Shown: positions 1 through 64,000 of the stretch, piece after piece
How positions within the stretch are numbered: the first letter of the stretch is position 1
Layout of the letters: each line of letters opens with the position of its first letter
Source: Asaia bogorensis
Lineage (GTDB): Bacteria > Pseudomonadota > Gammaproteobacteria > Burkholderiales > Burkholderiaceae_C
Assembly: GCA_943371375.1 (NCBI GenBank)
Contig: CALRUM020000008.1
Span: 9,164-73,163, forward strand
Reading direction: 5' to 3'
DNA length: 64,000 nucleotides
Translations under genes and position numbers: made by a program
The notes under the pieces: generated by a model
Databases searched by the model: none
What the model was told of the DNA's origin: nothing
The model's input: the letters and a program-made list of their open reading frames with translations, nothing else

Positions 1-2
1 CC

Positions 3-869
3 AGCTCACCGACAGAAGCCGGCAAGGACTGCCACCGCGTGAAGTTCGTCTGGGACGGCAACGGCACCAACTTTTCGACATCGGTGGTCAAAGGCGCCAT
101 GACCGGATTTGGCCGCAACTGGCTGCTGCTGACCAGCGACTATCTGTGGGGCCACAACACCGCCAGGGGCATACGCAGCATCGTCGAAAACAACGGCGGG
201 CGCATCGTCGAGGAATTGCTGGTGCCGCAGAATACGCGCGACTTCTCGGCCCAACTGAAGAAAATCCAGCAGCTCAACCCCGGCGTGATTGCCACCGCAG
301 TCGGCGGCGAAGACCTCAAGGCGCTGCGCGAACAGGTGCGCAAGGCCGGGCTGGACCGCAGTTTCGGCTGGATCAACAACCAGGCCGACTGGCCCGACGT
401 GTACGGCCTGGGGCGCGAGGCCATGTTCGGCATATTCGGCACGACCTGGTATTGGGGGCTGACCTTGCCGGGTGTCAGGGAGTTTGTGGCGCGCTACCAG
501 CGCGCCAATCCGGGGTATCGCATCAAGGTGCCGGGCAATGTGTTCTACAACGGTTACATGGCCACCCACGAGTTGTTTGGCGCGATGGAGCGGGTGGGAT
601 CCACCAACAACCTGAAAATTATCCGTGAGCTGGAGAGCCTCAAGGTTCCGGCCGCGCGGCGCATGCAACACGAAGACGCCTACATGAACCCCGTGACGCA
701 CCAGTTGCAGCAGAACATCTACATGGCCTCGTACAACTCCTACCCCAAGCAGGATGACGACATCTTCCGCATCCTCGGACGGCTGCGGCCTGATGAGGTG
801 GAGGACAAGGACGCCCTGCAGCAATGCAAACTCGAGTCCTACGCCCTGACGCCAACTTACGAGCCGTAA
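3..869 (+). CDS. ABC transporter periplasmic substrate-binding protein, branched-chain amino acid (Liv/Leu-BP-like) family; 5' truncated by window edge
   Basis: Frame is open from position 3 through ORF 39..869. It carries LTSDYLWGH and VPQNTRDFSAQLKKI motifs typical of Peripla_BP_6 proteins and is followed by a LivH-like permease. Confidence 0.8.
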   Translation, partial: SSPTEAGKDCHRVKFVWDGNGTNFSTSVVKGAMTGFGRNWLLLTSDYLWGHNTARGIRSIVENNGGRIVEELLVPQNTRDFSAQLKKIQQLNPGVIATAVGGEDLKALREQVRKAGLDRSFGWINNQADWPDVYGLGREAMFGIFGTTWYWGLTLPGVREFVARYQRANPGYRIKVPGNVFYNGYMATHELFGAMERVGSTNNLKIIRELESLKVPAARRMQHEDAYMNPVTHQLQQNIYMASYNSYPKQDDDIFRILGRLRPDEVEDKDALQQCKLESYALTPTYEP

Positions 870-910
870 GCAGACCACGCGCAACCCACTCCCACAACGC
901 AAAGACTTTC

Positions 911-1840
911 ATGGATTTCATTTTTCAAATTCTTCCGCATCTCGTCAACGGCGTGTCGCTGGGCCTGCTGTTTGCGCTCATCGCGCTGGGTTTCATGCTG
1001 ATTGTCGGGGTCATGGAGACCATCAACCTCGCGCATGGTTCGCTCTTTGCGCTGGGCATGTATGTCGCGTTGTTTCTGGTGGCGCCGCAACTGGGCATGT
1101 TTCCCGGGCTGCAGGCCTGGTACATGGCTTTTTCGATAGAAACCCGTTACCTGCTGGCCCTGATCCTGGCGCCAATATTTGTCGGTCTGTTTGGCATGCT
1201 GCTGGAGTTGTGCATGCGGCGTACCTACGGCCGCGATCCGCTGTATGGGCTGTTGCTGACCTTCGGCGCGGCGCTGGTGATTGAAGAGGGCATACGGGTG
1301 ATCTGGGGGTCGTCTGAAAAACAACTGGCCTTGCCACAGGCGATTTCCGGCGCTTTCCTGCTGGGTGATCTGATCTACTCGAAGTACCGCTTTTTTGCCA
1401 GCGGTTTTGCCATAGTGATGATTCTGCTGCTCTGGATATTCCTGCAGAAAACGCCTTACGGTGCCATCATCAAGGCAGGCGCGCATGACAGCGAAATGGT
1501 GCGCGCCCTGGGCATCAACCTGTCGCGCCTGCGCCTGTTTGTGTTCGGCCTGGGCGTGGCGCTGGCGGCGATTGCCGGCGTGGTGATGGCGCCCATCTGG
1601 GGCATCCGGCCGCATGTGGGTGTGGACGCGGTGGTGCCGGCCTTCCTGATCATTGTGCTGGGCGGCGTGGGGTCGCTGTGGGGCGCGGTGATCGCCGGAC
1701 TGATGGTCGGCATGGTGGTCGGTCTGACGGGCTCTTATGCCTCCGAGTGGTCGCTGATGTCCATGTACCTGTTGTTTATTGCCGTGGTGACTTTTCGCTC
1801 ACGCGGCCTGTTTGGAAAGAAGAGTGTGCTCGATGTCTGA
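911..1840 (+). CDS. Branched-chain amino acid ABC transporter permease (LivH-like)
   Basis: NGVSLGLLFALIALG...INLAHG and TPYGAIIKAGAHDSEMVRALGIN (EAA-like loop) motifs; many TM segments; ATG at 911. Confidence 0.9.
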   Translation: MDFIFQILPHLVNGVSLGLLFALIALGFMLIVGVMETINLAHGSLFALGMYVALFLVAPQLGMFPGLQAWYMAFSIETRYLLALILAPIFVGLFGMLLELCMRRTYGRDPLYGLLLTFGAALVIEEGIRVIWGSSEKQLALPQAISGAFLLGDLIYSKYRFFASGFAIVMILLLWIFLQKTPYGAIIKAGAHDSEMVRALGINLSRLRLFVFGLGVALAAIAGVVMAPIWGIRPHVGVDAVVPAFLIIVLGGVGSLWGAVIAGLMVGMVVGLTGSYASEWSLMSMYLLFIAVVTFRSRGLFGKKSVLDV

Positions 1841-2588
1841 CACCCGACAAGCCTTGCAGGGAAAGGTGGCCCTGGTCACCGGCGCCGCAGGCACCATGGG
1901 CCTGGCGGTCACACGCGCGCTGCTGGCAGACGGTTGCCAGGTGGCGATGGTGGATGTCAGCCGCGAGCGCAACAGCGCGCTGGCCGCCGAACTGGGTTCC
2001 TGTGCCTTGCCTTTTTCCTTTGATATCAGCGATGCGGCTGCAGTGGCCGCAGGCCATGCCGGGGTGGTGAAAAAACTGGGCCCCATCGACATTCTGGTGA
2101 ACAACGCCGGCATCCTGTCCAACAACAAGGTAGAAGCCACCAGCGCTGATGAGTGGCGGCGCGTGATGGGGGCCAATCTGGACGGCGCTTTTTACCTGGC
2201 ACAACAAGTGGTGCCGGGCATGAAGGCCAGGCGCTACGGACGCATCATCAACACCAGCTCACTGGCCGCCAAAACCGGTGGACTGACCGCGGGCACGGCG
2301 TATTCGGTGTCCAAGGGGGCCATGAGTTCGCTGACTTTTTCACTGGCGCGCGAGCTGGCATCGTTCGGTGTGACGGTCAACGCGATCGCACCGGCCTATG
2401 TCAAAACGCCGATGATCACCGAGCAGCTCACTGAAGAGCAGCGCCAGAAGCTGCTGCGCGATATCCCGGTAGGCCGTTTTTGCGAACCGGAAGAGTTTGC
2501 GCATGTGGTGCGCTTTCTGGCCTCGCCGCTGGCTGGCTTCATCACGGGTGAGATCATTGACCTGAACGGCGGGCTGCTGATGGACTGA
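1833..2588 (+). CDS. SDR family oxidoreductase (FabG-like)
   Basis: TGAAGTMG Rossmann motif, VNNAG, YSVSK catalytic motif, NAIAPA, ITGEIIDLNGG; start overlaps the upstream stop. Confidence 0.9.
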   Translation: MSDTRQALQGKVALVTGAAGTMGLAVTRALLADGCQVAMVDVSRERNSALAAELGSCALPFSFDISDAAAVAAGHAGVVKKLGPIDILVNNAGILSNNKVEATSADEWRRVMGANLDGAFYLAQQVVPGMKARRYGRIINTSSLAAKTGGLTAGTAYSVSKGAMSSLTFSLARELASFGVTVNAIAPAYVKTPMITEQLTEEQRQKLLRDIPVGRFCEPEEFAHVVRFLASPLAGFITGEIIDLNGGLLMD

Positions 2589-2634
2589 CCCTGGACGGCG
2601 TCCGCGTATACAAGCATCATTTTTCTGAACACTT

Positions 2635-3444
2635 ATGAGCATCACCCCGCGCATCGATTTCACTTCAGCACTGTCCGGACTTTTTGACCTGCGCGGTAAA
2701 ACGGCCTATGTTCCCGGGGGTTACGGCGGCATAGGCGAGGCCATCGCCTGGGCGCTGGCCCTGGCCGGCGCGCGCGTGGCGGTGTCCGGGCGCGACGAGG
2801 CCAAGGCACTGGCGGTGGCCGCTGCGTTGCGGGCTGCCGGTCATGAGGCCCTGGGCCTGGCGATGGATGCCCACTCGGTGCCGCATATCCAGCAATCGGT
2901 GGATGCGGTAGCGGGGCACTTCGCAGGACTCGACATCCTGGTCAACTGCGTGGGCATGCAGCGTGAGCAGGCGCTGCTGGAGGTCACCGAGGAAGTGTTT
3001 GACGAGGTGCTTGAGGTCAACCTCAAGGCGGCGATGTTTCTGGCCCAGGCGGCTGCGAAAAAACAGATCGATGGCGGCCGCGGCGGTGCGCAGATTCACC
3101 TGCTGTCGGTGCGCGCCCAGCTTGGCCTGCGCGGCCGCGGTTATTCGGCCTACTGCAGCAGCAAGGGCGGGCTGGTGATGATGATTCGCCAGCATGCCAG
3201 TGAGCTGGCCGTGCACGGCATCACGGTCAACGGCATTGCGCCTACGGTGGTTAAAACCGAGATGGCACGCCATTGGCTGGAAAATCCGGACACCCGCAAA
3301 CAGGTGTTGGAGCGCATTCCGCTGGGCCGCGTGGCCGATCCCCAGGATGTGGCGGGCGCTGCCGTGTTTTTTGCTGCGCCGGCAGCGTCTTTCATCACCG
3401 GTCAGGTGCTGTACCTGGACGGCGGCATCACGGCGTCGCAGTGA
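2635..3444 (+). CDS. SDR family oxidoreductase (gluconate 5-dehydrogenase/KduD-like)
   Basis: PGGYGGIG, YCSSK catalytic motif, VNGIAPT, ITGQVLYLDGG. Confidence 0.85.
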   Translation: MSITPRIDFTSALSGLFDLRGKTAYVPGGYGGIGEAIAWALALAGARVAVSGRDEAKALAVAAALRAAGHEALGLAMDAHSVPHIQQSVDAVAGHFAGLDILVNCVGMQREQALLEVTEEVFDEVLEVNLKAAMFLAQAAAKKQIDGGRGGAQIHLLSVRAQLGLRGRGYSAYCSSKGGLVMMIRQHASELAVHGITVNGIAPTVVKTEMARHWLENPDTRKQVLERIPLGRVADPQDVAGAAVFFAAPAASFITGQVLYLDGGITASQ

Positions 3445-3459
3445 GGCGCCAACTGGCTG

Positions 3460-4356
3460 CTATCCGCCCGGTTTGCGGTTCACCAGCACAATGCCCACAG
3501 CCACCAGCACCAGTGCGGCCATCAGGCTCGGCGTGACGTTTTCGTGGAGCCACAGTGCGCCGAAGACCAGCGCAAACAGCGGCGTCAAAAACACAAACAC
3601 GGAAATTTTGGTGGCCGGATACCGCCCCAGCATCCACATCCAGGCCAGATAGCTGGCGAAGGCGCCGACCACCGTCTGCAGCAGCAGCGAGGTGACGGCA
3701 AAAGGGCTGAAAGTCCAGACCCACTGCTCCCCCAGCGCCAGGGAAAGGCAAGGCAGGGCAGCCGTGCTCACTGCCACCTGATAGAACAACAGTTTTTCGG
3801 CCGACACCCGGGCCAGCGAGGAGCCGCGTATCACCACCGTGGTCAGGCCCCAGAACATGCCGGCGGCCAGCGCCAGCAGGTCTCCGGGCCAGGTGGAGGC
3901 CGCACCGGCGCTGAAACCTTCGCGCAGCGCAAACACCACGGCGGCGAAAGCACAGGCCAGACCGCCCCATTGCACGGCACTGAGTTTTTCCGCTTGCACC
4001 CAGAGCGGCAACAGGGCCGCCACCCAGAACGGTGAGGTGTAGAGAAACACCGTGAGCCGTGAAGCGCTGGTGTACTGCAGGCCCACATACAGGCAGGCAA
4101 ACTCCAGCGCGAACAGCCCGCCCGCCAGCAGCCCCGCAGCCAGCGACCCGTCTGCGGCAAACAGCCGCACCCGGCGCCAGGCGCACCACAGCAGCAGCAG
4201 CAAGGTGGCACCGGCAAACCGGAGAGAGGCCTGAAACACCGGCGGCAGCTCGGCCAGCGTGGCTTTCACCAGCACCTGCTGGAAGCCCCAGAACAGGCAA
4301 CAGGCCAGCAGCAGGGAGATGGCCGGCGCGTCGAGATGGGTTTTACGGATAGGCAT
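3460..4356 (-). CDS. DMT/EamA family transporter
   Basis: About 10 hydrophobic segments in two EamA repeats; FWGFQQVLVK and GLQYTSASRLTVFLYTSPFW motifs. Confidence 0.9.
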   Translation of the reverse strand: MPIRKTHLDAPAISLLLACCLFWGFQQVLVKATLAELPPVFQASLRFAGATLLLLLWCAWRRVRLFAADGSLAAGLLAGGLFALEFACLYVGLQYTSASRLTVFLYTSPFWVAALLPLWVQAEKLSAVQWGGLACAFAAVVFALREGFSAGAASTWPGDLLALAAGMFWGLTTVVIRGSSLARVSAEKLLFYQVAVSTAALPCLSLALGEQWVWTFSPFAVTSLLLQTVVGAFASYLAWMWMLGRYPATKISVFVFLTPLFALVFGALWLHENVTPSLMAALVLVAVGIVLVNRKPGG

Positions 4357-4442
4357 ACAGGCATGGTAGTGGAGGCGCGCGGGTTTTCCGCGAGCCGCGC
4401 AGAACGAATACCATGGGAGGCATTCTTCAACAAGGCAGTGCT

Positions 4443-5345
4443 GTGGACCACAAATGGCTTGAAGACTTTATTGCACTGGCAAGAGAGCGCAGTTTTTCGC
4501 GCGCCGCAGAGCTTCGCCATGTGACCCAGCCGCAGTTCTCGCGGCGCATACGCGCGCTGGAGCTCTGGGCGGGTGCCGATCTGATCAATCGCGCGGTCAC
4601 GCCCCTGGTGCTGACCAGTGCGGGTGAGGAGTTGCTGCCGGTAGCCAGGCGGGCCGCAGTCAGCCTGGCGGACGTCCGCGCCCGCATCCGCCATGCGCGC
4701 GGCGGGCTGGACTGGGTGACGCTTGCAACCGGGCGCACGCTCTCACGCACCGCAGTTCCCGGCTGGCTCGCGCGTGTCAAGCGGGAAGCCGGGGAGTTCC
4801 GCTTGCGCATGCTGACGGGCTCCATCCATGAAGGCGCCACGGCGCTGGAGCAGGGGGCGGCGGATTTTCTGCTGTCATTCACGCACCCCCGCCTGCCGCT
4901 GCTGCTGGACGAGCAGACGTTTGAAGGCTTTACGCTGGGCACCGACGAGCTGGTGGCGGTAAGCGCCCCCCGGCCTGACGGTCGAGCCCTGCATGAGCTT
5001 CCCGGCAGCGCGCGCAAACCTGCCCGGGTGCTGGGTTATGCACCCACCCTTGCGCTCAGCCAGATTCTCCAGGACGGACTGGGGCGCAGCCGGCGCGAGC
5101 TGCACCTGCACACGGTGACCGAGTCGGATTTTGCCGAGTCCCTGCACGAGCAGGCGGTGCAGGGGGTAGGCCTGGCATGGTTGCCCCGGGGACTGGTGGG
5201 CGCAGACCTGCACAGTGGCCGGCTGGTTGAGGTGGACGCTGAGGGGACGGTGCGTTTTGAAATCCGCCTGTACCGCTCACGCAGCCCGCGTAACGAGCTG
5301 GTGCAACGCATCTGGGCGGCAAGCACAGAGCCACTGCCCGCCTGA
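4443..5345 (+). CDS. LysR-family transcriptional regulator (YjiE/HypT-like clade)
   Basis: N-terminal HTH WLEDFIALARERSFSRAAELRHVTQPQFSRRIRALE; GTG start at 4443. Confidence 0.92.
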   Translation: MDHKWLEDFIALARERSFSRAAELRHVTQPQFSRRIRALELWAGADLINRAVTPLVLTSAGEELLPVARRAAVSLADVRARIRHARGGLDWVTLATGRTLSRTAVPGWLARVKREAGEFRLRMLTGSIHEGATALEQGAADFLLSFTHPRLPLLLDEQTFEGFTLGTDELVAVSAPRPDGRALHELPGSARKPARVLGYAPTLALSQILQDGLGRSRRELHLHTVTESDFAESLHEQAVQGVGLAWLPRGLVGADLHSGRLVEVDAEGTVRFEIRLYRSRSPRNELVQRIWAASTEPLPA

Positions 5346-5359
5346 GCTCGCATGTGCCC

Positions 5360-5374
5360 ATGCGTGATGCGCAT
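5360..5374. promoter_or_regulatory. Candidate LysR box (T-N11-A) upstream of the Bug/M14 peptidase genes
   Basis: ATGCGTGATGCGCAT is an ATGCG/CGCAT inverted repeat with T-N11-A spacing, between the LysR gene and the Bug gene. Confidence 0.45.
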
Positions 5375-5425
5375 GCCTGGCCGGGGGGCGGCTTCTAGAC
5401 TGGCGCGACCAACCAGGAGTCCATC

Positions 5426-6433
5426 ATGTCTGAACTGTCCACCTTTACCCGCCGCAGCGCGCTACGCACGCTGGGGCTTGCAGCAACCGGGCTGCTGAGC
5501 CTGCCGCTTGTGTTTGCCCAGTCGTGGCCCACGGCCAAACCCATTACCCTGATCGTGGGTTACCCCGCCGGCGGCAGTGTGGACCTGGTGGCCCGCATCG
5601 TGGCCGAGCCCTTGTCCAGGCGCCTGGGCACGCCCGTGGTGGTTGAAAATATAGGCGGCGCGGGCGGAACCATAGGAGCGCAAAAGGTGGTGAACGCGGC
5701 GCCTGACGGCCATACCCTGCTGCTGGGGTCGGGCAGTGAAGTTTCCATCGCCAGGCTGTTCAACACGGCGGTGAAGTACAACGGCGAGACCGATCTGGCG
5801 CCGATTGGCCTGATCGGCATCACACCCATGGTGTTTGTGGCCGGCCCCAAGGCGGGCGTGAAGACCATGGAGGAAGCACTGGCCAAATCCAGGCGTGAGC
5901 CCAACCGGCTCAACTTTGCCTCATCGGGCATAGGCACTCCCCTGCATGTGTCGGGTGAACTCATCAACTTGCTGGGGGGTACCAGTTTCCGGCATGTGCC
6001 TTACCGCGGCGCAGCGCAGATGGTGCAGGACATATTGGGCAGCAACGTGGAATTCAGTGTGTTTGTGCTGTCATCGGCCTTGCCACACATCGAGGCCGGC
6101 AAGATGACGGCGCTGGGTGTGACCACGCCCACACGTTCGCGCGCCGCGCCGCAAATTCCTGCGCTCGGTGAAAACCCGCGCCTCAAGGGTTACGACATGA
6201 ATGTCTGGTTTGGCCTGTTCGGACCGGCCAAACTCCCGTCGCCCATGACCGCGCGCCTGAACAAGGAGCTCAATGAAATTCTCCGTGAGCAGGAGGTCTG
6301 GCAGAAACTGCAAAAAGCCGGCATCTCGAATGACGGCGGCACGCCGCAGGCGCTGAGCGCTTTCATCAAGGCCGAGACCCTGCGGGTTCGCAGCGTGGTC
6401 AACAAGGCGGTCGCGACGGGATCAACTTCGTGA
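5426..6433 (+). CDS. Bug/TctC tripartite tricarboxylate transporter substrate-binding protein
   Basis: KPITLIVGYPAGGSVDLVAR, VVENIGGAGG, VPYRGAA motifs; Tat-like RRSAL signal; AGGAG RBS. Confidence 0.93.
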   Translation: MSELSTFTRRSALRTLGLAATGLLSLPLVFAQSWPTAKPITLIVGYPAGGSVDLVARIVAEPLSRRLGTPVVVENIGGAGGTIGAQKVVNAAPDGHTLLLGSGSEVSIARLFNTAVKYNGETDLAPIGLIGITPMVFVAGPKAGVKTMEEALAKSRREPNRLNFASSGIGTPLHVSGELINLLGGTSFRHVPYRGAAQMVQDILGSNVEFSVFVLSSALPHIEAGKMTALGVTTPTRSRAAPQIPALGENPRLKGYDMNVWFGLFGPAKLPSPMTARLNKELNEILREQEVWQKLQKAGISNDGGTPQALSAFIKAETLRVRSVVNKAVATGSTS

Positions 6434-6455
6434 AGGCCAGGGCGTTCGCGGCCCT

Positions 6456-7442
6456 GTGTGGCCGGGCGTGAGAACCGCGCCGCCAGCGCATCCCCTGCAG
6501 ATCGCGGCCCCGGAGTTGGCGTGCTGGGCCGTCAGCGGTTCTGGTGTGCCCTATGTTCTGGAGGGGGCCGGGCAGGCGCCTGGGCCGGAGGTTCTGATCA
6601 CGGCCCTGGTGCATGGCAACGAATATTCGGGTGCGGTGGCGCTGGACGCCTTTTTGCGCTGTAGCGCGCAGCCCCGGCGCGGTCGCGTCACTGCGATTTT
6701 TTGCAACATGGCTGCATTTTCGGCCTTCGATCCGCGTGCGCCCGACAACTCGCGCTTTCTCGAAGAGGATTTCAACCGCGTGTGGGCCACGGCGCAGCTC
6801 GACGGGCTGCGCCACAGTGCCGAATTGGGGCGCGCCCGGGAAATCCGCCATTTTGTGGACCGCGCCACCCACTTGCTGGACCTGCATTCGATGCATGAAC
6901 CTTGTTCGCCGCTGCTGGTCACCGGCTTGCTGCCGCGCAATATCGCGTTTGCCCAAAGCCTGGGGACGGTCTGCCAGGTGGTGGCGGACAGCGGACATGC
7001 GGACGGCGTTCGCATGCGCGACTATGGGCCTTTTGGCGACGCGGCCAGCTCGCGCATCGCCCTGCTGCTGGAGGCCGGACAGCACTGGGAGCTGTCGTCC
7101 GTGCAAACGTCCCGCAACGTGCTGATGCGTTTCCTCGTTCGTGCGGGGGTGTTTGACCGGGATCAGGTCGCGCCTGGCTGGTTGTTGCCGGACATGGCGC
7201 CACCGGCGCCGGTCGAGGTCACGCACCGTGTGGTGGCGAAATCGATGGATTTCGAATTTGTGCAGGACTTCCGGGGTGGAGAAACCCTGGGCCGTGCCGG
7301 CACGCTGATTGCGCGTGATGCAGGCGAACCGGTGTTCACACCCTATGACAATTGCGTGCTGGTCATGCCCTCGGTCCGGCAGCTGCGGCCGGGCGTCACC
7401 ACGGTCAGGCTGGGGCGCCGGGTACATGCCGAAATGGAATGA
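6456..7442 (+). CDS. Succinylglutamate desuccinylase/aspartoacylase family (M14-like Zn hydrolase)
   Basis: HGNE Zn motif, DFNR, DLHSM, LLLEAG; exact start codon uncertain. Confidence 0.85.
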   Translation: MWPGVRTAPPAHPLQIAAPELACWAVSGSGVPYVLEGAGQAPGPEVLITALVHGNEYSGAVALDAFLRCSAQPRRGRVTAIFCNMAAFSAFDPRAPDNSRFLEEDFNRVWATAQLDGLRHSAELGRAREIRHFVDRATHLLDLHSMHEPCSPLLVTGLLPRNIAFAQSLGTVCQVVADSGHADGVRMRDYGPFGDAASSRIALLLEAGQHWELSSVQTSRNVLMRFLVRAGVFDRDQVAPGWLLPDMAPPAPVEVTHRVVAKSMDFEFVQDFRGGETLGRAGTLIARDAGEPVFTPYDNCVLVMPSVRQLRPGVTTVRLGRRVHAEME

Positions 7443-7512
7443 ACCGAGTCCAAAATTTCCCACCACACCCGGCCGCGCCTTTTACAGTTCCTTATCCACC
7501 ACGGAGCTCCCC

Positions 7513-8469
7513 ATGAAGCTGATCACGCGATGTTTTCCCGGCCTGATGGTCACTGTCTTGCTGGCCGCCTGCGTCAGCGCGCCGCCCAAGCCGGGCCTGA
7601 CACAGGTCGGTATTTACGCCGCAGGGCCGGGCAGCGCGTTTTTGCCCTATGCGCAGGGCCTCGCTGCCTACCTCAGCGCGCAAGGCCTCCAGGCGGAAGC
7701 GCTGGAGTCCAAAGGCTCGATTGAAAACCTGGGCCGGGTTGAGCAGGAGCCGGGCAAGCTGGGCACCGCTTTTCTGGGCACGGCCTTTGAGGCGGTCCAT
7801 GGCAGCGCGGCCTGGACCCAGGGCAAAAAGCATGGCCATGTGCGCGCACTGTTTCCGATGTACCAAACCTCGTTCCAGGTGGTGGCGCTGCGCGCGTCGG
7901 GCATACGCAATCTCGCGCAACTTGCGGGCAAACGCGTGGGTGTTGGCCCTGCGGGCGGACCGGCGGAGAGTTTTTTCAGGGGCCTGGCCGAAGCCACCGG
8001 CCTTCAGGTGCAAACCGTGGCCGGAACCCCGGCCGCATTGGCCACTGACTTGCAGGCGGGCCGCATAGATGCGCTCTGGCAGGGTGCGGCACTTCCGATA
8101 CCTGCCATCAAGCAGGTGGCAGATGCGGCGGACGCTGTGGTTTTCGGCCTTACGGACGCAGAGCTGGCTGCCATGCTCAAACGCTTCCCCTTTCTCAGTC
8201 CGGCCAGCGTGGCGTCCAACACCTACCGGGGCCAGGGCGCGCCGCTCCAGAGTGTGGCTGCGTGGAATTTTGTGATGGCACACAAGGACATGTCCGAAGC
8301 CGATGCCTACTGGATCACGCGCACCGCGCTGTCGGCCGCCGACCCGCAGCTGATTCACCCCAGTGCCGGGCCGACCCGCGCGGCCAATGCGCCGAACAAC
8401 ACCGTCGTGCCCTTCCATCCGGGCGCCTTGAAGTTTTACCGCGAGCGCGGCATCGCCGGTTTGAAGTAG
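7513..8469 (+). CDS. TAXI-family TRAP transporter solute-binding protein (probable lipoprotein)
   Basis: ESKGSIENL, LAGKRVGVGPAGG, VPFHPGALKFYRERG motifs; LLAAC lipobox; ATG at 7513 after GGAG. Confidence 0.88.
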   Translation: MKLITRCFPGLMVTVLLAACVSAPPKPGLTQVGIYAAGPGSAFLPYAQGLAAYLSAQGLQAEALESKGSIENLGRVEQEPGKLGTAFLGTAFEAVHGSAAWTQGKKHGHVRALFPMYQTSFQVVALRASGIRNLAQLAGKRVGVGPAGGPAESFFRGLAEATGLQVQTVAGTPAALATDLQAGRIDALWQGAALPIPAIKQVADAADAVVFGLTDAELAAMLKRFPFLSPASVASNTYRGQGAPLQSVAAWNFVMAHKDMSEADAYWITRTALSAADPQLIHPSAGPTRAANAPNNTVVPFHPGALKFYRERGIAGLK

Positions 8470-8517
8470 CGCTGCGGCCGCCGGACTCGAAGGCAACATC
8501 CCGCGTAAAATCGGGTC

Positions 8518-9363
8518 ATGCATTTTGCCTGTGCCGTCGCCGTTCTGGCGGCCTCCTTGTCCATGGGGGTTCTCGCCCAGCCGGCGGGCCCCTGCGACGA
8601 GTTTGTTCGCCGTTTGCCGAATGTGAAGCGCCATCTGTGCGAATCCGTAAAGCTGCAGGCGACCACTGCCCGTTCGGTCCGGGGCCAGACGCTCTGGAAG
8701 CGCGATGTGAAACCCGATGACGTGCGCCAGCGTGTGCTGGTGATTGGTGCCATCCATGGGGATGAGTTGTCGTCCGCTTCGGTGGCCTTGCACTGGATCA
8801 GGCTGGCCGAGGAAACCACCGCGCCATGGTCGCAGGCGATCCACTGGCGCTTTATCCCTGCGCTCAATCCCGACGGCTTGCTGGCCACTCCACCGCGCCG
8901 GGTCAACGGACGCGGTGTTGATCTGAATCGCAACTTCCCCACACCCAACTGGACGCGCGACGCCGGTGTCTACTGGGAAAAACGCACACGCAAAGACCCG
9001 CGCCGATGGCCTGGCCCGGCACCACTGTCAGAGCCTGAATCGCGGTTCTTGCATGAAGAGATGCAGCGCTTCAAGCCGGACCTGATCGTCAGCATCCATG
9101 CGCCCTATGGCGTGCTTGATTTTGACGGCCCATCGGTTCCGCCGTCCCGATTGGGGCGGCTGTATCTGGACCAGGTCGGCATTTTTCCGGGTTCGCTCGG
9201 CAACTACGGCGGCGTGCACAAGGGGGTGCCGGTGGTCACGATCGAACTGCCGAACGCCATGCGCACACCGCTGGATGCCGAGATGCGCCAGATGTGGCTG
9301 GACTTGCTGCGCTGGATGAGCGAGCGCATGGGTCCTGCCCTGCCAGGGCCCCGGGTGCCGTGA
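8518..9363 (+). CDS. mpaA: Murein peptide amidase A-like M14 Zn carboxypeptidase with signal peptide
   Basis: IHGDE, LNPDG, RVNGRGVDLNRNF, SIHAP, TIELP motifs. Confidence 0.75.
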   Translation: MHFACAVAVLAASLSMGVLAQPAGPCDEFVRRLPNVKRHLCESVKLQATTARSVRGQTLWKRDVKPDDVRQRVLVIGAIHGDELSSASVALHWIRLAEETTAPWSQAIHWRFIPALNPDGLLATPPRRVNGRGVDLNRNFPTPNWTRDAGVYWEKRTRKDPRRWPGPAPLSEPESRFLHEEMQRFKPDLIVSIHAPYGVLDFDGPSVPPSRLGRLYLDQVGIFPGSLGNYGGVHKGVPVVTIELPNAMRTPLDAEMRQMWLDLLRWMSERMGPALPGPRVP

Positions 9364-9386
9364 CCGCCCGGCCGCGTGAGGCATCA

Positions 9387-9445
9387 AGTAAAATTGGATC
9401 GCAGCCCTTATCTAACGGGCGCCAGTAGCTATCAATAACATAGCA
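9387..9445 (-). repeat. REP-like repeat family A, intergenic copy (17-nt palindromic head + ~40-nt body)
   Basis: Head GCTATCAATAACATAGC at 9429-9445; body aligns with the copies at 14511, 21745, 37659, 44469 and 49681. Confidence 0.8.
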
Positions 9446-9468
9446 AGCGGTGGCCCGGTGGGCCAGCA

Positions 9469-9813
9469 TCAAGGGCGCTTGAGCTTCTGATAGGCCTGGT
9501 CCATGGCGGCGCTTTTGCCGGTGTCCTGCAAATTCTGCTTCAGGTCGCGCGCGGCCTGCCGGATCTGCGGGTCCGGCTGTGCGGCGGTCATGCGGCTGGT
9601 CTGGTCGCGCTCATGGGGCAAGGCCAGACTGCTCTCATCCGATGCGTCTTGCGGCGTCACGTTTTGGCCCGGACGCGACCGCCCCGCTGCCGGCGTTTGG
9701 GCCGGCATGCCTTCGCTGCTGCCCGGCTCGGCAGACGCTAGCGCCGGTGGGTGCTGCGCCGCTGCAGCTTTAGCGGGCGGCCGGGGTGCCTGTGATGGAC
9801 GCGGACTGCGCAT
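9469..9813 (-). CDS. Hypothetical protein (Pro/Ala-rich N-terminus, DESSLALPHERDQ...DLKQNLQDT C-terminus)
   Basis: ATG at 9813 preceded by AAGGAG; low-complexity N-terminus with an ordered-looking C-terminus. Confidence 0.65.
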   Translation of the reverse strand: MRSPRPSQAPRPPAKAAAAQHPPALASAEPGSSEGMPAQTPAAGRSRPGQNVTPQDASDESSLALPHERDQTSRMTAAQPDPQIRQAARDLKQNLQDTGKSAAMDQAYQKLKRP

Positions 9814-10040
9814 GGGTTTTCTCCTTGAAGTTAGGCGGTGCCTGCCTGCACGATCGCGCCTGGCCACCCCCGCGTCTGTCAGCGCATGGCATGGTGCCCT
9901 GTAGGAAGGCCTGCTCTCGAAGCCCGGATTCGCCCTGAGCCAGGCAAAGGGCTACGATGTCACCTGCGGCGTGGGCGTTGGGGCCTGGGCAGTCAGCCGC
10001 TGGATGGCCGGTCAAAAAATGGGACACAGGGGCTTATGGC

Positions 10041-12998
10041 ATGCTGACTTCGTGGGGGCTTCGTTCTCGTCTGGTGGCGCTGATTCTGGTCGCCATGCTG
10101 CCCCTGCTTGGCCTGCTGGTGTGGGCCCTGGTGGACCTGCAAGCGGACGCAGCCACACTGGTGCTGCAGGCGCTTGTCCTGCTGGCTGCCGCGCTGGCAG
10201 GCCTTGCCGTCGCCTGGTTCATGGGCCAGCGCATGATCGTCGATCCGGCGGCTGCCATTTTGCGCGAAGCCCGGGAGCTGGCGCGAGGCAACCTTGCGGC
10301 GCGGGTGGCCACCGTCACCGTGGACCGGGGCGAGCTGGGGCAGCTTGCCAGCACATTCAACAGCATGGCCGAATCCCTTCAGATGCGCCAGCGCGCGCTG
10401 GACCAGACGCTGCTGGAGGTCGGCAAAGAGCGCGCCATGCTGGACCTGATCATCAACAGCATGAGTGAAGGCGTGATTGCGGTGGATCTGCAGGACCGCT
10501 TTCTGCTGTTCAACGCGGCCGCGAGAAAAACCTTTGTAGAGCATCAGGCCGGCATGACGCTGACGCAATGGCGCCAGTGCCACGAGTTGCTGGTGCTCGG
10601 CCAGGAGCGGGTGTGTGAATCGCAGGACAGGCCCTTGAGCCGCGCGCTGCGCGGAGAGAGTGTGGACGGCCTGGACATGGTGCTGCGCCTGCCGTATCAG
10701 GAGGACCGGGTGCTGCGCAACAACGTGCGGCCGCTGCATGATGAAAGCGGCAGCCTGGTGGGGGCCCTGGCGGTGTTCACCGACATCACCGAGCGTCAGG
10801 CGGCCAAGGACTTTGCCCGCGACCAGGAGCAGGTGCTGGAGCTGATGGCTGGTGGCGTGCCCCTGCAGGAATCGCTGGACGCCATCGTGCGGCTGATCGA
10901 AGGCCGCGCACCGGGCAGCCTGTGCGCCATCATGTTGCGAGTGGGCGCGCAGCTGCGGCATGGCGCGGCGCCCAGTCTGCCGGCAGAACTGAACCGCCGC
11001 CTCGACGGGCTGGAAATTGCCGAAGGTGCGAGTGCCTGTGGAACCGCAGCTGCGCGAAAAAAAGCCGTAGTGGTCAGCGACATCGAACACGACCCCCTGA
11101 TGCGCAACTACCTGGCGCTGGCGCACGAGTTTGACCTGCAGGCGTGCTGGTCCACGCCGGTGCTCTCGGCCAGCGGCGCGGTGCTGGCCACCTTTGCGAT
11201 ATACCACCGCGCACCGTATGAGCCGCAAGCGCGCGACCACACCCTGGTGGAGTCCGCCGTCAGGCTGGCGCGTATTGCGATCGAAAGTGCCCGCGCCGGC
11301 CAAGCCCTGCTGGTCAGTGAGGCGCGGTTTCGCGAGCTTGCGGAGAACGTCGAGTCGGTGTTTTACAACCGTGACTTCGCCAGCGGCCGGTTTCTGTATG
11401 TCAGTCCCGCTTACGAAGAGCTTTGGGGCCGCAGCATAGCCAGCCTGGCTGACCAGCCCGATTCCTTCGGGCGCGGCATCCACCCGGACGATCAGGCCCA
11501 GCAGGCGCAGGGTGCACAGGCGCAGGCCAGTGGCGTCAGCACGCACCTGGAATACCGCATCATTCGCCCTGATGGCGCGGTGCGCTGGATTCGGGACCAT
11601 GCCTATCCGGTGACCAATTCTGCGGGTGTGGTGGAGCGGGTGGTGGGCACCGCGCGCGACATCACCGATCGCAAGCTGGCCGACCTGGAACTGGCGCGCA
11701 CCCACCGCGCGCTGCAAATGCTCAGCCGCTGCAATGAAACCGTGATCCGCGTGGACGACGAAGCCGGTTTGCTCAACGAGGTCTGCCGGCTGGCGGTTGA
11801 TCTGGGCGGTTACCGCATGGCCTGGGTCGGGTTTGCGCTCGACGACGAGGCCGGCAGCATTGTGCCCATGGCGCGCGCCGGACATGATGAGGGCTACCTG
11901 GCCAGCATCAAGCTCAGCTGGCACGACAGCGAAGAGATCGGACGCGGCCCCGCCGGCGAGGCCATCCGCAGCGGCCAGCCGCAGCAGCGCAGCGACATCA
12001 GCCAGCCGGACGCACATTTCAACTGGCATGTCCCGGCGATGGAGCGCGGTTACCGCAGCGCATTGATGCTGCCGCTGCGCGATGGCGCCCAGACCTTCGG
12101 CCTGTTGGGGCTGTATGCATCCGAGGTTCAGCTTTTCGCCGCTGAAGAGGTCAAGCTGTTGCAGGACATGGCCGATAACCTGGCGTTCGGCATCGGCAAC
12201 GTGCGCGCACGCCTGGAGCGAAAGCGCGCGCAGGAAGAAGTGCTGCGCCTGAACGCCAGCCTGGAAGACCGGGTGCAACAGCGCACCGCGCAGCTGGAGT
12301 TTGCCAACAAGCAGCTCGAGGCCTTTTCGTACTCCGTGTCGCACGATCTGCGCACGCCGCTCAGTGCTGTCGACGGGTTCAGCAACCTGCTGGCCCGCGA
12401 TCTGGACAACGCTGCAGCAACCGAGCGCAGCCGGCACTACCTGGCACGCATACGGGCCGGGGTCGCGCAGATGGGCGAGCTGATTGACGCCCTGCTGTCG
12501 CTGGCCCAGGTCTCACGCACCAGCCTGCGCTGGGACCAGGTGGACCTCAGCGCGATGGCCGATGCCATCTTCGCTGCGCTGCGCGAGCGTGAGCCCGAGC
12601 GCGATGTTGTGCTCGATATCCAGCCGGGACTGCGGGCCAGAGGCGACGCGCGCCTGTTGCAGCAGGTGCTCGCCAACCTGCTCGGCAACGCCTGGAAGTT
12701 CTGCGGAAAACAGCCGCAGACCCTGATTTCGTTCCGGCGCGAAAGTGCGTCGGACGCCGAAGACCTGTACGCCGTGCAGGACAACGGCGCCGGCTTCGAC
12801 ATGAGTTATTCGGACAAGCTGTTTGGCGCATTCCAGCGCCTGCACACGGTCTCAGAGTTCAGTGGGACCGGCGTCGGGCTGGCCACGGTTCACCGCATCA
12901 TCACGCGCCACGGCGGCAGGGTCTGGGCGACCTCCGAGCCGGGACAGGGTGCGACCTTTTATTTCACACTCGGCAACGCACCCAGCGACGAGGGCTGA
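10041..12998 (+). CDS. Multi-sensor histidine kinase (TM-HAMP-PAS-GAF-PAS/PAC-GAF-HisKA-HATPase)
   Basis: H-box FSYSVSHDLRTPL, N-box NLLGNAWKF, G1 DNGAGF, G2 GTGVGL; HAMP DELGQLASTFNSM; PAS/PAC IHPDD...EYRIIRPDGAVRWI. Confidence 0.93.
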   Translation: MLTSWGLRSRLVALILVAMLPLLGLLVWALVDLQADAATLVLQALVLLAAALAGLAVAWFMGQRMIVDPAAAILREARELARGNLAARVATVTVDRGELGQLASTFNSMAESLQMRQRALDQTLLEVGKERAMLDLIINSMSEGVIAVDLQDRFLLFNAAARKTFVEHQAGMTLTQWRQCHELLVLGQERVCESQDRPLSRALRGESVDGLDMVLRLPYQEDRVLRNNVRPLHDESGSLVGALAVFTDITERQAAKDFARDQEQVLELMAGGVPLQESLDAIVRLIEGRAPGSLCAIMLRVGAQLRHGAAPSLPAELNRRLDGLEIAEGASACGTAAARKKAVVVSDIEHDPLMRNYLALAHEFDLQACWSTPVLSASGAVLATFAIYHRAPYEPQARDHTLVESAVRLARIAIESARAGQALLVSEARFRELAENVESVFYNRDFASGRFLYVSPAYEELWGRSIASLADQPDSFGRGIHPDDQAQQAQGAQAQASGVSTHLEYRIIRPDGAVRWIRDHAYPVTNSAGVVERVVGTARDITDRKLADLELARTHRALQMLSRCNETVIRVDDEAGLLNEVCRLAVDLGGYRMAWVGFALDDEAGSIVPMARAGHDEGYLASIKLSWHDSEEIGRGPAGEAIRSGQPQQRSDISQPDAHFNWHVPAMERGYRSALMLPLRDGAQTFGLLGLYASEVQLFAAEEVKLLQDMADNLAFGIGNVRARLERKRAQEEVLRLNASLEDRVQQRTAQLEFANKQLEAFSYSVSHDLRTPLSAVDGFSNLLARDLDNAAATERSRHYLARIRAGVAQMGELIDALLSLAQVSRTSLRWDQVDLSAMADAIFAALREREPERDVVLDIQPGLRARGDARLLQQVLANLLGNAWKFCGKQPQTLISFRRESASDAEDLYAVQDNGAGFDMSYSDKLFGAFQRLHTVSEFSGTGVGLATVHRIITRHGGRVWATSEPGQGATFYFTLGNAPSDEG

Positions 12999-13019
12999 GC
13001 GGGCAATGATCGAAGACGC

Positions 13020-13574
13020 TCAATAAAACCCGCGCTGCAGCAGGGTTTCGCGCAAGCTCGTGGCCTTGTTGGCATCAAAAGCGCCAGCGGCGCGGGCCAG
13101 TACCTCGCCATCCCGGTTGATGACCACGGCATACACCTGGTCGGTGCCGTCCAGGCCGGCCGAGCGGACAAACCGCTCCCGGTCGGTGAACACCGGCAGC
13201 AGCCGGGCGCGCTCTGCACCTTCGGGGTAGTGGCGCAAAAGCCGGGTTTCTATCAGCCCGCGTGCGTCGGGGTTGCCCGGGTCATTGAGTATCGGCATGC
13301 GCATCCAGGCTATCGACGGGTCGGCGCGCAGGTTCAGGCCCTGGATCCAGCCTTCAATGTGTTCCCGCTGGGTGCTGCGGAACGCAATCAGCGCCAGCGT
13401 GCGTTCGGCCGGCAGGCCGCCGGGTACGGTGATGGCTTGCTGGGTCAGGGTGCGCGCCATGAATGCCGGCAACTGGCCCATGACGCTGCTTTCGCTGGGC
13501 GCTGCGGCCGCAAGCAGCACAGCAGTGGAGACAGCCAGCAGCCATGCTGCAATTCCGGGCCAGGGCGTGGTCAT
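13020..13574 (-). CDS. Exported hypothetical protein, possible thioredoxin-like/ATP10-like fold
   Basis: Signal-peptide-like N-terminus; TLALIAFRSTQREHIEGW and VYAVVINRDGEVLARAAG resemble a thioredoxin-fold pattern without CxxC. Fold is an inference. Confidence 0.6.
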   Translation of the reverse strand: MTTPWPGIAAWLLAVSTAVLLAAAAPSESSVMGQLPAFMARTLTQQAITVPGGLPAERTLALIAFRSTQREHIEGWIQGLNLRADPSIAWMRMPILNDPGNPDARGLIETRLLRHYPEGAERARLLPVFTDRERFVRSAGLDGTDQVYAVVINRDGEVLARAAGAFDANKATSLRETLLQRGFY

Positions 13575-13749
13575 GTTGAGCTCCCAAAAGCGAAACCAGA
13601 AATCCGGTGAATGCAAGATACCTGCCTGCCAGAACCGGGCGGCGCTATTTGGGAACAAACTGTTTATTACTGTTCGGTAATATTTTGACTTTATGGTTGA
13701 AAATAACTCAAAGGCTTTGCGTTTTGACGTGACTGGCTAAAATAAGAGC

Positions 13750-14418
13750 ATGAGCACCACCATCACCTCCCCCACCCAGGCGCGTACTGAGCAGGCGGCC
13801 GAGCGCCCGGCCAAGGTCTCTTTCAAGGCGCAAATGCTGGCAGCGCGGGAAGACGCGATTGTGCGGGCGGTCAATCGCCTGCTCGCAGAAAAGGGGTTTG
13901 ATCTGATGACGGTGGACGAGGTGGCGGCGGATGTCGGCATTGCCAAAGCCAGTCTTTACAAACATTTCCCCAGCAAGGAAGACCTGGCCGCTGCGGCCAT
14001 GGTGCGGGTGGTGGAGCTGGCGCAGGCCTTTCTGGCTGGTCTGCCGGCAGACGCGGAGCCGCTGCAGCAGCTCAAGGCCATGGTGCGCTGGATGCTGAAG
14101 CTGCAGCTGGCCGGCGAGATGCCGTCGCTGCCGCACCAGAACTCCAGCCTGCGCACCACGCTGGTCAACAACAAGGCGTATCTGGACGGCCTGGTGCGCA
14201 TCAGCGACCAGATCGGTGCCTGGATAGAACGCGCGCAAAAGGCCGGATCGCTGGACCCCAGCCTGCCGCCCCTTCTGGTGCTGTACACGCTCTACGCCAG
14301 GGCTTGCGACTCGGTGCTCGAGTTTTTGCGGGCCAGTGGTTTGTACAGCGACGAAGAAATCGTCGAGCTGGTGATCCGCACCTGCTTTGATGGCCTGAAC
14401 GCCAGATCGGCCCGGTAG
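13750..14418 (+). CDS. TetR/AcrR-family transcriptional regulator
   Basis: HTH LLAEKGFDLMTVDEVAADVGIAKASLYKHFPSKEDL. Confidence 0.93.
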   Translation: MSTTITSPTQARTEQAAERPAKVSFKAQMLAAREDAIVRAVNRLLAEKGFDLMTVDEVAADVGIAKASLYKHFPSKEDLAAAAMVRVVELAQAFLAGLPADAEPLQQLKAMVRWMLKLQLAGEMPSLPHQNSSLRTTLVNNKAYLDGLVRISDQIGAWIERAQKAGSLDPSLPPLLVLYTLYARACDSVLEFLRASGLYSDEEIVELVIRTCFDGLNARSAR

Positions 14419-14510
14419 CGGCGCGCTGGCGTGGGCGCCGATTACATGGCGTAACCATTTGGTGGCGCTGCCCCCGCGCCATGCAGGGGCCGGGGCTGCA
14501 GCCTGGATAA

Positions 14511-14568
14511 GCTATCGATACGATAGCTGCTGACGCCCGCCCAGCAAGGGCTAGAGCCCGATTTTGAT
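14511..14568 (+). repeat. REP-like repeat family A, copy overlapping the 3' end of the metallophosphoesterase gene
   Basis: Head GCTATCGATACGATAGC at 14511-14527, body TGCTGACGCCCGCCCAGCAAGGGCTAGAGCCCGATTTTGAT. Confidence 0.8.
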
Positions 14569-15405
14569 CAGCAAATCGGGCTGAAAGCCGTCCTGCTCGC
14601 CCTTGCGCGCGTAGCCCAGGGGGTTGGCCACCACCCGGCAGCCGTTTTGCACATAGTCGCTGGGGCAATGCAGATGGCCATGCAGCCACAGCTGCGCCTG
14701 GGCCAGCAGCTCATCGAGGGCATTGCAAAAACCCGCTGTGCCCGGTGCCCGGCCGTAACGCGGGTCGGCACTCAGCAGGCTGGGCGCAAAGTGCGTCACC
14801 ACCACGGTCGGGCCGGCAAAAGGCCGGGCCAGCGCCTGGCGCAGCCAGGCCTGGCTTTGCACACCCTGGGCGCGCACCGCGTCGGCCAGCATGGGCTCGC
14901 CGTTCTGCAATGCATGGTGTTTGCGCAGGTAAAAGTTGGCGGCGCGAAAGGCCTTTTCCCTGGCCTTCAGCTGCCCGGCCAGCGTCTGGGCGGGGTCCGT
15001 GACCGGGTCGGGTGCCAGCGCATCAAAGTCGGTCCACAGCGTGCTGCCGACAAAACGCACACCAGCGATTTCCAGCACCTCGCGCTCCAGCCAGATCAGC
15101 CCCAGGCGCTGGCAGACCTCGCGCAGGCGCGCGCCTGCGGCGGCAAAATCCAGGCCGTCGTATTCATGGTTGCCGGGCAAAAAAAGCACGGGAGTCGGCC
15201 AGCCAGCCCCACCTTGCGCCACCGGCAAGGGTGAAAAACGGGCCAGCCCGAAGTCGCTGTCGTGCAGCAGGTCGGCCAGCAGGGAGCCGGGCTGGTAAGA
15301 GCCGATGTCGCCGGCCAGCACCAGCAGGTCAGCGCCGGGGACCGGGCGGGCGACAAAATGCGGGTTTGATTCAAGGTGCAGATCGGACAGGAGCTGGATG
15401 TTCAC
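14551..15405 (-). CDS. Calcineurin-like metallophosphoesterase
   Basis: SDLHLE, LAGDIG, PGNHEY, VVTHFAP, WLHGHLH motifs; GTG start at 15405. Confidence 0.9.
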   Translation of the reverse strand: MNIQLLSDLHLESNPHFVARPVPGADLLVLAGDIGSYQPGSLLADLLHDSDFGLARFSPLPVAQGGAGWPTPVLFLPGNHEYDGLDFAAAGARLREVCQRLGLIWLEREVLEIAGVRFVGSTLWTDFDALAPDPVTDPAQTLAGQLKAREKAFRAANFYLRKHHALQNGEPMLADAVRAQGVQSQAWLRQALARPFAGPTVVVTHFAPSLLSADPRYGRAPGTAGFCNALDELLAQAQLWLHGHLHCPSDYVQNGCRVVANPLGYARKGEQDGFQPDLLIKIGL

Positions 15406-15588
15406 CGGTCGATTGTGCAGGAAGGCCTGGGCGCGCCGGATGCACAGGGCTTGCCAGGACCCCATGCCCGCTTTTCGCCAAACTATGCGGTTTGTGCATG
15501 GCAAAAGCGCGGTTTTGGGCTTGCAACCCTAGGGAAAACCCTTAATCTGGAGGTATTGCAACTCTGGACGCCGAACCGGCGACCTTCC

Positions 15589-15765
15589 ATGTATCAACTT
15601 TTGAATCAGGTTTTCCGTTTTCTTCCCCGCCTGAAGCGTGTGGCGCCGGTCAATGGCGTGGCCCACAACCTGCTGGAGCGCGCCGAGGCCCGCGCCGGAC
15701 GAAATCCCCACCAGGCGCAAGAGCTGCGCCGCGCAGCCTTTGCCTACCTCAGCGTGGTCCGCTGA
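15589..15765 (+). CDS. Small hypothetical protein (58 aa)
   Basis: MYQLLNQVFRFLPRLKRV...AHNLLERAEARAGRNPHQAQELRRAAFAYLSVVR; fills the gap between flanking genes with plausible codon use. Confidence 0.55.
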   Translation: MYQLLNQVFRFLPRLKRVAPVNGVAHNLLERAEARAGRNPHQAQELRRAAFAYLSVVR

Positions 15766-15789
15766 TCGGCTGGCAGGTCAGGCCGGTCC

Positions 15790-16785
15790 CTAAAGCTTCA
15801 CGCCCGCCCCTTTGACGGTGGGTGCCAGCAGCGCGACCTGTTCCTTCACGAAGCCGGCAAAGGCGGTGGGGCTGGTCGGGCTGGTCGTGATGCCGAGATC
15901 GAGCATGCGTTTTTTGATGTCCTTGCCCGCCAGGATGTCGTTGCAGGCTGCGTTGAGCCGTGCCACCACCTCGGGCGGCATTTTGGCCGGACCGCTGAGC
16001 CCGAAAAAGTTCTCCAGCACCAGCTTGCGGTAGCCAAACTCCAGCACGCTGGGCACTTCGGGCACCAGCGCGGAGCGGCTGGCCGAGGTGACAGCCAGCG
16101 GCACCAGCTGGCCGCTCTTGAAGTAGGGCACAAACGCCGTCAGCACATCAATACCCACGGGGATCACGCCGGCGATCAGATCCGTCGTCATCGGTGCGCC
16201 GCCCCGGTAGGGGATGTGCACCAGGCTCACACCCATGTTTTTTTTCATGAGCTCGCCGTAAATGTGCCCGATCGACGCCGGCCCCCCCGAGCCAAAGTCG
16301 AGCCGCCCGAGTTTGCGCGCCTGTGACTCCAGGTCGGGCAGGGTTTTGATTGGTGCAGCCGGATTCGCCATCACCACGCAAGGTGCGTTGCCGATCAGCG
16401 CAATGTGGGTGAAACTTTCGACCGGGTCGTAGGGCTGCTTCTCGAGGGCAAAAGGACCGATTGAAATCGGCGTGGAGTTGCTCAGCATCAGGGTGTAGCC
16501 GTCGGCGGGCGCCTGTGCGACCAGCAGGCCGCCCACACTGCCGCCGGCGCCGGGCCGGTTGTCGACCACCACCGCCTGTCCGAGTTTTTTTCCGAGCTGC
16601 TCGGCCATGACCCTGGCCACAATGTCACTGGCGCCGCCGGCTGGAAAGGTCACCACGATGCGGACCGGTTTGTCCGGCCAGGCCGCCAGCGCTGGCAGGG
16701 CCACGGAAGCGGCGCCCAGGGTCAGCGCCTTCAAGGCGCTGCGGCGGCGCAGCAGGAGGGGAGAAAGCGTGGTGTCGTTTGGCAT
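15790..16785 (-). CDS. Bug/TctC tripartite tricarboxylate transporter substrate-binding protein
   Basis: WPDKPVRIVVTFPAGGASDIVAR, DNRPGAGG, HIPYRGGAP motifs; Tat-like RRRSALK. Confidence 0.93.
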   Translation of the reverse strand: MPNDTTLSPLLLRRRSALKALTLGAASVALPALAAWPDKPVRIVVTFPAGGASDIVARVMAEQLGKKLGQAVVVDNRPGAGGSVGGLLVAQAPADGYTLMLSNSTPISIGPFALEKQPYDPVESFTHIALIGNAPCVVMANPAAPIKTLPDLESQARKLGRLDFGSGGPASIGHIYGELMKKNMGVSLVHIPYRGGAPMTTDLIAGVIPVGIDVLTAFVPYFKSGQLVPLAVTSASRSALVPEVPSVLEFGYRKLVLENFFGLSGPAKMPPEVVARLNAACNDILAGKDIKKRMLDLGITTSPTSPTAFAGFVKEQVALLAPTVKGAGVKL

Positions 16786-16883
16786 GCCGGATCCTTCGTG
16801 ATGAGTCTGCCGGGGGATGCAAATAACATGCCTTGGCGCCATGGCGCCCTCGTCCCGCGGCCTGGAACAGGCCGCGTTCCGGC

Positions 16884-17840
16884 TCAGCTGGAAAAGGCCT
16901 TGTCGGCGGCCCGAACCAGCGCCTGGCGCAACCAGACATGCCCGCTGTGCTGCTGCGCGCGGCGGTGCCACACGGCATCCACATGCACGGGCGACACGTC
17001 AAATGGCAAGGGCCGGAGCAGCAGCTGATCGGCGATACCCGTGACCCGCACAAAGTGGCGCGGCAGCACGGTCAGCAGGTTGGAGTTGGCCACCACCCGG
17101 CCCGCGGTGAAAAACTGGTTGACGGTCAGCACCACCTTGCGCTCGCGGCCCAGCGAGGCCAGCGACTCGTCGATAAAACCATAGGGCCGGCCGGAAAAAC
17201 TCACCAGCATGTGACGCGCTGCGCAGAAACGGTTCAGCGTCAGCGGGCCGCTGGCCAGCGGGTGGCCGGCCCGCATCACACACACATACTCGCCGTCGTA
17301 CAGCCGCAGGTGGTTAAACGGCATGGCCTCGCCGCTCTGGGCCCGGGCGGTGATGTCGGCCAGCACCGAGGGAAAGTGACCAACCGCCAGGTCACAGCTT
17401 TCTTCATCCAGCAGGCGGCGCGGATCGCGCGTGGTCAGGGGCACCACCCGGACGGAGACGCCCGGGGCTTCGAGCTCCAGGGTTTCAACCAGCCCGGGGA
17501 TCAGCTCAGCGGCGGTGGCATCGGCCATGGCCAGCACAAAGGTGGTGCTGGCGCTGGCCGGGACAAACTCGCTGGGCGTCAAGGACTCCTGCAACTGTTG
17601 CAGCGCTTCGCGCACCGAGGGCCAGATGGCCAGCGCACGTGGCGTGGGCGCCATGGCCTGGCCGCTGCGCTGCACCAGCTCATCGCCCAGGGTGTCGCGC
17701 AGCCGGCGCAATGCATTGCTGACGGCGGGCTGGGTCAGTGACAGGTTGCGTGCTGCCCGTGTGAGGCTGCGCTCGGCCATGACTTCATCAAAAACCCGAA
17801 GCAGGTTCAGGTCCAGGGTGCGAAAGTTGGGCGGTTTCAA
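16884..17840 (-). CDS. LysR-family transcriptional regulator (NodD/LeuO-like clade)
   Basis: LDLNLLRVFDEVMAERSLTRAARNLSLTQPAVSNALRRLR; TTG start. Confidence 0.92.
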   Translation of the reverse strand: MKPPNFRTLDLNLLRVFDEVMAERSLTRAARNLSLTQPAVSNALRRLRDTLGDELVQRSGQAMAPTPRALAIWPSVREALQQLQESLTPSEFVPASASTTFVLAMADATAAELIPGLVETLELEAPGVSVRVVPLTTRDPRRLLDEESCDLAVGHFPSVLADITARAQSGEAMPFNHLRLYDGEYVCVMRAGHPLASGPLTLNRFCAARHMLVSFSGRPYGFIDESLASLGRERKVVLTVNQFFTAGRVVANSNLLTVLPRHFVRVTGIADQLLLRPLPFDVSPVHVDAVWHRRAQQHSGHVWLRQALVRAADKAFSS

Positions 17841-17861
17841 GAGAGCAGCTTCCTGTGGCTA

Positions 17862-17935
17862 GGTCAATTATCACCAGTATGAATAACTAACATCATAAAG
17901 ATAAAGTTGAATAGCATAAGTATTAACCCTAGTAT
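17862..17935. promoter_or_regulatory. AT-rich divergent promoter region with LysR-type T-N11-A site
   Basis: Strongly AT-rich island (ATTATCACCAGTATGAATAACTAACATCATAAAGATAAAG) between the divergent LysR gene and a hypothetical gene. Confidence 0.5.
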
Positions 17936-17985
17936 CTGTCTGTGCCCAGCCAATATCGGTGGTGGCACTCATCAGGGGAAGCACC

Positions 17986-18519
17986 ATGACCAGTTTCATC
18001 AATGTCAAACATCCCGCCGAACATCCCGGCGTCGTTCGCGTCGAGGCCGCGCTGGCTGCCGCCGGGCAGCTGAAGAAGCAGGTCTCCGGCACACGTGGCC
18101 TGGCCACGCTGCTGCTGTCGGCCATGGTGGCCGCTGCCACGGTGGTGGCCTATCAGGTGATGGACAGCGTCGCCGAGGGCCATTTGCTGGTGGTCTGGAT
18201 CGCATTGTGGGCGGTGGCTTTTGCCGCATTGGCCCTGTTTGCCGGTGCCGCCCGCCGCCTGGCGACCCGCACCTTGAGCGGTCTGAACGACTGGTCGCAG
18301 GCGATTGCCCAGGCGCGCGCCGATGTGCGGCTCTGGGAAGCCGCCAAAGCGGACCCGCGTGTCATGGCCGACCTGCAAGTGGCGATGGCCCGCCAGGAAA
18401 GCAGCACTGAGGCTGCCGACGGCGCTGCTGCCCGGCCAGAGGGGGCTGCCAGGCCTGAGCCGCGCGGTCCATGGGACTTCGGGCGTGTGCTGCGCGGCTA
18501 CCCCAGCTACCGTCTCTGA
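17986..18519 (+). CDS. Hypothetical membrane protein (two TM helices)
   Basis: ATG at 17986 after GGGGA; hydrophobic ATLLLSAMVAAATVVAY and LLVVWIALWAVAFAALALF segments. Confidence 0.7.
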   Translation: MTSFINVKHPAEHPGVVRVEAALAAAGQLKKQVSGTRGLATLLLSAMVAAATVVAYQVMDSVAEGHLLVVWIALWAVAFAALALFAGAARRLATRTLSGLNDWSQAIAQARADVRLWEAAKADPRVMADLQVAMARQESSTEAADGAAARPEGAARPEPRGPWDFGRVLRGYPSYRL

Positions 18520-18542
18520 ACCGGCGCCTGCCGCAAGCTGAA

Positions 18543-18570
18543 AAAAAGCCACCTGGTCAGGTGGCTTTTT
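18543..18570. terminator. Bidirectional intrinsic terminator
   Basis: AAAAAGCCACCT-GGTC-AGGTGGCTTTTT perfect hairpin with A/T tracts on both sides, between convergent genes. Confidence 0.85.
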
Positions 18571-18648
18571 GCATTCCGGCGGCTGGCCGGAGATGTGTCT
18601 GGCGCGGCGCAGATCGTGCGCCCCGCCGAAACTCTTTCCGGTCGCCGG

Positions 18649-20511
18649 TCAGGCAGCCAGTCGGCGCTCAATCGCGGCTTTGGTCTCCCCCAGCTCTTTC
18701 GGCAGGTGATGTTCGAGTTGTTTGAACAGTTCGGTGTGCAACTCCAGCTCTTTGAGCCAGGCCGCCTTGTCAATGCTGGTGACGGTGCTGTACTGCTCGG
18801 CGCTGAAGTCGAGACCGGTCCAGTTCAGGTCTTCGTAGGCCGGGCTCACGCCGGTGAGGTGCTCGGCGCCTTTGCCTGTGCCTTCAATGCGGTCAATCAT
18901 CCACTTGAGCACGCGCATGTTCTCGCCATAACCGGGCCAGACAAACTTGCCGTCCGCGCCCTTGCGGAACCAGTTGGTGGTGTAGATTTTTGGCAAGGCG
19001 GCGCCGGTGGCGGCGAGTTTTTTGCCCATGTCCAGCCAGTGCTGGAAATAGTCGCTCATGTTGTAGCCGGCAAAAGGCAGCATGGCAAACGGGTCACGCC
19101 GCACCACACCGGCTTGCCCGGTGGCGGCGGCGGTGGTTTCCGAGCCCATGGTGGCGGCCATGTACACACCTTCGACCCAGTTGCGCGCTTCGGTCACCAG
19201 CGGCACGGTGGTCGAGCGGCGGCCGCCGAAGATGAAGGCGTCAATCGCCACACCTTTCGGGTCATCCCAGGCGCTGTCGAGAGCCGGGTTGTTGGTGGCA
19301 GCCACGGTGAAACGGGCATTGGGATGGGCGGCTTTGGCGCCAGTGTCTTTGGCGATCTGCGGCGTCCAGTCCTTGCCCTGCCAGTCGATCAGGTGCGCGG
19401 GCAGGCTGCCGCTGTCTTTTTCCATGCCTTCCCACCACACATCACCGTCGTCGGTGAGGGCGACATTGGTGAAGATGACGTCCTTGTCCAGGCTGGCCAT
19501 GCAGTTCGGGTTGGTGTGGAAGTTGGTGCCCGGGGCCACGCCAAAATAACCGGCTTCCGGGTTGATCGCGTAGAGTTTGCCGTCGCTGCCGGGTTTGATC
19601 CAGGCGATGTCGTCCCCAATGGTGGTGACCTTCCAGCCGTCAAAACCGGCAGGCGGAACCAGCATGGAAAAATTGGTCTTGCCGCAGGCCGACGGGAAGG
19701 CCGCCGCCACATGGTATTTTTTGCCCTGGGGGTTGCTGACGCCGAGGATCAGCATGTGTTCGGCCAGCCAGCCTTCGTCGCGTCCCATGTTGGAGGCGAT
19801 GCGCAGCGCAAAACATTTTTTGCCCAGCAGCGCATTGCCGCCGTAACCGGAACCGTAAGACCAGATCTCGCGCGTTTCGGGGTAATGCACGATGTATTTG
19901 GTCTTGTTGCAGGGCCACTTCACGTCTTTCTCGCCGGTCGCCAGCGGCGCGCCCACCGTGTGCACGCAGGGCACAAATTCACCGTTGACGCCCAGTACGT
20001 CAAACACCGGCTTGCCCATGCGTGTCATGATTTTCATGTTGACCGCGACATAGGGGCTGTCAGACAGCTCGATGCCGATGTGCGCAATCGGCGAACCCAG
20101 CGGGCCCATGCTGAAAGGCACGACATACATGGTGCGTCCCTGCATGCAACCGTCAAACAGCGGCTCCAGCGTGGCGCGCATCTGCTCGGGCGCCATCCAG
20201 TTGTTGGTCGGGCCGGCGTCTTCCTTGTTGGCCGAGCAGATGAAGGTGCGGTCTTCGACGCGCGCCACATCGGTTGGGTCGCTTTGCGCCAGAAAGCTGT
20301 TGGGCCGCTTGGCCTCATTGAGTTTCTTGAACGTGCCGGCATCCACAAGTTGCTGGCACAGGCGCTGGTATTCGGCCTCGCTGCCATCACACCAGTACAC
20401 GGTATCGGGTTTGCACAGGGCCGCCATGTCGGCCACCCAGGCGATCAGCCGGGCGTTCCTGACGTAACTCGGCGCATTGAGCTTGAGTCCTTGCATCGCA
20501 GGGTGGTTCAT
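18649..20511 (-). CDS. pckG: Phosphoenolpyruvate carboxykinase (GTP)
   Basis: [47 protein letters not shown] motifs. Confidence 0.97.
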
Positions 20512-20803
20512 CGAAAAACTCCAAAGTTAAAAAGCGTGATTTCGACAAATGTCCGATGGCAGGCAGCGCAGTGCGGCAAGGGCTGAGGCATCGAGACATC
20601 TGTCGAAATGGCGCTGCTCGCGGCCCGGTGTCTGGCCGCGATGGGCCGGAAGCCGGGCAGAAACTGCCATCGGACAAGTCCCGGTCGGCGGGCGGGGCCA
20701 CAGCCGGATGTGCTGCGGCGCTGCGGCTGAAAAAACGGCGGATAGCTTGTTTTTTCGGCTTCCACGGGTCGGCCAGAAAGCCCATTTTAAGAAGATCGCT
20801 GTC

Positions 20804-20858
20804 GGTTACAGGCAGGTTACAGGCAAAGTTCATGCATAACTTGCATGAGGTTATGCAT
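20804..20858. promoter_or_regulatory. Candidate operators in the pckG/modA divergent region
   Basis: Tandem 11-bp direct repeat GGTTACAGGCA x2 (20804-20825) and inverted repeat ATGCATAAC-N9-GTTATGCAT (20832-20858). Confidence 0.5.
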
Positions 20859-20940
20859 AGCTTGCCCCCGGGTTCTGACAGTCATGACATGCGGGTGTGG
20901 AATGCCGCAATAATGAAGTTTTCAGATGGCAGGTTTGATC

Positions 20941-21732
20941 ATGGGTATGCAGAGGCCGGGCATCCAGCGCTGGCGCCGGATCGTGACCGCCTCGTTGTGG
21001 CTGCTGCTGACGGGCGCGGTTCTGGCGCAAGCCGACACCCGGCCAAAACCGGTGCTGGTCGCGGCCGCCGCCAATATGCAGTCGGCACTCACCGAGCTGG
21101 TGCCGCTGTTCGAAAGCGGGCACTCAGCCCGCGTCAGCCTGACACTGGGCTCGTCGGCGACGCTGGTCCGGCAGATCCAGCAAGGCTTGCCGGCGCAGCT
21201 GTTTTTATCGGCCGATGAAGATTTTGTTTTCCGCCTGGCCGATGCCGGGCTGACGCAGGACCGGGGCGCGGTATACGCCACCGGCCGTCTGGTGCTGCTG
21301 GTGCCAGCGGGCTCGCCCCTGGTGCTGGACCCCGGGCTGGTCGGGCTCAAAGCCGGTTTGCCCGGGCTGCGCAAACTGGCCATTGCCAACCCGGAGCTGG
21401 CGCCTTATGGCAAGGCGGCGGTGCAGGTCCTGCAGCAGCAGGCGCTCTGGCCCGCACTGCAGGGCAAGCTGGTGCTGGGGGACAACATCGCGCAAACCAC
21501 GCAGTTTGTCAGCAGCGGCGCGGCCGACGCGGGCATCACCGCCTTGTCGCTGGCGCTGGCGCCCGAAGTGGCGGCGCGCACGCGTTTTGTGCTGATCTCC
21601 GAGGCGCTGCATGCGCCGGTCCGGCAACGCATGGTGTTGCTGAAAAATGCCGGTCCGGGCGCACGGGCCTTCCATGATTTTCTGCAGTCGCCCGAAGCAA
21701 AGGCGGTGTTGCTGCGTTACGGCTTTCGGTAA
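20941..21732 (+). CDS. modA: Molybdate ABC transporter substrate-binding protein
   Basis: VAAAANM, LGSSATLVRQI, FLSADE, IANPELAPYG, LGDNIAQT motifs; start could be 20926-20947. Confidence 0.92.
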   Translation: MGMQRPGIQRWRRIVTASLWLLLTGAVLAQADTRPKPVLVAAAANMQSALTELVPLFESGHSARVSLTLGSSATLVRQIQQGLPAQLFLSADEDFVFRLADAGLTQDRGAVYATGRLVLLVPAGSPLVLDPGLVGLKAGLPGLRKLAIANPELAPYGKAAVQVLQQQALWPALQGKLVLGDNIAQTTQFVSSGAADAGITALSLALAPEVAARTRFVLISEALHAPVRQRMVLLKNAGPGARAFHDFLQSPEAKAVLLRYGFR

Positions 21733-21744
21733 AGCGGCCACAAC

Positions 21745-21803
21745 GCTCCTGAAATAATAGCTGCTGGTGCCTGCTGTGTCTGGGCTGATGGCCGATTTGG
21801 CTT
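21745..21803 (+). repeat. REP-like repeat family A, copy between modA and modB
   Basis: Head GCTCCTGAAATAATAGC at 21745-21761, body TGCTGGTGCCTGCTGTGTCTGGGCTGATGGCCGATTTGGCTT. Confidence 0.75.
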
Positions 21804-22007
21804 TACAGCAAGGATTTCCGCAGCCAGGTACGGGGCTGCGCGGTACAGTCGGAGCCGTCACCTGCTTTTGCCGCCCGGTCTCCGTGCGGAAGAAAACCCC
21901 ATGAACCTGACCGCCCCATGTCCGCCCGCCGCACCGACCAAGGTGTACATCGCCGCCTGCTTGCGCGGTCGGCGTGTGCGGCCTGCTGCCTGGTGGCCAG
22001 GCTGAGC

Positions 22008-22676
22008 ATGGATTGGCAGGCCGCCCGCGTATCCCTGCTGCTGGCCCTGTGCACGGCGGCCTTGCTGCTGCCATTTGGCTTGTGGCTGGCGCGCTGGCTG
22101 GCCACCACGGCCTGGCGTGGCCGGCCGGCGGTGGAGGCCCTGCTGATGCTGCCCTTGCTGCTGCCACCCACGGTGGTGGGCTTTTACCTCCTGTCCACGC
22201 TGGGGCAGGGCTCGCCGCTGGGGGCATGGCTGGCCCGCAGTTTCAATCTCCGCCTGGTGTTCAGTTTTGAAGGTTTGCTGCTGGCCAGCCTGCTGGTGAA
22301 CCTGCCTTTCATGGTGCAGCCTTTGCAGCGTGCCTTTGCGGCCATTCCCGTCAGCTTGCGTGAGGCGGCCTGGGTCTGTGGCCTGAGCCCCTGGCGGGCG
22401 TTCTGGAAGATTGAGCTGCCCCTGGTCTGGCCCGGGCTGCTGGCCGGGGTGGCGCTGACCGTCGCGCACACCCTCGGTGAGTTCGGCGTGGTGTTGATGG
22501 TGGGTGGCAGCATCGCGGGCGAAACCCGTACCCTGTCGATTGCCATTTATGACCGGGTGCAAGCCTTTGATCTGGCCGGGGCCCATGTCATGGCGCTGGT
22601 GCTGGTGCTGTGTTCGCTGGTGGCGCTGGGGCTGGTGTTTGCCGCCGGCAGGGCGCGGCCCTTGCAGGAGCGTTAG
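22008..22676 (+). CDS. modB: Molybdate ABC transporter permease
   Basis: LPLLLPPTVVGFYLL, NLPFMV, LREAA (EAA), AHTLGEFGVVLMVGGSIAGETRTLSIAIY. Confidence 0.95.
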   Translation: MDWQAARVSLLLALCTAALLLPFGLWLARWLATTAWRGRPAVEALLMLPLLLPPTVVGFYLLSTLGQGSPLGAWLARSFNLRLVFSFEGLLLASLLVNLPFMVQPLQRAFAAIPVSLREAAWVCGLSPWRAFWKIELPLVWPGLLAGVALTVAHTLGEFGVVLMVGGSIAGETRTLSIAIYDRVQAFDLAGAHVMALVLVLCSLVALGLVFAAGRARPLQER

Positions 22677-22680
22677 AGCG

Positions 22681-23835
22681 ATGCTGCAGGTGTCCCTCCA
22701 GAGTGCTGGCCCGATCCGGCTGAACGCCAGCTTTGATTGCCAGCCCGGCGAGTTGCTGTGCCTGGTGGGTCCGTCGGGCAGTGGCAAGACCAGTGTGCTG
22801 CGGGCGCTGGCCGGGTTGCTCAAAAGTCCGGGTCTGCGCGGCCGGGTCAGCATCAGCGGCGCGGGCGGCGATGCGCTCTGGTTTGACAGCGACCAGGGCC
22901 ACTGGCTGCCACCGCAGCGCCGCCGTGTGGGCCTGGTGTTCCAGAACTACGCCTTGTTTCCGCACCTGACTGCTATCGAAAACGTAGCTATTGCCGCAGA
23001 CCCCGAAAGGGCTGAAGGCGCACTGGATGCCTTGTTTGAACGCATGGGGCTGACCGGCCTGCAACAGCGCCGGCCGGCGCAGCTCTCGGGCGGCCAGCAG
23101 CAACGAGTGGCCCTGGCCCGCGCGCTGGCCCGCGAGCCGCAGGTGCTGCTGCTGGACGAGCCGTTTTCCGCGGTGGATGCGCCCACGCGCCAGACCCTGT
23201 ACCACGAGCTGGCGGCGCTGCGCCAGCGGGTCGCCATCCCGATGGTGCTGGTGACACATGACCTGAACGAGGCACGGCGGCTGGCGGATCGTGTCGTGAT
23301 CCTGGACGCCGGCGAGTCGCTGCAGGTGGGCACGCCGGCGCGTGTATTTGCCAGCCCGCGCAATGCGCGTGTGGCCGAGCTGGTGGGTATCCAGAACCAT
23401 TTCAGCGGCCAGTTTTTCAAAAATCAGCCACAGGACCCGGCCGGTTACGGTCGGCTGGCCTGGCACGATGTGGCGGCTGCGCAGCAGGCTGGTGCAGGCG
23501 CGCCCGTTTGGCTGCAGGTGCCCGACAAAGGGCGCCTGGACGATGGCGTCGCCGTCTCCTGGGTACTGAGCGGTGAGCTGGTGGACGTCGCCGTGGCTGC
23601 GGGCGCGGGCGCGGCGGGCAACAGCCTGCGCTGCACCCTCTCGGAGGTGCTGCCGCTGGGCGAAATCAGTCTGTGCACGCTGGTACCGCTGGCCTTGCCC
23701 GGTCAGCGCCTGACGCTGAACCTGTCCACCGCTGCGCTGCGCCAGCTGGGTGCGGTGGCCGGTGCGGCGCTGGATCTGCAGATACCGCCGCAGGCGGTGC
23801 ATGTCATGCCGGTGCGGCAAAACCAGGCCGGCTAG
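22681..23835 (+). CDS. modC: Molybdate ABC transporter ATP-binding protein
   Basis: GPSGSGKT Walker A, LSGGQQQR signature, LLLDEPF Walker B, VTHD; follows modAB. Confidence 0.9.
   Translation: MLQVSLQSAGPIRLNASFDCQPGELLCLVGPSGSGKTSVLRALAGLLKSPGLRGRVSISGAGGDALWFDSDQGHWLPPQRRRVGLVFQNYALFPHLTAIENVAIAADPERAEGALDALFERMGLTGLQQRRPAQLSGGQQQRVALARALAREPQVLLLDEPFSAVDAPTRQTLYHELAALRQRVAIPMVLVTHDLNEARRLADRVVILDAGESLQVGTPARVFASPRNARVAELVGIQNHFSGQFFKNQPQDPAGYGRLAWHDVAAAQQAGAGAPVWLQVPDKGRLDDGVAVSWVLSGELVDVAVAAGAGAAGNSLRCTLSEVLPLGEISLCTLVPLALPGQRLTLNLSTAALRQLGAVAGAALDLQIPPQAVHVMPVRQNQAG
22972..23020 (+). repeat. Family A repeat-derived segment embedded in frame in modC
   Basis: Head GCTATCGAAAACGTAGC; 20 of the next 31 nt match the 14528 body without gaps; atypical A/T-ending codons. 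Confidence 0.6.
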
Positions 23836-23836
23836 C

Positions 23837-25369
23837 TTACTGCTTGGCAAACGCCGCCACGTTGCCGGCCACATTTGGCTGGGACGTCGTCAGCTGGGTG
23901 TTGCCGACCGTGATGGCGGCGGTATAGCCCTGCAATGCGGCGCCTACAAACCGGCCGTTGATGGAGCCGGTGGTGCTGCCGCTGCAGCCGCTGCTGCAGC
24001 TGGTGCCGGCCAGCGGGTGTGGGCCACCGCCCACAGGCCAGACGGTGTTGGCCGGAATGACGTACACGGTGGCGGCCGCTTGCAGCGCACTGCTGCCAAA
24101 GTTCATGCTCATCGCGCTGGTGGTTTTGATCTGCCGGGCGCCGAAGTCCATCAGCAGGTTGCTGCCGCTGAAGCTGCCCACCCGGCCAAAATTGTCGGTG
24201 GGCGCGGTACCGCCCACATAGTTGTACTGGGCAGTGCCTGCGCCCGGCAGCTGGATCTGCGGTGAGTCGCCCCAGGCGTGGTGCGAGCCCAGGCGCGAGC
24301 TCGTTCCGGATTCGGGCGGCTCGTACATCCAGAAGGCCGCAGCGGCGGCGCTGGCACCCACGGTCCGGCCTACCGAGCGCAAAGCGGTGGCCAGGGAGGC
24401 CGCGTCAATAAAGTGGATGCCGCTGACTTCGGAGACTTCGCTGCGCAGCTGCAACACGCTGTAGTTCCTGGCGTTGGCCTCGAGCTTGTTCAATGCGCCG
24501 ACCTGCGTTTCAACGACGGTGATCTGGTTGGTATTGCCATCGCTGGAGATGCTGGGCTGCTCGGTGGCGGCAACGTTGGTCAGTGGCGACAGCAGCTGCG
24601 TGGCCGGTGCGGTTTGCACCGTCAGCTGTGGTGAGGTCGAGGTCTGGGGGCCTGAGCTGCTGTCGGCCGCGGTTTCCCCGCCCGCCGCCGTGCCGCCGGC
24701 GCCGCTGGCCGGGGCAGCCGCTGCGCTGCGTCCGCGCGCGCCGGCGCTGCGGTCGTTCAGTATGGCGGGCGGCGCAAGCAGCCGCACCGGCGCGGCGTCT
24801 GCGCCTGGCACATGAAAATAATCCTGCTGCCCGAACTCGTGCTGGCCGCTGCTGTTGGAGACGGTGATGCGACCGTCGGTGACCCCGCCGAAGGTGCCAT
24901 TAGGCCCCGGCGTGCCATCGGTATTGCGGCAGTCGTTGCTGCAGGACACCACGGTGAAATGGGTGCCGCGTATGCCTATGGTCGAGGTGGCGGTGCGGAC
25001 CATGTAGTTTTTCTGGTTGCCTTTGCCGATCAGGCCGGTGATGGTGCGCATGCCGCCTTTGAGCAAACCCATGACAGAGCGGTCCTGCACCGCGTTGTTG
25101 TCAAAGCGGTAGTCTTCTATCCGGAACTCGCTGTTGGCCCGCAGGGCCACCACCGACTCGTCGGTAAAACGCACTTGCAGGGCGCTGCGTTCTCCGACCG
25201 CCAGCACATCGCCGCTTTGCACCATGACGCCGGCCCGCAGGGGCAATTGCTGCCCGGCGCGCGACAGGGTGGCGTCTCCGGCCAGCGCCAGCACCCGGCC
25301 CGCCGGCTGGGCGCTGGCAGCACCCAGGCCAAGCAGCGCCAGCCAGGCAATCATCAGGACGGTTTTCAT
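23837..25369 (-). CDS. Secreted FecR-domain protein with low-complexity linker and C-terminal beta-rich (TbpB/HupA barrel-like) domain
   Basis: Signal peptide; FecR pattern GDVLAVGERSALQVRFTDESVVALRANS...LLKGGMR...TIGIRGT; C-terminal SINGRFVG...VAAFAKQ. Confidence 0.8.
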   Translation of the reverse strand: MKTVLMIAWLALLGLGAASAQPAGRVLALAGDATLSRAGQQLPLRAGVMVQSGDVLAVGERSALQVRFTDESVVALRANSEFRIEDYRFDNNAVQDRSVMGLLKGGMRTITGLIGKGNQKNYMVRTATSTIGIRGTHFTVVSCSNDCRNTDGTPGPNGTFGGVTDGRITVSNSSGQHEFGQQDYFHVPGADAAPVRLLAPPAILNDRSAGARGRSAAAAPASGAGGTAAGGETAADSSSGPQTSTSPQLTVQTAPATQLLSPLTNVAATEQPSISSDGNTNQITVVETQVGALNKLEANARNYSVLQLRSEVSEVSGIHFIDAASLATALRSVGRTVGASAAAAAFWMYEPPESGTSSRLGSHHAWGDSPQIQLPGAGTAQYNYVGGTAPTDNFGRVGSFSGSNLLMDFGARQIKTTSAMSMNFGSSALQAAATVYVIPANTVWPVGGGPHPLAGTSCSSGCSGSTTGSINGRFVGAALQGYTAAITVGNTQLTTSQPNVAGNVAAFAKQ

Positions 25370-25380
25370 GGGGCCTCCCT

Positions 25381-26736
25381 TCATTTGAAGTCGTAACGCA
25401 GTTTCAGTGCCAGTGAGCGGCGGGTGTAGTCAAAAAAACCTATGCTGGACTGCTGCTCCACATGCTGGTACTCGCCGCGCAAGGACCAGTTCCGGTCCCA
25501 GGCGTAGGCGGCGGACAGGTCCAGCGCGTAATACTGGTCGCTGCGCGCCGGGATGCCGACGGCAAAGTCGCTGGCATAACGGCTGCCCTGGTAGCTCAGG
25601 GCACTGCCTAGGGTCCATTTGGGCAAGGGTTGCGCCGTGAGCGCCAGCCTGGCACCCCACAGATCGCGTGACAGGTCGGGCCGGTTTTTGCGGTTTCTTT
25701 CGCTGCCTGCATTCACACTGGTCGTGAAAACCGGATTCCAGCGGTGCGCGAGTGTGCGCGTCCAGGCGCCGGTCAGGCTGCTCAGGCTGCTGTCCCGGAT
25801 GTCGGCGCCGGAGCTCACGGCCGAGGTCTTGTTGATGTCAAGAAAGCTGTTGATGTTCTGGTAGCTTTGGCGCGAATGCTGTACCGACAGCGCAAAGCGG
25901 TTGTACTGGTCGTTCTGGTATTGCCACTCGCCCACCAGGGTGTTGAGCGACAGGTACTTCTGGCTGTCCACCCCCAGCCTGAGCACATCGACACCCAGCC
26001 GGTACAGGCTGCGGCCTTCGAGCATGGAGATGCCGCCCTGCAAGGCAAGCAGCTGCTGGTCAAACACGTCGTTCTGGCTGCGGCGGTGGCTGCGTGTCAT
26101 CAGCATGGCGCCGCCGTACAGGGACAGGCCGGGGGCAAACGGATACGCCCCCTGCACCCCGGCCAGCACGCTGTGGAAGGAGTCGGCCTGGCGCTCCGAC
26201 GACTGGCCAGGCGCGACGATAAAGCCCAGCGGCAGGCCGCCCACCTGGCCGCTGCGGATGCCGCTGTTGATGTTGCTGTCGTAGCCGGCGCCCAGCTCCA
26301 CAAAGGCGCTGGAAGTGGGCTTGTAACGCGATTCACGGGCGCGGATCGCATCGAGAAAGCGCGTGATATGGTCCAGCTCCACCCCGGCGGCCCCTGGGGC
26401 CAGGCTGGAAAACTCCTCGCGGGCACGCTGGTCTTCACCGAGGATGAAGTAGCCGCGTGCCAGCTGGAATTGCGCCGACCGGTTCTCCGGAAACTGGAGC
26501 AGATAACGCTCCAGCGCCAGCACCCCTTCGCCGGGCACCCCGCCATTGAGTGCGGCAATGCCGAAGTAAAAATCAAACAAGGGTGTGCCCAGCGCGTCGG
26601 GCGCGGCTTTGCCCAGCTCGTAAGCCTGCCGGTCCTGGCCTTGTTCCAGCAGAGCCTTGAGTTCATCGGCGGGCGCAGCCGCAGCCAGTGTGCAGGCCAG
26701 GCACAGCAGTGAACCCCATCCGCCAGCTTTCCTCAT
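25381..26736 (-). CDS. TPR + outer-membrane beta-barrel protein, Slam/DUF560-like
   Basis: Signal peptide, TPR (LALERYLLQFPENRSAQFQLARGYF), GAGYDSNIN barrel-start motif, alternating beta-strands, C-terminal LRYDFK. Confidence 0.75.
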   Translation of the reverse strand: MRKAGGWGSLLCLACTLAAAAPADELKALLEQGQDRQAYELGKAAPDALGTPLFDFYFGIAALNGGVPGEGVLALERYLLQFPENRSAQFQLARGYFILGEDQRAREEFSSLAPGAAGVELDHITRFLDAIRARESRYKPTSSAFVELGAGYDSNINSGIRSGQVGGLPLGFIVAPGQSSERQADSFHSVLAGVQGAYPFAPGLSLYGGAMLMTRSHRRSQNDVFDQQLLALQGGISMLEGRSLYRLGVDVLRLGVDSQKYLSLNTLVGEWQYQNDQYNRFALSVQHSRQSYQNINSFLDINKTSAVSSGADIRDSSLSSLTGAWTRTLAHRWNPVFTTSVNAGSERNRKNRPDLSRDLWGARLALTAQPLPKWTLGSALSYQGSRYASDFAVGIPARSDQYYALDLSAAYAWDRNWSLRGEYQHVEQQSSIGFFDYTRRSLALKLRYDFK

Positions 26737-26958
26737 CGTGAACCCCTGCTTGTCCGCAGACTTGTAAGCAAAAGGTTAGCATGCGCTCCGATTTCTGTAA
26801 CGAAAAGAATCCATCTTCGGCGTGACGGGGCCGGCGATTGTTGTTTGGCCGCTGCCTTCCTGGCAGGAGCGGGCCCAGACCCGTGGCGGCGTGTCATCTA
26901 GAATTCAGGGTTGCAGGTCCTGTCGCACCTGCCAGCCCTGCCCACTTCCAGAGTTTCC

Positions 26959-27705
26959 ATGCCCCTTGAACCGCCAGCCGCGCCGCCGACCCAGGTTTTG
27001 CCACAGGGGCTGGATGCGATATTTGTGATCCACGCCAGCCCCTATGTCGAAAGGCGGGTATTCATTGAGGCCCAGATGCGGGCCCTGGGCCTGCCGTTTG
27101 AGTTTGTGCTCGATTTCGACATTCCCGCCATTCCTGAAGCCCTGCGGCAGCGGCTGTTCCGGGGAAACGGTCTTTCTCCGGCGCAGCAGTCATGTGCCCT
27201 GAAACACTGGCAGGCGCATCAGCTGATGCTGCAGAGAAACATCGCGCGCGCCCTGATTCTGGAAGACGACGTGATTCTTTCCGAGGCTTTTTTGCCGGCG
27301 CTCAGGGGCTTGATGCACGAGGAGCTGGTGCTGGGCGACCCGCACGTGACTTTCCTGGGTTGCGGCGGCCACTACTACGTGCCGCATGAGCAAATCCGTG
27401 CTGGCCAATGGCTGTATCCGCGCAACCAGGGCAAGTTTGCTGACTCCTACATCCTCTCGCTGGCCACCGCCAAAAGGCGGCTGGACTGGATTGACGAACA
27501 TGGCATCACGCTGCCGATTGACCACACCTTCGAGCACATAGACCGGACCCTGGCCACGCCGATGTTCTGGCTGGAGCCGCCCGTCGTCGAGCAGGGCAGC
27601 CACAACGGAAAGTTCTCCTCCACACTGGACAAGTCGCATCCGCTGTGGTTCCAGGCGCTGCAGTTTCGCTGGAAGAAACTGTGGCGCAGGCGCCGGCATG
27701 AATAA
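26959..27705 (+). CDS. Glycosyltransferase family 25 (LPS biosynthesis)
   Basis: IFVIH...ERR, SCALKH, ALILEDDV, DSYILS, LPID motifs. Confidence 0.88.
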   Translation: MPLEPPAAPPTQVLPQGLDAIFVIHASPYVERRVFIEAQMRALGLPFEFVLDFDIPAIPEALRQRLFRGNGLSPAQQSCALKHWQAHQLMLQRNIARALILEDDVILSEAFLPALRGLMHEELVLGDPHVTFLGCGGHYYVPHEQIRAGQWLYPRNQGKFADSYILSLATAKRRLDWIDEHGITLPIDHTFEHIDRTLATPMFWLEPPVVEQGSHNGKFSSTLDKSHPLWFQALQFRWKKLWRRRRHE

Positions 27706-27738
27706 ACAGACCGCCCCAGAATCCGGAAACACCCACCG

Positions 27739-28998
27739 ATGATTGCCCTTCGCAAGCTGCGCCACGCCGCACCGCCGGCGCTGATGACCTGGACGCAGAA
27801 CGCGGCGATATTTGCCGCCTGTGCCAATCTTTTTTCAACCGCACTGGCGAATGTCGGCTTTGTCGTTTTCCTGTTTCTGTTTGCCTGGGTCTGCGCGTCG
27901 AACCAGCGGCGCCAGCTCGATACCGACAATTTCCCGATGGGCGTCGCGTACGCGATTGGCCTGTACATCGCCTGGCAAGTGATTGGCCTGAGTTACACCG
28001 ATGCCCCCCTGTCGTACGGACTCAAGAACATTTTCAGCGAGCGGAAAATCTGCTACATCCTGCCGCTGGCGCTGATTTTTTCCGCTGAGGGCCCGAAGAG
28101 AAAATTCCTGGCCGCCTTCATGGCGACCAGTGTGGTGGGTTTGGCGCTGTCTTTCGCAGTCATCAACCAGTACCTCCATGTGCACCTGCGTCTGAACCCT
28201 CCCGCCGTGTTCCGCTCGCATGCCACCCAGGGAATGGTTTTTGCGGTCTGCGTCTTTCTGGCCCTCTGGTATGGCTTCAGGCAGAAAGTACCGGCATGGC
28301 GCTGGGGCTTTTATGGCCTGGCGGGGGCTTTTTTCCTGAACCTGGCACTGGTCACGCCAGGCCGCAGTGGCTACGTGGTTTTTCTGGTGTTGACCGTGTC
28401 GGCGTTTTCGATGTGGCGCGGATTCAAGGGCGTGGCGATTGGGGTGCTCGTGGCCTCGGTCCTGGGTGTGGGGGCCTTCTATGCCTCATCATCGGTGCGC
28501 AGCCGGGTGATGGAAGGGGTCAACGAAGTGCGCAGTTATGAAACCAACCCCTATGAAACATCGCTGGGGCGCAGGATGGTCCAGTATGAAACAACCTGGG
28601 GGATGATCAAGGAAAGCCCGGTCTTTGGCGTCGGGACGGGGGCCTACAAGAAACATTTCAGCGGGATCGCCGAGCAGAAGTACACCGGCTGGCGGGCTGC
28701 TCCCTTTGACGACCCGCACAACCAGTACCTTTTTGTCCTGGCCGAAAACGGCATCATCGGCTTGCTCACCTTCCTGGGCATGATCGGCATGCTGCTCAGG
28801 CATTGCCTGCAAAGCGGCAGCATCTACGGAAAAATGGCGGCGGGCTGTGTGCTGGCCTGGTGTGCCACCAGCCTGTTCAGCGGCCACTTCCGGACCTTTC
28901 CGGAGGGCCACCTGATCGCCTTTATTGTGGGTATCCTGATGGTCAGCCGCCGCGCTGGTACGGCTACGGCGACCCCAACCGGGACCACGGCGGCCTGA
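27739..28998 (+). CDS. O-antigen ligase (WaaL/Wzy_C) family protein
   Basis: About 12 TM segments, TPGRSG, PVFGVGTG, DPHNQYLFVLAENGIIG. Confidence 0.88.
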   Translation: MIALRKLRHAAPPALMTWTQNAAIFAACANLFSTALANVGFVVFLFLFAWVCASNQRRQLDTDNFPMGVAYAIGLYIAWQVIGLSYTDAPLSYGLKNIFSERKICYILPLALIFSAEGPKRKFLAAFMATSVVGLALSFAVINQYLHVHLRLNPPAVFRSHATQGMVFAVCVFLALWYGFRQKVPAWRWGFYGLAGAFFLNLALVTPGRSGYVVFLVLTVSAFSMWRGFKGVAIGVLVASVLGVGAFYASSSVRSRVMEGVNEVRSYETNPYETSLGRRMVQYETTWGMIKESPVFGVGTGAYKKHFSGIAEQKYTGWRAAPFDDPHNQYLFVLAENGIIGLLTFLGMIGMLLRHCLQSGSIYGKMAAGCVLAWCATSLFSGHFRTFPEGHLIAFIVGILMVSRRAGTATATPTGTTAA

Positions 28999-29032
28999 GT
29001 GCCGTCATGGCTGTCCTGCCGGGCGACTGCCC

Positions 29033-29200
29033 TCAAGCCATGTAGATGGCGATAAAAGCCAGCAAAAACATCAGCACACCGCCGGCCAGTGGCAGCACCA
29101 GCGGCATCAGCGGAACAATCGCTTCGACGACGTCCTGTTCGTGGGCGGGCGTGGGGCTGCTGTGTGCGGCATTGGTGGTGTGATCGGCTGGGCTAGACAT
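29033..29200 (-). CDS. Small membrane protein, 55 aa (absent from the ORF track)
   Basis: Manual translation MSSPADHTTNAAHSSPTPAHEQDVVEAIVPLMPLVLPLAGGVLMFLLAFIAIYMA*; AGGA RBS; single C-terminal TM helix. Confidence 0.7.
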   Translation of the reverse strand: MSSPADHTTNAAHSSPTPAHEQDVVEAIVPLMPLVLPLAGGVLMFLLAFIAIYMA

Positions 29201-29264
29201 GGCGATTCCTGCAAACGGGGATTAAGCCGCGATTTTACCTTCTCGGCCCTTGACCGGGCAAACC

Positions 29265-29672
29265 TCAGAGCAGCGCGTAAGTGGTCGTGAAGCGGCTGAC
29301 ACTTTTGCCGTCGCCGGCACCGAGCAGGTCGATCTCGCCAAACGCCAGGGACTTGCCGGCGCGAATCACGCGGGCCTTGAGCAGCGCATCCTGACCCGAC
29401 AGGGGTTTGAGGAAGCTGCTGCTCATCTGCACCGTGGTGCAAGGCCGGAATTCGCCAAAATGGTTGATCAGTGCCAGCACCATGGCGCTGTCCGCCGCGG
29501 CCATCATGGCCTGGCCGCAGAGCATGCCGCCGGTGCGCGAGAGCTCGGTATTTTGCGGCAGGCGCAGGGTCACGCTCTGGCTGTCAAAGCTGTCCACCTG
29601 AAGCTTCAGTGCCTGCACCCAGGGCGCAAAATAGGCTGGCAGGGCCGCCTGCAAGGTTTCAATGGTCATCAT
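29265..29672 (-). CDS. PaaI-family thioesterase (hotdog fold)
   Basis: GGMLCGQAMMAAADSAM, TVQMSSSFLKP, VIRAGKSLAFGEI. Confidence 0.88.
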   Translation of the reverse strand: MMTIETLQAALPAYFAPWVQALKLQVDSFDSQSVTLRLPQNTELSRTGGMLCGQAMMAAADSAMVLALINHFGEFRPCTTVQMSSSFLKPLSGQDALLKARVIRAGKSLAFGEIDLLGAGDGKSVSRFTTTYALL

Positions 29673-30874
29673 CAGTGTTGCTCCATCGCTTCAAAACCTG
29701 CCGCCTGCAGCACGGCCAGTACCTGGCCAATGTGTTCCCGGCCACGGGTCTGGATCACCAGCTCGATATCCACATTCTGCGCGGCCAGCATGGTGAAGGC
29801 CCGCTGGTGATGGACCTCGTCGATGTTGGCGCCGGCATCGGCCACGGTGGCCGTGATTCTGGCCAGTGAACCCGGCACGTCGCGCGCACTCACGCGAATG
29901 CGCGCCAGCCGGCCCGCGCGCACCATGCCGCGCTCGATGATGGCCGCCAGCAGCAGCGGGTCAATGTTGCCGCCACACAGCACCAGACCGACTTTTTTGC
30001 CTTTGAAGCGCTCCGGGTATTTCAGCAGCGCGGCCAGGCCCGCCGCGCCGGCGCCCTCGACCAGGGTTTTTTCAATTTCCAGCAGCATCACCATGGCCTG
30101 CTCGATGTCGCCTTCGTCCACCAGCACCAGATCATCGACCAGGCGCCGGATGATGGCCAGCGGGATCACGCCGGGTGTGCCGACCGCAATACCCTCGGCA
30201 ATCGTGCTGCTGCCCTGGGGGTGGTGGGTACCCTTGATGGCGTTGACCATGGCCGGGAAACGCGAGGTTTGCACGCCAATGATTTCGATCCCTGGCTTGA
30301 TGGCCTTCGCCGCTGTGGCCATGCCGGCAATCAGGCCGCCGCCGCCGATCGCGACGATCAGCGTATCCAGATCGGGCACGGCGCGCAGCATTTCCAGGCC
30401 CACCGTCCCCTGGCCGGCCACAATGGCTTCGTCGTCGTACGGGTGGATGAACACCAGGCCTTCGCGCTCGGCCAGGCCCAGCGCGTGGGTGCGCGACTCC
30501 TCCAGTGTGTCGCCGTGCAGCACCACCTCGGCGCCAAAGCCGCGCGTGCGCTCAATTTTCACACCGGGGGTGAAACGCGGCATCACAATCACCGCGCGCA
30601 GGCCCAGACGCTGCGCATGGTAGGCCACGCCCTGGGCATGGTTGCCGGCGCTCATGGCGACCACGCCGCGCCGGCCCTCCTCTGCAGACAGTTGCACCAG
30701 CTTGTTGCAGGCGCCGCGCTCCTTGAAAGAGGCGGTGTACTGCAAATTCTCGAACTTCAGAAAAACCTCTGCGCCGGTGATCTGCGACAGGGTTTTGGAC
30801 GCCACACAAGGCGTATCCAGCAACTGGCCTTGCAACCGCTGTGCGGCGGCCTGGATATCAGTGAAAGCGAGCAT
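29672..30874 (-). CDS. ilvA: Threonine ammonia-lyase with C-terminal ACT domain
   Basis: KFENLQYTASFKERG (PLP lysine), SAGNHAQG, IGGGGL, EGAGAAG, DVPGSL ACT domain. Confidence 0.9.
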   Translation of the reverse strand: MLAFTDIQAAAQRLQGQLLDTPCVASKTLSQITGAEVFLKFENLQYTASFKERGACNKLVQLSAEEGRRGVVAMSAGNHAQGVAYHAQRLGLRAVIVMPRFTPGVKIERTRGFGAEVVLHGDTLEESRTHALGLAEREGLVFIHPYDDEAIVAGQGTVGLEMLRAVPDLDTLIVAIGGGGLIAGMATAAKAIKPGIEIIGVQTSRFPAMVNAIKGTHHPQGSSTIAEGIAVGTPGVIPLAIIRRLVDDLVLVDEGDIEQAMVMLLEIEKTLVEGAGAAGLAALLKYPERFKGKKVGLVLCGGNIDPLLLAAIIERGMVRAGRLARIRVSARDVPGSLARITATVADAGANIDEVHHQRAFTMLAAQNVDIELVIQTRGREHIGQVLAVLQAAGFEAMEQH

Positions 30875-31087
30875 CTTGCCTCCGGCCGGACGGCGTGCAG
30901 TGGTGGGTGTGCGGGTTCATGGGTTCCTCTGGGCGAAGTGGCGATTGTGGCGCGGATTTGTGGCGCAATTCACACGGCCCCCCTGGATTAGCGTCTTCCA
31001 TCAGGCATAAACCTGCGTTATGGTGAGGTGTGTGCATATCGGGGTTCATGTGCAAAGGTTGTTGTCTTCCAGACCGGAGGTCCTTCA

Positions 31088-33445
31088 ATGAGCAAGCGTT
31101 CAGGTGCGGATAAGCAGGGGCAGCTGCTGCTGTCGCCGGGCCTCAAAGAGGCGCCGGTGCTGGACCTGATGTGTTCGCATTTTGTCCTGACCCTGGCCGC
31201 CCGGCAGGGCGCCAAGTTCAATGTGCGGCGTGACCTCAACAGCCTGCTGTCGCTGTCGGGCCGGCACCTGGTGTGGCCCTTGCCCGCGCTGCAGCGCTTG
31301 CGCGAATTCCTGGGCCGGCGTTGCCGTGACAACGAATTCTGGCGCGGCCATGAAGCCCTCAGCGATACCGAGTTCATGAACCGCCATGGCGCCTGGCGCG
31401 GCCCTTACGAAGAAGGCACGCTGTTTTTTTACCTCGATGAACACGCCAAGGACCAGCCCAAAGACCTGTTGTCGGTGCTGGGCGCCACCGGCGAGTGGCT
31501 GACCCAGGCGCTGAAAAAGCAATCCACGCTGGTGGAGAAAAACATTGCCGCGCTGGCCAATTTGCTGCAGCTCAACCAGGCCGAACGTGCGCTGCTGCTG
31601 TACGGAACGCTGGCGCGTTACCAGCGCGACCTGCGCTCCCTGCTGGTCGAGTTCAAGGTCAACAATGCGCCCGAAGCCTATGCCGCGATTGCCGAAGTGG
31701 CCGGCGTCAAGGCCAGCGAGGTGGCCGAAGCCTTGCGCGCCGGCTCGCGGCTGGAGCGCATCGGCATGGTGGAAAACCTGATTTCCGAGCACAACATCAC
31801 CGACCTGGCCGACCTGATGAAAGTCAGCGAAAAACTGCCACCGGTGCTGATGCGCGAGTACCGCGACCAGAACGAGCTGATGGCGGTGTTCACCCGGCCG
31901 GTGGACCGCAGCAGCCTGGGGCTGGCCGATTTTGCCTTTGCCCGCGACGATGTGCAGGTGCTGGTGGCGCTGCTGCGTCATGCGGTGCAGGGCAAGGAGC
32001 TGGGTGTCAATGTGCTGCTCTACGGCCCACCGGGCACCGGCAAGACCGAGCTGGCCAAGGTGGTGGCCCAGGCCGCCGGGCTCGATCTGTTCGAGGTCGA
32101 ATACGCGGACCGTGACGGCAACTCCCTGAGCGGCAGGGACCGCTACCGCTCGCTGCAGATTGCCCAGGTCTTTCTCAAGGGCAGCGCCCATGCCGCCCTG
32201 CTGTTTGACGAGGTCGAAGACGTGTTTCCGGCGATTTCCAGCGAGGCCGCGCAACTGCTCGCGCGTTCTGAGCAAATGGCGGCGCCGGCCACCGGTTCCG
32301 TCAACGGCAAAGCCTGGGTCAACCAGATTCTCGAGTCGAACACCGTTCCCACGCTGTGGGTCACGAACCGCATCGAGCAGATCGACCCGGCCTTTCGCCG
32401 CCGTTTTGCCTACCACCTGGAGCTCCAGTCCCCGCCGCCCGGCGCGCGTGAGGCGCTGGTGCGCAAGACACTCGAAGGGGTGCCGGTCAGCGAGGCCTTT
32501 CTCGCCAAACTGACCGGGCGCAAGGGCCTGACCCCGGCGCAGATTCGCACCGCAGTGCGTTTTGCCAAACTTGCCGGCAGTCCGGGCTTTGAGCCCGATG
32601 GCACGGACATGGCCGCCATGCTGCCGGGTGGCCAGGCCGCCTTGACCGAATCGCTGATTGAACGACAACTCAAAAACGCCGACCTGGCGTTGGGCAACAA
32701 GGCCGACGCCGCGGGGCGCCGCAGTGTCACCACCTACGACCTGGCCATGCTCAACGTTGAGTCGCGCTTTGAAGTCACACGCATCGTGGCGGCGCTCAAG
32801 GCCCGTGGCCATGGCACCCTGTGTTTTTACGGTGCGCCGGGCACCGGCAAGACGGCGCTGGCCGAGCACCTGGCCAAGGCGCTGGAGCGTCCGCTGCTGA
32901 TCAAGCAGGCGAGCGACCTGATGAGCAAATACGTGGGCGAAACCGAGCAGAACATGGCGGCGATGTTTGCCGAGGCCGAAGCCGAGAAAGCCGTGTTGCT
33001 GCTTGACGAGGCCGACAGCTTTTTGCAGGACAGGCGCGGCGCACAGCGCACCTACGAGGTGACCGAAGTCAATGAAATGTTGCAGGGCATGGAGCGTTTC
33101 AACGGCATTTTTGTCTGCACCACGAATCTGCTGGAAAGCCTGGACCAGGCGGCCTTGCGGCGCTTTACCTTCAAGATCAAGTTCATGCCCCTGACCGCCG
33201 TGCAACGGGAAAAAATGTTTGTCACTGAAGCGCTGGCCGGCAATGCCAGCCTGCTCGACGCCGGGCTGAGCCTGCGCCTGGCCAGGCTGGCGCAGCTGTG
33301 CCCTGGTGACTTTGCCGCAGTCAGGCGGCAGACCGACATCCTGGCGGTGGACTTCACGGCCGACGAGTTTTTAAGCCAGCTCGAAGCCGAGCACCGGATC
33401 AAGCCGGAAGTGCGGGAGGCACGGGGCATGGGGTTTATGCAGTAG
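31088..33445 (+). CDS. Tandem-AAA+ ATPase with uncharacterised N-terminal domain
   Basis: Two Walker A (GPPGTGKT, GAPGTGKT) and Walker B (LLFDEVED, LLLDEADS) motifs with IDPAFRRRF and LDQAALRRF arginine fingers. Confidence 0.88.
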   Translation: MSKRSGADKQGQLLLSPGLKEAPVLDLMCSHFVLTLAARQGAKFNVRRDLNSLLSLSGRHLVWPLPALQRLREFLGRRCRDNEFWRGHEALSDTEFMNRHGAWRGPYEEGTLFFYLDEHAKDQPKDLLSVLGATGEWLTQALKKQSTLVEKNIAALANLLQLNQAERALLLYGTLARYQRDLRSLLVEFKVNNAPEAYAAIAEVAGVKASEVAEALRAGSRLERIGMVENLISEHNITDLADLMKVSEKLPPVLMREYRDQNELMAVFTRPVDRSSLGLADFAFARDDVQVLVALLRHAVQGKELGVNVLLYGPPGTGKTELAKVVAQAAGLDLFEVEYADRDGNSLSGRDRYRSLQIAQVFLKGSAHAALLFDEVEDVFPAISSEAAQLLARSEQMAAPATGSVNGKAWVNQILESNTVPTLWVTNRIEQIDPAFRRRFAYHLELQSPPPGAREALVRKTLEGVPVSEAFLAKLTGRKGLTPAQIRTAVRFAKLAGSPGFEPDGTDMAAMLPGGQAALTESLIERQLKNADLALGNKADAAGRRSVTTYDLAMLNVESRFEVTRIVAALKARGHGTLCFYGAPGTGKTALAEHLAKALERPLLIKQASDLMSKYVGETEQNMAAMFAEAEAEKAVLLLDEADSFLQDRRGAQRTYEVTEVNEMLQGMERFNGIFVCTTNLLESLDQAALRRFTFKIKFMPLTAVQREKMFVTEALAGNASLLDAGLSLRLARLAQLCPGDFAAVRRQTDILAVDFTADEFLSQLEAEHRIKPEVREARGMGFMQ

Positions 33446-33451
33446 CCGTTT

Positions 33452-33478
33452 GTCATCCCGGACCTGATCCGGGATCCA
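33452..33478. repeat. Short GTCATCCCG-type palindromic repeat (REP/RPE-like)
   Basis: GTCATCCCGGACCTGATCCGGGATCCA with 8-bp stem ATCCCGGA/TCCGGGAT, just after the AAA stop codon. Confidence 0.6.
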
Positions 33479-33523
33479 TGTGTGCTGACTACTTTGCTCC
33501 ACTGTTTAGTGGTGCGCCTGCAA

Positions 33524-33944
33524 GCCGGGGGTTGCCCGGCGGCAAGTAACTTTCTTTTGCGTCGCCAAAAGAAAGTCACCAAAGAAAAGGCGACCCGATG
33601 GTCTGGGTCCCTCCGCTGCGCTACGGGCAACCTGCGGTGCTCGCCGAAAACGGGGTCTCGCTCGAACTCGCTGCGCTCAGACAATCGCTCGCCCTGATCC
33701 GTTTTCGGCTGCGCTCTTCGGCCCAGCCCGACGGGTGGGAGACCGAACGCGGGTGCGGGGAGCCTTGACGCGCTCCGCGCGTCAAGGCGTATTTCAGTTG
33801 GCCGCCATGTTTGCACGCGGGAGCAGCGCACGTGGCCAAATGAGGTCCCCCTCCATCGCCCAGCGGGGGCGAGGGAGGGGTTAGGGGTGGGAGTGGGGAG
33901 TTAGACCCTACTGCCCCGAGCAGACCTCAGGCGCAGCGTGATGC
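33524..33944. mobile_element. Composite non-coding repeat family B, copy 1 (non-autonomous element or structured RNA)
   Basis: Collinear with 39320-39749 over ~420 bp with long identical blocks and compensatory changes in stems; no transposase ORF. Confidence 0.75.
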
Positions 33945-33967
33945 TCCAAACGCTGGCCGGTCAACCC

Positions 33968-35728
33968 TCAGAGCTGAATCAGCCGGATCGCCTTGCGCGA
34001 ACCGTCGTTCATTTCCCTGGCCACCTGCATCATGCGGTCCAGACAGGCCGGTGCCTGCTCGGGGGCCAGGCGTACCGGCCCCGCCAGGTAGCCGATGGCG
34101 ATGTGGAACAGCAGCGGATCGGCATCCGGCAATTCAGAGGTGGTTCGCAGGCCGCTGGCCAGGATTTTGGTGGCCAGCCGGTTCACCGAATCGCTGCTCA
34201 TCGGCCCCTCCAGCAACAGCGCAAAGTGGCTGTCACCGACACGCGCCACGGTGTCGGTCGGCTTGGTCACGGCCAGTATGCGGGCGGCGGCCAGCACCAT
34301 GGCGCGGTCGCCAGTTTCGCGGCCATGTTTGAGCTGCAGGCTGGTCTGGTTGCTCAGGTCGATGATCATCAGAGCGCAGGGCTGCTGGTAACGTTCGGCG
34401 GTACTCAGCGCCTGGCGCAGCTTGCCCAGCAGCGGCCGGGTGGTGAGCAGACCGGTCAGCGGGTCGGTGGTGCGCAGGGTACTGGCCCGCGTGCTGGGCT
34501 CTTCACGCCGGGTGATGCGGCGCAGCAGACCGTAAAAAAGAATCGGCGCCTCGATGGCCGAGCCCAGAATCAGCGCGTTCTGGGTCAGAAAGCTGGAGGC
34601 GATCAGCCCGAAGTTGCGCAGCAAGGGGAACAGGGTGGCCAGGATAATCGGCAAAAACCCCAGCGCAATCCAGCGTGCGTGGCGGTCGCCTTCCACCAGC
34701 GAGACCCCGACCACCATCAGCAGCACCACCATGCCGGCGCTGACCAGGATGTTGATCAGCGCAAAACTCTCGGGCGTCGGAAAGGCGGCATCGAGCAGGC
34801 CGACCAGCGGCGCAAGCCACATCAATGCCAGGATCAGCCAGTCCAGTGCCCGGAAAAAACGCCCCGGCGTGGTCACGGTGCGCACAAACCACAGCGCAGC
34901 AGCCGCGGCCAGCAGCGGCAGCAGCACAATCGCCATGTTGTTGAGCTGCGGCAGCTCCGGCCACAGGTACAGGCCGGCGATACCCTTGAAGGCGGCCTGG
35001 GAGCCGGCAAAGGTGCCGAGGTAGACCGCGTAACTTGCAAAACCACGGTCGCGGTAGGCCACTGCATTGAGCAGCGCGAGAACCGTCACCAGCAGCGCCA
35101 GCCCGAAATAGGCACCGAGGAACAGGTGTTCCAGCTGGCGCGAGGTCGTCACCCCCTCGGCGCTGAGCACCCTCGGCAGGGCTGAAAAAGGAACACGCGC
35201 ATGCTCCACCCGCAGGTAATAACGAACGCTGGCCCCGGCCTCATGGCTCAGGGAAAAAATCGGGTAACGCGCAGGCTGGGGCCAAACGCTGATGGGCAGG
35301 CTGTCACCGGCTTGCTGTACCACCCAGCGGCCCAGGCTGTCCCGGTAATAAAGCGCGATTTTGTCCACGCCGGACATCGGCAGTTCAAGTTTCCAGTGAA
35401 CTCCGGGGTCCTGCACCGTCGCGTCAAAACGCAGCCAGAGCGCCGCGTCGTCAAGCGGGTACTTTTTATCGGCGACAACGGCAGCAAAAGGCAGGCGCCC
35501 GGCATCGGCTTCAACCTTTTCCAAAGTAGTTTTGCCGCCCACATCGACCCAGAAATCCAGCGCCTGTGTCAGCGCCACCGGACCGTTGTCGCGGCTCAGG
35601 GTCAGTGAATCGCCGCCCCATGCGGGGCCAGCCAGCAGCAGCGCCGGTAAAAACACGAGGCCCGCAAGCGCCCGCACAGCGCGTGCCAGGGCGGCACGCC
35701 GGGGGGTGAGGGATGGGACGACGGACAC
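33968..35728 (-). CDS. 7TMR-DISM sensor protein with degenerate GGDEF domain
   Basis: Periplasmic 7TMR-DISMED2-like region, 7 TM helices, TDPLTGL, and VARVGDSHF in place of GG(D/E)EF; start is approximate. Confidence 0.85.
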   Translation of the reverse strand: MSVVPSLTPRRAALARAVRALAGLVFLPALLLAGPAWGGDSLTLSRDNGPVALTQALDFWVDVGGKTTLEKVEADAGRLPFAAVVADKKYPLDDAALWLRFDATVQDPGVHWKLELPMSGVDKIALYYRDSLGRWVVQQAGDSLPISVWPQPARYPIFSLSHEAGASVRYYLRVEHARVPFSALPRVLSAEGVTTSRQLEHLFLGAYFGLALLVTVLALLNAVAYRDRGFASYAVYLGTFAGSQAAFKGIAGLYLWPELPQLNNMAIVLLPLLAAAAALWFVRTVTTPGRFFRALDWLILALMWLAPLVGLLDAAFPTPESFALINILVSAGMVVLLMVVGVSLVEGDRHARWIALGFLPIILATLFPLLRNFGLIASSFLTQNALILGSAIEAPILFYGLLRRITRREEPSTRASTLRTTDPLTGLLTTRPLLGKLRQALSTAERYQQPCALMIIDLSNQTSLQLKHGRETGDRAMVLAAARILAVTKPTDTVARVGDSHFALLLEGPMSSDSVNRLATKILASGLRTTSELPDADPLLFHIAIGYLAGPVRLAPEQAPACLDRMMQVAREMNDGSRKAIRLIQL

Positions 35729-35765
35729 GCGCCTATTGTGCCGCAGCAGACCGGATTTTCCGGGC

Positions 35766-37643
<1,878 letters not shown>

Positions 37644-37658
37644 GATGGCGGGGACAAT

Positions 37659-37714
37659 GCTATGAAATAGTGAGCTGACTACGCAGATGAGACAAGGGTT
37701 GCAAGCGATATTTG
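37659..37714 (+). repeat. REP-like repeat family A, copy upstream of recQ
   Basis: Head GCTATGAAATAGTGAGC, body TGACTACGCAGATGAGACAAGGGTTGCAAGCGATATTTG. Confidence 0.65.
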
Positions 37715-37729
37715 CCAGAAAGAAAACGG

Positions 37730-38122
37730 CTACATCTGCTCCCAGGGCAAACCGTCAAAGCGCCAGCCGCTCAGGCTGGAGCGCTGAAACTGCTCGTCGA
37801 GTTCACCCTCGAAGCCATGCACGATGTTGATCACTTCGGTAAAACCTGCTGCCTCCAGCGCCTGGCCGGCATCGAGTGTGCGTTTGCCCGAGCGGCAGAT
37901 CAGCAAGACCGGCTGCTCCTTGCTGCTGGCTTCGCTTTCCACCGCCGCCGCAAACTTTTGCGCATCGGGCGTCAGATCCGGGTATTCGTACCAGGGCACG
38001 TTGACCACGCCGGGCGGCCGACCCACATACAGTGACTCGATTTCCATGCGCACGTCCACAAACAGCGCGTCGGGGCGCTGCTGCAGGTAGTCCCAGGCTT
38101 CTTTGGGTTGAAGGTGTTTCAT
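37730..38122 (-). CDS. Rhodanese-like domain protein
   Basis: [16 protein letters not shown] active-site loop, IVHGFEG, GW. Confidence 0.9.
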
Positions 38123-38214
38123 GCGTGGGCCTCGGGCGGTGAGCGGTCCGGCTATTGTCCAGGGAAATCAGCATGATTCTGGCAGGCAAATGGCGGCCAC
38201 CTTAAAATGCGGCC

Positions 38215-39261
38215 ATGAAGCAAGCCATCTACACCCGCGGAGCCGCGCTCCCTGCCGTACTTGAACAACGCATCGCCATTCTTGACGGCGCCATGGGCAC
38301 CATGATCCAGCGCTTCAAACTCAATGAAGCGCAGTACCGCGGCGAACGTTTCAGGGACTTCCACAAGGACGTCAAGGGCAACAACGAGTTGCTGAGCCTG
38401 ACACGGCCCGACGTGATCCAGGACATCCACGAAGGCTATCTGGCCGCTGGCGCCGACATGATAGAGACCAACACCTTCGGCGCCACCACCGTGGCCCAGG
38501 CCGACTACGACATGGCCGAGCTCGCGGTCGAAATGAATTACGAGTCCGCCCGCATAGCGCGCGCCGCCTGCGACAAGTTTTCCACACCCGACAAGCCGCG
38601 TTTTGTCGTTGGCGCCCTGGGCCCCACACCCAAAACCGCCAGCATCAGCCCCGACGTCAACGACCCCGGCGCGCGCAACACCAGCTTTGAAGAGCTGCGC
38701 AAGGCCTATTACGAGCAGACCGAAGCCCTGGTCAAGGGCGGCGCCGACGTGTTGCTGGTCGAGACGATTTTCGACACGCTCAACGCCAAGGCCGCGCTGT
38801 TTGCGATTGACGAGTACTTCGACAACAGCGGCGAGCGCCTGCCGCTGATCATCAGCGGCACGGTCACCGACGCCTCGGGCCGTATCCTGAGCGGCCAGAC
38901 CGTCACGGCGTTCTGGCACAGCATCCGCCATGCCCAGCCGCTGGCCGTGGGCCTGAACTGCGCACTCGGCGCGACGTTGATGCGCCCCTACATCCAGGAG
39001 CTGGCGCGGGTGGCGGGTGACACCTTCATCAGCTGTTATCCGAACGCCGGTTTGCCCAACCCCATGAGCGACACCGGCTTTGACGAAACGCCGGACGTGA
39101 CCTCGCGCCTGCTGCGCGAGTTTGCCGCCGAAGGGCTGGTGAATATCGTCGGCGGTTGCTGCGGGACGACGCCGGAGCATATTGGGGCGATTCATGAGGC
39201 CGTCAAACCGCTGGCGCCGCGCGGGATTCAACGCGGGTTTTTCTACAAGGAAGCGGCCTGA
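38215..39261 (+). CDS. metH: Methionine synthase, stand-alone homocysteine-binding (N-terminal) domain
   Basis: [41 protein letters not shown]; ends after ~348 aa with no folate or cobalamin domains. Confidence 0.88.
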
Positions 39262-39319
39262 ATAGCTGACGGGTCTCAGCAGAGCCAGTTTGATTCAACC
39301 GGCAGTGGGTTGCCAGCTG

Positions 39320-39749
39320 GCCGGGTCTCGCCCCGGCGGGCGACTCACTTTCTCTTGCGTCGCCAAGAGAAAGTAAGCAAAGAGAAGGCGACCCGATGGT
39401 CAGGGTCCTTCCGCTTTGCTCCAGGCAACCTGCGGTGCTCGCCGTTAACGGGGGCTAGCTCGAACTCGCCTTCGGCTCAGACAATCGCTCGCCCTGATCC
39501 GTTTTCGGCTGCGCTCCTCGGCCCAGCCCGACGGGTGGGGGAAACAAATGCGGGTTCGGATGCGGGGAGACGATGACGCGGAGAGCGCGTCATCGTCGGA
39601 CTACGCGGCGGTCATGTTTGCACGCGGGGGCAGCACACGCGGCCAAATGAGGTCCCCCTCCATCGCCCAGCGGGGCGAGGGAGGGGTTAGGGGTGGGAGT
39701 GGGGAGTTAGTCCTACTGTCTAACGCAAGCCCGAGACGCAGCGTGATGC
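39320..39749. mobile_element. Composite non-coding repeat family B, copy 2
   Basis: Same orientation and module order as 33524-33944; also lies between convergent genes. Confidence 0.75.
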
Positions 39750-39759
39750 CGGCAACACC

Positions 39760-40659
39760 TCAGCTCAGCACCACACTGCTCAAGCGCCGCCGGTAAGTCG
39801 CCACCACCGGATCATCCGGCGGAATCTGGCCGTCGGCGACCTTGACCCGGGGCGGCTCGATGATTTCCAGGATGGACACAAAGGTCTTGCGTGCCAGTTC
39901 CCCGTTCCAGGATTTGTCGCGCATCAGGATTTCCAGCAACTCGTCCATCGCCGCCACCCACTGCTGCTGGCTCATGTGCAGTTGTGCCAGCGCGTAACGT
40001 GTGTCGAAGTCCCGCTTGTTGCCTGCAAGTTTTGCATCGAATCCGGCTTTGGCCAGCGCCGCATCTGCGTGAGCAGCTCCTGATTCAATAGCGTTGAGCC
40101 AGTGTTGCAGGGCCTCCAGCTTGCGCACCACCGGCGCTTTGCTGGCTACGGGCGCAAAAGCGGTTTTGGCGTGTTCGACCTGGCCGTGCTGCAGCAGCAG
40201 GCGGATGTAATCGAAGCGTGCGTTGTCGTTGGCCGGGTCGGTGGCAACGGCTGCCTGCAGTTTTTCCAGCACCGCTGCCGGGCTGCTGTCTTCCGGCTCC
40301 GCCATTTCTTCTTCGGCCGGTGGCAACTCTTCGGCCGGCGGCAGGTGTTTGTCGAGAAACTCCTTGACCTTGCCTTCGGGCAGCGCGCCCTGAAAACCGT
40401 CCACCGGCTGGCCGTTGACCATCAGTATGCAGGTCGGAATGCTGCGAATGCCAAAGGCGGCGCCCAGTTGCTGCTCCTGGTCGGAGTCGATCTTGACCAG
40501 CTTGAAGCGTCCGCCGTAGGCGATTTCCACTTTCTCCAGGATGGGCCCCAGAGATTTGCAGGGTCCGCACCAGGGCGCCCAGAAATCAATCAGCACGGGG
40601 GTGGTCATGGAAGCCGCAATGACTTCCTCCTCAAAATTGGCAATGGTGGCGTCGATCAT
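39760..40659 (-). CDS. ybbN: Thioredoxin/TPR co-chaperone YbbN (CnoX)
   Basis: DFWAPWCGPCK, FGIRSIP, C-terminal TPR ELLEILMRDKSWN...YRRRLSS. Confidence 0.9.
   Translation of the reverse strand: MIDATIANFEEEVIAASMTTPVLIDFWAPWCGPCKSLGPILEKVEIAYGGRFKLVKIDSDQEQQLGAAFGIRSIPTCILMVNGQPVDGFQGALPEGKVKEFLDKHLPPAEELPPAEEEMAEPEDSSPAAVLEKLQAAVATDPANDNARFDYIRLLLQHGQVEHAKTAFAPVASKAPVVRKLEALQHWLNAIESGAAHADAALAKAGFDAKLAGNKRDFDTRYALAQLHMSQQQWVAAMDELLEILMRDKSWNGELARKTFVSILEIIEPPRVKVADGQIPPDDPVVATYRRRLSSVVLS
40036..40092 (-). repeat. Family A repeat-derived segment embedded in frame in ybbN
   Basis: Minus strand reads GCTATTGAATCAGGAGC-TGCTCACGCAGATGCGGCGCTGGCCAAAGCCGGATTCGAT, encoding AIESGAAHADAALAKAGFD. Confidence 0.65.
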
Positions 40660-40772
40660 GATGCTGGGCAAATAGGGGTGGATCAGGAAGTTTTCAACCG
40701 GCTGGCGGGCAAGGACGGGACGATAGCACGCTGGCCCGTAAAATCGGCGATGGCAGCTAACCGAAGGTACAC

Positions 40773-41279
40773 ATGACAACGCAAGATCAAAATGCGCCCC
40801 TCATCGGCGTGGTGATGGGCTCCAGCAGCGACTGGAGCACCATGCAGCATGCGGTGCAGATCCTCCAGCAGTTCGGCGTGGCGCATGAGGCGCGCGTGGT
40901 TTCGGCGCACCGCATGCCGGACGAGCTGTTTGCCTATGCCGAGCAGGCCGCCGGGCGCGGTCTCCAGGCCATCATTGCCGGCGCTGGCGGCGCCGCCCAT
41001 CTGCCGGGCATGCTGGCGGCCAAAACCGCCGTGCCGATACTCGGCGTTCCGGTGGCCAGCAACCATTTGCAGGGTGTCGATTCGCTGCACAGTATTGTGC
41101 AGATGCCCAAGGGTGTGCCGGTCGCGACTTTTGCCATTGGCAACGCCGGCGCTGCCAATGCCGCCCTGTTTGCTGTGGCCATGCTGGCCACCCACGACAA
41201 AACGCTGGCCGACAAGCTGCAGGCCTTCCGCGCCGAACAGACCGCCGCTGCGCGCGCCATGACACTTCCTCCCGCATGA
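40773..41279 (+). CDS. purE: N5-CAIR mutase
   Basis: [37 protein letters not shown]. Confidence 0.97.
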
Positions 41280-42496
41280 GCCTTCCGATCTTTCCGGGCG
41301 CTTTGGATGCCTTGGGCCAGCCAGCCACCCTGGGTGTGATGGGCGGCGGGCAGCTGGGCCGCATGTTTGTGCATGCTGCGCAGCGCCTCGGTTATTTCAC
41401 GGCGGTGCTCGACCCCGATGCAGACAGCCCGGCGGGCCGCGTCAGCCATCACCACATCCAGGCCGGTTACAGCGATGCGGCTGGCCTGGCGCAACTGGCA
41501 TCGCTGTGCGCCGCCATCACCACCGAATTTGAAAACGTGCCGGCTGAGGCCCTGCAGGCGCTGGCCGCCAGCCGGCCGGTGGCGCCTGGCGCAGCGGCGG
41601 TGGCGATTGCGCAGGATCGCATCGAGGAAAAAGCCCACTTCAGCGCCAGCGCCGGTGTCGCAGGTGTCAGCTGCGCGCCTTATGCGGTCATCAGGACTGC
41701 GCAACAGCTGCGCGCCGTGCCGGCCGATCTGCTGCCCGGCATCCTGAAAACCGCACGTTTGGGTTACGACGGCAAGGGCCAGCTGCGTGTGGGCAACATG
41801 GCCGAACTGGCGGTGGCCTGGGCGGATTTGAAGGGTGTGCCCTGCGTGCTGGAAAAGCGGCTGCCGCTGAAGGCCGAGTGTTCGGTCATTGTGGCGCGCG
41901 GCTGGGACGGTGCGGTGGTGGGTTTTGCGCCGCAGTACAACCTGCATGTGGACGGCATTCTGGCCGTCACTGCCGCCCACGAAGGAAATATACCGCCAGC
42001 CCTTGCACAGCGGGCGCGAGCAGCTACTGAATCCATAGCAAGCCACATCGGCTATGTCGGTGTGTTGTGTGTCGAGTTTTTTGTCATCGACGACGGCAGT
42101 GCCGATGGCGCGCTGGTGGTCAACGAAATGGCGCCACGCCCCCACAACAGCGGCCACTACACGCTGGACGCCTGCGATGTCTCGCAGTTTGACCTGCAGG
42201 TGCACGCCATGGCGGGCTTGCCGCTGCCGCTGCCGCGCCAGCATTCACCGGCCATCATGCTCAATCTGCTGGGCGATGTGTGGCTCGATGCCGCAGGCCA
42301 GGCGCGCACGCCCGACTGGCAAGCCGTGCTGGCCCTGCCCGGCACACACCTGCATCTGTACGGCAAGCTCGAAGCCCGCCCCGGCCGCAAAATGGGCCAC
42401 CTGACCATCACCGGCGCCGATGTGGCGTCGGTGCAGGCGGTGGCGCGCCAGGCCGCTCGGGTTCTGCGGCTGCCGGGGCTGGACGCGCTGGGATGA
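41276..42496 (+). CDS. purK: N5-CAIR synthetase
   Basis: [46 protein letters not shown]. Confidence 0.96.
41986..42039 (-). repeat. Family A repeat-derived segment embedded in frame in purK (body first, head last on the coding strand)
   Basis: AAATATACCGCCAGCCCTTGCACAGCGGGCGCGAGCA-GCTACTGAATCCATAGC closely parallels the 9390-9445 copy. Confidence 0.7.
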
Positions 42497-43473
42497 TTCG
42501 CGCTGGCAGCGATCCTGCGGCGATTGCCGAGGCGGCGCGGGTGATCCGCTCTGGCGGCCTGGTCGGCTTTGCGACTGAAACCGTCTACGGCCTGGGCGCC
42601 GATGCGTCCAGCGACAGCGCGGTCGCCGGCATCTTCGCCGCCAAGGGCAGGCCCAGCAACCATCCGCTGATCGTGCATGTGGCTGAGTCCGTCCAGGTGC
42701 CCGATTACGCGGCCAGCGTGCCGCTTTTTGCCAGCCGCCTGATGCAGGCGTTCTGGCCCGGGCCTTTGACGGTGATCCTGCCACGCAAGCCCGGCGTGGC
42801 CGCCGCAGCGGCCGGCGGACAGGACTCGATTGGCCTGCGCTGCCCGGCGCACCCGGTGGCGCGCGCCCTGCTCAAGGCCTGTGCCACGGGCCTGGCCGCA
42901 CCCAGCGCCAACCGTTTCGGTCGCGTCAGCCCGACCACCGCACAACATGTGGCCCAGGAGTTTGGCGAGGACTTGCTGGTGCTCGACGGCGGACCGTGCG
43001 AGGTCGGCATCGAGTCCAGCATTGTGGATTGCACACGCAGCCGCCCGGTGCTGCTGCGCCCCGGTGTGCTGTCGCGCGCGCAGCTGGAGGCAGCGTGTGG
43101 CGAGGCAGTACTCAGCAACGAAGAGTTCATGGGAAGCGACGCCCCGCGCGCCTCCGGCACCCTCGAATCGCACTACGCGCCCGATGCCCGGGTGCGGCTG
43201 ATGGACGCGCAGGCGATACAGACGGCACTCGACCTGCTGGGCCCGGACGCCGCACACATTGCGGTGTATGCGCGTGCGATTGTGCGTATCCAGTCCACGC
43301 AGGTGGTGTACCGGCGCATGCCCGACGACGCGGCGGCCGCCGCGCAGCAGCTGTTTGCGGTGCTGCGCGGCTTTGATGCGCAGGGCGTCAAGCTGATCTG
43401 GATTGAACACCCGCCGGCCGATGTGTCCTGGGACGGTGTGCGGGACCGGCTGCTGCGGGCGGCTGCGGATTGA
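42493..43473 (+). CDS. tsaC: L-threonylcarbamoyladenylate synthase (SUA5-type TsaC)
   Basis: FATETVYGLG, KGRPSNHPLIVH, FWPGPLT, APSANRFG, GIESSIVD, SUA5 C-domain SHYAP. Confidence 0.92.
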   Translation: MIRAGSDPAAIAEAARVIRSGGLVGFATETVYGLGADASSDSAVAGIFAAKGRPSNHPLIVHVAESVQVPDYAASVPLFASRLMQAFWPGPLTVILPRKPGVAAAAAGGQDSIGLRCPAHPVARALLKACATGLAAPSANRFGRVSPTTAQHVAQEFGEDLLVLDGGPCEVGIESSIVDCTRSRPVLLRPGVLSRAQLEAACGEAVLSNEEFMGSDAPRASGTLESHYAPDARVRLMDAQAIQTALDLLGPDAAHIAVYARAIVRIQSTQVVYRRMPDDAAAAAQQLFAVLRGFDAQGVKLIWIEHPPADVSWDGVRDRLLRAAAD

Positions 43474-43578
43474 CGGGTGTCCATGGCGCAGTGCATAGTG
43501 ACCCATTGACCCATTGACGCGTTGCGAGCAAAGGACAACGATGACATTTCCTTCCATGGCAGCCGGCCCCGCATCCGC

Positions 43579-44448
43579 ATGAGCCTTGATCCCGAATTCC
43601 CCAGGGTCAGCGCTGTACCGGCCATGGCCGCGTTGCTGGCGCAATTGCGTGCAGGCGGCGACGCCGCCGCGACAGAGCAGGAAATCCTGCGCATCACCGG
43701 CTTCCTGGAGGCTGAACTGAAGCAGCGCAGCGCCGAGCTGGCCGCTGCAAACAGCGAGCTGGAGAATTTTTCCTATTCGGTCTCGCACGACCTGCGCGCG
43801 CCGCTGAGCACCATAGACGGCTTCAGCCGTCTGCTGGAGGGCGCGGTGGCCAAGGGCAATGCGGAACGCAGCACGCACTACCTGCAGCGCATACGCCTGG
43901 GTGTGGCCAATATCAATGAGCTGATTGCTGCCCTGCTGGCAGTGTCGCGCCTGCTGCGTGCGCCCATGACGCTGCAGACGGTGGATCTGGCTGCGCTGGC
44001 TGCCGAGGTATTTGCAGCGCTGCAGCAGGCCGAGCCGGAGCGGGTGCTGCAGCTCAGCATCCAGCCCGGGCTGCAGGTGCGTGGTGACCCGGCCCTGATC
44101 CGGCAACTGGTTGAGCATCTGGCCGGCAACGCCTGGAAGTTCAGCGCCAAAAAAGACCGCGTACAGATTGCGGTGGGCAGCCAGCCGGGGCCGGCTGGCG
44201 AGACGGTTTATTTTTTCCGCGACAACGGCGCAGGTTTCGACATGGCGCATGCGGACAAGCTGTTTGGCATCTTTCAGCGCCTGCATGTGTCGTCGGACTT
44301 TCCGGGCATAGGCGCGGGCCTGAGCGCGGTGCAGCGCATCGTGCTTCGCCATGGCGGGCGTGTCTGGGCGCAGGCGCTGCCGGAGCAGGGGGCCACGATT
44401 TATTTCACGCTGGCAGCGTCGGCGCCCGGTCTTGCCGCTGCTGCCTGA
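43579..44448 (+). CDS. Minimal histidine kinase (HisKA-HATPase with almost no sensor region)
   Basis: FSYSVSHDLRAPL, HLAGNAWKF, DNGAGF, GIGAGL; only ~60 aa precede the H-box; start uncertain (43522-43624). Confidence 0.8.
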   Translation: MSLDPEFPRVSAVPAMAALLAQLRAGGDAAATEQEILRITGFLEAELKQRSAELAAANSELENFSYSVSHDLRAPLSTIDGFSRLLEGAVAKGNAERSTHYLQRIRLGVANINELIAALLAVSRLLRAPMTLQTVDLAALAAEVFAALQQAEPERVLQLSIQPGLQVRGDPALIRQLVEHLAGNAWKFSAKKDRVQIAVGSQPGPAGETVYFFRDNGAGFDMAHADKLFGIFQRLHVSSDFPGIGAGLSAVQRIVLRHGGRVWAQALPEQGATIYFTLAASAPGLAAAA

Positions 44449-44468
44449 GCACCAGGCCAAGGCAATTA

Positions 44469-44521
44469 GCTATTGTTTTGATAGCTGTTGATGCGGGTCC
44501 GGCAAGGGCAAGGTGATTTTT
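44469..44521 (+). repeat. REP-like repeat family A, copy between convergent genes
   Basis: Head GCTATTGTTTTGATAGC is the exact reverse complement of the head at 49721-49737. Confidence 0.8.
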
Positions 44522-44540
44522 GCTTCAGGCCGGCGACAAC

Positions 44541-45332
44541 TCAGGCGGTTAGCCGCCTTTTGGCGGCAGCCACCGCCGACAGAAAATCTTCGAGCACCGC
44601 CGCGTCGTCAATCGTGTCCGAGCCCGGTTGGTGAAACTCGGGGTGCCATTGCAGCGCCGCGATATAGGTTTTGGCCGGGTCTTTGCGGCGTATCGCTTCC
44701 ACAATGCCGTCGGGCACACTGAAGGCTTCGGCCTCGAACTCGGGCGCCAGGTCCTTGATGCCCTGGTGGTGAATGCTGTTGACCCGGACCCGCTCCACCC
44801 CGGGGTACAGGCGTGAGAGTTGCGAGCCTTGCACGATCTCCACACTGTGGAAGTTCTGGTCGTAACTCACCGCGTCGCGGTGCACATGCGATTCGGGCAC
44901 CTGGGTTTCAATGTCCTGGTACAGCGTGCCGCCGTAGGCCACGTTGAGCAGTTGCAGGCCACGGCAGATGCCAAACACCGGTTTGCCGGCTTTTTCAAAC
45001 GACGCCACCAGCGCCTTGTCGTAGTCGTCGCGCACCCGGTCGCCGGACCAGCGTTCCTCCAGCGGGTCTTCGCCATAACTGCCAGGCCAGACATCGGCGC
45101 CGCCGTGTAGCACCAGCCCGTCCAGCCACTGGGCGTAGTCGTCAAAACCCACATCGCCGCGCTGGGTGGCGCCGGTTGGGCAAGGCACCATGACCACCAT
45201 GGCGCCGGAAGACATGATCCAGTGCGCGACGGTCTGCTCCACATACTGCAGGGTTTTGCCGGTGAACAGCGAACGTGCCGGGTCGGCATGGGAAAAGCAG
45301 GCCGACAGGCCAATTTTCAGGCGGGTGCGCAT
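44541..45332 (-). CDS. Gamma-glutamyl-gamma-aminobutyrate hydrolase-like glutamine amidotransferase (peptidase C26)
   Basis: LVLHGGADV, FGICRGLQ (nucleophile Cys), VNSIHHQG, LQWHPE. Confidence 0.9.
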   Translation of the reverse strand: MRTRLKIGLSACFSHADPARSLFTGKTLQYVEQTVAHWIMSSGAMVVMVPCPTGATQRGDVGFDDYAQWLDGLVLHGGADVWPGSYGEDPLEERWSGDRVRDDYDKALVASFEKAGKPVFGICRGLQLLNVAYGGTLYQDIETQVPESHVHRDAVSYDQNFHSVEIVQGSQLSRLYPGVERVRVNSIHHQGIKDLAPEFEAEAFSVPDGIVEAIRRKDPAKTYIAALQWHPEFHQPGSDTIDDAAVLEDFLSAVAAAKRRLTA

Positions 45333-45419
45333 GTGGCGCCGGCTGTTCGAGTCTGTGGTTTTGCGCATCGCGGTGGGGACGTTCAGGCCTGAAGCTGCAG
45401 TGTAGTGATGCGACCGGAA

Positions 45420-46862
45420 TTATTCCTGCGCCAGCTCGGCAAACCCCATGAAGCGAACGGTCACGCGCGCACCTGGCGGCGTGTGCCCGGGCAGCGCGTC
45501 TTCAACCGAGACCGTGGCGCCATGCTGGCGTGCAATTTCCTGCACGATGGCCAGCCCCAGGCCGGAGCCGTCGACATTGGTTCCCAGGGCACGGTAAAAA
45601 GGCTGAAACACCAGTTCACGCTCGGCTGCCGCAATACCCGGCCCCGAGTCTTCGACCAGCAGCACAATCACGCCGCTGAAGCGGTCGGTCAGCAGCCGCA
45701 CCGTGACCTGCCCGCCGTCGGGTGTGTAGTTCAGCGCGTTGTCCAGCAGGTTGCGCACCAGCTCCTTGAGCAGGGTCGGATTCGCCTCCAGCATGCTGGC
45801 GGCTTCGCCGGGGGGCGGGCCGTCGTAGCCCAGGTCTATGTGTTTTTCCAGCGCGCGTGGCACCGAGTCCTGAATCGCCTCGGACAGGATCTGGACCAGG
45901 TCCAGCCGCTGCTTGGCCAGGCTGCGGCCGGTGGCCTCGGCCCGCGCCAGTGCCAGCAACTGATTCACGGTGTGGGTGGCACGTATGCTGGCGCGGCCTA
46001 TGTGTTTGAGCGACTTTTTGAGCTCGTCGGCGTCGGTTTCGCGCTGCGCCAGGTCGGCCTGCATGCGCAGCCCGGCCAGCGGCGTTTTGAGCTGGTGCGC
46101 GGCGTCGGCCAGAAAGCGTTTCTGGGTGGTCAGCAAGACCTTGAGCCGGCCCAGCAAGTCGTTGATGGACGAGACCAGCGGCGCGACTTCTTCCGGCACG
46201 ATGGTTTCGTCCAGCGGGCTCATGTCGTCGGACTTGCGCGCGCGTATGCGTTTTTCCAGCTGGTCCAGCGGCTTGATGCCGCGCACCAGCGCCAGCCAGA
46301 CCAGCAGCACCGCCAGCGGCAGCGTGACGAACTGCGGCACCATCACGCCCTTGACAATTTCTGTGGCCAGCGTCTTGCGTTTTTCCAGTGTTTCGGCCAC
46401 CTGCACCAGCACCGGATGGCCGCCCGGCGCATCGACCTTGATCCAGGTGTGGGCAATGCGCACCTCCTGTCCCTGCATGGTTTCCTCGCGCAGCCGTACT
46501 TCGCCGTCAAAGGCCATCTCCTCGTCCGTCGGCAGGGGCAGGTCGTGCTCACCACTGATGAATTCGCCACGCGCGCCCAGCACCTGGTAAAACACCAGGT
46601 CGGTGTCGTCGGCCCGCAGGATTTCACGTGCTGGTGCGGTCAGGTTGAACTGCACCTGCCGGTTTTTGACAACAATCAGTTTGGCCAGCGCCTGCACGTT
46701 GTATTCAAGCGCGCGGTCAAACGGCTTGCCGGCAATGTTCTGGGCCACCAGCCAGGTCAGCGCCAGGCTGATCGGCCACAGCAGCAGCAGCGGCGTGAGC
46801 ATCCAGTCGAGGATTTCCCCGAACAGGCTGCGGCGCTCGCGCTGGAAAAGTCTTAAAGCCAC
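45420..46862 (-). CDS. Sensor histidine kinase, TctE/QseC-like
   Basis: 2CSK_N-type periplasmic region, HAMP, ADAAHQLKTPL H-box, NLLDNA, EDSGPG, GSGLGL. Confidence 0.92.
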   Translation of the reverse strand: MALRLFQRERRSLFGEILDWMLTPLLLLWPISLALTWLVAQNIAGKPFDRALEYNVQALAKLIVVKNRQVQFNLTAPAREILRADDTDLVFYQVLGARGEFISGEHDLPLPTDEEMAFDGEVRLREETMQGQEVRIAHTWIKVDAPGGHPVLVQVAETLEKRKTLATEIVKGVMVPQFVTLPLAVLLVWLALVRGIKPLDQLEKRIRARKSDDMSPLDETIVPEEVAPLVSSINDLLGRLKVLLTTQKRFLADAAHQLKTPLAGLRMQADLAQRETDADELKKSLKHIGRASIRATHTVNQLLALARAEATGRSLAKQRLDLVQILSEAIQDSVPRALEKHIDLGYDGPPPGEAASMLEANPTLLKELVRNLLDNALNYTPDGGQVTVRLLTDRFSGVIVLLVEDSGPGIAAAERELVFQPFYRALGTNVDGSGLGLAIVQEIARQHGATVSVEDALPGHTPPGARVTVRFMGFAELAQE

Positions 46863-46897
46863 AATTCGACAAGCGCAGGCGCCATGCCTTCATCCAA

Positions 46898-46992
46898 GCA
46901 GGGGCCGCGGAACCGGCTTAGCCGGGCCGCAGGCGCAGCGGCCCCCCCGGGGCTGGTGCCTGCGGCTCCGAACCTGCTTGAGCAGGTTCGGA
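46898..46992 (+). repeat. GC-rich palindromic repeat family C, copy 1 (within the 214-bp gap of a two-component operon)
   Basis: GCAGGGGCCGCGGAACCGGCTTAGCCGGGCCGCAGGCGC matches the reverse complement of the 50266-50321 copy at 35 of 39 nt; adjacent TCCGAACCTGCT/AGCAGGTTCGGA hairpin. Confidence 0.7.
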
Positions 46993-47076
46993 CAGGCGCC
47001 AGAAGCGAAGCCTCCGGCGAGCGGTGGCCTGCAAGGTGCAGGGAGCTGCGCGCAGCGAGCGACCGTGGGGGCAACA

Positions 47077-47751
47077 TCAACCAGGAATCTTTTCCAGGCA
47101 ATAACCGAGTCCGCGCACCGTGGCAATTCGCACCGGGCCTTTCTCGATTTTTTTGCGCAGCCGGTGGATATAGACCTCAATCGCATTGTTGCTGACCTCT
47201 TCGCCCCATTCACACAGGCGCTCGACCAGCTGGTCCTTGCTGACGAGGCGGCCGGCGCGTTGCAGCAAGACCTCGAGCAGGCCGAGTTCGCGCGCCGACA
47301 GCTCCACCATCTGGCCGTCTATGGTGGCCACACGCCCGGCCTGGTCATACACCAGCGGCCCGTGTTTGATGGTGCTGCTGGCGCCGCCCATGCCGCGGCG
47401 TATCAGGGCGCGCACACGCGCTTCGAGTTCCTGCAGCGAAAAAGGTTTGGCCATGTAGTCGTCGGCGCCATAGTCCAGGCCCTTGACGCGTTCTTCGACG
47501 CTGTCGGCGGCGGTCAGGATCAGCACCGGCATGGCCGAGCCGCGTGCGCGCAGGCGCTTGAGCACTTCGAGCCCGTGCATGCGCGGCAGGCCCAGGTCCA
47601 GGATCAGCAGGTCGAACTCGGTGTTGGTCATCAGCGCGGCGTCGGCCTCGGTGCCGCTGGCCACATGGTCGGCCGCAGCGCCGGAGTTGCGCAAGGTGCG
47701 CAGCAAGCCGTCGGCCAGGACCTGGTCATCTTCTGCAATCAAAATACGCAT
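47077..47751 (-). CDS. OmpR-family response regulator, TctD/QseB-like
   Basis: MRILIAEDD, ILDLGLPRMHG, GADDYMAKPF, NAIEVYIHRLRKK, TVRGLGY. Confidence 0.94.
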   Translation of the reverse strand: MRILIAEDDQVLADGLLRTLRNSGAAADHVASGTEADAALMTNTEFDLLILDLGLPRMHGLEVLKRLRARGSAMPVLILTAADSVEERVKGLDYGADDYMAKPFSLQELEARVRALIRRGMGGASSTIKHGPLVYDQAGRVATIDGQMVELSARELGLLEVLLQRAGRLVSKDQLVERLCEWGEEVSNNAIEVYIHRLRKKIEKGPVRIATVRGLGYCLEKIPG

Positions 47752-47864
47752 GCTTGTCTCCTGAGGGGATGACTGCACGCTCCGGCGGAGGCGCAGGCTG
47801 AAACGGCTCTGGGGGCTGTTTTTCAAATTTTAGGCTTTTATCGCCCTTGAGTTGCTGACAGACA

Positions 47865-48368
47865 TCAAGCGCCGGCATAGGCTTCCAGACCGAGCGCCAC
47901 CACGGTCGCCACGTCGGTGCCGACAGCCTGGCGGAACTCGGCCTCCGCCTGGGCCACGGCTGCGCGAAAGGCCTGCAGCCAGTCCAGGCCGGACGCGGTG
48001 AACAGCACCACGCGGGCGCGTTTGTCGTGGGGGTCGGGCTCGCGCGTGACCAGGCCCCAGGCCTCGCACTGGTCCACCAGGTCGCCCATGGCCTGCTTGC
48101 TCATGCCGGCGCTTTGCGCCAGGTCGGTCAGGCGCGAGCCGCCCACCGCCAGATGCCGCGTGATGTGGATGTGTGCCGCGCCCACCTGCGCGCGCGCGGC
48201 CAGGTTGGCCAGCGCCAGCGGGACGTCCACATTGCGCGCCATCAGTACCAGCACGCGTTCATCAAAACGCCGCAAAGCGTGTCCGAGCAGGCGGCCCAGG
48301 TGTGTGAGACGCCAGTTTTCCTCGTCGGCGGGCGTGCTGCCGGGTGAGGCGACAGGGGCGGAATCCAT
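47865..48368 (-). CDS. MarR-family transcriptional regulator
   Basis: SRLTDLAQSAGMSKQAMGDLVDQCEAWGLVTREPDPHDKRARVVLFT. Confidence 0.88.
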   Translation of the reverse strand: MDSAPVASPGSTPADEENWRLTHLGRLLGHALRRFDERVLVLMARNVDVPLALANLAARAQVGAAHIHITRHLAVGGSRLTDLAQSAGMSKQAMGDLVDQCEAWGLVTREPDPHDKRARVVLFTASGLDWLQAFRAAVAQAEAEFRQAVGTDVATVVALGLEAYAGA

Positions 48369-48446
48369 GGGGGCATGATAAGTCCAATTGATCAGGCAAA
48401 CTGACTAAAAATAGGGTTTACTTATTTATATGCTGCTCATAAAGTA

Positions 48447-48462
48447 CTGGTCATGTACCCAG
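48447..48462. promoter_or_regulatory. LexA (SOS) box 1 upstream of recA
   Basis: CTGGTCATGTACCCAG = CTG-N10-CAG, flanked by TA on each side. Confidence 0.7.
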
Positions 48463-48464
48463 TA

Positions 48465-48480
48465 CTGTGATTAAAAGCAG
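48465..48480. promoter_or_regulatory. LexA (SOS) box 2 upstream of recA
   Basis: CTGTGATTAAAAGCAG = CTG-N10-CAG with AT-rich spacer. Confidence 0.7.
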
Positions 48481-48532
48481 AGCTGAAATTCGAAGCCAAA
48501 AGTTTTCCCTACTGACATTCAAGGAGTTTTCC

Positions 48533-49657
48533 ATGGACATGCCGAACAAAAGCAACCCCGCCCTGAACACCGAAAAAGCCAAAGCCCTGCAGGCCGCGCT
48601 GGCCCAGATCGAAAAACAGTTCGGCAAAGGCACCATCATGAAACTGGGTGCGGGCGAAGTGATCGAGGACATCCAGGTGGTCTCCACCGGCTCGCTGGGT
48701 CTGGACATCGCGCTCGGCGTAGGCGGCCTGCCGCGCGGCCGCGTGGTGGAGATCTACGGCCCGGAATCGTCCGGCAAAACCAAGCTGACCCTGCAGGTGA
48801 TTGCCGAAATGCAGAAACTCGGCGGCACCTGCGCGTTTGTCGATGCCGAACACGCGCTGGACATCCAGTACGCGCAAAAACTCGGCGTGAACCTGCAGGA
48901 CCTCTTGATCAGCCAGCCCGACACCGGCGAGCAAGCGCTGGAAATTGTCGATTCGCTGACCCGCTCCGGCGCGGTGGATTTGATCGTGATCGACTCGGTG
49001 GCGGCGCTGACACCCAAGGCCGAGCTTGAAGGCGAAATGGGCGACTCGCTGCCCGGCCTGCAGGCCCGCCTGATGAGCCAGGCCCTGCGCAAGCTGACGG
49101 CCCACATCAAGAAGGCCAACTGCATGGTCATCTTCATCAACCAGATCCGCATGAAGATCGGCGTGATGTTCGGCAGCCCCGAAACCACCACCGGCGGCAA
49201 TGCGCTGAAGTTCTACGCCTCGGTGCGCCTGGACATCCGCCGCATCGGCTCGATCAAGAAGGGTGAAGAGGTGGTCGGCAACGAAACCCGCGTCAAGGTG
49301 GTCAAGAACAAGGTCGCCTCACCGTTCAAGATGGCGGAGTTCGACATCCTCTACGGCGAGGGCATCAGCCGGCTCGGCGAGGTGCTGGACCTCGGTGTGG
49401 CCGGCCACATCGTCGAAAAAGCCGGCGCCTGGTATGCCTTCAACGGCGAAAAAATTGGCCAGGGCCGCGACAACTCGCGCGAATTCCTGAAAGAAAACCC
49501 GGAGCTCGCGATGGAAATTGAAAACAAGGTGCGTGAGTCGCTGGGCATTCCGCTGATCCAGGAGGCTGTGGGCAACAAGCCGGAGAAGGCCGAGAAGGTG
49601 GAGAAGGCCGAAAAAGCCGAAAAAGCCGAAAAAACGCCGAAAGTTCTGGCCGTCTGA
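48533..49657 (+). CDS. recA: Recombinase RecA
   Basis: [59 protein letters not shown]; AAGGAG RBS. Confidence 0.98.
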
Positions 49658-49680
49658 GGCTGCCAGCCCGGGGCGTGTGA

Positions 49681-49737
49681 ATCAAATCGGCCCCCAGACA
49701 ATATCCAGCAAGCATGAGCAGCTATCAAAACAATAGC
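49681..49737 (-). repeat. REP-like repeat family A, copy between recA and recX
   Basis: Head GCTATCAAAACAATAGC at 49721-49737 with body ATCAAATCGGCCCCCAGACAATATCCAGCAAGCATGAGCA. Confidence 0.8.
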
Positions 49738-49752
49738 GACCGGGGGCCGGGC

Positions 49753-50229
49753 ATGGGCCGGACGGCGGACCAGGCGCTGCCCGCGGCGGGCTTGGGCCTG
49801 TCGCTCAAGGGCCGGGCCCTGCGTTACCTGGCGGCGCGTGAACACTCACGCGCCGAACTCGAGCGCAAGCTCGCGACCCATGCCGAGTCGCCAGCGCAAC
49901 TGGCCCAGGTGCTCGACGAGCTGCAGGCCAAGGACTTCATCAGCGAGGCCCGGGTCGTCGAGTCGGTGCTCAACCGGCGCGCCGGGCGTTTTGGTGCGGC
50001 GCGTATCCGCCATGAGCTGCAGGGCAAGGGGCTGGCGCCAGAAGCGGTGGCCGAGGCTGTGAGCGGCCTGAAGCTCAGTGAAGTGGAGCGCGCACGCGAG
50101 GTCTGGCGCAAGAAATTTGGCGAACCGGCGGCAGACGCGGCTGCCCGCGGCAAACAGATGCGCTTTCTGGCGGCACGCGGTTTCGGGTCGGAGGCGATAC
50201 GGCGGGTGGTGTCGCAGACCGAAGATTGA
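49753..50229 (+). CDS. recX: Regulatory protein RecX
   Basis: ALRYLAAREHSRAELERKL, GAARIRHELQGKG, RFLAARGF; directly downstream of recA. Confidence 0.93.
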   Translation: MGRTADQALPAAGLGLSLKGRALRYLAAREHSRAELERKLATHAESPAQLAQVLDELQAKDFISEARVVESVLNRRAGRFGAARIRHELQGKGLAPEAVAEAVSGLKLSEVERAREVWRKKFGEPAADAAARGKQMRFLAARGFGSEAIRRVVSQTED

Positions 50230-50265
50230 CCCGCCCCTGTCCAGGCTCACTGCGTGTAGCCTGTT

Positions 50266-50321
50266 CCCCCCTCGAGGGGGCGGCGCCTGCGGTCTGGCTA
50301 AGCCAGTCCCGCGGCCCCTGC
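50266..50321 (-). repeat. GC-rich palindromic repeat family C, copy 2
   Basis: Reverse complement GCAGGGGCCGCGGGACTGGCTTAGCCAGACCGCAGGCGC; lies between convergent recX and argC. Confidence 0.7.
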
Positions 50322-50343
50322 TGGCGAAGAGGAGTGCGTGGGG

Positions 50344-51267
50344 CTACAAACCCAGCATCAACTCGAGGTTTTGCACGGCCGCGCCGGAAGCGCCTTTTCC
50401 AAGGTTGTCCAGCCGGGCGATCAGCACGGCATGGCGGAATTCCTCGTTGCCGAAGACCCGCAGTTCCATCTTGTTGGTACCGTTCAGGGCTTGGGCATCC
50501 AGCGTACCGCTGTCGCCGGCGGCCTCCACCGTGACCCATTGGCTGCCAGCGTAATGTTTCATCAGTGCCCCCAGCAGCTCTGTAGCAAGGGGCTTGCCTG
50601 GCAGCAGGTCCAGGTGCAGGGGGAGTTGTACGAGCATGCCCTGCTTGAAGTTGCCCACCGAAGGCGTGAATACCGGACGGCGCGTCAAGCCGGTGTATTT
50701 CATGATTTCCGGCAGGTGCTTGTGTTTCAGATTCAGTCCGTAGACCTCGTACAGGGGCGCCGTCCCGGCTTCGTGCGCCTCGATCATGCTCCGTCCACCG
50801 CCGGAGTAACCACTCACCGCTGGAATGGCCAGCGGGAAATCGACGGGTAACAGTCCGGCGTCTATCAGGGGGCGGATCAGGGCAATGGCGCCGGTGGAAT
50901 AACAGCCGGGGTTGGACACCCGGTCGGCACTGGCAATCGCCTCTTTTTGGCCGGCGGCCAATTCGGCAAAACCGAAAACCCAGCCTGGTGCGGTGCGGTG
51001 CGCGGTGGAGGCGTCGATGATCTTCGGGCCTTTTTTGCCGCTGGTACGCGCCAGGTCGTCGATCATGGCCACGGATTCGCGCGCCGCGTCATCGTGCAGG
51101 CACAGCACGACCAGATCGACCGTGCCCATCAATGCGCGCTTGGCGGCGGCATCCTTGCGCAGCTCGGGTGCAATGCTGACCAGTTCGATGGCGGGCATGG
51201 CTTGCAGGCGCTCGCGGATCTGCAGCCCCGTGGTTCCCGCTTCGCCATCTATAAACACCTTGGCCAT
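50344..51267 (-). CDS. argC: N-acetyl-gamma-glutamyl-phosphate reductase (type 2)
   Basis: [47 protein letters not shown]. Confidence 0.95.
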
Positions 51268-51465
51268 GTGACATCGTCCTCTTGAGCAGCTTCCAAATGC
51301 GCTGTAAGTCACGCACAAGAATTGTGCATCGCAACATGATACAGTTCTGCGCTGCTGCGTGCAGTGACCGAAGGCGTTACATTTTGGTGAATTCGGCCGG
51401 ATGTTGCAGACAAACATCAGCTTGAGCGCCAGCGCCCCTTTTTACCGACTCCTGGAAGTAATTTC

Positions 51466-52626
<1,161 letters not shown>

Positions 52627-52642
52627 GCCCGGAGCCAAGAAC

Positions 52643-53536
52643 ATGTCCATCTACATCAACAAAAACACCAAAGTCATCACGCAGGGCATCACCGGCAAGA
52701 CCGGCCAGTTCCACACGCGCATGTGCCGCGACTACGCCAACGGCAAGGAGTGTTTTGTCGCCGGCGTGAACCCGAAAAAAGCCGGCGAAGACTTCGAAGG
52801 CATTCCGATTTTTGCCAATGTGACCGAGGCCGCCAAGGCCACCGGCGCCACGGTGTCGGTGATTTACGTGCCGCCAGCCGGCGCTGCCGCAGCGATCTGG
52901 GAGGCTGTGGAAGCCAACCTCGACCTGGCGATCTGCATCACCGAAGGCATCCCGGTCCGGGACATGCTGGAGGTGCGCAACCGCATGAAGGCCAAGGAAG
53001 CGGCCGGCGGCAAGAAAACCCTGCTGCTGGGCCCCAATTGCCCCGGCCTGATCACGCCGGAGGAAATCAAGATCGGCATCATGCCCGGCCACATCCACCG
53101 CAAGGGCCGCATCGGCGTGGTCAGCCGCTCCGGCACGCTGACTTATGAAGCCGTCGCGCAACTGACCGAAATCGGCCTGGGCCAGTCCAGTGCCGTGGGT
53201 ATTGGCGGTGACCCGATCAATGGCCTCAAGCACATCGACGTGATGCGTGCCTTCAACGACGACCCGGATACCGACGCCGTCATCATGATTGGCGAAATCG
53301 GCGGACCCGATGAAGCGGAAGCCGCCATGTGGTGCAAAGCCCACATGAAAAAACCGATTGTGGGTTTTATCGCCGGTGTGACCGCGCCGGCCGGCAAACG
53401 CATGGGCCATGCCGGTGCGCTGATCTCCGGCGGCGCCGACACGGCAGACGCCAAGCTGGAAATCATGGAAGCCTGCGGCTTTACCGTGACGCGCAACCCG
53501 TCGGAAATGGCCAAACTGCTCAAGGCTTTGCTGTAA
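52643..53536 (+). CDS. sucD: Succinyl-CoA synthetase alpha subunit
   Basis: [27 protein letters not shown] (phospho-His). Confidence 0.97.
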
Positions 53537-53569
53537 ATCCCCTGGATATTGCGGTTAGCCACAACATAC

Positions 53570-53603
53570 AGACCGGTTGTCATCGCTGACAATCGGTCTT
53601 TTT
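53570..53603 (+). terminator. Intrinsic terminator after sucCD
   Basis: AGACCGGTTGTCA-TCGC-TGACAATCGGTCT stem (one G-U pair) followed by TTTT. Confidence 0.75.
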
Positions 53604-53623
53604 GATTTCTTCGAGAGGTTTCC

Positions 53624-54325
53624 ATGGAAGAGTTCATGACGGCAAGCTTCTGGCTTGCAGTGGGCCAGATCATCATGATCGACATCCTGCTGGGTGGCGA
53701 TAACGCGGTGGTGATTGCCCTGGCTTGCCGCAACCTGCCTCCCAAGCAGCGTACGCAGGGCATTATTTATGGAACCCTGGGCGCGATTGTGCTGCGGGTG
53801 ATCCTGATTGCCTTCGCTTTGGCCCTTCTGGCCGTTCCTTACCTCAAGATAGTCGGCGCCATTTTGCTGCTGTGGATTGGTGTCAAGCTGCTGCAGCCCG
53901 AAGGCGAGGACGCGCACAACATCAGCTCCAGCGACAAGCTCTGGGGTGCTGTCAAAACCGTGATCATTGCCGACCTGGTGATGAGCGTGGACAACGTGCT
54001 GGCGATTGCCGGTGCCGCGCAGGGCGCCGGTCAGCAGCATCAATTGCCGCTGGTGATTTTTGGTCTGCTCGTGAGCATTCCCATCATTGTCTGGGGCAGC
54101 CAGATCGTGCTCAAACTGATGGGCCGCTTCCCCATCATCATCACTGCGGGCGCCATGTTGCTGGGCTGGATTGCCGGCCAGATGGCTTATACCGACCCCG
54201 CGATCAAACCCTATCTGCCGGCATCTGCGGTCTGGAGCTACGCGGCGGCGGCGGCGGGTGCGCTGCTGGTGCTGGTGGCGGGCAAGGTGATGCAGGCGCG
54301 CCAGAAACCGGCTGACCCGGCCTGA
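53624..54325 (+). CDS. TerC-family (YjbE-like) membrane protein
   Basis: IDILLGGDNAVVIALACR and IIADLVMSVDNVLAIA motifs. Confidence 0.92.
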   Translation: MEEFMTASFWLAVGQIIMIDILLGGDNAVVIALACRNLPPKQRTQGIIYGTLGAIVLRVILIAFALALLAVPYLKIVGAILLLWIGVKLLQPEGEDAHNISSSDKLWGAVKTVIIADLVMSVDNVLAIAGAAQGAGQQHQLPLVIFGLLVSIPIIVWGSQIVLKLMGRFPIIITAGAMLLGWIAGQMAYTDPAIKPYLPASAVWSYAAAAAGALLVLVAGKVMQARQKPADPA

Positions 54326-54552
54326 GTGCCGCGGCCCGGCGTGTACCGCGGCGCTGGCGCCGTTGTTCACACGGGCATTTGCGGATCAAGCCACACTGGT
54401 TTGTGTAAAAGTCCCTTGTCCGGCTTGGAGCTGTCTGTTAATGTCCGCAGTCGAGGATTTGTAACTGGCCGGTAACGCTGGCGGGTGCAAGTGCGCACAA
54501 AAAATGCCGGCATGCGGGCGGACAGGTAGCAAACCAGGACAAAGGGCGGGAC

Positions 54553-57225
54553 GTGGCCACATCATCAAGTAAACGCGGGCAATTCTGGCGGGCAGACTGG
54601 TTTGTTGGCGTTCTTGTGGTGCTGGCAGTATTGGCGCTGCACAGTGCCAGTGATTTTTTTGCCACCCTGGAGCGCCGTTATTACGACTTTGCGAGCACCA
54701 GCACCTCGCGCCAGCCCTCTGACCGAATCGCCATCATTGCCATTGACGACCAGAGCATTGCCAACATAGGCCGCTGGCCCTGGCCGCGCGATGTGCACGC
54801 ACAGCTGATAGACCAGCTGGCCGCAGCCAAAGCCAAAACGATTGCACACACGGCCTTCTTTTTTGAGCCCCAAACCGACCGGGGGCTGGTGTTCATCCGG
54901 AAGATCAAGGAAGCCCTGGGCCCGGCAGGCGACCCGGCCTTGTCCCAGGGTGGGCTCAGCGATCAGCTCGGCAAGGTGATTGCAGATGCCGAGGTGGCGC
55001 TGGATACCGACGCCAAGCTGGCCGCCAGCATGGGCAAAGCCGGCAATGTGCTGGTTCCTTCCGTGTTTGTGCTGGGTGAGCCGCAGGGCAAGGCGGACAA
55101 TCCGCTGCCGGCCTACGCCCTGAAAAGCGCGGTCGAGGAGCCGGGCGGCTTTTCCCTGCCGGCCATTCGCGGACAGCAGCCGATTGAGATCATCGGCAGC
55201 AGCGCAGCGGGTGTTGCACACCTGAACCAGCTGACCGATGTGGACGGGGCGGTGCGTCAGGAGCCCCTGCTGATCAACTACTACGGCAAGGCGGTGCCCT
55301 CCATGGGGTTGCTGGCGGCCGCCAAAAGCCTGAACCTGTCGGCCGCCGATATCCGGCTCAACGGCGGTGAATCGGTCCAGCTTGGCAAGCTGCGTATCGC
55401 CACCGATGAATCTGCGTTGATGCTGCCCCAGTTCTACAAGGGCCGCGACGGCAAACCAGCCTTTGCGGTGGACTCCTTTTACGACGTGTTGACCGGAAAA
55501 ATTCCGGCCAGCAAGTACACCGACAAGATCGTGATCATAGGCGCCACGGCCGCAGGTGTCGGCACGCAGTTCCCGACGCCGGCCGGTGCCGGTCTGTCGC
55601 CGGCGGAGACCATTGCCCACATCACTTCGAGCATTCTGAGCGAGCACTTCATCGTCCAGCCCGCCTGGGGTATCTGGGCCATGCTGGTGGTTTTGCTGGT
55701 GGTGGCGGCCTATCTGATTGCCGGCCTGCCGCGCCTGTCTGCCGGCAAGGCGGCGGTGGTGACGCTGCTGATGTTTGTGCTGTTGCTGGTGCTGGAGTTC
55801 GGCCTGTTGTCGGCAGCGGCAACCTGGCTCAAGCTGGTATTTCCGGCCGCGCTGCTGGTGATAGGGCATCTGGCGCTGACCACCAAGCGCTTCCTCATGA
55901 CCGAGGCCGGAAAACTCAAGTCGGACGAGGAGTCGGCCGAAACCAACCGCATGATGGGTTTGGCCCTGCAAGGGCAGGGGCAGCTGGACATGGCGTTTGA
56001 CCGTTTTCGCCGCGTGCCTTTTACCGATGCGCTGATGGACAACATGAACAACCTGGCGCTCGATTTTGAGCGCAAGCGCCAGTTCAACAAGGCCCAGGCC
56101 GTGTATGAATACATGGCCACTTACAACAAGAACCACAAAGACCTTCAGTCCAAACTCAACCGCGCCAGGAACCTGTCTGAAACCGTCATTCTGGGTGGCG
56201 GTGGCGCACATCCGGGCGGGACCATGCTGCTCGACGGCGGCGGGGTTGAAAAGCCGATGCTCGGGCGCTATCAGGTCGAAAAAGAACTTGGCAAGGGTGC
56301 GATGGGCGTGGTCTATCTGGGTAAAGACCCGAAGATTGGGCGGGTGGTGGCGATCAAGACCATGGCCTTGAGCCAGGAGTTTGAAGGTGATGAGCTGACG
56401 GACGCCCGGGAACGGTTTTTCCGGGAAGCCGAAACCGCCGGGCGCCTGCAACACCAGAACATCGTGACCATTTTTGATGCCGGCGAGGAGCATGACCTGG
56501 CTTATATCGCCATGGAGTTTCTCAAGGGCAAGGATCTGGCAGATGTGACCAAAGACGGCCACTTGTTGCCCATTCCCAAGGTGTTGTCGATTGTGGCGCG
56601 TGTGGCCGAGGCGCTGGCTTACGCTCACAAGCAAAATGTGGTGCACCGGGACATCAAACCCGCCAATATCATGTACGACCCTGACAGTGACACCGTCAAA
56701 GTCACCGATTTCGGCATTGCGCGCATCACCGATTCGAGCAAAACCAAAACCGGCCTGGTGCTGGGCACGCCGAGTTTCATGTCGCCCGAGCAGATTGCCG
56801 GCAAAAAAGTGGATGGACGCTCTGACCTGTATTCGCTGGGCGTGATGCTGTTCCAGATGCTGGCGGGTGTATTGCCTTTCCGGGGCGACTCCATGGCCGA
56901 GTTGATGTACAAAATTGCCAACGAAGCCGGGCCTGATATCCGCATCATCCGGCCCGAGCTGCCGGCCAGGCTGGCTGAGATTGTGGCCTTGTCCATCGGC
57001 AAAAAACCGGAGACCCGCTACCAGGATGGCGACCAGTTTGCGGCGGACCTGCGGGCCGTTGTTGCGGCATGGGCTGCCGGCCCGGTGGCGGCGGCCGATG
57101 CCGGCACCCCGGCGCCTGGTGCCCCGCTTGCAGACTCTGAAAAGACAGTGGCATTTTCCACGGCCGGGCAGCCTTCATTTGAAAAAACAGTAGCCGCCCA
57201 GACCTCCACAGATTCAAAGCCATAA
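54553..57225 (+). CDS. CHASE2-domain membrane Ser/Thr protein kinase (Hanks type, RD class)
   Basis: CHASE2 IAIIAIDDQSIANIGRWPWPRDVHA...DVDGAVR; 3 TM helices; TPR-like segment; LGKGAMGVVY, VAIK, HRDIKPAN, DFG, GTPSFMSPE. Confidence 0.93.
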   Translation: MATSSSKRGQFWRADWFVGVLVVLAVLALHSASDFFATLERRYYDFASTSTSRQPSDRIAIIAIDDQSIANIGRWPWPRDVHAQLIDQLAAAKAKTIAHTAFFFEPQTDRGLVFIRKIKEALGPAGDPALSQGGLSDQLGKVIADAEVALDTDAKLAASMGKAGNVLVPSVFVLGEPQGKADNPLPAYALKSAVEEPGGFSLPAIRGQQPIEIIGSSAAGVAHLNQLTDVDGAVRQEPLLINYYGKAVPSMGLLAAAKSLNLSAADIRLNGGESVQLGKLRIATDESALMLPQFYKGRDGKPAFAVDSFYDVLTGKIPASKYTDKIVIIGATAAGVGTQFPTPAGAGLSPAETIAHITSSILSEHFIVQPAWGIWAMLVVLLVVAAYLIAGLPRLSAGKAAVVTLLMFVLLLVLEFGLLSAAATWLKLVFPAALLVIGHLALTTKRFLMTEAGKLKSDEESAETNRMMGLALQGQGQLDMAFDRFRRVPFTDALMDNMNNLALDFERKRQFNKAQAVYEYMATYNKNHKDLQSKLNRARNLSETVILGGGGAHPGGTMLLDGGGVEKPMLGRYQVEKELGKGAMGVVYLGKDPKIGRVVAIKTMALSQEFEGDELTDARERFFREAETAGRLQHQNIVTIFDAGEEHDLAYIAMEFLKGKDLADVTKDGHLLPIPKVLSIVARVAEALAYAHKQNVVHRDIKPANIMYDPDSDTVKVTDFGIARITDSSKTKTGLVLGTPSFMSPEQIAGKKVDGRSDLYSLGVMLFQMLAGVLPFRGDSMAELMYKIANEAGPDIRIIRPELPARLAEIVALSIGKKPETRYQDGDQFAADLRAVVAAWAAGPVAAADAGTPAPGAPLADSEKTVAFSTAGQPSFEKTVAAQTSTDSKP

Positions 57226-57235
57226 GAACAACACG

Positions 57236-58021
57236 ATGATTTACGAGATTTGCACCCAGACCGACCCTGGATTGGCGCGGGACAACAACGAAGACTCGGT
57301 GACCTTTGATGCCGCCACCCGGCTCTGCATACTGGCCGACGGAATGGGCGGCTACAACGCAGGCGAGATCGCCAGCGGCATGGCCACGGCTTTCATCAAA
57401 TCCGAGCTCGGACGCTGGCTGTCTCAGGCCGGTAGAAACGCCAACAGCAAGGAAGTCCGGCGCGCCATGGAGATTTGCGTGGAAAACGCCAATCATTCCA
57501 TTTTTAACGCCGCCAATTCCAATCCGCAGTATTCCGGCATGGGTACAACGCTGGTGGTCGGCGTCTTCCAGAACACGCGGCTGATGCTGGGCCATATCGG
57601 GGATTCGCGCTGTTATCGCTGGCGGGCGGGCCAGCTGCAGCAGATCACCAAGGACCACTCCCTGCTGCAAGAGCAGCTCGATGCCGGGCTGATTACCCCG
57701 GAGCAGGCCCTGACCTCCATGAACAAAAACCTGGTGACCCGGGCTTTGGGTGTGGAGGATGCAGTGTTGCTGGAAGTCAACGAACACCGTGTGGAGCTGG
57801 GCGATATTTACCTGATGTGCTCCGACGGCTTGTCGGACATGATCAGTGACGATGCGATTGCGGCTATTCTATTGGGCGCAAGGTCGCTCGATCAGACTGC
57901 CAGGGAACTGGTGATTGCTGCCAACGAGGGCGGCGGCAGGGACAATATTTCGGTTTTGCTGGCGCAGGCCGGTGAAGCTTCGGTCAAACGCGGGCTACTA
58001 TCGAGGATGTTGGGGAAGTAG
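57236..58021 (+). CDS. PP2C-family Ser/Thr phosphatase (Stp1/PrpC-like)
   Basis: RDNNED, ADGMGG, MGTT, HIGDSRCY, TKDHS, CSDGL, GGRDNIS. Confidence 0.93.
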   Translation: MIYEICTQTDPGLARDNNEDSVTFDAATRLCILADGMGGYNAGEIASGMATAFIKSELGRWLSQAGRNANSKEVRRAMEICVENANHSIFNAANSNPQYSGMGTTLVVGVFQNTRLMLGHIGDSRCYRWRAGQLQQITKDHSLLQEQLDAGLITPEQALTSMNKNLVTRALGVEDAVLLEVNEHRVELGDIYLMCSDGLSDMISDDAIAAILLGARSLDQTARELVIAANEGGGRDNISVLLAQAGEASVKRGLLSRMLGK

Positions 58022-58061
58022 CCGGAGCGCGTGCCCCATTAAAAATAGACAGGAGTCGGCC

Positions 58062-58724
58062 ATGCCGAAAATGATCGTCTCGATTGACGGTGTCGTGATC
58101 AAGGAGGTCCAGCTGACCAAGGACCGCACGTCTTTGGGACGCAGGCCTTATAACGACATTGTGATTGACAACCTCGCCGTCAGCGGAGAACACGCTGTTT
58201 TGCAGATGTCCGGCAATGAAGTCTTTGTGGAGGATCTGAACAGCACCAACGGTACCTACCTGAACGGCAAAGCGGTCAAAAAGCAGCAGCTCAGCAACGG
58301 TGACACCGTGGAGATCGGCAAGTACAAGATCAAGTACGTGAACGAGGCTGCAACGCCAGGCTTCGAAAAAACCATGATCATCAAGGCCGGCTCCGCCGGC
58401 TTGGTGGCCCCTGCCGCTGGCGCCGCAGCTGCGAGCGCCCCGGCACCTGCTCCGGGTACAGGCGGCGCTGCGGCGATCAAGGTCATGTCGGGCGCTGCGG
58501 CTGGCCGGGAGGTCGCGCTGGTCAAGGTGGTCACCACGATCGGCAAGCCGGGGGTGGCGGTGGCCGCCATTACCAAGCGGCCCCATGGTTTTGTGGTGGC
58601 GCACGTCGAGGGTGACAACAAACCCACGCTGAACGGCACGCCCATTGGCGTGGAGCCGGTCCCCCTGAAAAATGGTGATCTGCTGGAACTGGCGGGCACC
58701 CAGATGCAATTCGTGCAGCGCTGA
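58062..58724 (+). CDS. FHA-domain protein (canonical N-terminal FHA + degenerate C-terminal FHA-like domain)
   Basis: GRRPYNDIVIDNLAVSGEHA...DLNSTNGT canonical FHA; second unit TTIGKPG...TLNG...LKNGDLLELAG; AGGAG RBS. Confidence 0.9.
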   Translation: MPKMIVSIDGVVIKEVQLTKDRTSLGRRPYNDIVIDNLAVSGEHAVLQMSGNEVFVEDLNSTNGTYLNGKAVKKQQLSNGDTVEIGKYKIKYVNEAATPGFEKTMIIKAGSAGLVAPAAGAAAASAPAPAPGTGGAAAIKVMSGAAAGREVALVKVVTTIGKPGVAVAAITKRPHGFVVAHVEGDNKPTLNGTPIGVEPVPLKNGDLLELAGTQMQFVQR

Positions 58725-58786
58725 CCGGCTGGTTTCCCGCCCCCGGTCGGAAAGCACCCCGCAAGCGCGGCACTTCAAGAGGCCTT

Positions 58787-61036
58787 ATGCGACTTCTTTT
58801 ACGGCACTGGCCCCGCATTGCCGTCACACTGATTCCTCTGCTGTTTGCCCTGCTGCATGCCGGCGGTGTCATGCGCATCGACGTTCTGCAGCGCCTCGAC
58901 GACATCCTGTATGACGCGCGGCTGCGCGCCACGATGCCGCGTACGCTGGACGAGCGTATTGTCATTGTCGACATCGACGAAAAAAGCCTGGCCGAAGTCG
59001 GGCGCTGGCCCTGGGGGCGCGACAAGCTGGCGGTGCTGGTGCAGGAGTTGCTGGACAGGCAGCAAGCGGCCTTGCTGGGCTTTGACGTGGTGTTTGCCGA
59101 GGCCGATGACAGCTCGGGCCTGAAGCGGCTCAAGCAACTTGCACGGGAAGAGCTGAAGGACCAGCCGGCCTTCACCGAGAAGCTGAACCAGCTCCAGGCG
59201 GGCCTTGACTACGACGCGGTATTCGCAAAGTCGATGGAGAAGCGGCCGGTGGTACTGGGCTACTACTTCACCAGTGACAGGGATGGCCGCATCAATGGCA
59301 CCTTGCCGGCGGCGGTGATGGACCGCAATGCGCTCAAGGGAAGGCCGATCCGGTTTACAACCTGGAACGGCTACGGCTCGAACATTGACACCGTTGCAAA
59401 AGCAGCACCGATGGCCGGGTTCTTCAACTCCATCACCGAGGGCGACGGGGTGGTGCGCTCCATACCCCTGCTGGCTGAATACAAAGGCGGCTATTACGAG
59501 TCACTGTCGCTGGCCATGTTCCGCATGCTGGTGGGCCTGCCCGGCATTGAGCCCGGTTTTCCCCAGGAAAGGTTTCTCACGCGCGGGTATCAGGGACTGG
59601 AAAGCATCCTGCTCAAACAGGGCAACAAAACCCTGGCTATCCCGGTCGATGACCGGGTGGCCACGCTGGTGCCTTTCCGGGGACCTGGCGGCGCCAGTGG
59701 CGGCTCCTACAGGTACGTCTCGGCGTCTGACGTGCTGTCCAAGCGCGTACCGGCCGAACAGCTCAAGGGCAAGATTGTCCTGATTGGTACCACCGCGCCG
59801 GGCCTGCTCGATTTGCGTGTGACACCGGTTGGAGAAACCTATCCGGGCGTCGAGACCCACGCCAACGTGATTTCCGGATTTCTCGATGGCAAGGTATTTG
59901 TCAAGCCGGACTATGCGGTTGGCTTTGAAGTGGTCATACTTTTTCTGTCGGGGCTGACCCTTGCATTGGCGTTGCCGATGTTGTCTGCGCCCAAAGCGGT
60001 GGCGACCAGCGTGGCTGTGATTGCGGCGCTTGTCGGTCTCAATTTCTGGCTTTATTCGGCCTACGGTCTGGTGCTGCCGCTTGCCACTGCGCTGGTCATG
60101 GCGTTCACCGCGTTTGCGCTGAACATGAGTTACGGCTATTTTGTCGAGAGCCGTTCCAAGCGGGAGCTGGCCAACCTGTTCGGGACCTATGTGCCGCCCG
60201 AGCTGGTGGATGAAATGGTCAAGGACCCCGACAGCTACACCATGAAGGCGTCGGCCAAGGAGCTGACGGTGATGTTCTGTGACATGCGCGGTTTCACCAA
60301 GATGTCAGAGACCATGGAGCCGACGCAGCTTCAGGCATTGCTCAACAGCGTGTTCAGCCGGCTGACGGATCTGATCCGCGGCAATCGCGGCACGATCGAC
60401 AAATACATGGGTGACTGTGTCATGGCTTTCTGGGGCGCGCCTGTGGAAACGCCCGATCATGCCAGCCTGGCGGTCAAGACCTCGCTGGAGATGGTGCTGG
60501 CCATACGTCAGCTCAACGAAGAGCACCGGGCCAAGGGCCTGCCCGAGATTGGCATTGGCATCGGGCTCAACACCGGCAGCATGTGTGTGGGTGACATGGG
60601 CTCTGACATCCGGCGCAGTTATACCGTCATCGGCGACGCCGTCAATCTGGGCTCCCGCCTGGAGGGACTGTCAAAAACCTACGGGGTTGATACCGTGGTC
60701 AGCGAATCCACCCGCCGGCTTTCCACCGACTTTGCATGGCAGGAGCTCGACAAGGTGCGGGTCAAGGGAAAAGACCAGGCTGTGGCCATCTTTTGCCCTG
60801 TGGCTGCATTGGGCCAGCTCGGCAAGGAACAGGCCGCCGAACTCAAGGAGTGGGGTTTGGCGCTCAAGGCCTACCGCGATCAGGCTTGGGATGCTTGCGA
60901 CGTGCACTTGCTGAATTTACAGCGCATGAATGCGCAAAAGTACCTTTACCGGCTGTATGCTGAGCGGGTAGCCTCCATGAGGCTTTTGCCGTTTGACCCC
61001 GAGTGGGACGGCGCGACCAACTTCGAAACCAAATAA
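58787..61036 (+). CDS. CHASE2-domain class III adenylate cyclase
   Basis: CHASE2 IVIVDIDEKSLAEVGRWPW; 3 TM helices; catalytic FCDMRGFT, IDKYMGD, YTVIGDAVNLGSRLEG (Lys/Thr ATP-specifying residues, Asn/Arg intact). Confidence 0.93.
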   Translation: MRLLLRHWPRIAVTLIPLLFALLHAGGVMRIDVLQRLDDILYDARLRATMPRTLDERIVIVDIDEKSLAEVGRWPWGRDKLAVLVQELLDRQQAALLGFDVVFAEADDSSGLKRLKQLAREELKDQPAFTEKLNQLQAGLDYDAVFAKSMEKRPVVLGYYFTSDRDGRINGTLPAAVMDRNALKGRPIRFTTWNGYGSNIDTVAKAAPMAGFFNSITEGDGVVRSIPLLAEYKGGYYESLSLAMFRMLVGLPGIEPGFPQERFLTRGYQGLESILLKQGNKTLAIPVDDRVATLVPFRGPGGASGGSYRYVSASDVLSKRVPAEQLKGKIVLIGTTAPGLLDLRVTPVGETYPGVETHANVISGFLDGKVFVKPDYAVGFEVVILFLSGLTLALALPMLSAPKAVATSVAVIAALVGLNFWLYSAYGLVLPLATALVMAFTAFALNMSYGYFVESRSKRELANLFGTYVPPELVDEMVKDPDSYTMKASAKELTVMFCDMRGFTKMSETMEPTQLQALLNSVFSRLTDLIRGNRGTIDKYMGDCVMAFWGAPVETPDHASLAVKTSLEMVLAIRQLNEEHRAKGLPEIGIGIGLNTGSMCVGDMGSDIRRSYTVIGDAVNLGSRLEGLSKTYGVDTVVSESTRRLSTDFAWQELDKVRVKGKDQAVAIFCPVAALGQLGKEQAAELKEWGLALKAYRDQAWDACDVHLLNLQRMNAQKYLYRLYAERVASMRLLPFDPEWDGATNFETK

Positions 61037-61068
61037 CAGGCTGCCCGCACATCAGGCCCCCCAAAACG

Positions 61069-61860
61069 ATGAAAGTCCGTGTACTCGGTTGTTCAGGAGC
61101 GATTGCCAAGGGTTGCCGGACAACGTCGTTCCTGCTCGACCACGATGTGCTGGTGGACGCCGGGACCGGCGTGGGAGACCTCACGCTCGATGAGATGCGC
61201 GGCATTGACCACGTTTTGCTCACCCATTCCCATCTGGATCACGTCGCGGCCCTGCCCCTGATGGTGGATGCGATTGCGTCGCAGCGCACCACCCCTATCC
61301 AGATTCACGCCTTGCAGGGCACCATCGATGCGTTGAAGACACATATCTTCAACAACACCATCTGGCCGGACTTTTCGAGAATTCCCACGCCGGAAGCCCC
61401 GTTTGTGAGCTTTCATCCGCTGACCATAGGCCAGACCCTTTTGCTTGCAGGAAAGTATGTCGAGGTATTGCCGGCGGTACACACGGTGCCGGCAGTCGGT
61501 TATGCGGTGGCTGCCGGTGCCGGCTACTGGATATTCACCGGTGACACCGAGCGTAATCCGGCGCTTTGGGCGCGGATCAATCAGCTCAATGTGGCCATGC
61601 TGGTGATTGAAACCGCTTTCAGCAACCGCGAGCGTGATTTGGCCAAGCGCAGCCTGCATCTGTCCCCGCATGCGCTTGCCATTGAGCTGGACTGCATCGA
61701 CAAGGGCAGAAATTACCCGATTTACATCACCCATACCAAGCCGGCAGAGACCGACTTGATCATGGCTGAAATACAGCGTTTCGACCAGACCGCACCGTTT
61801 GGTCCCAACGTCACCCACGACATACGCTGGTTGCGCGCAGGTCAGGAGTTTGAACTATGA
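61069..61860 (+). CDS. Metallo-beta-lactamase-fold 3',5'-cyclic-nucleotide phosphodiesterase (class II-like)
   Basis: LVDAGTG, THSHLDH, HTVP, FTGDT, HLSP, ITHTKP; directly after the cyclase. Confidence 0.8.
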   Translation: MKVRVLGCSGAIAKGCRTTSFLLDHDVLVDAGTGVGDLTLDEMRGIDHVLLTHSHLDHVAALPLMVDAIASQRTTPIQIHALQGTIDALKTHIFNNTIWPDFSRIPTPEAPFVSFHPLTIGQTLLLAGKYVEVLPAVHTVPAVGYAVAAGAGYWIFTGDTERNPALWARINQLNVAMLVIETAFSNRERDLAKRSLHLSPHALAIELDCIDKGRNYPIYITHTKPAETDLIMAEIQRFDQTAPFGPNVTHDIRWLRAGQEFEL

Positions 61861-64000
61861 GTGCCGTTCTCCAGCGCGACCCCGAAGACGAGTTTTTTGA
61901 CTCCCAGATGTTGCCGCCGCAAGAGCGGGGCGTGACCTTTGAAGCGCTGTATTTCCGCCAGCTGCAGCTGGTGACCAACCGCATCCATGAAACTGAAAAC
62001 ATCGACCAGATCATGCTGGAGGCCAGCCAGGACATCTGCAAGCTTTTTAATGCGGACAGGCTGACCCTGTATGCGGTCAACGAAGACCGCAGCTCCATCA
62101 TCTCCAAGGTCAAGACCGGCCTGAACACCAGCCGTGACCTGAAGCTGCCCATCAGCGCGCAAAGCATCGCGGGTTATGTGGCGCTGTCGAAGGCCATGGT
62201 GAACATTGCCGACGTCTATGACGACGAGGCACTCAAGAAAATCCATCCGAACCTGAGTTTCCTTCAGGAAGTGGACAAGCGTTCTGGCTACCGCACCAAA
62301 CAAATGCTGGTCGCGCCGGTGATGGATGGCAACACCTTGTACGGTGTTCTGCAGGTCATCAACAACCGCAGCGATCAGCCGTTTGCCAAGCTTGAGGAAG
62401 ACGGCGCGCAGCAGCTGTGCAAGACACTGGGCATTGCCATACGACAGCGCATGCAAAGGGCCGAGGACGGCCAGCGGCGCCGGGCTACCAAATACGACGG
62501 ACTGGTCGCCGAAGGCGTTCTGTCGCAGGACGAGTTGCAGCAATGCATCCAGAAGGCGCGGGAGGACGGGCAGTCGGTAGAACACCTGCTGATGGCTGAC
62601 TACCGCATACGGCCCGTGCAAATTGGCGCATCGCTGAGCAAATTTTTTGGCGTTCCCTACGAGGGTTTCAATGCCGGACGCATTCGTTCTGAAATGCTGC
62701 ACGGTCTTCTGAAACGCCATTTTGTTGAGCAGCAAAGCTGGATGCCGCTGGAAGAAACACCCGATGGCCTGGTCATCATGTGTGTGGACCCCGAGGCCGT
62801 GCGTGGCGCCAGGGTGGTGCCCCAGGTGTTTCCGAAGATTGGCAAGTTTGCCTATCGCGTCACCACTCAGACAGAATTTGACGAAACACTGGCGCAACTT
62901 TTTGGGGCGGGCAATGACGGCGGCTCCATTGACCAGTTGTTGGCCGACATGGATTCGCCGCTTGAAAACGATGCCGGTGACGACTCGGCACTGGAGTCAG
63001 CCGCTGCGGACAACGAGCTGGTCAAGTTTGTCAACAAAGTCATCATTGATGCGTACAAGCAGAAAGCGTCCGATATCCACATCGAACCGATGCCGGGCAA
63101 GGCCAAGACCGGCATCCGCTTTCGCATTGACGGCACCCTGCTGCCCTATATTGAAGTGCCGGCGCAGTTTCGCCAGGCCATGGTCACGCGCCTCAAGATC
63201 ATGTGTGACCTGGACATTTCTGAAAAACGCAAGCCGCAAGACGGCAAGATCAAGTTCAAGAAATACGGGCCGCTCGACATCGAGCTGCGTGTCGCCACCA
63301 TCCCGTCGGCCGGCGGCGTGGAGGATGTGGTCATGCGTATCCTGGCGGCGGGTGAACCCATACCGCTGGAGAAGTTGGGCCTCACAGCGCATAACAAGGA
63401 GCGTCTGGAGAAAACGGTTTCCAAGCCTTATGGCCTGTTTTATGTGTGCGGCCCGACTGGCTCGGGCAAAACCACCACGCTGCACTCGATCCTGAAGTTT
63501 TTGAACACGCCGGACACCAAAATCTGGACCGCCGAAGATCCGGTGGAGATCACGCAGAAAGGTTTGCGCCAGGTCCAGATCAACAAAAAGGCCGGCATAG
63601 ACTTTGCCCTGGTGATGCGGGCTTTTTTGCGGGCTGACCCGGACATCATCATGGTGGGCGAGTCGCGTGACAAGGAGACGGTTTCGATGGGGGTGGAGGC
63701 GTCGCTCACAGGGCACATGGTGTTTTCCACCCTGCATACCAATTCAGCCCCCGAATCGATCACCCGTCTGCTGGATATGGGCATGGACCCCTTCAACTTT
63801 GCCGATGCCTTGCTCGGCATATTGGCCCAGCGCCTGGCGAAAAAACTGTGTGATTGCAAAGAGGCGTATCAGCCAAATGCCCAGGAAGTCAAAGAGTTCA
63901 TCAAGGAGTATTCGGAAGAACTGCGGCACACGGAAGACTGGAAGGCCGACCCGGGCGGTGAAGCGCAAAAGCTGCTGGATGACTGGATGGCCCGTTACGG
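61857..64000 (+). CDS. GAF-domain-fused GspE/PilB-family secretion/pilus ATPase; 3' truncated by window edge (absent from the ORF track)
   Basis: Manual translation from ATG 61857 (ATGA overlap with the PDE stop): GAF VDKRSGYRTKQMLVAPV...GVLQVINN; RFRIDG, RKPQDG, GPTGSGKT (63450), TAEDPVE, LRADPDIIMVGESRD, GHMVFSTLHTN. Confidence 0.92.
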   Translation, partial: MSAVLQRDPEDEFFDSQMLPPQERGVTFEALYFRQLQLVTNRIHETENIDQIMLEASQDICKLFNADRLTLYAVNEDRSSIISKVKTGLNTSRDLKLPISAQSIAGYVALSKAMVNIADVYDDEALKKIHPNLSFLQEVDKRSGYRTKQMLVAPVMDGNTLYGVLQVINNRSDQPFAKLEEDGAQQLCKTLGIAIRQRMQRAEDGQRRRATKYDGLVAEGVLSQDELQQCIQKAREDGQSVEHLLMADYRIRPVQIGASLSKFFGVPYEGFNAGRIRSEMLHGLLKRHFVEQQSWMPLEETPDGLVIMCVDPEAVRGARVVPQVFPKIGKFAYRVTTQTEFDETLAQLFGAGNDGGSIDQLLADMDSPLENDAGDDSALESAAADNELVKFVNKVIIDAYKQKASDIHIEPMPGKAKTGIRFRIDGTLLPYIEVPAQFRQAMVTRLKIMCDLDISEKRKPQDGKIKFKKYGPLDIELRVATIPSAGGVEDVVMRILAAGEPIPLEKLGLTAHNKERLEKTVSKPYGLFYVCGPTGSGKTTTLHSILKFLNTPDTKIWTAEDPVEITQKGLRQVQINKKAGIDFALVMRAFLRADPDIIMVGESRDKETVSMGVEASLTGHMVFSTLHTNSAPESITRLLDMGMDPFNFADALLGILAQRLAKKLCDCKEAYQPNAQEVKEFIKEYSEELRHTEDWKADPGGEAQKLLDDWMARY

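What the first reader, a model, noticed from the sequence alone, without database searches (positions are those of the whole stretch)
22972..23020. Repeat family A in frame inside modC, and a shared reading-frame rule
The head GCTATCGAAAACGTAGC starts at codon 98 and gives AIENVA; 20 of the next 31 nt match the 14528 body without gaps. In all three coding copies the head is read Ala-first (AIENVA, AIESGA, ATESIA). The +1 frame of a ...TAGC head contains TAG, so frame choice is constrained. In ABC ATPases this position normally reads roughly (T/S)xxENxx, so the repeat may have overwritten a pre-existing look-alike sequence, hinting at homology-guided conversion (inference). Part of the match could therefore be coincidental.
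Basis: partly seen in the sequence, partly recalled or inferred. Interest (0 to 1): 0.62.

Follow-up and report, generated by a model that had tools for sequence, protein, structure and literature searches.

The report
Old dispersed-repeat copy inside modC
Sixteen codons of the molybdate-transporter ATPase gene of this Polaromonas genome are a real but worn copy of a 66-base repeat found about 520 times in the genome. The copy adds no residues, is shared by many Polaromonas relatives, and shows that this repeat can sit codon-for-codon inside working genes.

Summary
GCTATCGAAAACGTAGC starts at codon 98 of the modC-like gene (ATG 22681) and reads AIENVA. 20 of the next 31 nt match the copy at 14528.

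The match is not chance and not just the ABC "ENV" motif:
- A 66-nt family model built without this site scores it 24.6 bits (E about 5e-5 genome-wide). Ten shuffled genomes reach at most 14.3 bits.
- The 31-nt body alone scores 20.3 bits, reached at about 1 in 10 million shuffled positions.
- Synonymous recodings of the same peptide never reach the observed score (P<5e-7).
- GC3 is 0.44 in the patch against 0.82 in the rest of the gene.

The copy adds no residues compared with orthologs and a solved homolog.

It is old. Eight of 11 further Polaromonas orthologs (73-91% identical) score 21.9-31 bits (E<1e-3) at the same site. Their majority consensus is a better family member than the average single copy, and synonymous sites drift at the gene's normal rate. 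The likeliest history is replacement of a look-alike segment in an ancestor, followed by vertical inheritance and decay.

The frame rule is only partly right. 32 of 46 coding copies read Ala-first, but 10 use the "TAG" frame, with Glu where the head's TAG would fall. How the overwriting happened is untested.

The parts
22972..22988 (+). Head of the family-A copy, GCTAT-CGAAAAC-GTAGC, covering codons 98-103 (AIENVA) of modC
   Evidence: 17.9 bits on the family profile. GTAGC is the second commonest 3' arm. The rare codons GCT and GTA are shared by 10/12 and 11/12 orthologs.
22989..23019 (+). Body of the copy, TATTGCCGCAGACCCCGAAAGGGCTGAAGGC (codons 103-113, ..IAADPERAEG). AAGGGCTGAAGGC sits at the family's fixed spacing.
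   Evidence: 20.3 bits, p about 1e-7 per position, synonymous-recoding P=2.5e-6. It contains the rare codons AGG, GCT and GCA.
23020..23037 (+). Place of the element's tail (family positions 51-66). Decayed in this genome, still recognisable (ATTTGAT/ATTTGAC) in orthologs.
   Evidence: the tail scores -4.8 bits here and +7 to +13 bits in several orthologs. The majority consensus of 12 orthologs scores +9.3.
22681..23835 (+). modC-like ABC transporter ATPase (384 aa) that hosts the copy
   Evidence: ABC_tran domain. TIGR02142 modC scores 185.7 bits, below its 285 cut-off. The operon context with modA and modB is shown.
20926..21732 (+). modA, molybdate-binding protein
   Evidence: TIGR01256 168.7 bits, above the cut-off.
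22008..22676 (+). modB, permease (probable start at MDWQ)
   Evidence: TIGR02141 218.6 bits, above the cut-off.
21745..21808 (+). Intergenic family-A copy in the modA-modB spacer. Here the copy comes with extra DNA: the spacer is about 275 nt, against about 30-60 nt in relatives.
   Evidence: The 91%-identical ortholog contig has a copy at the same place (50 bits).
14511..14572 (+).
   Evidence: 53.2 bits.
40030..40093 (-). Family-A copy inside the thioredoxin-TPR (cnoX/ybbN-like) gene, read AIESGA
41982..42040 (-). Family-A copy inside purK (antisense to the gene, read ATESIA). No gap against solved PurK homologs.

Best explanation
Window 22972-23019 (originally extending to about 23037) is a true member of a roughly 520-copy, 66-nt dispersed repeat of Polaromonas. 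It lies codon-for-codon over the segment that follows the Q-loop/ENV motif of the modC ATPase and adds no residues.

Shown: it is a family member at the DNA level. It causes no length change. It is shared at the same site by many Polaromonas modC orthologs. Its synonymous sites now drift at the gene's ordinary rate.

Inferred: in an ancestor of these orthologs the repeat replaced a native segment that already resembled it (A-L-E-N-V-A-L-A-A ...), by some homology-assisted templated process rather than by plain insertion. The product survived because the repeat's frame-0 translation (A-I-x-x-I/V-A-A-x-A-x-P-x-R-A-G-G-x-F-D) is an Ala-rich helix-and-turn that the variable part of the helical subdomain tolerates. 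Since then it has been inherited vertically and is slowly being erased. Erasure is faster, or complete, in lineages whose genomes lack the family.
For: Membership:
- nhmmer 24.6 bits, E 4.9e-5, with a model that excludes the site. Shuffled genomes reach at most 14.3 bits.
- Body alone p about 1e-7.
- Pairwise identity to copies equals copy-versus-copy identity.
- Synonymous recoding P<5e-7.
- GC3 0.44 versus 0.82, and the patch holds the worst-adapted codon windows of the gene.
- Other ABC ENV sites score -26.8 bits or less.

No added residues: ortholog alignment and solved homolog 9j4r_B.

Age:
- Orthologs at 73-91% identity score 31.0, 29.0, 28.6, 28.0, 25.8, 22.4, 21.9, 17.1 and 15.9 bits at the same site.
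- The majority consensus of 12 orthologous sites scores 39.7 bits (+9.3 for the tail), against a mean of 27.5 for individual copies.
- 4 of 8 conserved patch columns share a rare, element-type codon, against 4 of 169 elsewhere (P=1e-4).
- Third-position identity is 0.646 in the patch and 0.642 in the rest of the gene.

Look-alike target: the A-L/I-E/D-N-V/I-A motif is present in orthologs without the copy.

Generality: the purK copy also shows no gap against solved homologs and sits at the orthologous site in 15 genomes of the genus. A second MoeA copy is likewise gap-free.
Against: - The founding event is too old to see, so replacement rather than insertion plus deletion is inferred only from equal length with copy-poor orthologs, which may themselves be decayed copies.
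- The family can make true in-frame insertions. MoeA gains about 27 aa, and the Pfam spans of MlrC_C, SpoU and Pro_dh suggest +20 to +34 aa.
- No donor copy or conversion tract was found. The best of 458 copies matches 37/48.
- The copy is significant in 7 of 9 family-bearing genomes or contigs and in 0 of 12 family-poor ones (Fisher 3e-4; not corrected for phylogeny). Pure neutral decay does not predict this.
- Two deep-branching orthologs (L042, L043) match a different part of the element, so the site may have been hit more than once.
Confidence: 0.6

Rival explanations
1. Ongoing sequence drive, like DNA uptake sequences or continuing gene conversion from the genomic pool. Look-alike coding segments are pulled toward the repeat consensus wherever the family or its machinery is present, and relax where it is lost. 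On this view the modC site is maintained or re-made, not merely inherited.
For: - Significant modC copies occur only in family-bearing genomes or contigs (7/9 versus 0/12).
- purK copies score 42-57 bits in family-rich genomes, 28-37 bits in four family-poor genomes (0-8 copies of the 13-mer) and about 0 in a copy-free clade.
- L042/L043 match the 5' body (TGCTTGCGCA), which the main clade lacks.
- Different orthologs match the consensus at different variable positions.
- Coding copies prefer three peptide-friendly frames beyond what stop codons explain, as reported for uptake sequences (PMC2817400).
Against: - Synonymous-site identity in the patch is no higher than in the rest of the gene (0.646 versus 0.642).
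- The consensus of orthologs is better than the average single copy, the signature of decay from a good ancestor.
- The motif is about 60 nt and occurs once per 7.6 kb, unlike uptake sequences.
- The association with family presence is confounded by phylogeny.
Confidence: 0.17
2. Ordinary in-frame insertion of the element (as with Rickettsia palindromic elements) into the linker in an ancestor, followed by deletion of about the same amount of neighbouring native sequence.
For: - The family does insert in frame elsewhere: MoeA +27 aa. The carboxyltransferase copy shows a net +7 aa in a loop.
- The intergenic copy in the modA-modB spacer comes with extra DNA.
- The distantly related 'MPHL' clade of this ATPase has an unalignable linker that is 4 aa longer.
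Against: - The head coincides exactly with the universal ABC A-x-E-N-V-A motif rather than lying beside it.
- Length equals that of copy-poor orthologs and of a solved homolog.
- The same gap-free pattern recurs in purK and in the second MoeA copy. Repeated exact compensation would be needed.
Confidence: 0.15
3. A recent conversion specific to this genome's lineage. This was my own first reading, from three relatives.
For: Against a majority sequence of nine copy-poor orthologs, this genome shows 14 changes toward the element and 1 away.
Against: Denser sampling shows that the same element-like codons (GCT AT., GTA GCT, AGG GCT) occur in orthologs only 73-91% identical. The 'ancestor' was biased by copy-poor lineages.
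Confidence: 0.03
4. Chance resemblance built on the generic ABC ENV motif.
For: The head overlaps a conserved protein motif. Family-free genomes with AT-rich codons show perfect heads at this site with no body (L035, L037, L041).
Against: Body p about 1e-7. Recoding P<5e-7. Shuffles reach at most 14.3 bits. Twelve other ABC ENV sites score -26.8 bits or less.
Confidence: 0.02

Closest known systems
Motif pair ATAGCT(N)22CAAAAG of Polaromonas naphthalenivorans CJ2 (Tong and Mrazek 2017, PMC5217627)
   Same: Same genus and same ATAGCT core. Over a hundred copies, mostly intergenic and often between convergent genes, with 14% inside genes (18 of 125). Function unknown. Here: depleted between divergent genes (12) compared with convergent ones (69), and about 9% of copies in genes.
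   Different: The paper reports only a statistical motif pair. It gives no full element, no reading-frame analysis, and no note that genic copies can lie over existing codons. The downstream half (CAAAAG) is not this genome's consensus at that spacing.
Rickettsia palindromic elements (RPE; Ogata et al. 2000, from my own knowledge)
   Same: A dispersed short repeat found in frame inside housekeeping genes, tolerated because its translation is structurally benign. This family also makes such insertions (MoeA +27 aa).
   Different: RPEs add 30-50 residues. The modC, purK and second MoeA copies add none. The head stem here shows no compensatory covariation.
DNA uptake sequences (USS/DUS) in coding regions (Findlay and Redfield 2009, PMC2817400)
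   Same: Repeats that sit inside genes without indels, in preferred reading frames, at poorly conserved residues, and that change the encoded peptide.
   Different: Uptake sequences have a 9-12-bp core and occur about once per kb. This element is about 60-66 nt and occurs once per 7.6 kb. No uptake bias is known for Polaromonas. Synonymous sites in the modC patch show no extra conservation.
REP elements with RAYT transposases
   Same: Abundant short repeats, mostly downstream of genes, with a GTAG/ATAG-containing dyad.
   Different: The single RAYT-like gene (C5:104320-104607) is present in genomes with and without the family, and the nearest family-A copy lies 3.9 kb away. Copies are singlets, not doublets. 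Some copies are genic.

Membership tests
Family A repeat of this genome (66-nt model) | Profile score above the noise of the genome and of shuffled genomes | tested here: met
   24.6 bits, E 4.9e-5. The noise trough is at 15-18 bits and shuffles reach at most 14.3 bits.
Family A repeat of this genome (66-nt model) | 17-nt head GCTAT-N7-(A/G)TAGC with a 7-nt centre | tested here: met
   GCTAT-CGAAAAC-GTAGC. All 403 heads that match the pattern have a 7-nt centre, and GTAGC is the second commonest arm.
Family A repeat of this genome (66-nt model) | Block TGCTTGCGC directly after the head | tested here: inconclusive
   The site has TATTGCCGC, 6 of 9 identities with two strongly negative positions. 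Orthologs P0003, L042 and L043 are closer to the block.
Family A repeat of this genome (66-nt model) | Block AAGGGCTG(G/A)AGGC at fixed distance from the head | tested here: met
   AAGGGCTGAAGGC lies in register without gaps.
Family A repeat of this genome (66-nt model) | Tail (C)GATTTGA(CTC) | tested here: not met
   -4.8 bits in this genome. Present in orthologs and in their consensus (+9.3 bits).
In-frame inserted repeats (RPE-like) | The copy adds residues compared with homologs that lack it | tested here: not met
   No gap against orthologs or against 9j4r_B.
DNA uptake sequences | Short core (about 10 bp) at about 1 per kb | tested here: not met
   About 60-66 nt, with about 520 copies in 3.95 Mb.
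DNA uptake sequences | Preferential uptake of DNA that carries the motif | not testable with these tools
   Needs transformation assays.
REP/RAYT system | Cognate RAYT gene flanked by the repeats, with presence correlated to the family | tested here: not met
   The RAYT-like gene is present in 24 of 25 genus genomes whether or not they carry the family. The nearest family copy is 3.9 kb away.
Structured RNA family (Rfam) | Match to a curated covariance model, or a conserved covarying structure | tested here: not met
   No Rfam hit in the window. RNAalifold finds no consensus structure, and head pairs 4-14 and 5-13 do not covary.
ModC (molybdate ABC transporter ATPase) | Equivalog model TIGR02142 above its cut-off, and an operon with modA and modB | tested here: inconclusive
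   TIGR02142 scores 185.7 bits, below the 285 cut-off. The adjacent modA and modB pass their cut-offs.

The most novel reading that the evidence does not exclude
The repeat family enters coding DNA by homology-guided overwriting of look-alike, helix-coding segments, without any indel. Such copies are kept similar to the consensus only while the family or the machinery that recognises it persists. This would be a molecular drive of the uptake-sequence type, but acting on a 60-nt motif. The modC site would be one of its targets, hit in at least two lineages.
Probability: 0.3. Interest if true: 0.85.

Novelty: new variant of a known kind. Interest (0 to 1): 0.58.

Why it matters
Dispersed bacterial repeats are usually treated as extragenic. 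When they are genic, they are expected to be insertions that lengthen the protein. Here a 60-nt repeat lies codon-for-codon over an essential-fold segment of an ABC ATPase, and likewise in purK and MoeA, without changing protein length. The copy has persisted through at least 25% protein divergence.

That points to a route by which selfish or functional DNA motifs can rewrite coding sequence while staying invisible at the protein-length level. It is also a source of atypical codon usage and of lineage-specific residues in conserved domains.

The modC case adds a graded series of orthologs, from well preserved to erased, that could calibrate how such copies arise and decay.

Tried and rejected
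1. **Recent, lineage-specific conversion.** The 14-toward/1-away result rested on copy-poor relatives only. It was overturned by 120 closer homologs and 11 fetched DNA loci.
2. **Whole-tract replacement by an extant donor.** None of 458 copies leaves as few differences at variable positions as observed. That test used the biased ancestor and is uninformative for an old event.
3. **RAYT/REP link.** No flanking copies and no correlation with the family.
4. **Rfam and RNA structure.** No hit and no covariation.
5. **Extra synonymous conservation in the patch.** Absent.
6. **Strand bias relative to GC skew.** Weak, 198 versus 247.
8. **My first degenerate head pattern** found nothing because it was one base too long.
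9. **Limits.** Gene calls for the genome-wide frame tally are my own codon-usage heuristic. All 20 ORFs that I checked carry Pfam domains in that frame.

Full report
**1. What is at the coordinates**

The ORF that starts with ATG at 22681 and ends at 23835 encodes a 384-aa ABC transporter ATPase. It follows modA (20926-21732) and modB (22008-22676), and both pass their NCBIfam equivalog cut-offs. By context it is modC, although it scores below the TIGR02142 cut-off (185.7 against 285 bits).

GCTATCGAAAACGTAGC occupies 22972-22988, which is codons 98-103 reading A-I-E-N-V-A. The next 31 nt match the copy at 14528 at 20 positions without gaps (my count).

**2. The repeat family**

I started from five window copies and iterated nhmmer over the whole genome. 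The genome is 3.95 Mb in 32 contigs with 63% G+C, and the window is C8:9164-73163. The search gives about 520 copies at E<1e-3.

The consensus is TTGCTATTAATTTAATAGCTGCTTGCGCACGTCCGACAAGGGCTGGAGGCCGATTTGACTCAAAAA. The conserved blocks are GCTAT, (A/G)TAGCTGC, GCGC, AAGGGCT, GGC and ATTT.

- The head always has a 7-nt centre (403 of 403).
- Its stem positions 4-14 and 5-13 do not covary, RNAalifold finds no consensus fold, and the window has no Rfam match. The head therefore looks more like a dyad-symmetric DNA motif than a maintained hairpin.
- Copies are singlets with a median spacing of 5.4 kb. They are rare between divergent genes (12) compared with convergent (69) or tandem genes (154), and they show no orientation preference relative to transcription.
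- The exact 13-mer TAGCTGCTTGCGC occurs 87 times here. Its presence is patchy within the genus (0-96 copies). Among the 16 other genera sampled it occurs only as two single matches, at the level of the reversed-pattern control.
- Record titles of related loci identify the genus as Polaromonas.

**3. Is the modC site more than chance or the ABC motif?**

- A clean 66-position model built without the site scores it 24.6 bits, E=4.9e-5 for the genome, rank about 497. The score histogram is bimodal with a trough at 15-18 bits.
- Ten triplet-shuffled genomes give at most 14.3 bits.
- With an ungapped profile the head scores 17.9 bits and the 31-nt body 20.3 bits. A body score that high occurs at 8 of 78 million shuffled positions and at 3 of 7.8 million real positions once family copies are masked.
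- The site is as similar to family copies (28.2 of 48 on average) as copies are to each other (29.8 +/- 3.3).
- Two million synonymous recodings of AIENVAIAADPERAEG using this genome's codon usage average -16 +/- 9.6 bits and never reach the observed 38.3 bits. For the head alone P=4e-3, and for the body alone P=2.5e-6.
- The patch uses GCT three times, plus GTA, AGG, GCA and ATT. Its GC3 is 0.44 against 0.82 for the rest of the gene, and the worst-adapted codon windows of the gene start at codons 95-97.
- Twelve other ABC "LFPHxTVxENV" sites in this genome score -26.8 bits or less in total. Their heads average -23 bits against -47 for random DNA, so the motif gives a head start but nothing like a match.

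**4. No residues are added**

The four closest orthologs from whole genomes (G021, G019, G005) align through this region without a gap. So does a solved iron-transporter ATPase, 9j4r_B. MalK-type homologs are even 5 aa longer here. The copy lies just after the Q-loop/ENV motif, at the start of the variable part of the helical subdomain.

**5. Age of the copy: a reading I had to change**

With only G021, G019, G005, L031, L032 and four Limnohabitans orthologs, this genome looked uniquely derived. It showed 14 substitutions toward the element and 1 away, relative to their majority sequence.

A search of the large protein collection then returned 120 closer homologs, and T-A-I-E-N-V-A-(I/L)-A-A turned out to be the common Polaromonas state. 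I fetched DNA for eleven of them.

- At the same site they score 31.0, 29.0, 28.6, 28.0, 25.8, 22.4, 21.9, 17.1, 15.9 and 11.3 bits, and one is not significant. Protein identities to this genome are 73-91%.
- Different orthologs keep different parts: P0003 keeps TAGCTGT, P0004 keeps CCAACAAGGGCTG and ATTTGAT, and P0024 and P. jejuensis keep CCCGAAAGGGC plus TATTTTGA.
- The majority consensus of the 12 sites scores 39.7 bits over 48 nt plus 9.3 for the tail. That is better than the mean single copy (27.5) and typical of an intergenic family member.
- Four of eight conserved Ala/Val/Arg columns in the patch share a rare, element-type codon (GCT 10/12, GTA 11/12, AGG 9/10, GCT 8/12). In the rest of the gene the figure is 4 of 169 (Fisher P=1e-4).
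- Third-position identity at amino-acid-conserved columns is 0.646 in the patch and 0.642 elsewhere.

Taken together, a good copy existed in an ancestor of these orthologs, and it now drifts like the rest of the gene.

Two deep-branching sister orthologs, L042 and L043, carry significant matches that include the 5' body TGCT/GTTTGCGCA, which the main clade lacks (19.6 and 23.6 bits). Both come from family-rich genomes. This could be the same old event or a second one.

Counting genomes and contigs with known family status, the site is significant in 7 of 9 family-bearing cases and in 0 of 12 family-poor ones (Fisher 3e-4). That figure is not corrected for phylogeny.

**6. How genic copies arise in this genome**

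I called 46 copies as genic. The criterion was the same best coding frame on both flanks and an open frame over +/-240 nt. All 20 ORFs that I scanned have Pfam domains in that frame.

Both kinds of genic copy exist:
- True insertions: MoeA gains about 27 aa at one copy. Pfam spans suggest +20 to +34 aa in MlrC_C, SpoU and Pro_dh. A carboxyltransferase loop is a net 7 aa longer.
- Gap-free overlays: modC, purK, the second MoeA copy and, judging by domain spans, ECH_2, Aldedh, PolyA_pol and AroE.

In purK the element-like DNA sits at the orthologous site in 15 genomes of the genus. It scores 42-57 bits where the family is abundant, 28-37 bits in four family-poor genomes, and about 0 in a clade with a GC-rich version of the same peptide. 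Outgroup genera score about -30 to -41 bits, still about 3 sd above random.

In intergenic DNA the copy comes with extra length. The modA-modB spacer is about 275 nt here and about 30-60 nt in relatives.

**7. The reading-frame rule**

The genome-wide tally of the 46 genic copies is:

| Frame | Copies |
|---|---|
| Sense, Ala-first | 13 |
| Antisense, Ala-first | 19 |
| Sense frame that would read the head's TAG | 10 |
| Other | 4 |

- Ala-first therefore covers 32 of 46 copies (plus modC).
- In the ten TAG-frame copies the translation shows Glu, or in two cases Lys-Arg or Glu-Arg, at the place of the head's TAG. GGAGC arms make up 13 of 36 genic heads but only 36 of 367 intergenic heads.
- Among the 367 intergenic copies, the share that are stop-free over 60 nt is 74% for sense Ala-first, 40% for sense +1, 7% for the TAG frame, 54% for antisense Ala-first, 53% for antisense +1 and 5% for the last frame.
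- If stop codons were the only filter, the expected counts would be about 14.6, 7.9, 1.4, 10.7, 10.5 and 1.0. The observed counts are 13, 1, 10, 19, 3 and 0 (my arithmetic, chi-square about 70 with 5 d.f.).
- Stop codons therefore matter, but they do not explain the pattern. The three favoured frames encode Ala/Leu-rich, helix-friendly peptides: A-I-E-S-I-A-A.., ..A-Q-A-A-I-E-S-I-A, and L-L-x-x-E-L-L-A... The two avoided open frames encode Cys/Tyr/Ser-rich peptides.
- This parallels what was described for uptake sequences in coding regions (PMC2817400).

**8. Mechanism**

Shown: DNA-level membership, no length change, old age, vertical inheritance, and ordinary synonymous drift.

Inferred: the founding event replaced a native look-alike rather than inserting beside it. 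The reasons are that the head coincides exactly with the universal A-x-E-N-V-A motif and that gap-free copies recur in other genes.

I could not show whether this was templated repair or gene conversion, a drive acting on point mutations, or insertion with compensating deletion. I found no donor, and the single RAYT-like gene is not linked to the family. The link between copy preservation and family presence keeps an ongoing homogenising process alive as a rival.

**9. Earlier notes of this scan**

Earlier notes reported the same gap-free behaviour for the cnoX and purK copies. I re-derived the purK case independently. For cnoX I checked only alignment spans.

**10. Verdict**

The finding is real and unusual but not unique in this genome. 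Its particular value is that modC offers a graded series of orthologs for dating and modelling such copies. The "Ala-first rule" is a strong tendency, not a rule.

Noticed in passing
G000 C7:12602-13948 (locus L142): MoeA carries two family-A copies. One lies in an insertion of about 27 aa relative to E. coli MoeA (aa 304-335). One is gap-free, lying over aa 163-182 in the frame that would read the head's TAG.
   Followed up: partly
window 33541-33907 and 39339-39713: Two copies of a modular non-coding element of about 370-420 bp, 86-98% identical in blocks. It is unrelated to family A, and another finding of this scan covers it.
   Followed up: no
window 46897-46952 and 50267-50322: A 56-nt G+C-rich inverted repeat, 80% complementary, flanking about 3.3 kb.
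   Followed up: no
window 12423-12970 and 43864-44411: Two stretches about 70% identical in the same register (spacing 31441). They are probably paralogous gene segments.
   Followed up: no
whole genome with family copies masked: 54 positions reach the modC head score (17.9 bits or more) without a recognised body, against 0.8 expected from shuffles. Solo heads or very decayed copies may be common.
   Followed up: no
G000 C5:104320-104607: A single-copy RAYT-like (Y1 transposase) gene is conserved in 24 of 25 genomes of the genus. The nearest family-A copy is 3.9 kb away. Its scores are weaker in G019 and G021, two genomes that lack the family.
   Followed up: partly
loci L038 and L045: Contigs labelled as MAGs of Akkermansia muciniphila and Bordetella parapertussis carry Comamonadaceae-type modC operons. 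L038 groups inside Limnohabitans. Binning or labelling errors in the public records are likely.
   Followed up: no
loci L191, L192, L195 (P. jejuensis and two other Polaromonas): A family-A copy (34-40 bits) lies directly downstream of modC in three orthologous loci, but not in this genome.
   Followed up: no

What the first reader, a model, noticed from the sequence alone, without database searches (positions are those of the whole stretch)
33549..33594. Telomerase-like pseudoknot with an 8-base-triple helix, supported by three-way covariation between two copies
Plus strand copy 1: TTTCTTTT(33551-58) GC GTCGCC AAAAGAAA(33567-74) GTCACC AAAGAAAA(33581-88) GGCGAC. Copy 2: TTTCTCTT(39349-56) GC GTCGCC AAGAGAAA(39365-72) GTAAGC AAAGAGAA(39379-86) GGCGAC. 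Segments 2 and 3 are exact mirror repeats, and one substitution appears coordinately in all three segments. On the minus strand this gives an H-type pseudoknot: S1 = GUCGCC/GGCGAC and S2 = pyrimidine/purine tracts. The pyrimidine loop L1 lies parallel to the S2 purine strand, so a U.A-U triple in copy 1 becomes C.G-C in copy 2. This matches the topology of the telomerase RNA pseudoknot triplex (established). In both copies it would sit at the 3' end of a minus-strand transcript, where it could block exonucleases (inference). A role in ssDNA, as a nuclease or transposase recognition structure, is equally possible.
Basis: partly seen in the sequence, partly recalled or inferred. Interest (0 to 1): 0.82.

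Follow-up and report, generated by a model that had tools for sequence, protein, structure and literature searches.

The report
Triple-helix pseudoknot in a bacterial repeat
The flagged 44 bases are one copy of a module found about 50 times in this genome and in many related bacteria; sequence comparison strongly indicates that one strand folds into a knotted hairpin with an eight-layer triple helix, a triplex-capable repeat of a kind known in bacteria since 2000 but not described in this form.

Summary
Both copies (33551-33594, 39349-39392) are the end module of a ~400-nt dispersed intergenic repeat. This 3.95-Mb Burkholderiales genome holds 51 exact motif copies. The motif occurs in about 20% of sampled genomes of the same family.

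Comparison of 84-109 non-redundant copies supports all three parts of the proposed fold:
- **Hairpin and third strand:** they co-vary three-way at 5 of 8 positions (666/672 cells mirror-identical).
- **S1:** 5 bp, with compensatory changes in five lineages.
- **Strand:** wobble pairs appear only on the minus strand (107 versus 4), which identifies the folded strand.

- The 6-nt "loop" between the purine tracts is paired, so S2 is 14 bp.
- The 8-nt third strand joins S2 directly, and L3 is 3 nt.

It is not categorically new. Potential intrastrand triplex repeats (PIT/BoxC, TMECO) are published. I found this A/T-rich pseudoknotted family neither in Rfam nor in the papers searched.

RNA versus single-stranded DNA, and the function, remain open.

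The parts
33589..33594 (-). S1 5' strand on the minus strand (GUCGCC). The inner five nt (33589-33593) pair with 33562-33566; the outer G (33594) is usually unpaired in the family.
   Evidence: Compensatory changes at 4 of 6 S1 pairs; outer pair broken in 13/55 rows
33581..33588 (-). Third (Hoogsteen) strand UUUUCUUU, which is the whole of L1. It lies parallel to the purine strand at 33551-33558.
   Evidence: Mirror of seg2 in 666/672 cells; both-side changes at 5 of 8 positions
33575..33580 (-). 5' strand of the 6-bp extension of S2 (GGUGAC).
   Evidence: Covaries with 33545-33550 (GC/CG/AU, UA/CG/GC/AU...), with G.U on the minus strand only
33567..33574 (-). Watson-Crick pyrimidine strand of the triplex part of S2 (UUUCUUUU)
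33559..33566 (-). Hairpin loop GGCGACGC. GGCGA (33562-33566) is the S1 3' strand; C33561 plus GC (33559-33560) form the 3-nt L3.
   Evidence: geometry estimate
33551..33558 (-). Purine strand AAAAGAAA, the centre of the eight base triples
33545..33550 (-). 3' strand of the 6-bp extension of S2 (GUUACU)
39343..39392 (-). Copy 2 of the whole module, type B. Pre 39343-48, purine strand 39349-56, loop 39357-64, pyrimidine strand 39365-72, extension 39373-78, third strand 39379-86, S1 39387-92.
33524..33546 (.). Two overlapping G+C hairpins next to the module (GCCGGG..CCCGGC and TTGCC..GGCAA). Both covary between subfamilies.
   Evidence: Read from the alignments
33451..33480 (.). Outer REP-like hairpin TGTCATCCCGGA..TCCGGGATCCATG. 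It precedes about half of the copies and forms the outer ends of inverted doublets.
   Evidence: (58 copies)
33509..33944 (.). The ~400-nt dispersed repeat, copy 1, between the convergent AAA+ ATPase gene (stop at 33445) and the 7TMR-DISM/GGDEF gene (stop at 33968)
39307..39749 (.). The ~400-nt repeat, copy 2, between the convergent homocysteine S-methyltransferase gene (stop at 39261) and the thioredoxin-TPR gene (stop at 39760). The site is empty in one genome of the same genus.
33848..33898 (+). Second, G-rich potential intrastrand triplex in the same element (CCCCTCCATCGCCC AGC GGGGGCGAGGGAGGGG TTA GGGGTGGGAGTGGGG). It resembles BoxC/TMECO. The copy-2 equivalent is at 39655-39704.
   Evidence: compared with the pattern published in PMC4666352

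Best explanation
**What it is.** The 50-nt module (33545-33594, read on the minus strand) is a single-strand fold kept by selection. It is an H-type pseudoknot with these parts:
- S1: a 5-bp G+C helix (UCGCC/GGCGA).
- L1: an 8-nt pyrimidine stretch that leaves S1 directly and lies in the major groove of S2, parallel to the purine strand. It gives eight U.A-U / C+.G-C base triples.
- S2: a 14-bp hairpin. Beyond the triplex it continues for exactly 6 bp.
- L3: 3 nt.

Six base pairs is about the distance at which the 5' end of the pyrimidine strand comes back across the deep groove of an A-form helix. That would let L1 join S2 with no spacer.

In the published classification of intrastrand triplexes this is a class IV (Hoogsteen-pyrimidine-purine) motif.

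**Where it sits.** The module is the end piece of a mosaic, non-coding, mobile intergenic repeat. It occurs as single arms of 200-400 nt and as tail-to-tail doublets of about 450-650 nt. Copies lie mostly between convergent genes.

**What is shown.** The fold, its strand, and the multiplicity and mobility of the element.

**What is inferred.** The fold most likely acts in RNA (about 45%, against about 35% for single-stranded DNA). Transcripts that read from the body of the element towards the module would carry a compact knot that is hard to unwind, because the purine 3' strand is clamped in a triple helix. That knot would hinder 3'-to-5' exonucleases or helicases, as REP hairpins and ENE/MALAT1-type triple helices do.
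For: - **Three-way covariation.** Columns 49/66/79 read C-G-G in 63 copies and T-A-A in 20. Columns 50/65/80 and 51/64/81 switch in 15-16 copies, and columns 52/63/82 and 53/62/83 switch in 1-4 copies. At least 7 triple types occur in other genera.
- **Concerted length changes.** Forms 7+6+7 and 9+6+9 exist, and the 6-nt linker is fixed.
- **S2 extension.** It covaries: GC 55 / CG 25; UA 55 / CG 12 / GC 7 / AU 6.
- **S1.** It covaries in five lineages.
- **Minus strand.** 97.2% of cells are standard pairs on the minus strand, against 91.8% on the plus strand. Wobble cells are 107 versus 4. The minus-strand hairpin is about 4 kcal/mol more stable, in 93/97 copies.
- **Independent switches.** On a tree of the flanking sequence the triple type changes at least 33 times among 109 copies.
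- **Local fold, not arm-to-arm pairing.** The two arms of a doublet share a type in only 5 of 22 pairs.
- **Geometry.** The A-form cross-groove P-P minimum is 10 A at a 6-bp offset. Across the minor groove, 5 bp needs about 22 A (reachable with 3 nt) and 6 bp needs about 26 A.
- **Mobility.** The orthologous site is empty in one genome of the same genus and holds a different subtype in another.
- **Literature.** Pyrimidine-motif intrastrand triplexes form in RNA; purine-motif ones do not (cited in PMC4666352).
Against: - No direct evidence of transcription.
- No orientation preference relative to neighbouring genes where it can be judged. In tandem-gene gaps the counts are 4 versus 2 in this genome and 19 versus 12 elsewhere; after I set aside inverted pairs by hand, 13 versus 6, if anything the wrong way for an mRNA-sense element.
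- The same element carries a G-rich module that fits a purine-motif triplex, which forms in DNA only, on the other strand.
- G.T wobble is also tolerated in folded single-stranded DNA.
- Steric feasibility rests on ideal A-form numbers recalled from memory, not on a model.
- The C+.G-C layers need protonation.
- The loci were gathered with patterns that fixed parts of the motif, and alignment A4 was deliberately enriched for S1 variants.
Confidence: 0.55

Rival explanations
1. The same minus-strand fold forms in single-stranded DNA (T.A-T / C+.G-C, class IV intrastrand triplex). It would serve the element itself, as a structure recognised or exploited during mobilisation or recombination. Alternatively it would act as a replication or recombination obstacle that makes the locus unstable, as proposed for TMECO/PIT repeats.
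For: - The module belongs to a mobile, multi-copy element with presence/absence polymorphism and subtype exchange at one site.
- It sits at the outer ends of inverted doublets.
- Subtypes propagate as families with all three strands matched, which suggests selection at the level of element propagation.
- Orientation is not biased relative to transcription.
- A DNA-type G-rich triplex module lies in the same element.
- The published TMECO repeat forms a DNA triplex in vitro and marks rearranged loci (PMC4666352).
Against: - No partner enzyme was found. There is no TnpB in the genome.
- The single Y1 transposase-like gene is not flanked by this repeat, and its presence does not track the motif: 20/24 motif-positive against 66/97 motif-negative genomes by my tally.
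- No protein gene recurs next to the element in 113 loci.
- Orientation is not biased relative to GC skew (27:20), unlike IS200/IS605-type single-strand transposons.
- The conserved G.U closing pair and the zero-spacer deep-groove crossing fit A-form RNA better.
Confidence: 0.3
2. A plus-strand purine-motif DNA triplex (class II: pyrimidine, purine, reverse-Hoogsteen purine; A.A-T and G.G-C). This is how BoxC/TMECO is interpreted.
For: Mirror symmetry of two purine tracts plus a complementary pyrimidine tract fits this motif equally well in principle. The block order on the plus strand is the same as in TMECO.
Against: - Wobble asymmetry points to the other strand (107 versus 4; 93/97).
- With the linker paired, the plus-strand third strand would have to enter the major groove from the wrong side of a classical pseudoknot, where L3 crosses the minor groove (my reasoning from established pseudoknot topology).
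- A.A-T-rich purine triplexes are weak (own knowledge).
Confidence: 0.07
3. There is no triple helix. The mirror tract would reflect something else: a slipped alternative hairpin between segment 1 and segment 3, a direct repeat, or protein-binding half-sites.
For: Because the G sits near the middle of an A-tract, segments 2 and 3 are also 68-77% identical when read as direct repeats. A 1-nt slipped seg1:seg3 pairing of 7 bp is possible for the common types.
Against: - The in-register mirror fits 99% of cells. Shifted or direct registers fit 48-77%.
- Types such as AAGAAAAA/AAAAAGAA and AGAAGAAA/AAAGAAGA allow only 5-6 nt of slipped pairing, at other shifts (my reading).
- The length changes are symmetric.
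- A mirror repeat is not a symmetry that duplex-binding proteins read.
Confidence: 0.05
4. A ligand-sensing pseudoknot of the SAM-II / SAM-V / preQ1-II kind, which are H-type pseudoknots with an L1-S2 major-groove triplex.
For: Same topology class (PMC3303485, PMC6061858, PMC11625349, listed).
Against: - Fifty copies per genome.
- The sites lie at gene ends, mostly between convergent genes, not in 5' leaders.
- No Rfam match even at E = 10.
- There is no conserved unpaired pocket: all L1 positions take part in regular triples.
Confidence: 0.03

Closest known systems
Potential intrastrand triplex (PIT) elements / BoxC / TMECO repeats and the ITxF classes I-IV (Hoyne et al. 2000 and 2002, as cited in Holder et al. 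2015; Holder et al. 2015, NAR, PMC4666352)
   Same: Dispersed, multi-copy, intergenic bacterial repeats. Three consecutive blocks on one strand (pyrimidine, purine, mirror purine) can fold into an intrastrand triple helix. Function is unknown, and there is no correlation with gene orientation. The 400-nt element here also carries a G-rich block of that very architecture, with the TTA second loop of TMECO type A.
   Different: - This module is A/T-rich.
- The strict TMECO pattern has 0 hits in this genome.
- The folded strand is the pyrimidine-motif (class IV) strand.
- The second 'loop' is in fact a 6-bp helix.
- The loop pairs with the 5' flank to make a pseudoknot.
- The evidence here is evolutionary (three-way covariation). 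For TMECO the evidence is biophysical.
Telomerase RNA pseudoknot; SAM-II, SAM-V and preQ1-II riboswitch pseudoknots
   Same: An H-type pseudoknot in which pyrimidine-rich L1 lies in the major groove of S2 and forms U.A-U (Hoogsteen) triples next to the helical junction.
   Different: - Eight consecutive triples here, against about 3-5 (own knowledge).
- No A-rich L3 in the S1 minor groove; L3 is 3 nt.
- S2 is extended by 6 bp.
- No template or reverse transcriptase, and no ligand pocket.
- Multi-copy mobile element rather than a single-copy gene or leader.
ENE / MALAT1 / PAN triple helices, including ENEs of plant and fungal transposons (reviews PMC7583470 and PMC13541005)
   Same: Two U-rich strands clamp an A-rich strand in a long U.A-U helix with occasional C+.G-C. 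These helices protect RNA from 3' decay and occur in transposable-element transcripts.
   Different: There the A-rich strand is the 3' poly(A) or a genomically encoded tail, and the U-rich strands form an internal loop. Here all three strands are internal and locked by a pseudoknot. The 2026 review lists only riboswitches and a group II intron for prokaryotes.
REP / BIME / REPIN and MITE-type bacterial repeats (own knowledge; REP-RAYT link in PMC4690160)
   Same: Non-coding and multi-copy, at gene ends and between convergent genes. Mosaic of modules, inverted doublets, and presence/absence between relatives.
   Different: No GTAG-type REP head and no link to a RAYT gene. Terminal repeats and target duplications were not defined. 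The module is a pseudoknotted triplex, not a simple palindrome.

Membership tests
H-type pseudoknot with L1-S2 major-groove triplex (telomerase-like topology) | Two helices in crossing (S1a-L1-S2a-S1b-L3-S2b) order, each supported as a helix | tested here: met
   S2: 10 of 14 pairs change on both sides. S1: 4 of 6 pairs change on both sides. 97.2% of cells are paired on the minus strand (variants found).
H-type pseudoknot with L1-S2 major-groove triplex (telomerase-like topology) | L1 pyrimidines parallel to the S2 purine strand, with identities that keep U.A-U / C.G-C | tested here: met
   666/672 mirror-identical cells; both-side changes at 5 of 8 layers; 0/500 shuffles reach the score
H-type pseudoknot with L1-S2 major-groove triplex (telomerase-like topology) | Physical formation of Hoogsteen triples | not testable with these tools
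   Needs melting, NMR or chemical probing
Telomerase RNA | A-rich L3 in the S1 minor groove; template region; partner reverse transcriptase | tested here: not met
   L3 is 3 nt ((C/A)GC). No protein gene recurs next to the element. It resembles telomerase RNA in one structural respect only and is not a member.
Intrastrand triplex repeats (PIT / ITxF classes) | Three consecutive homopurine/homopyrimidine blocks on one strand with hairpin plus mirror symmetry, stems of 6-15 nt | tested here: met
   8 (7-9)-nt blocks. Class II on the plus strand, class IV on the minus strand by the definitions quoted.
Intrastrand triplex repeats (PIT / ITxF classes) | ITxF search criterion: loops of 1-6 nt | tested here: not met
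   The first loop is 8 nt (GCGTCGCC) in 147+ copies. That search as described would miss it.
TMECO / BoxC | Pattern CCCTCNCCC N3-6 GGGNGAGGG N3 GGGNGAGGG | tested here: not met
   0 strict hits in the genome. The A/T module is unrelated in sequence. A looser G-rich relative occurs 24 times, in the same element.
REP / REPIN with RAYT | Repeat flanks, and co-occurs with, a Y1 (RAYT) transposase gene | tested here: not met
   The single Y1_Tnp gene (L114) is not flanked by the repeat. By my tally, 20/24 motif-positive and 66/97 motif-negative genomes have Y1_Tnp.
IS200/IS605-derived elements (PATE / omega-RNA) | TnpB or TnpA in the genome; insertion orientation tied to the replication direction | tested here: not met
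   No PF07282 match. Orientation versus GC skew is 27:20.
Any Rfam 15 family | Covariance-model match | tested here: not met
   No hit at gathering score in the window. Only a chance hit (E = 2.6) at E <= 10 in 33380-34020.
MITE | Multi-copy and non-coding, with presence/absence between relatives | tested here: met
MITE | Defined terminal inverted repeats with a target-site duplication and a cognate transposase | tested here: inconclusive
   Doublets end in TGTCATCCCGG...CCGGGATGACA. No duplication was seen at that copy and no transposase was identified.

The most novel reading that the evidence does not exclude
The module would be a previously undescribed, widespread bacterial RNA domain. It would be the longest natural major-groove triple helix known in bacteria (8, range 7-9, U.A-U / C+.G-C layers), locked in a pseudoknot whose dimensions (5-bp S1, 3-nt L3, 6-bp S2 extension, zero-spacer L1) fit A-form geometry. 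It would be carried by a mobile repeat that in doublet form works in either transcription direction. Its role would be a decay- or helicase-resistant cap, or a docking site for a dedicated protein. It occurs in Burkholderiales, Nitrosomonadales, Methylococcales and Neisseriales.
Probability: 0.35. Interest if true: 0.8.

Novelty: new variant of a known kind. Interest (0 to 1): 0.62.

Why it matters
Triplex-capable repeats in bacteria have been known for 25 years, but only as "potential" structures with in-vitro support and no function. In this family, evolution itself indicates that the triple helix and the pseudoknot that locks it are under selection: Watson-Crick partners and the Hoogsteen partner change together, again and again, and only on one strand.

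- **A test object.** This gives a clean, short (about 52 nt) molecule for deciding whether such repeats act as RNA or as single-stranded DNA.
- **If RNA.** It would extend long U.A-U triple helices, so far a eukaryotic and viral theme, to bacterial mobile elements.
- **Annotation.** The repeat breaks assemblies and spawns spurious ORFs in many Burkholderiales genomes.

Tried and rejected
- **Known RNA family.** Rfam at gathering score and at E <= 10 gave nothing.
- **Omega-RNA / PATE of IS200/IS605.** No TnpB and no replication-strand bias.
- **REP with RAYT.** The single Y1 gene is unlinked and uncorrelated with the motif.
- **Autonomous partner element.** No protein gene recurs within 3 kb in 113 loci. 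The only large "family" is spurious ORFs across the repeat itself.
- **Intrinsic terminator.** The two consensus hits merely use the U-tracts of the module. No U-run follows the strong hairpin on either strand (my reading).
- **Own promoter.** None found.
- **Plus-strand purine triplex, slipped hairpin, direct repeat, H-DNA in duplex.** Rejected on wobble asymmetry and register tests. H-DNA would not need segment 1 or the paired linker.
- **Invariant S1 as a protein site only.** This was my reading until. It was dropped when loop variants with compensatory partners turned up.
- **Literature search for the sequence strings.** No paper holds them.
- **Phages and plasmids.** 2 viral contigs of 2.9 million, and only chromid-size "plasmid" records.
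- **Exact element ends and target duplication.** One empty-site comparison (L121 versus L115/L117) was not clean enough.
Full report
**1. Observation**

Segment 2 is the reverse complement of segment 1, and segment 3 is the mirror image of segment 2. The single difference between the copies sits at corresponding places in all three segments. The core pattern is expected 0.05 times by chance in the window and occurs twice.

The copies are not isolated motifs. They are the first about 50 nt of a ~400-nt repeat (33541-33944 and 39339-39749, 83-85% identical). Each copy fills the gap between two convergent genes:
- Copy 1 lies between an AAA+ ATPase gene and a 7TMR-DISM/GGDEF gene.
- Copy 2 lies between a homocysteine S-methyltransferase gene and a thioredoxin-TPR gene.

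**2. A large family**

The genome (3.95 Mb, 63% G+C, 32 contigs) holds 51 exact matches to the motif pattern, and none to the reversed control. Many copies lie at contig ends. Three subtypes occur in this genome:

| Subtype | Segment 1 | Segment 2 | Segment 3 |
|---|---|---|---|
| A | TTTCTTTT | AAAAGAAA | AAAGAAAA |
| B | TTTCTCTT | AAGAGAAA | AAAGAGAA |
| C | TTTTCTTT | AAAGAAAA | AAAAGAAA |

All three keep both symmetries.

They come from Acidovorax, Polaromonas, Ottowia, Rhodoferax, Thiobacillus, Gallionella, Nitrosomonadales, Dechloromonas/Azonexus, Vogesella, Methylomonas and Methylobacter. That scan added four more matched types:
- TTTCTTTC / GAAAGAAA / AAAGAAAG
- TTTTTCTT / AAGAAAAA / AAAAAGAA
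- TTTCTTCT / AGAAGAAA / AAAGAAGA
- TTTCCTTT / AAAGGAAA / AAAGGAAA

In even samples the motif occurs in 24 of 121 genomes of the family, at 1-26 copies each, so this genome is an outlier. It occurs in 3 of 301 genomes of the class. It is nearly absent from viral contigs and true plasmids.

**3. The triple**

I aligned 84 non-redundant copies (A2).
- The seg1:seg2 hairpin is Watson-Crick throughout.
- Seg2 and seg3 are identical when read as mirror images in 666 of 672 cells. Shifted registers give 48-59% and direct-repeat registers 68-77%.
- Five of the eight layers switch between T-A-A and C-G-G, in 20, 15-16, 16, 1-2 and 3-4 sequences.
- In the formal count of the parallel seg1/seg3 relation, no shuffle of 500 reaches the observed values.
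- Lengths change together: 7+6+7 in four copies and 9+6+9 in one, against 8+6+8 in 198.
- On a tree built from the flanking sequence only, the perfectly matched triple type changes at least 33 times among 109 copies. Recombination may inflate this number, but the signal is clearly not three inherited events.

A slipped seg1:seg3 hairpin or a direct repeat cannot explain the rarer types. A mirror repeat also means nothing to a duplex-binding protein. A triple helix is the economical reading.

**4. Which strand**

Reading the alignment, I saw that the 5-6 nt before seg1 co-vary, as Watson-Crick partners, with the 6-nt "linker" between seg2 and seg3. Examples are GATAC/GTATCC, GTTCC/GGAACC, CCTAC/GTAGGC, CCTTC/GAAGGC, GCATC/GATGCC and CCCTC/GAGGGG (counts). 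The hairpin is therefore 14 bp with an 8-nt loop.

- Its non-canonical cells are A.C on the plus strand 107 times and G.T 4 times. They are G.U wobbles on the minus strand only.
- The minus strand gives 97.2% standard pairs, against 91.8% for the plus strand.
- The minus-strand hairpin is about 4 kcal/mol more stable, in 93 of 97 copies.

The triplex is the pyrimidine motif (U.A-U, C+.G-C). According to the literature quoted in PMC4666352, this motif can form in RNA as well as DNA, whereas the purine motif cannot form in RNA.

**5. The pseudoknot**

In the first data set S1 (GTCGCC/GGCGAC) was invariant, because my patterns had fixed it. Only its outer pair varied, and without compensation.

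A family-wide scan that left the loop free found loop variants. I fetched their partners:

| Lineage | S1 5' side (plus strand) | S1 3' side (plus strand) |
|---|---|---|
| G413 | TGGCCC | GGGCCT |
| G570, G535 | TGGCTC | GAGCC(T/C) |
| G560 | GTGGCC | GGCCA(C/G) |
| G428 | (T/G)TGCCC | GGGCAC |
| G350 | TCCGCC | GGCGGC |

The inner five pairs are always Watson-Crick, and the sixth usually is not. Four of the six S1 columns show changes on both sides. That alignment was deliberately enriched for variants. S1 is therefore a real 5-bp helix and L3 is 3 nt.

**6. Does it fit in space?**

On the minus strand the order is S1a, third strand (8 nt), S2 5' strand (6+8 nt), S1b, L3 (3 nt), S2 3' strand (8+6 nt). 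The third strand runs from the junction down the deep groove of S2, parallel to the purine strand. After eight layers it must join the 5' end of the pyrimidine strand six base pairs further on, with no spacer.

I used ideal A-form phosphate coordinates, with values recalled from memory. The computed minimum reproduces the textbook rule that 1-2 nt can bridge 6-7 bp of deep groove.
- The cross-groove P-P distance is smallest (10 A) at an offset of 6 bp.
- Across the shallow groove, 5 bp needs about 22 A, which 3 nt can reach.
- 6 bp needs about 26 A, which 2 nt cannot reach. This matches the loss of the sixth S1 pair.

The fixed 6-bp extension, the 8-nt L1 and the 5-bp/3-nt S1/L3 thus look tuned to A-form geometry. 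This is an argument, not a model.

**7. The element**

Copies occur in three arrangements:
- single arms of about 200-250 or about 400 nt;
- tandem pairs;
- tail-to-tail doublets, which dominate in other genomes (spacing 350-600 nt in 22 of 27 neighbouring pairs), with the module at both outer ends.

The two arms of a doublet share a triple type in only 5 of 22 cases. Arm-to-arm complementarity is therefore not what is conserved.

About half of the copies are preceded by a REP-like hairpin (TGTCATCCCGGA..., 58 copies).

The 400-nt form also carries a G-rich block near its other end: CCCCTCCATCGCCC AGC GGGGGCGAGGGAGGGG TTA GGGGTGGGAGTGGGG (24 copies). It has the architecture of the published BoxC/TMECO triplex motif, although it misses the strict pattern.

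The element is mobile or exchangeable. The site of copy 2 is occupied in four genomes of the same genus besides this one and empty in a fifth. In one of the occupied genomes it holds subtype C where this genome has subtype B.

Insertions favour convergent gene pairs and avoid divergent ones. In this genome the counts are 19 convergent, 6 tandem and 1 divergent. Elsewhere they are 35, 31 and 2.

**8. What it does**

This part is inference.
- No orientation preference relative to flanking genes is seen where orientation is informative, and none relative to GC skew (27:20).
- There is no promoter.
- No neighbouring gene recurs, there is no TnpB, and there is no link to the Y1 transposase-like gene.

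I favour RNA (about 45%) for four reasons:
- the conserved G.U closing pair;
- the A-form-tuned dimensions;
- the RNA precedent for this exact topology;
- the position in regions reached by read-through from convergent genes.

A doublet would provide a correctly oriented module for either direction of transcription. The natural role would be a cap that is hard to unwind and that slows 3' exonucleases or helicases.

Single-stranded DNA (about 35%) remains a serious rival. The element is mobile. The G-rich partner module fits a DNA-only motif. The published relatives were studied as DNA and linked to genome instability (PMC4666352).

**9. Novelty**

Earlier notes of this scan pointed me to Hoyne/Maher and to Holder et al. 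I read the latter. The concept of dispersed bacterial repeats able to form intrastrand triplexes is established.

Four things I could not find, whether in that paper, in a 2026 review of RNA triple helices, in Rfam or by searching the sequence strings:
- this A/T-rich family;
- its pseudoknot;
- the strand assignment;
- covariation evidence for the third strand.

I rate it a new variant of a known kind.

Noticed in passing
window 33848-33898 and 39655-39704 (+): A G-rich potential intrastrand triplex of BoxC/TMECO architecture sits in the same 400-nt element. It has a pyrimidine block, then AGC, a purine block, TTA, and a near-mirror purine block. T stands in the third block where the duplex has A-T or an inverted C-G. 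There are 24 copies in the genome; the strict published TMECO pattern has 0 hits. Rfam's only weak hit (Antizyme_FSE, E = 2.6) falls on it.
   Followed up: partly
window 33451-33480: A REP-like hairpin TGTCATCCCGGAcctgaTCCGGGATCCATG starts 6 nt after the stop codon of the AAA+ ATPase gene. There are 58 copies in the genome. It precedes about half of the triplex modules and forms the outer ends of doublets. At the empty orthologous site in another genome (L121:1895-2010), two such hairpins face each other alone.
   Followed up: partly
window 33524-33546 and 39320-39346: Two overlapping G+C hairpins (GCCGGG..CCCGGC and TTGCC..GGCAA / CTCGCC..GGCGAG) lie directly beside the module. Both covary between subfamilies, and together they have the layout of a second small pseudoknot.
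   Followed up: no
L115:2002-2450 versus L117 (reverse) 997-1433: At the same chromosomal site, two genomes of the same genus carry the element with different triple subtypes: B here, C there, with loop GTCTCGCC. The body is 86% identical. This suggests module exchange or gene conversion between copies.
   Followed up: partly
L010:2963-4441, L029:1539-2881, L061:2954-4844: Three tail-to-tail pairs are 1.3-1.9 kb apart instead of about 0.5 kb. They enclose small ORFs (237, 254 and 222 aa) with no Pfam family, or only a weak DUF2971 hit. This is compatible with earlier notes that such doublets can hold cargo genes.
   Followed up: partly
L114 (G000:C5:104282-105004): The only Y1 (IS200-like/RAYT-like) transposase gene of the genome is single-copy, lies next to a glutamate synthase-like gene, and has a 9-bp hairpin (GATGCGCTG..CAGCGCATC) just before its start. 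It is not flanked by the repeats studied here.
   Followed up: partly
window 33643-33709 and 39441-39509: An 11-bp inverted repeat GCCGAAAACGG...CCGTTTTCGGC encloses a conserved ~45-nt stretch (..GAACTCGC..GCTCAGACAATCGCTCGCC..) in the body of the element. Blocks such as TGTYTGAGC, GCGAGTT and AGCANCGCAGG are conserved even in Methylococcales copies (alignment A3).
   Followed up: no
genome contigs C3, C9, C14, C16, C17, C19, C20, C23, C24, C25, C29, C31 (ends): Many contigs begin or end inside this repeat, often after about 126 nt, so the family is a main cause of the assembly breaks. The repeat also yields long spurious ORFs (for example window 33052-33831 on the minus strand, 259 aa).
   Followed up: no

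Follow-up and report, generated by a model that had tools for sequence, protein, structure and literature searches.

Two modular, non-coding elements in the 64,000-nt stretch of DNA analysed here (the window), copy A at 33451-33944 and copy B at 39306-39749, belong to a dispersed family of repeats that is long-lived in the Comamonadaceae. Comparison of its copies shows that selection acts to keep the + strand of the window foldable into about nine predicted helices, and both modules of the element contain a motif whose layout would allow an intrastrand triple helix of class II (purine motif). We give about an even chance to the proposal that the family is a DNA-level mosaic of the REP/BIME/NIME kind, found in Comamonadaceae, whose folded + strand is selected and which is maintained in trans.

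Copy Number and Distribution

The first-pass annotation had described two elements of about 420 bp that agree in how their modules are ordered and oriented. The alignment confirms this, with 86% column identity between the copies over ~430 bp. The direct-repeat families D2, D3, D4, D10 and D15 of the window link the two stretches, and the conserved block CTCAGACAATCGCTCGCCCTGATCCGTTTTCGGCTGCGCTC is found in both. The 5′ end of copy A lies further upstream than had been described, at a 28-bp hairpin (33451-33478).

Could the pair have arisen by no more than a local duplication, or be what is left of a decayed gene? They lie just 5.8 kb apart in one orientation, which would suit a duplication. 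However, the genome-wide count that had been proposed, run with nhmmer models over this genome (a Polaromonas), gave 71 module-A and 32 module-B matches in 61 clusters, that is, about 61 loci on 29 of the 32 contigs, only two of them in the window; the family is thus dispersed and multi-copy, and the idea that only two copies exist is refuted. In addition, the two window copies resemble each other less (83-86%) than each resembles copies at other loci (88%), and there are relatives that carry copy B with no element at the copy A site. As to a decayed gene, the small ORFs within copies A and B have no Pfam family match, in line with the earlier statement that there is no ORF of note. Both origins are rejected, and we regard them as almost certainly wrong.

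Most contig ends fall within copies of the repeat. Of the 24 congeners searched, 16 carry the repeat, and it also occurs in further genera of the Comamonadaceae (Variovorax, Acidovorax, Xenophilus, Rhodoferax and Giesbergeria). There was no phage match; true plasmids lack the repeat, and the only matches in the plasmid collection were to a 2.5-Mb Variovorax replicon and a 4.9-Mb Aeromonas record.

Architecture of the Unit

The unit consists of a 28-bp REP-like hairpin, "r", a spacer, module A (230 bp), a hairpin H and module B (205 bp), as set out for the window in Table 1. Genome-wide, the layouts seen are r-A-B, A-A-B tandems, A+/A- pairs and A alone; palindromic A-H-A forms also occur, with hairpin H as the centre of symmetry.

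Table 1. Features of the two window copies (Y, pyrimidine segment; R, purine segment).
Feature	Position	Strand	Segments and remarks
Copy A, hairpin r	33451..33478	+	TGTCATCCCGGACCTGATCCGGGATCCA; 6 nt after AAA ATPase stop codon
Copy A, module A (folded, ~230 bp)	33510..33739	+	nhmmer, model positions 2-233
Copy A, GC hairpin	33524..33546	+	helix 1; TTGCC-CGGC-GGCAA, overlapping GCCGGG/CCCGGC
Copy A, A/T-rich potential intrastrand triplex	33550..33594	+	Y-R-mirror covariation; Y TTTCTTTT (33551-58), R AAAAGAAA (33567-74), mirror AAAGAAAA (33581-88), loops between
Copy A, closed multi-helix domain	33594..33736	+	helices 4-9; outer helix CCCGATGGTCTGGGTCC / GGCCCAGCCCGACGGG around helix GCCGAAAACGGGGTC..GATCCGTTTTCGGC and conserved loop CTCGAACTCGC..GCTCAGACAATCGC
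Copy A, module B (~205 bp)	33746..33944	+	nhmmer, model positions 13-210
Copy A, central hairpin H		+	arms CCTTGACGCG (33763-33772) / CGCGTCAAGG (33778-33787)
Copy A, G/C-rich potential intrastrand triplex, BoxC/TMECO type	33847..33900	+	Y CCCCCTCC (33847-54), R GGGAGGGG (33873-80), TTA loop, mirror GGGGTGGG (33884-91)
Copy B, module A	39306..39539	+	no upstream r; nhmmer, model positions 2-233
Copy B, A/T-rich triplex motif (potential)	39348..39392	+	TTTCTCTT (39349-56) / AAGAGAAA (39365-72) / AAAGAGAA (39379-86)
Copy B, module B	39543..39749	+	nhmmer, model positions 3-210
Copy B, central hairpin H		+	arms ACGATGACGCG (39570-39580) / CGCGTCATCGT (39586-39596)
Copy B, G/C-rich motif (potential triplex)		+	CCCCCTCC (39654-61), GGGAGGGG (39679-86), TTA, GGGGTGGG (39690-97)

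Allowing up to 4 mismatches, the genome contains 91 copies of hairpin r, among them variants whose arms have changed in a compensatory way. In 34 cases the hairpin precedes a module A of matching orientation by 22-37 nt, and the number of r per genome follows the presence of the element. Unlike copy B, the copies at the same site in G006 and G008 do have an r. The GC hairpin of copy B is an alternative form, TCGCCC-CGGC-GGGCGA, and at pair 26-39 of this helix 30 sequences have UA, 22 have CG and 1 has AU. The A/T-rich motif of copy A is followed by GGCGAC, which is able to pair with the loop GTCGCC. The arms of the central hairpin differ between copies A and B with pairing kept, as had been claimed, and the consensus of 56 module-B copies has an 11-bp stem whose arm sequences vary between copies. 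In the G/C-rich motif of copy A, an inner hairpin TCGCCC/GGGCGA stands between Y and R, and a G-rich tail follows the mirror strand. Module B ends sharply, at ...GGCGCAGCGTGATGC in copy A (33930-33944) and at GACGCAGCGTGATGC in copy B (39735-39749); in the 22 full copies aligned, similarity vanishes directly after GTGATGC.

Conserved Folding of the + Strand

We propose 55 base pairs in nine helices for module A. Compensatory change is seen at 21 of these pairs, as against 3-8 when partners are slid, much of it between a few old, reassorting subfamilies, with few independent events (about 3-7 per helix). Pairing holds in 97.7% of cells, compared with 88.4% in shuffles, none of which reached that level in 500, and 40-52% once partners are slid. 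Helix 7 has compensatory change in seven of its nine pairs (for example, CG 23, GC 21 and AU 3 at one of them), and helix 3, the pairing between the loop and GGCGAC, is invariant, with no covariation across copies. These figures uphold the earlier suggestion of selection on folding. Since G.T is frequent on the + strand at five pairs (in 8 to 50 of 53 sequences) and A.C occurs in at most 4 of the 53 at any pair, the + strand is taken as the folding strand. In addition, a loop of the C(UUCG)G type is closed by stems that vary in a compensatory manner, GCC-TTCG-GGC and GGC-TTCG-GCC.

Would such a fold work as RNA? Each copy could be transcribed, for instance together with the upstream gene, whose 3′ untranslated end it would form, or by itself as a small RNA, with a role in message stabilisation, transcription stop or protein binding. 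The strong covariation just described speaks for this, and a + strand RNA would be just as good an explanation of the G.U asymmetry and of the C(UUCG)G loop, which counts against a fold at the DNA level. The placement of copies right after stop codons, chiefly between convergent genes, and weak terminator-like matches on the minus strand also favour an RNA. Against it, no Rfam 15 family reached its gathering score in the window, and region 33400-34000 gave one chance hit (E = 2.5, at E up to 10); neither window copy has a sigma-70-like promoter; and among co-directional genes the orientation of the element is mixed, 4 copies running with the genes and 4 or 5 running against them. For these reasons the "repeated structured RNA" offered in the first-pass annotation is not favoured, and we consider a function as RNA, whatever its role, quite unlikely. 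Two versions of it are possible, a + strand pseudoknot with the A-rich strand lying along a helix and, on the minus strand, a U.A-U triple-helix pseudoknot comparable to those of telomerase RNA and ENE elements.

Triplex-Capable Motifs

Each module carries a motif of a pyrimidine segment, a purine segment and a mirror purine segment, and the three co-vary. Among 141 parsed copies of the A/T-rich motif, Y and R match by Watson-Crick pairing at 8/8 positions in 115, and R and the mirror (RH) at 8/8 in 117; when RH was permuted among copies (2000 runs), perfect mirrors numbered 40 on average and 57 at most. There are five fully consistent three-way variants, plus coordinated length variants. The motif of copy B departs from that of copy A by one substitution, coordinated across all three segments, and this variant is common to 19 parsed copies. 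In module B, the R/mirror variants of 56 copies are GGGAGGGG/GGGGTGGG, GGGAGGGG/GGGGAGGG and GGGAAGGG/GGGTTGGG, the last belonging to the coordinated variant CCCTTCTC / GGGAAGGG / GGGTTGGG. Its third strand has T or A, mostly T, opposite the A-T pair, and its second loop is TTA, CTA or CGG.

Both modules have the class II layout, that is, a pyrimidine stem, a purine stem and a reverse-Hoogsteen mirror purine strand, with G.G-C and A/T.A-T triplets, and it is this layout that, by sequence rules, could form the intrastrand triple helix. We know of no copying process that produces mirror repeats and of no two-fold symmetric protein that reads them. The three segments change together, keeping hairpin and mirror strand in register, in more than 100 copies, in several genera, in two unrelated motifs and on one strand. 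Without selection on a triplex-capable fold this is hard to account for, and selection for such triplexes in cells is thereby suggested.

The type of motif also bears on an RNA fold. The purine motif allows T or A opposite A-T and the pyrimidine motif does not, and purine-type triplexes are reported in DNA but not in RNA (PMC4666352). The + strand of module B obeys the purine motif; the other strand breaks the pyrimidine-motif rule, since the third strand mostly has T, which becomes a disallowed A there. The + strand motifs are of the type reported not to form in RNA (PMC4666352), which counts against an RNA fold. On the other hand, the minus strand of the A/T-rich motif follows the U.A-U / C+.G-C rules and is able to form a U.A-U RNA triple helix, an observation that runs against a DNA-level fold. 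Like the triple-helix RNA pseudoknots of telomerase RNA, ENE and SAM-II, it has U-rich, U-rich and A-rich strands, one C+.G-C and a closing helix; unlike them, it leaves just 1-2 nt for the loop that would pass over the closing helix, and the closing helix is without covariation. Moreover, the fixed wobbles favour the + strand, contrary to a minus-strand triple helix.

Genomic Context and Turnover of Sites

The earlier placement between convergent genes is true of both window copies: copy A lies between genes for an AAA ATPase (+) and a 7TMR-DISM GGDEF protein (-), and copy B between those for a homocysteine S-methyltransferase (+) and a thioredoxin-TPR protein (-). Both flanks are available for 28 clusters, and the genes on either side are convergent in 17, co-directional in 10 and divergent in 1, orientations being those given by a simple gene caller made for this analysis. 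No neighbouring gene recurs across 107 loci.

Occupancy of sites varies between species. In the empty-site comparison that had been suggested, the copy A site is without the element in seven relatives; the intergenic flanks are too diverged for a clean empty site, and no target duplication is seen there. At one same-site locus the arrangement is r-A-B in G006, G008 and G011, r-A-H-A-r in G023 and r..r alone in G017. At least 10 of the 16 copies of G006 are at sites common to it and G000. In none of nine same-site comparisons, however, was the same-site copy the nearest one; it ranked between 7th and 53rd among 53 copies, and the best-matching copies, at 90-97% identity, lay at other sites. Since same-site copies in sister species are never nearest relatives, copies have been exchanged or replaced, and the comparisons give clear evidence of some process that would move them between sites. 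For a conserved local RNA gene, such a pattern would be unexpected.

An alternative is that the element is DNA kept for host benefit rather than selfish, as proposed for E. coli REP/BIME, and that it acts as a nucleoid-protein or gyrase site, a barrier to converging transcription, or a hot spot of recombination and rearrangement. Many sites are kept between species whose flanking genes are only ~77-92% identical, and module A subfamilies, at 90-97% across species, exceed their flanks. The strong preference for convergent gene ends is in accordance with a host role, as are the ~5 of 16 G006 copies found where gene order departs from G000, a count made without a control set that echoes the link of TMECO with rearrangement (PMC4666352). 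Yet 8 of the 24 congeners have no copy and retain the same flanking genes, so the element is dispensable; in other species unrelated repeats fill these intergenic sites; and no protein partner is known. We therefore regard retention for the benefit of the host, in any of these roles, as improbable.

Search for a Partner Enzyme

None of the nuclease or transposase partners proposed in the earlier annotation was found linked to the family, by family searches for TnpB and Y1/RAYT and, for IS110, GIY-YIG and DUF559, by the lack of any recurrent neighbour. TnpB (PF07282) has no match in the genome and no gene recurs beside the element, which speaks against a guide RNA of IS200/IS605 TnpB (omega RNA) or remnants of one. 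The single Y1_Tnp (RAYT-like) gene of the genome (C5:104281-104976) has no r within ~2 kb, even at 7 mismatches, and is present in 23 of 24 congeners, including all eight that lack r and module A; in neither respect does it fit a cognate RAYT gene. The absence of a linked enzyme counts against maintenance at the DNA level, as does the presence of the Y1 gene in all eight repeat-free congeners.

Comparison with Known Repeats

The closest likeness for the motifs is found in the potential intrastrand triplex (PIT) or BoxC repeats, known from E. coli and from other bacteria (Hoyne et al. 2000, as cited in Holder et al. 2015, PMC4666352), and the TMECO pattern, CCCTCNCCC N3-6 GGGNGAGGG N3 GGGNGAGGG (PMC4666352). 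In common are the order pyrimidine, purine, mirror purine on one strand (class II purine motif), a stem of 8-9 nt rich in G and C, a second loop of 3 nt, an intergenic, multi-copy distribution, sometimes in inverted pairs, and no link to transposons, phages or plasmids. The strict TMECO pattern, though, has no match in the whole genome on either strand. Module B reads CCCCCTCC N19 GGGAGGGG TTA GGGGTGGG, with a different stem sequence and a first loop of 19 nt that forms its own 6-bp hairpin; the loops of the family, 8 and 19 nt, are longer than the 1-6 nt allowed in the published ITxF search. Its second loops, TTA in the main type, CTA and CGG, agree only in part: TTA is that of TMECO type A, and CGG is not the CCG of type B. 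Furthermore, the motif is a mere tail of a 420-bp folded element with a second, A/T-rich triplex motif, and the family favours gene 3′ ends, whereas TMECO are commoner upstream of ORFs (PMC4666352).

With REP/BIME and REPIN-RAYT the family shares a short imperfect palindrome, r (28 bp, ~90 copies, compensatory arms, single or in inverted pairs), an intergenic arrangement in mosaic clusters at the 3′ ends of genes, lasting occupation of the same sites and a Y1 (RAYT-like) transposase gene that the genome has once. As a REP palindrome only r qualifies, and not modules A and B; its inverted pairs include C1:287891/287962 and the G017 locus. The modules are of 200-230 bp with many helices, as opposed to palindromes of 20-40 bp, and the Y1 gene is without flanking r and occurs across genomes irrespective of the repeats. 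NIMEs are neisserial intergenic mosaics of 50-150 bp units bounded by dRS3 hairpin repeats, and dRS3 are integration sites for phages with an IS110-type recombinase. By such descriptions, the joining of repeat units to a short conserved hairpin is alike, and the style of r, GTCAT-CCCGG..CCGGG-ATCC, recalls neisserial GTCATTCCCGC..GCGGGAATCC; in contrast to NIMEs, no link to a phage or IS110-type recombinase is seen.

Like the MITEs Correia and ERIC, the family is non-coding, a few hundred bp long, present in many copies of variable occupancy, and strongly folding. Unlike them, its ends, TGTCATCCCGG... (or TGCCTGCAAGCCGGG...) and ...GCAGCGTGATGC, are not inverted copies of each other. No target duplication is visible in the 22 aligned full copies, the empty sites of relatives being too diverged to settle the point; the first-pass annotation had likewise seen neither terminal inverted repeats nor a target duplication. 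A genuine MITE with inverted ends, quite unlike the family, sits inside two module-B copies of the genome. Finally, BRE is also a beta-proteobacterial intergenic repeat, with 29 copies in Polaromonas sp. JS666 (Hot et al. 2011, PMC3110155), and has the 10-mer GCGCAGCGTG in common with the 3′ end of module B. It is, however, ~90 bp long and of other sequence (PMC3110155 supplement), and identity with BRE is rejected, as BRE-like matches in the genome lie elsewhere than at module B ends.

On these analogies the family most likely behaves like REP/BIME, REPIN and NIME, but with far larger units and with BoxC/TMECO-like triplex motifs.

A Proposed DNA-Level Mosaic and Its Implications

If the family is indeed a mosaic of this kind, the relevant fold would be at the level of single-stranded DNA and not of RNA. 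A DNA process acting in trans would maintain the family, by copying into intergenic sites or by gene conversion between copies, and copies would persist chiefly in intergenic DNA at gene 3′ ends, where they may cause little harm. The earlier idea of a non-autonomous element handled in trans fits, since there is no ORF, no inverted ends, no visible target duplication and no recurrent neighbour. Against such a DNA process stands the fact that no junction reveals its mechanism and that no target duplication is seen. In addition, single-stranded DNA exposed by replication would be expected to give an orientation bias, and there is none (28 copies leading, 20 lagging). More tentatively, and we hold this to be rather doubtful, the nine-helix single-stranded DNA fold, locked by two intrastrand triplexes, may be the substrate of a copying or recombination machinery that writes and overwrites at r-marked intergenic docking sites.

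In practical terms, short-read assemblies of Comamonadaceae are broken by these repeats, and their annotation and masking are advisable. The many sites occupied in some species only are an experimental resource, and the natural variants are usable in triplex biophysics. Whether intramolecular triplexes form and matter in bacteria in vivo has been a standing question since the PIT/BoxC repeats were described; those repeats form them in vitro and accompany genome rearrangement, with no function found (PMC4666352). The present family supplies evolutionary evidence. Should the triplex-locked fold prove to be the substrate of such a machinery, its sites could coincide with breaks in gene order and with the exchange of variable genes, and the three-way covariation would be comparative proof of cellular selection for an intramolecular DNA triplex.

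Distribution and Anatomy of the Repeat

The element is a real and widespread composite repeat, apparently undescribed so far. The two copies in the window, A and B, share their module order, as the first-pass annotation had claimed, and align over ~430 bp with 86% identity; a repeat finder also recovered them as co-linear direct-repeat blocks. The conserved block and the G-rich tail were both found as described, the arms of the central hairpin differ between the copies with complementarity kept in each, and the flanking genes are convergent at both copies. The copies appear to be non-coding, as had been proposed: a Pfam search of the small ORFs internal to each returned no family. The coordinates of these and other features are collected in the table.

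Coordinates of the repeat copies and associated features (positions without a contig or accession are those of the window; C, contigs of the own genome; L, locus in a relative)
Feature	Position	Strand	Details
Copy A	33451-33944	+	part aligned with copy B: 33524-33944
Copy B	39306-39749	+	part aligned with copy A: 39320-39749
Hairpin 'r' of copy A	33451-33478		six bases past stop codon
Copy A flank, AAA ATPase	31028-33445	+	
Copy A flank, 7TMR-DISM GGDEF protein	33968-35827	-	
Copy B flank, homocysteine S-methyltransferase	38215-39261	+	
Copy B flank, thioredoxin-TPR protein	39760-40779	-	
Module A motif, copy A	33550-33594	+	Y CTTTCTTTTG; loop CGTCGC; R CAAAAGAAAG; spacer TCAC; RH CAAAGAAAAGG
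Module B motif, copy A	33847-33891	+	Y CCCCCTCC; inner 6-bp hairpin; R GGGAGGGG; loop TTA; RH GGGGTGGG
GC-rich inverted repeat pair	46897-46952 / 50267-50322		56 nt, AGCAGGGGCCGCGGAACCGGCTTAGCCGG...; 80% complementary; 3.3 kb apart
Direct repeat	12780-12970 / 44221-44411		191 nt; 70% identity; 31 kb apart
Tail-to-tail elements enclosing genes	C2:294899-299492		three genes enclosed
Inverted-end inserts	C2:295334-295669; C9:74999-75268		270-336 bp; ends GGGGATGCGCTGCCTGACTC ... GAGTCAGGCAGCGCATCCC
Copies with ~51-bp insertion	C3:59068-59350; L112:4572-4856		GTCACGTAGTGGGGATTCGCTCACTTCGCGAAGCGAAGTTACGCGAATACC
Y1/RAYT-like gene	C5:104281-104976		single copy
Aeromonas caviae match	NZ_AP026896.1 (4.9 Mb), 395887-395938		52 nt; 85% identity

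In the own genome (3.95 Mb in 32 contigs), copy A as query gave 55 matches in a whole-genome search and 76 pieces by blastn, and profile searches returned 71 matches to module A and 32 to module B, falling into 61 clusters. The two window copies are thus members of a large dispersed family and not merely a local pair. Since the contig ends lie mostly inside element copies, the true copy number is somewhat below the raw count, and the family is itself the cause of the assembly breaks.

A full element consists of module A (~230 bp), the central hairpin H and module B (~205 bp). The 3′ end is sharp, at ...GCAGCGTGATGC, in an alignment of 22 full copies, and many copies start at the 5′ side with a 28-bp REP-like hairpin, 'r' (TGTCATCCCGGACTTGATCCGGGATCCA). 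This hairpin is present 91 times in the own genome, with compensatory variants in its arms, and 34 of the 91 precede a module A of like orientation by 22-37 nt; 'r' is lacking in copy B. Observed arrangements are r-A-B, tandem A-A-B, tail-to-tail A+/A- around hairpin H, and A alone.

The element is present in 16 of the 24 genus genomes searched, and the counts of 'r' per genome track it closely, both being missing from the same eight; module A is more widely distributed than module B. When public genomes were scanned for an exact pattern, module A turned up in Polaromonas (most hits), Variovorax, Acidovorax, Xenophilus, Rhodoferax and Giesbergeria; the own genome is therefore that of a Polaromonas, and the family extends across the Comamonadaceae.

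Two other repeats were seen in the window. The GC-rich inverted pair probably belongs to another repeat family, and the long direct repeat possibly derives from paralogous genes.

A Conserved Fold in Module A

Module A has, on the evidence of covariation, a conserved predicted fold. For 53 diverse copies aligned against a proposed structure of 55 pairs in nine helices, 97.7% of the cells hold a standard pair, compared with 88.4% in shuffles (none of 500 as high) and 40-52% when the partners are slid. Compensatory changes are seen at 21 pairs (3-8 with slid partners), and the covariation score is 0.273 (at most 0.093 with slid partners). Seven of the nine pairs of the long helix GCCGAAAACGG / CCGTTTTCGGC are compensated, in variants such as GGTCAAAGCGG / CCGCTTTGACC and GGTCCAGCCGG / CCGGCTGGACC. 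Since helix variants reassort among copies, these changes represent a handful of old subfamilies and few independent events. The putative pairing of the hairpin loop GTCGC with a downstream GCGAC is invariant in this alignment.

Triplex-Type Motifs

Within module A, a pyrimidine segment (Y) is followed by its Watson–Crick partner (R) and then by a mirror image of R (RH). Y–R complementarity is 8/8 in 115 of the 141 parsed copies. Perfect R–RH mirrors number 117, compared with a mean of 40 and a maximum of 57 when RH is permuted among copies. Five fully consistent three-way variants occur among the parsed copies (Y/R/RH): TTTCTTTT / AAAAGAAA / AAAGAAAA; TTTTCTTT / AAAGAAAA / AAAAGAAA; TTTCTCTT / AAGAGAAA / AAAGAGAA; TTCTTTTT / AAAAAGAA / AAGAAAAA; and TTTCTTTC / GAAAGAAA / AAAGAAAG. 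In length variants, all three segments gain or lose one base together. Mirror repeats are not generated by templated copying, nor are they recognised by a two-fold symmetric DNA-binding protein. The order pyrimidine, purine, mirror purine defines the class II purine-motif intrastrand triplex (PMC4666352), and the module A motif, as read from its bases, has exactly this layout.

Module B carries a second motif of this kind. Across 56 copies, its third strand places T or A opposite an A-T pair, its second loop is TTA, CTA or CGG, and a coordinated variant, CCCTTCTC / GGGAAGGG / GGGTTGGG, is found.

In two copies, the TTA loop of the module B G-rich motif is the exact insertion site of an element of 270-336 bp with true inverted ends; the two inserts, the only ones in the genome, share 97% identity, one of them being longer by an internal 66 bp. 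Separately, two copies from different genomes carry a ~51-bp insertion at one and the same point in the A/T-rich motif, where it splits the mirror strand. The match in the Aeromonas caviae record of the plasmid collection covers the A/T-rich motif region alone, so this motif may be a separate unit outside the Comamonadaceae.

Which Strand Folds, and as DNA or RNA

On the + strand, G.T is frequent at five pairs of the module A fold (8 to 50 of the 53 sequences), whereas A.C, the equivalent of a wobble on the other strand, is found in at most 4 of 53 at every pair. It follows that the + strand is the one whose folding is kept. A wobble count made on a less complete structure had indicated no strand asymmetry; this was overturned with the fuller structure, in which the high-frequency wobbles are all + strand G.T.

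What molecule folds is a separate question. An RNA copied from the + strand would account equally well for the wobbles and for the C(UUCG)G loop, and a structured RNA was one of the original proposals for the element. However, Rfam gave no match at the gathering score or at permissive thresholds, a promoter scan of the copies found none, and a terminator scan gave only weak terminator-like matches, on the minus strand only. Where the neighbouring genes are co-directional, the element follows their direction in 4 cases and opposes it in 4-5. In addition, the + strand carries the two triplex motifs in class II form, and purine-motif triplexes are reported to be formed by DNA, not RNA (literature cited in PMC4666352). 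The usual third-strand T of module B is A on the minus strand, which is disallowed in a pyrimidine-motif triplex. The motif class, the Rfam and promoter negatives and the mixed orientation among co-directional genes together favour single-stranded DNA over a transcript. Counting against the DNA reading, orientation relative to replication shows no bias (28 leading, 20 lagging). We consider an RNA role unlikely, and a DNA role that benefits the host appears equally doubtful.

Persistence of Sites and Exchange of Sequence

Gene orientation was taken genome-wide from a simple purpose-made gene caller, checked against Pfam within the window. Of the clusters with both flanks called, 17/28 lie between convergent genes, 10/28 between co-directional genes and 1/28 between divergent genes.

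Among relatives, in which the first-pass annotation had proposed to look for empty sites, the copy A site (loci L153-L158) is without the element in G006 (a sister species), G008, G009, G023, G054, G070 and G075. This identifies copy A and its 'r' as a gain in the own lineage. In five of these relatives (G006, G008, G009, G054 and G075), the site instead holds an unrelated ~57-bp repeat with the head GCTA..N7..TAGC, and in G023 and G070 there is no recognisable repeat. Thus, one convergent site has been colonised by different families. The copy B site is occupied by r-A-B in G006, G008 and G011, by r-A-H-A-r in G023 and by an inverted A pair in G009; in G017 it holds two 'r' hairpins alone.

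At least 10 of the 16 full G006 copies are at sites occupied in the own genome too. Nevertheless, in none of the nine comparisons made was the copy at the corresponding site the most similar one: it came between 7th and 53rd out of 53, and the best matches, 90-97% identical, were at other sites. Flanking genes are ~77-92% identical between the own genome and G006, the nearest-neighbour identity among copies within the own genome has a median of 94.7%, and subfamilies are common to several species. The sites are therefore stable but their occupants are exchanged, either by gene conversion among copies or by repeated insertion at the same places.

Five or so of the 16 G006 copies (L161, L162, L163, L171 and L172) have flanks that map to non-adjacent places inside contigs of the own genome, which places them at gene-order breaks between the species, as counted without a control set.

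Search for a Mobilising Partner

If the element is non-autonomous, what moves it? A linked transposase or nuclease, as first suggested, did not emerge: clustering of 587 ORFs near copies at 107 loci in many genomes gave no recurring gene family and yielded neither a transposase or integrase nor any other shared partner. The suggested RAYT link also failed. The one Y1/RAYT-like gene, just upstream of a large glutamate synthase gene, is not flanked by 'r' and was rejected as the mover, being kept in congeners without the repeats. Of the 24 congeners, 23 have it as a single copy, all 8 without the repeats among them, so it looks domesticated. The hairpin just upstream of it, GATGCGCTGCATCCCAGCGCATC, belongs to no repeat family. 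A TnpB/omega-RNA origin was rejected because TnpB is missing from the own genome.

Plasmid or phage carriage was likewise rejected. The search of phages gave no match, and matches in the plasmid collection were confined to a 2.5-Mb Variovorax replicon and the Aeromonas record, so the element is off phages and true plasmids. A possible cargo was considered at one pair of full elements lying tail to tail, with three genes between them: one encodes a Bug/TctC-type binding protein, the other two proteins of unknown function. In congeners, element-free ones included, anything from 0 to ~6 kb separates the same flanking genes.

Relation to Known Repeats

The Polaromonas JS666 genome paper, which lay outside the literature searched, is said to report MITEs; in the literature searched, no description of the element was found. 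It behaves like REP/BIME, REPIN and NIME mosaics, being intergenic, located at gene 3′ ends, modular, persistent and non-coding, and it carries motifs of the PIT/BoxC/TMECO type. Membership in REPIN-RAYT, MITE or TnpB guide RNA families was considered and rejected, as was identity with BRE (Hot et al. 2011), which is a distinct repeat located elsewhere in the genome.

The layout of the module B motif is closely parallel to that of the Escherichia coli BoxC/TMECO motif, CCCTCNCCC N3-6 GGGNGAGGG N3 GGGNGAGGG with a second loop of TTA or CCG; for this motif, Holder et al. demonstrated DNA triplex formation in vitro (PMC4666352). However, the strict published TMECO pattern has no match in the own genome, and by that pattern the module B motif is not a member of the family. 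The loops of the element, 8 and 19 nt, exceed the published limits of the ITxF search, a possible reason why no catalogue appears to include it.

The most striking feature of the family is its three-way covariation, by which two motifs capable of forming triplexes are maintained on a single strand. With about even confidence, our best reading is that the element is a non-autonomous mosaic repeat acting at the DNA level, in which the folded + strand would be the form under selection.
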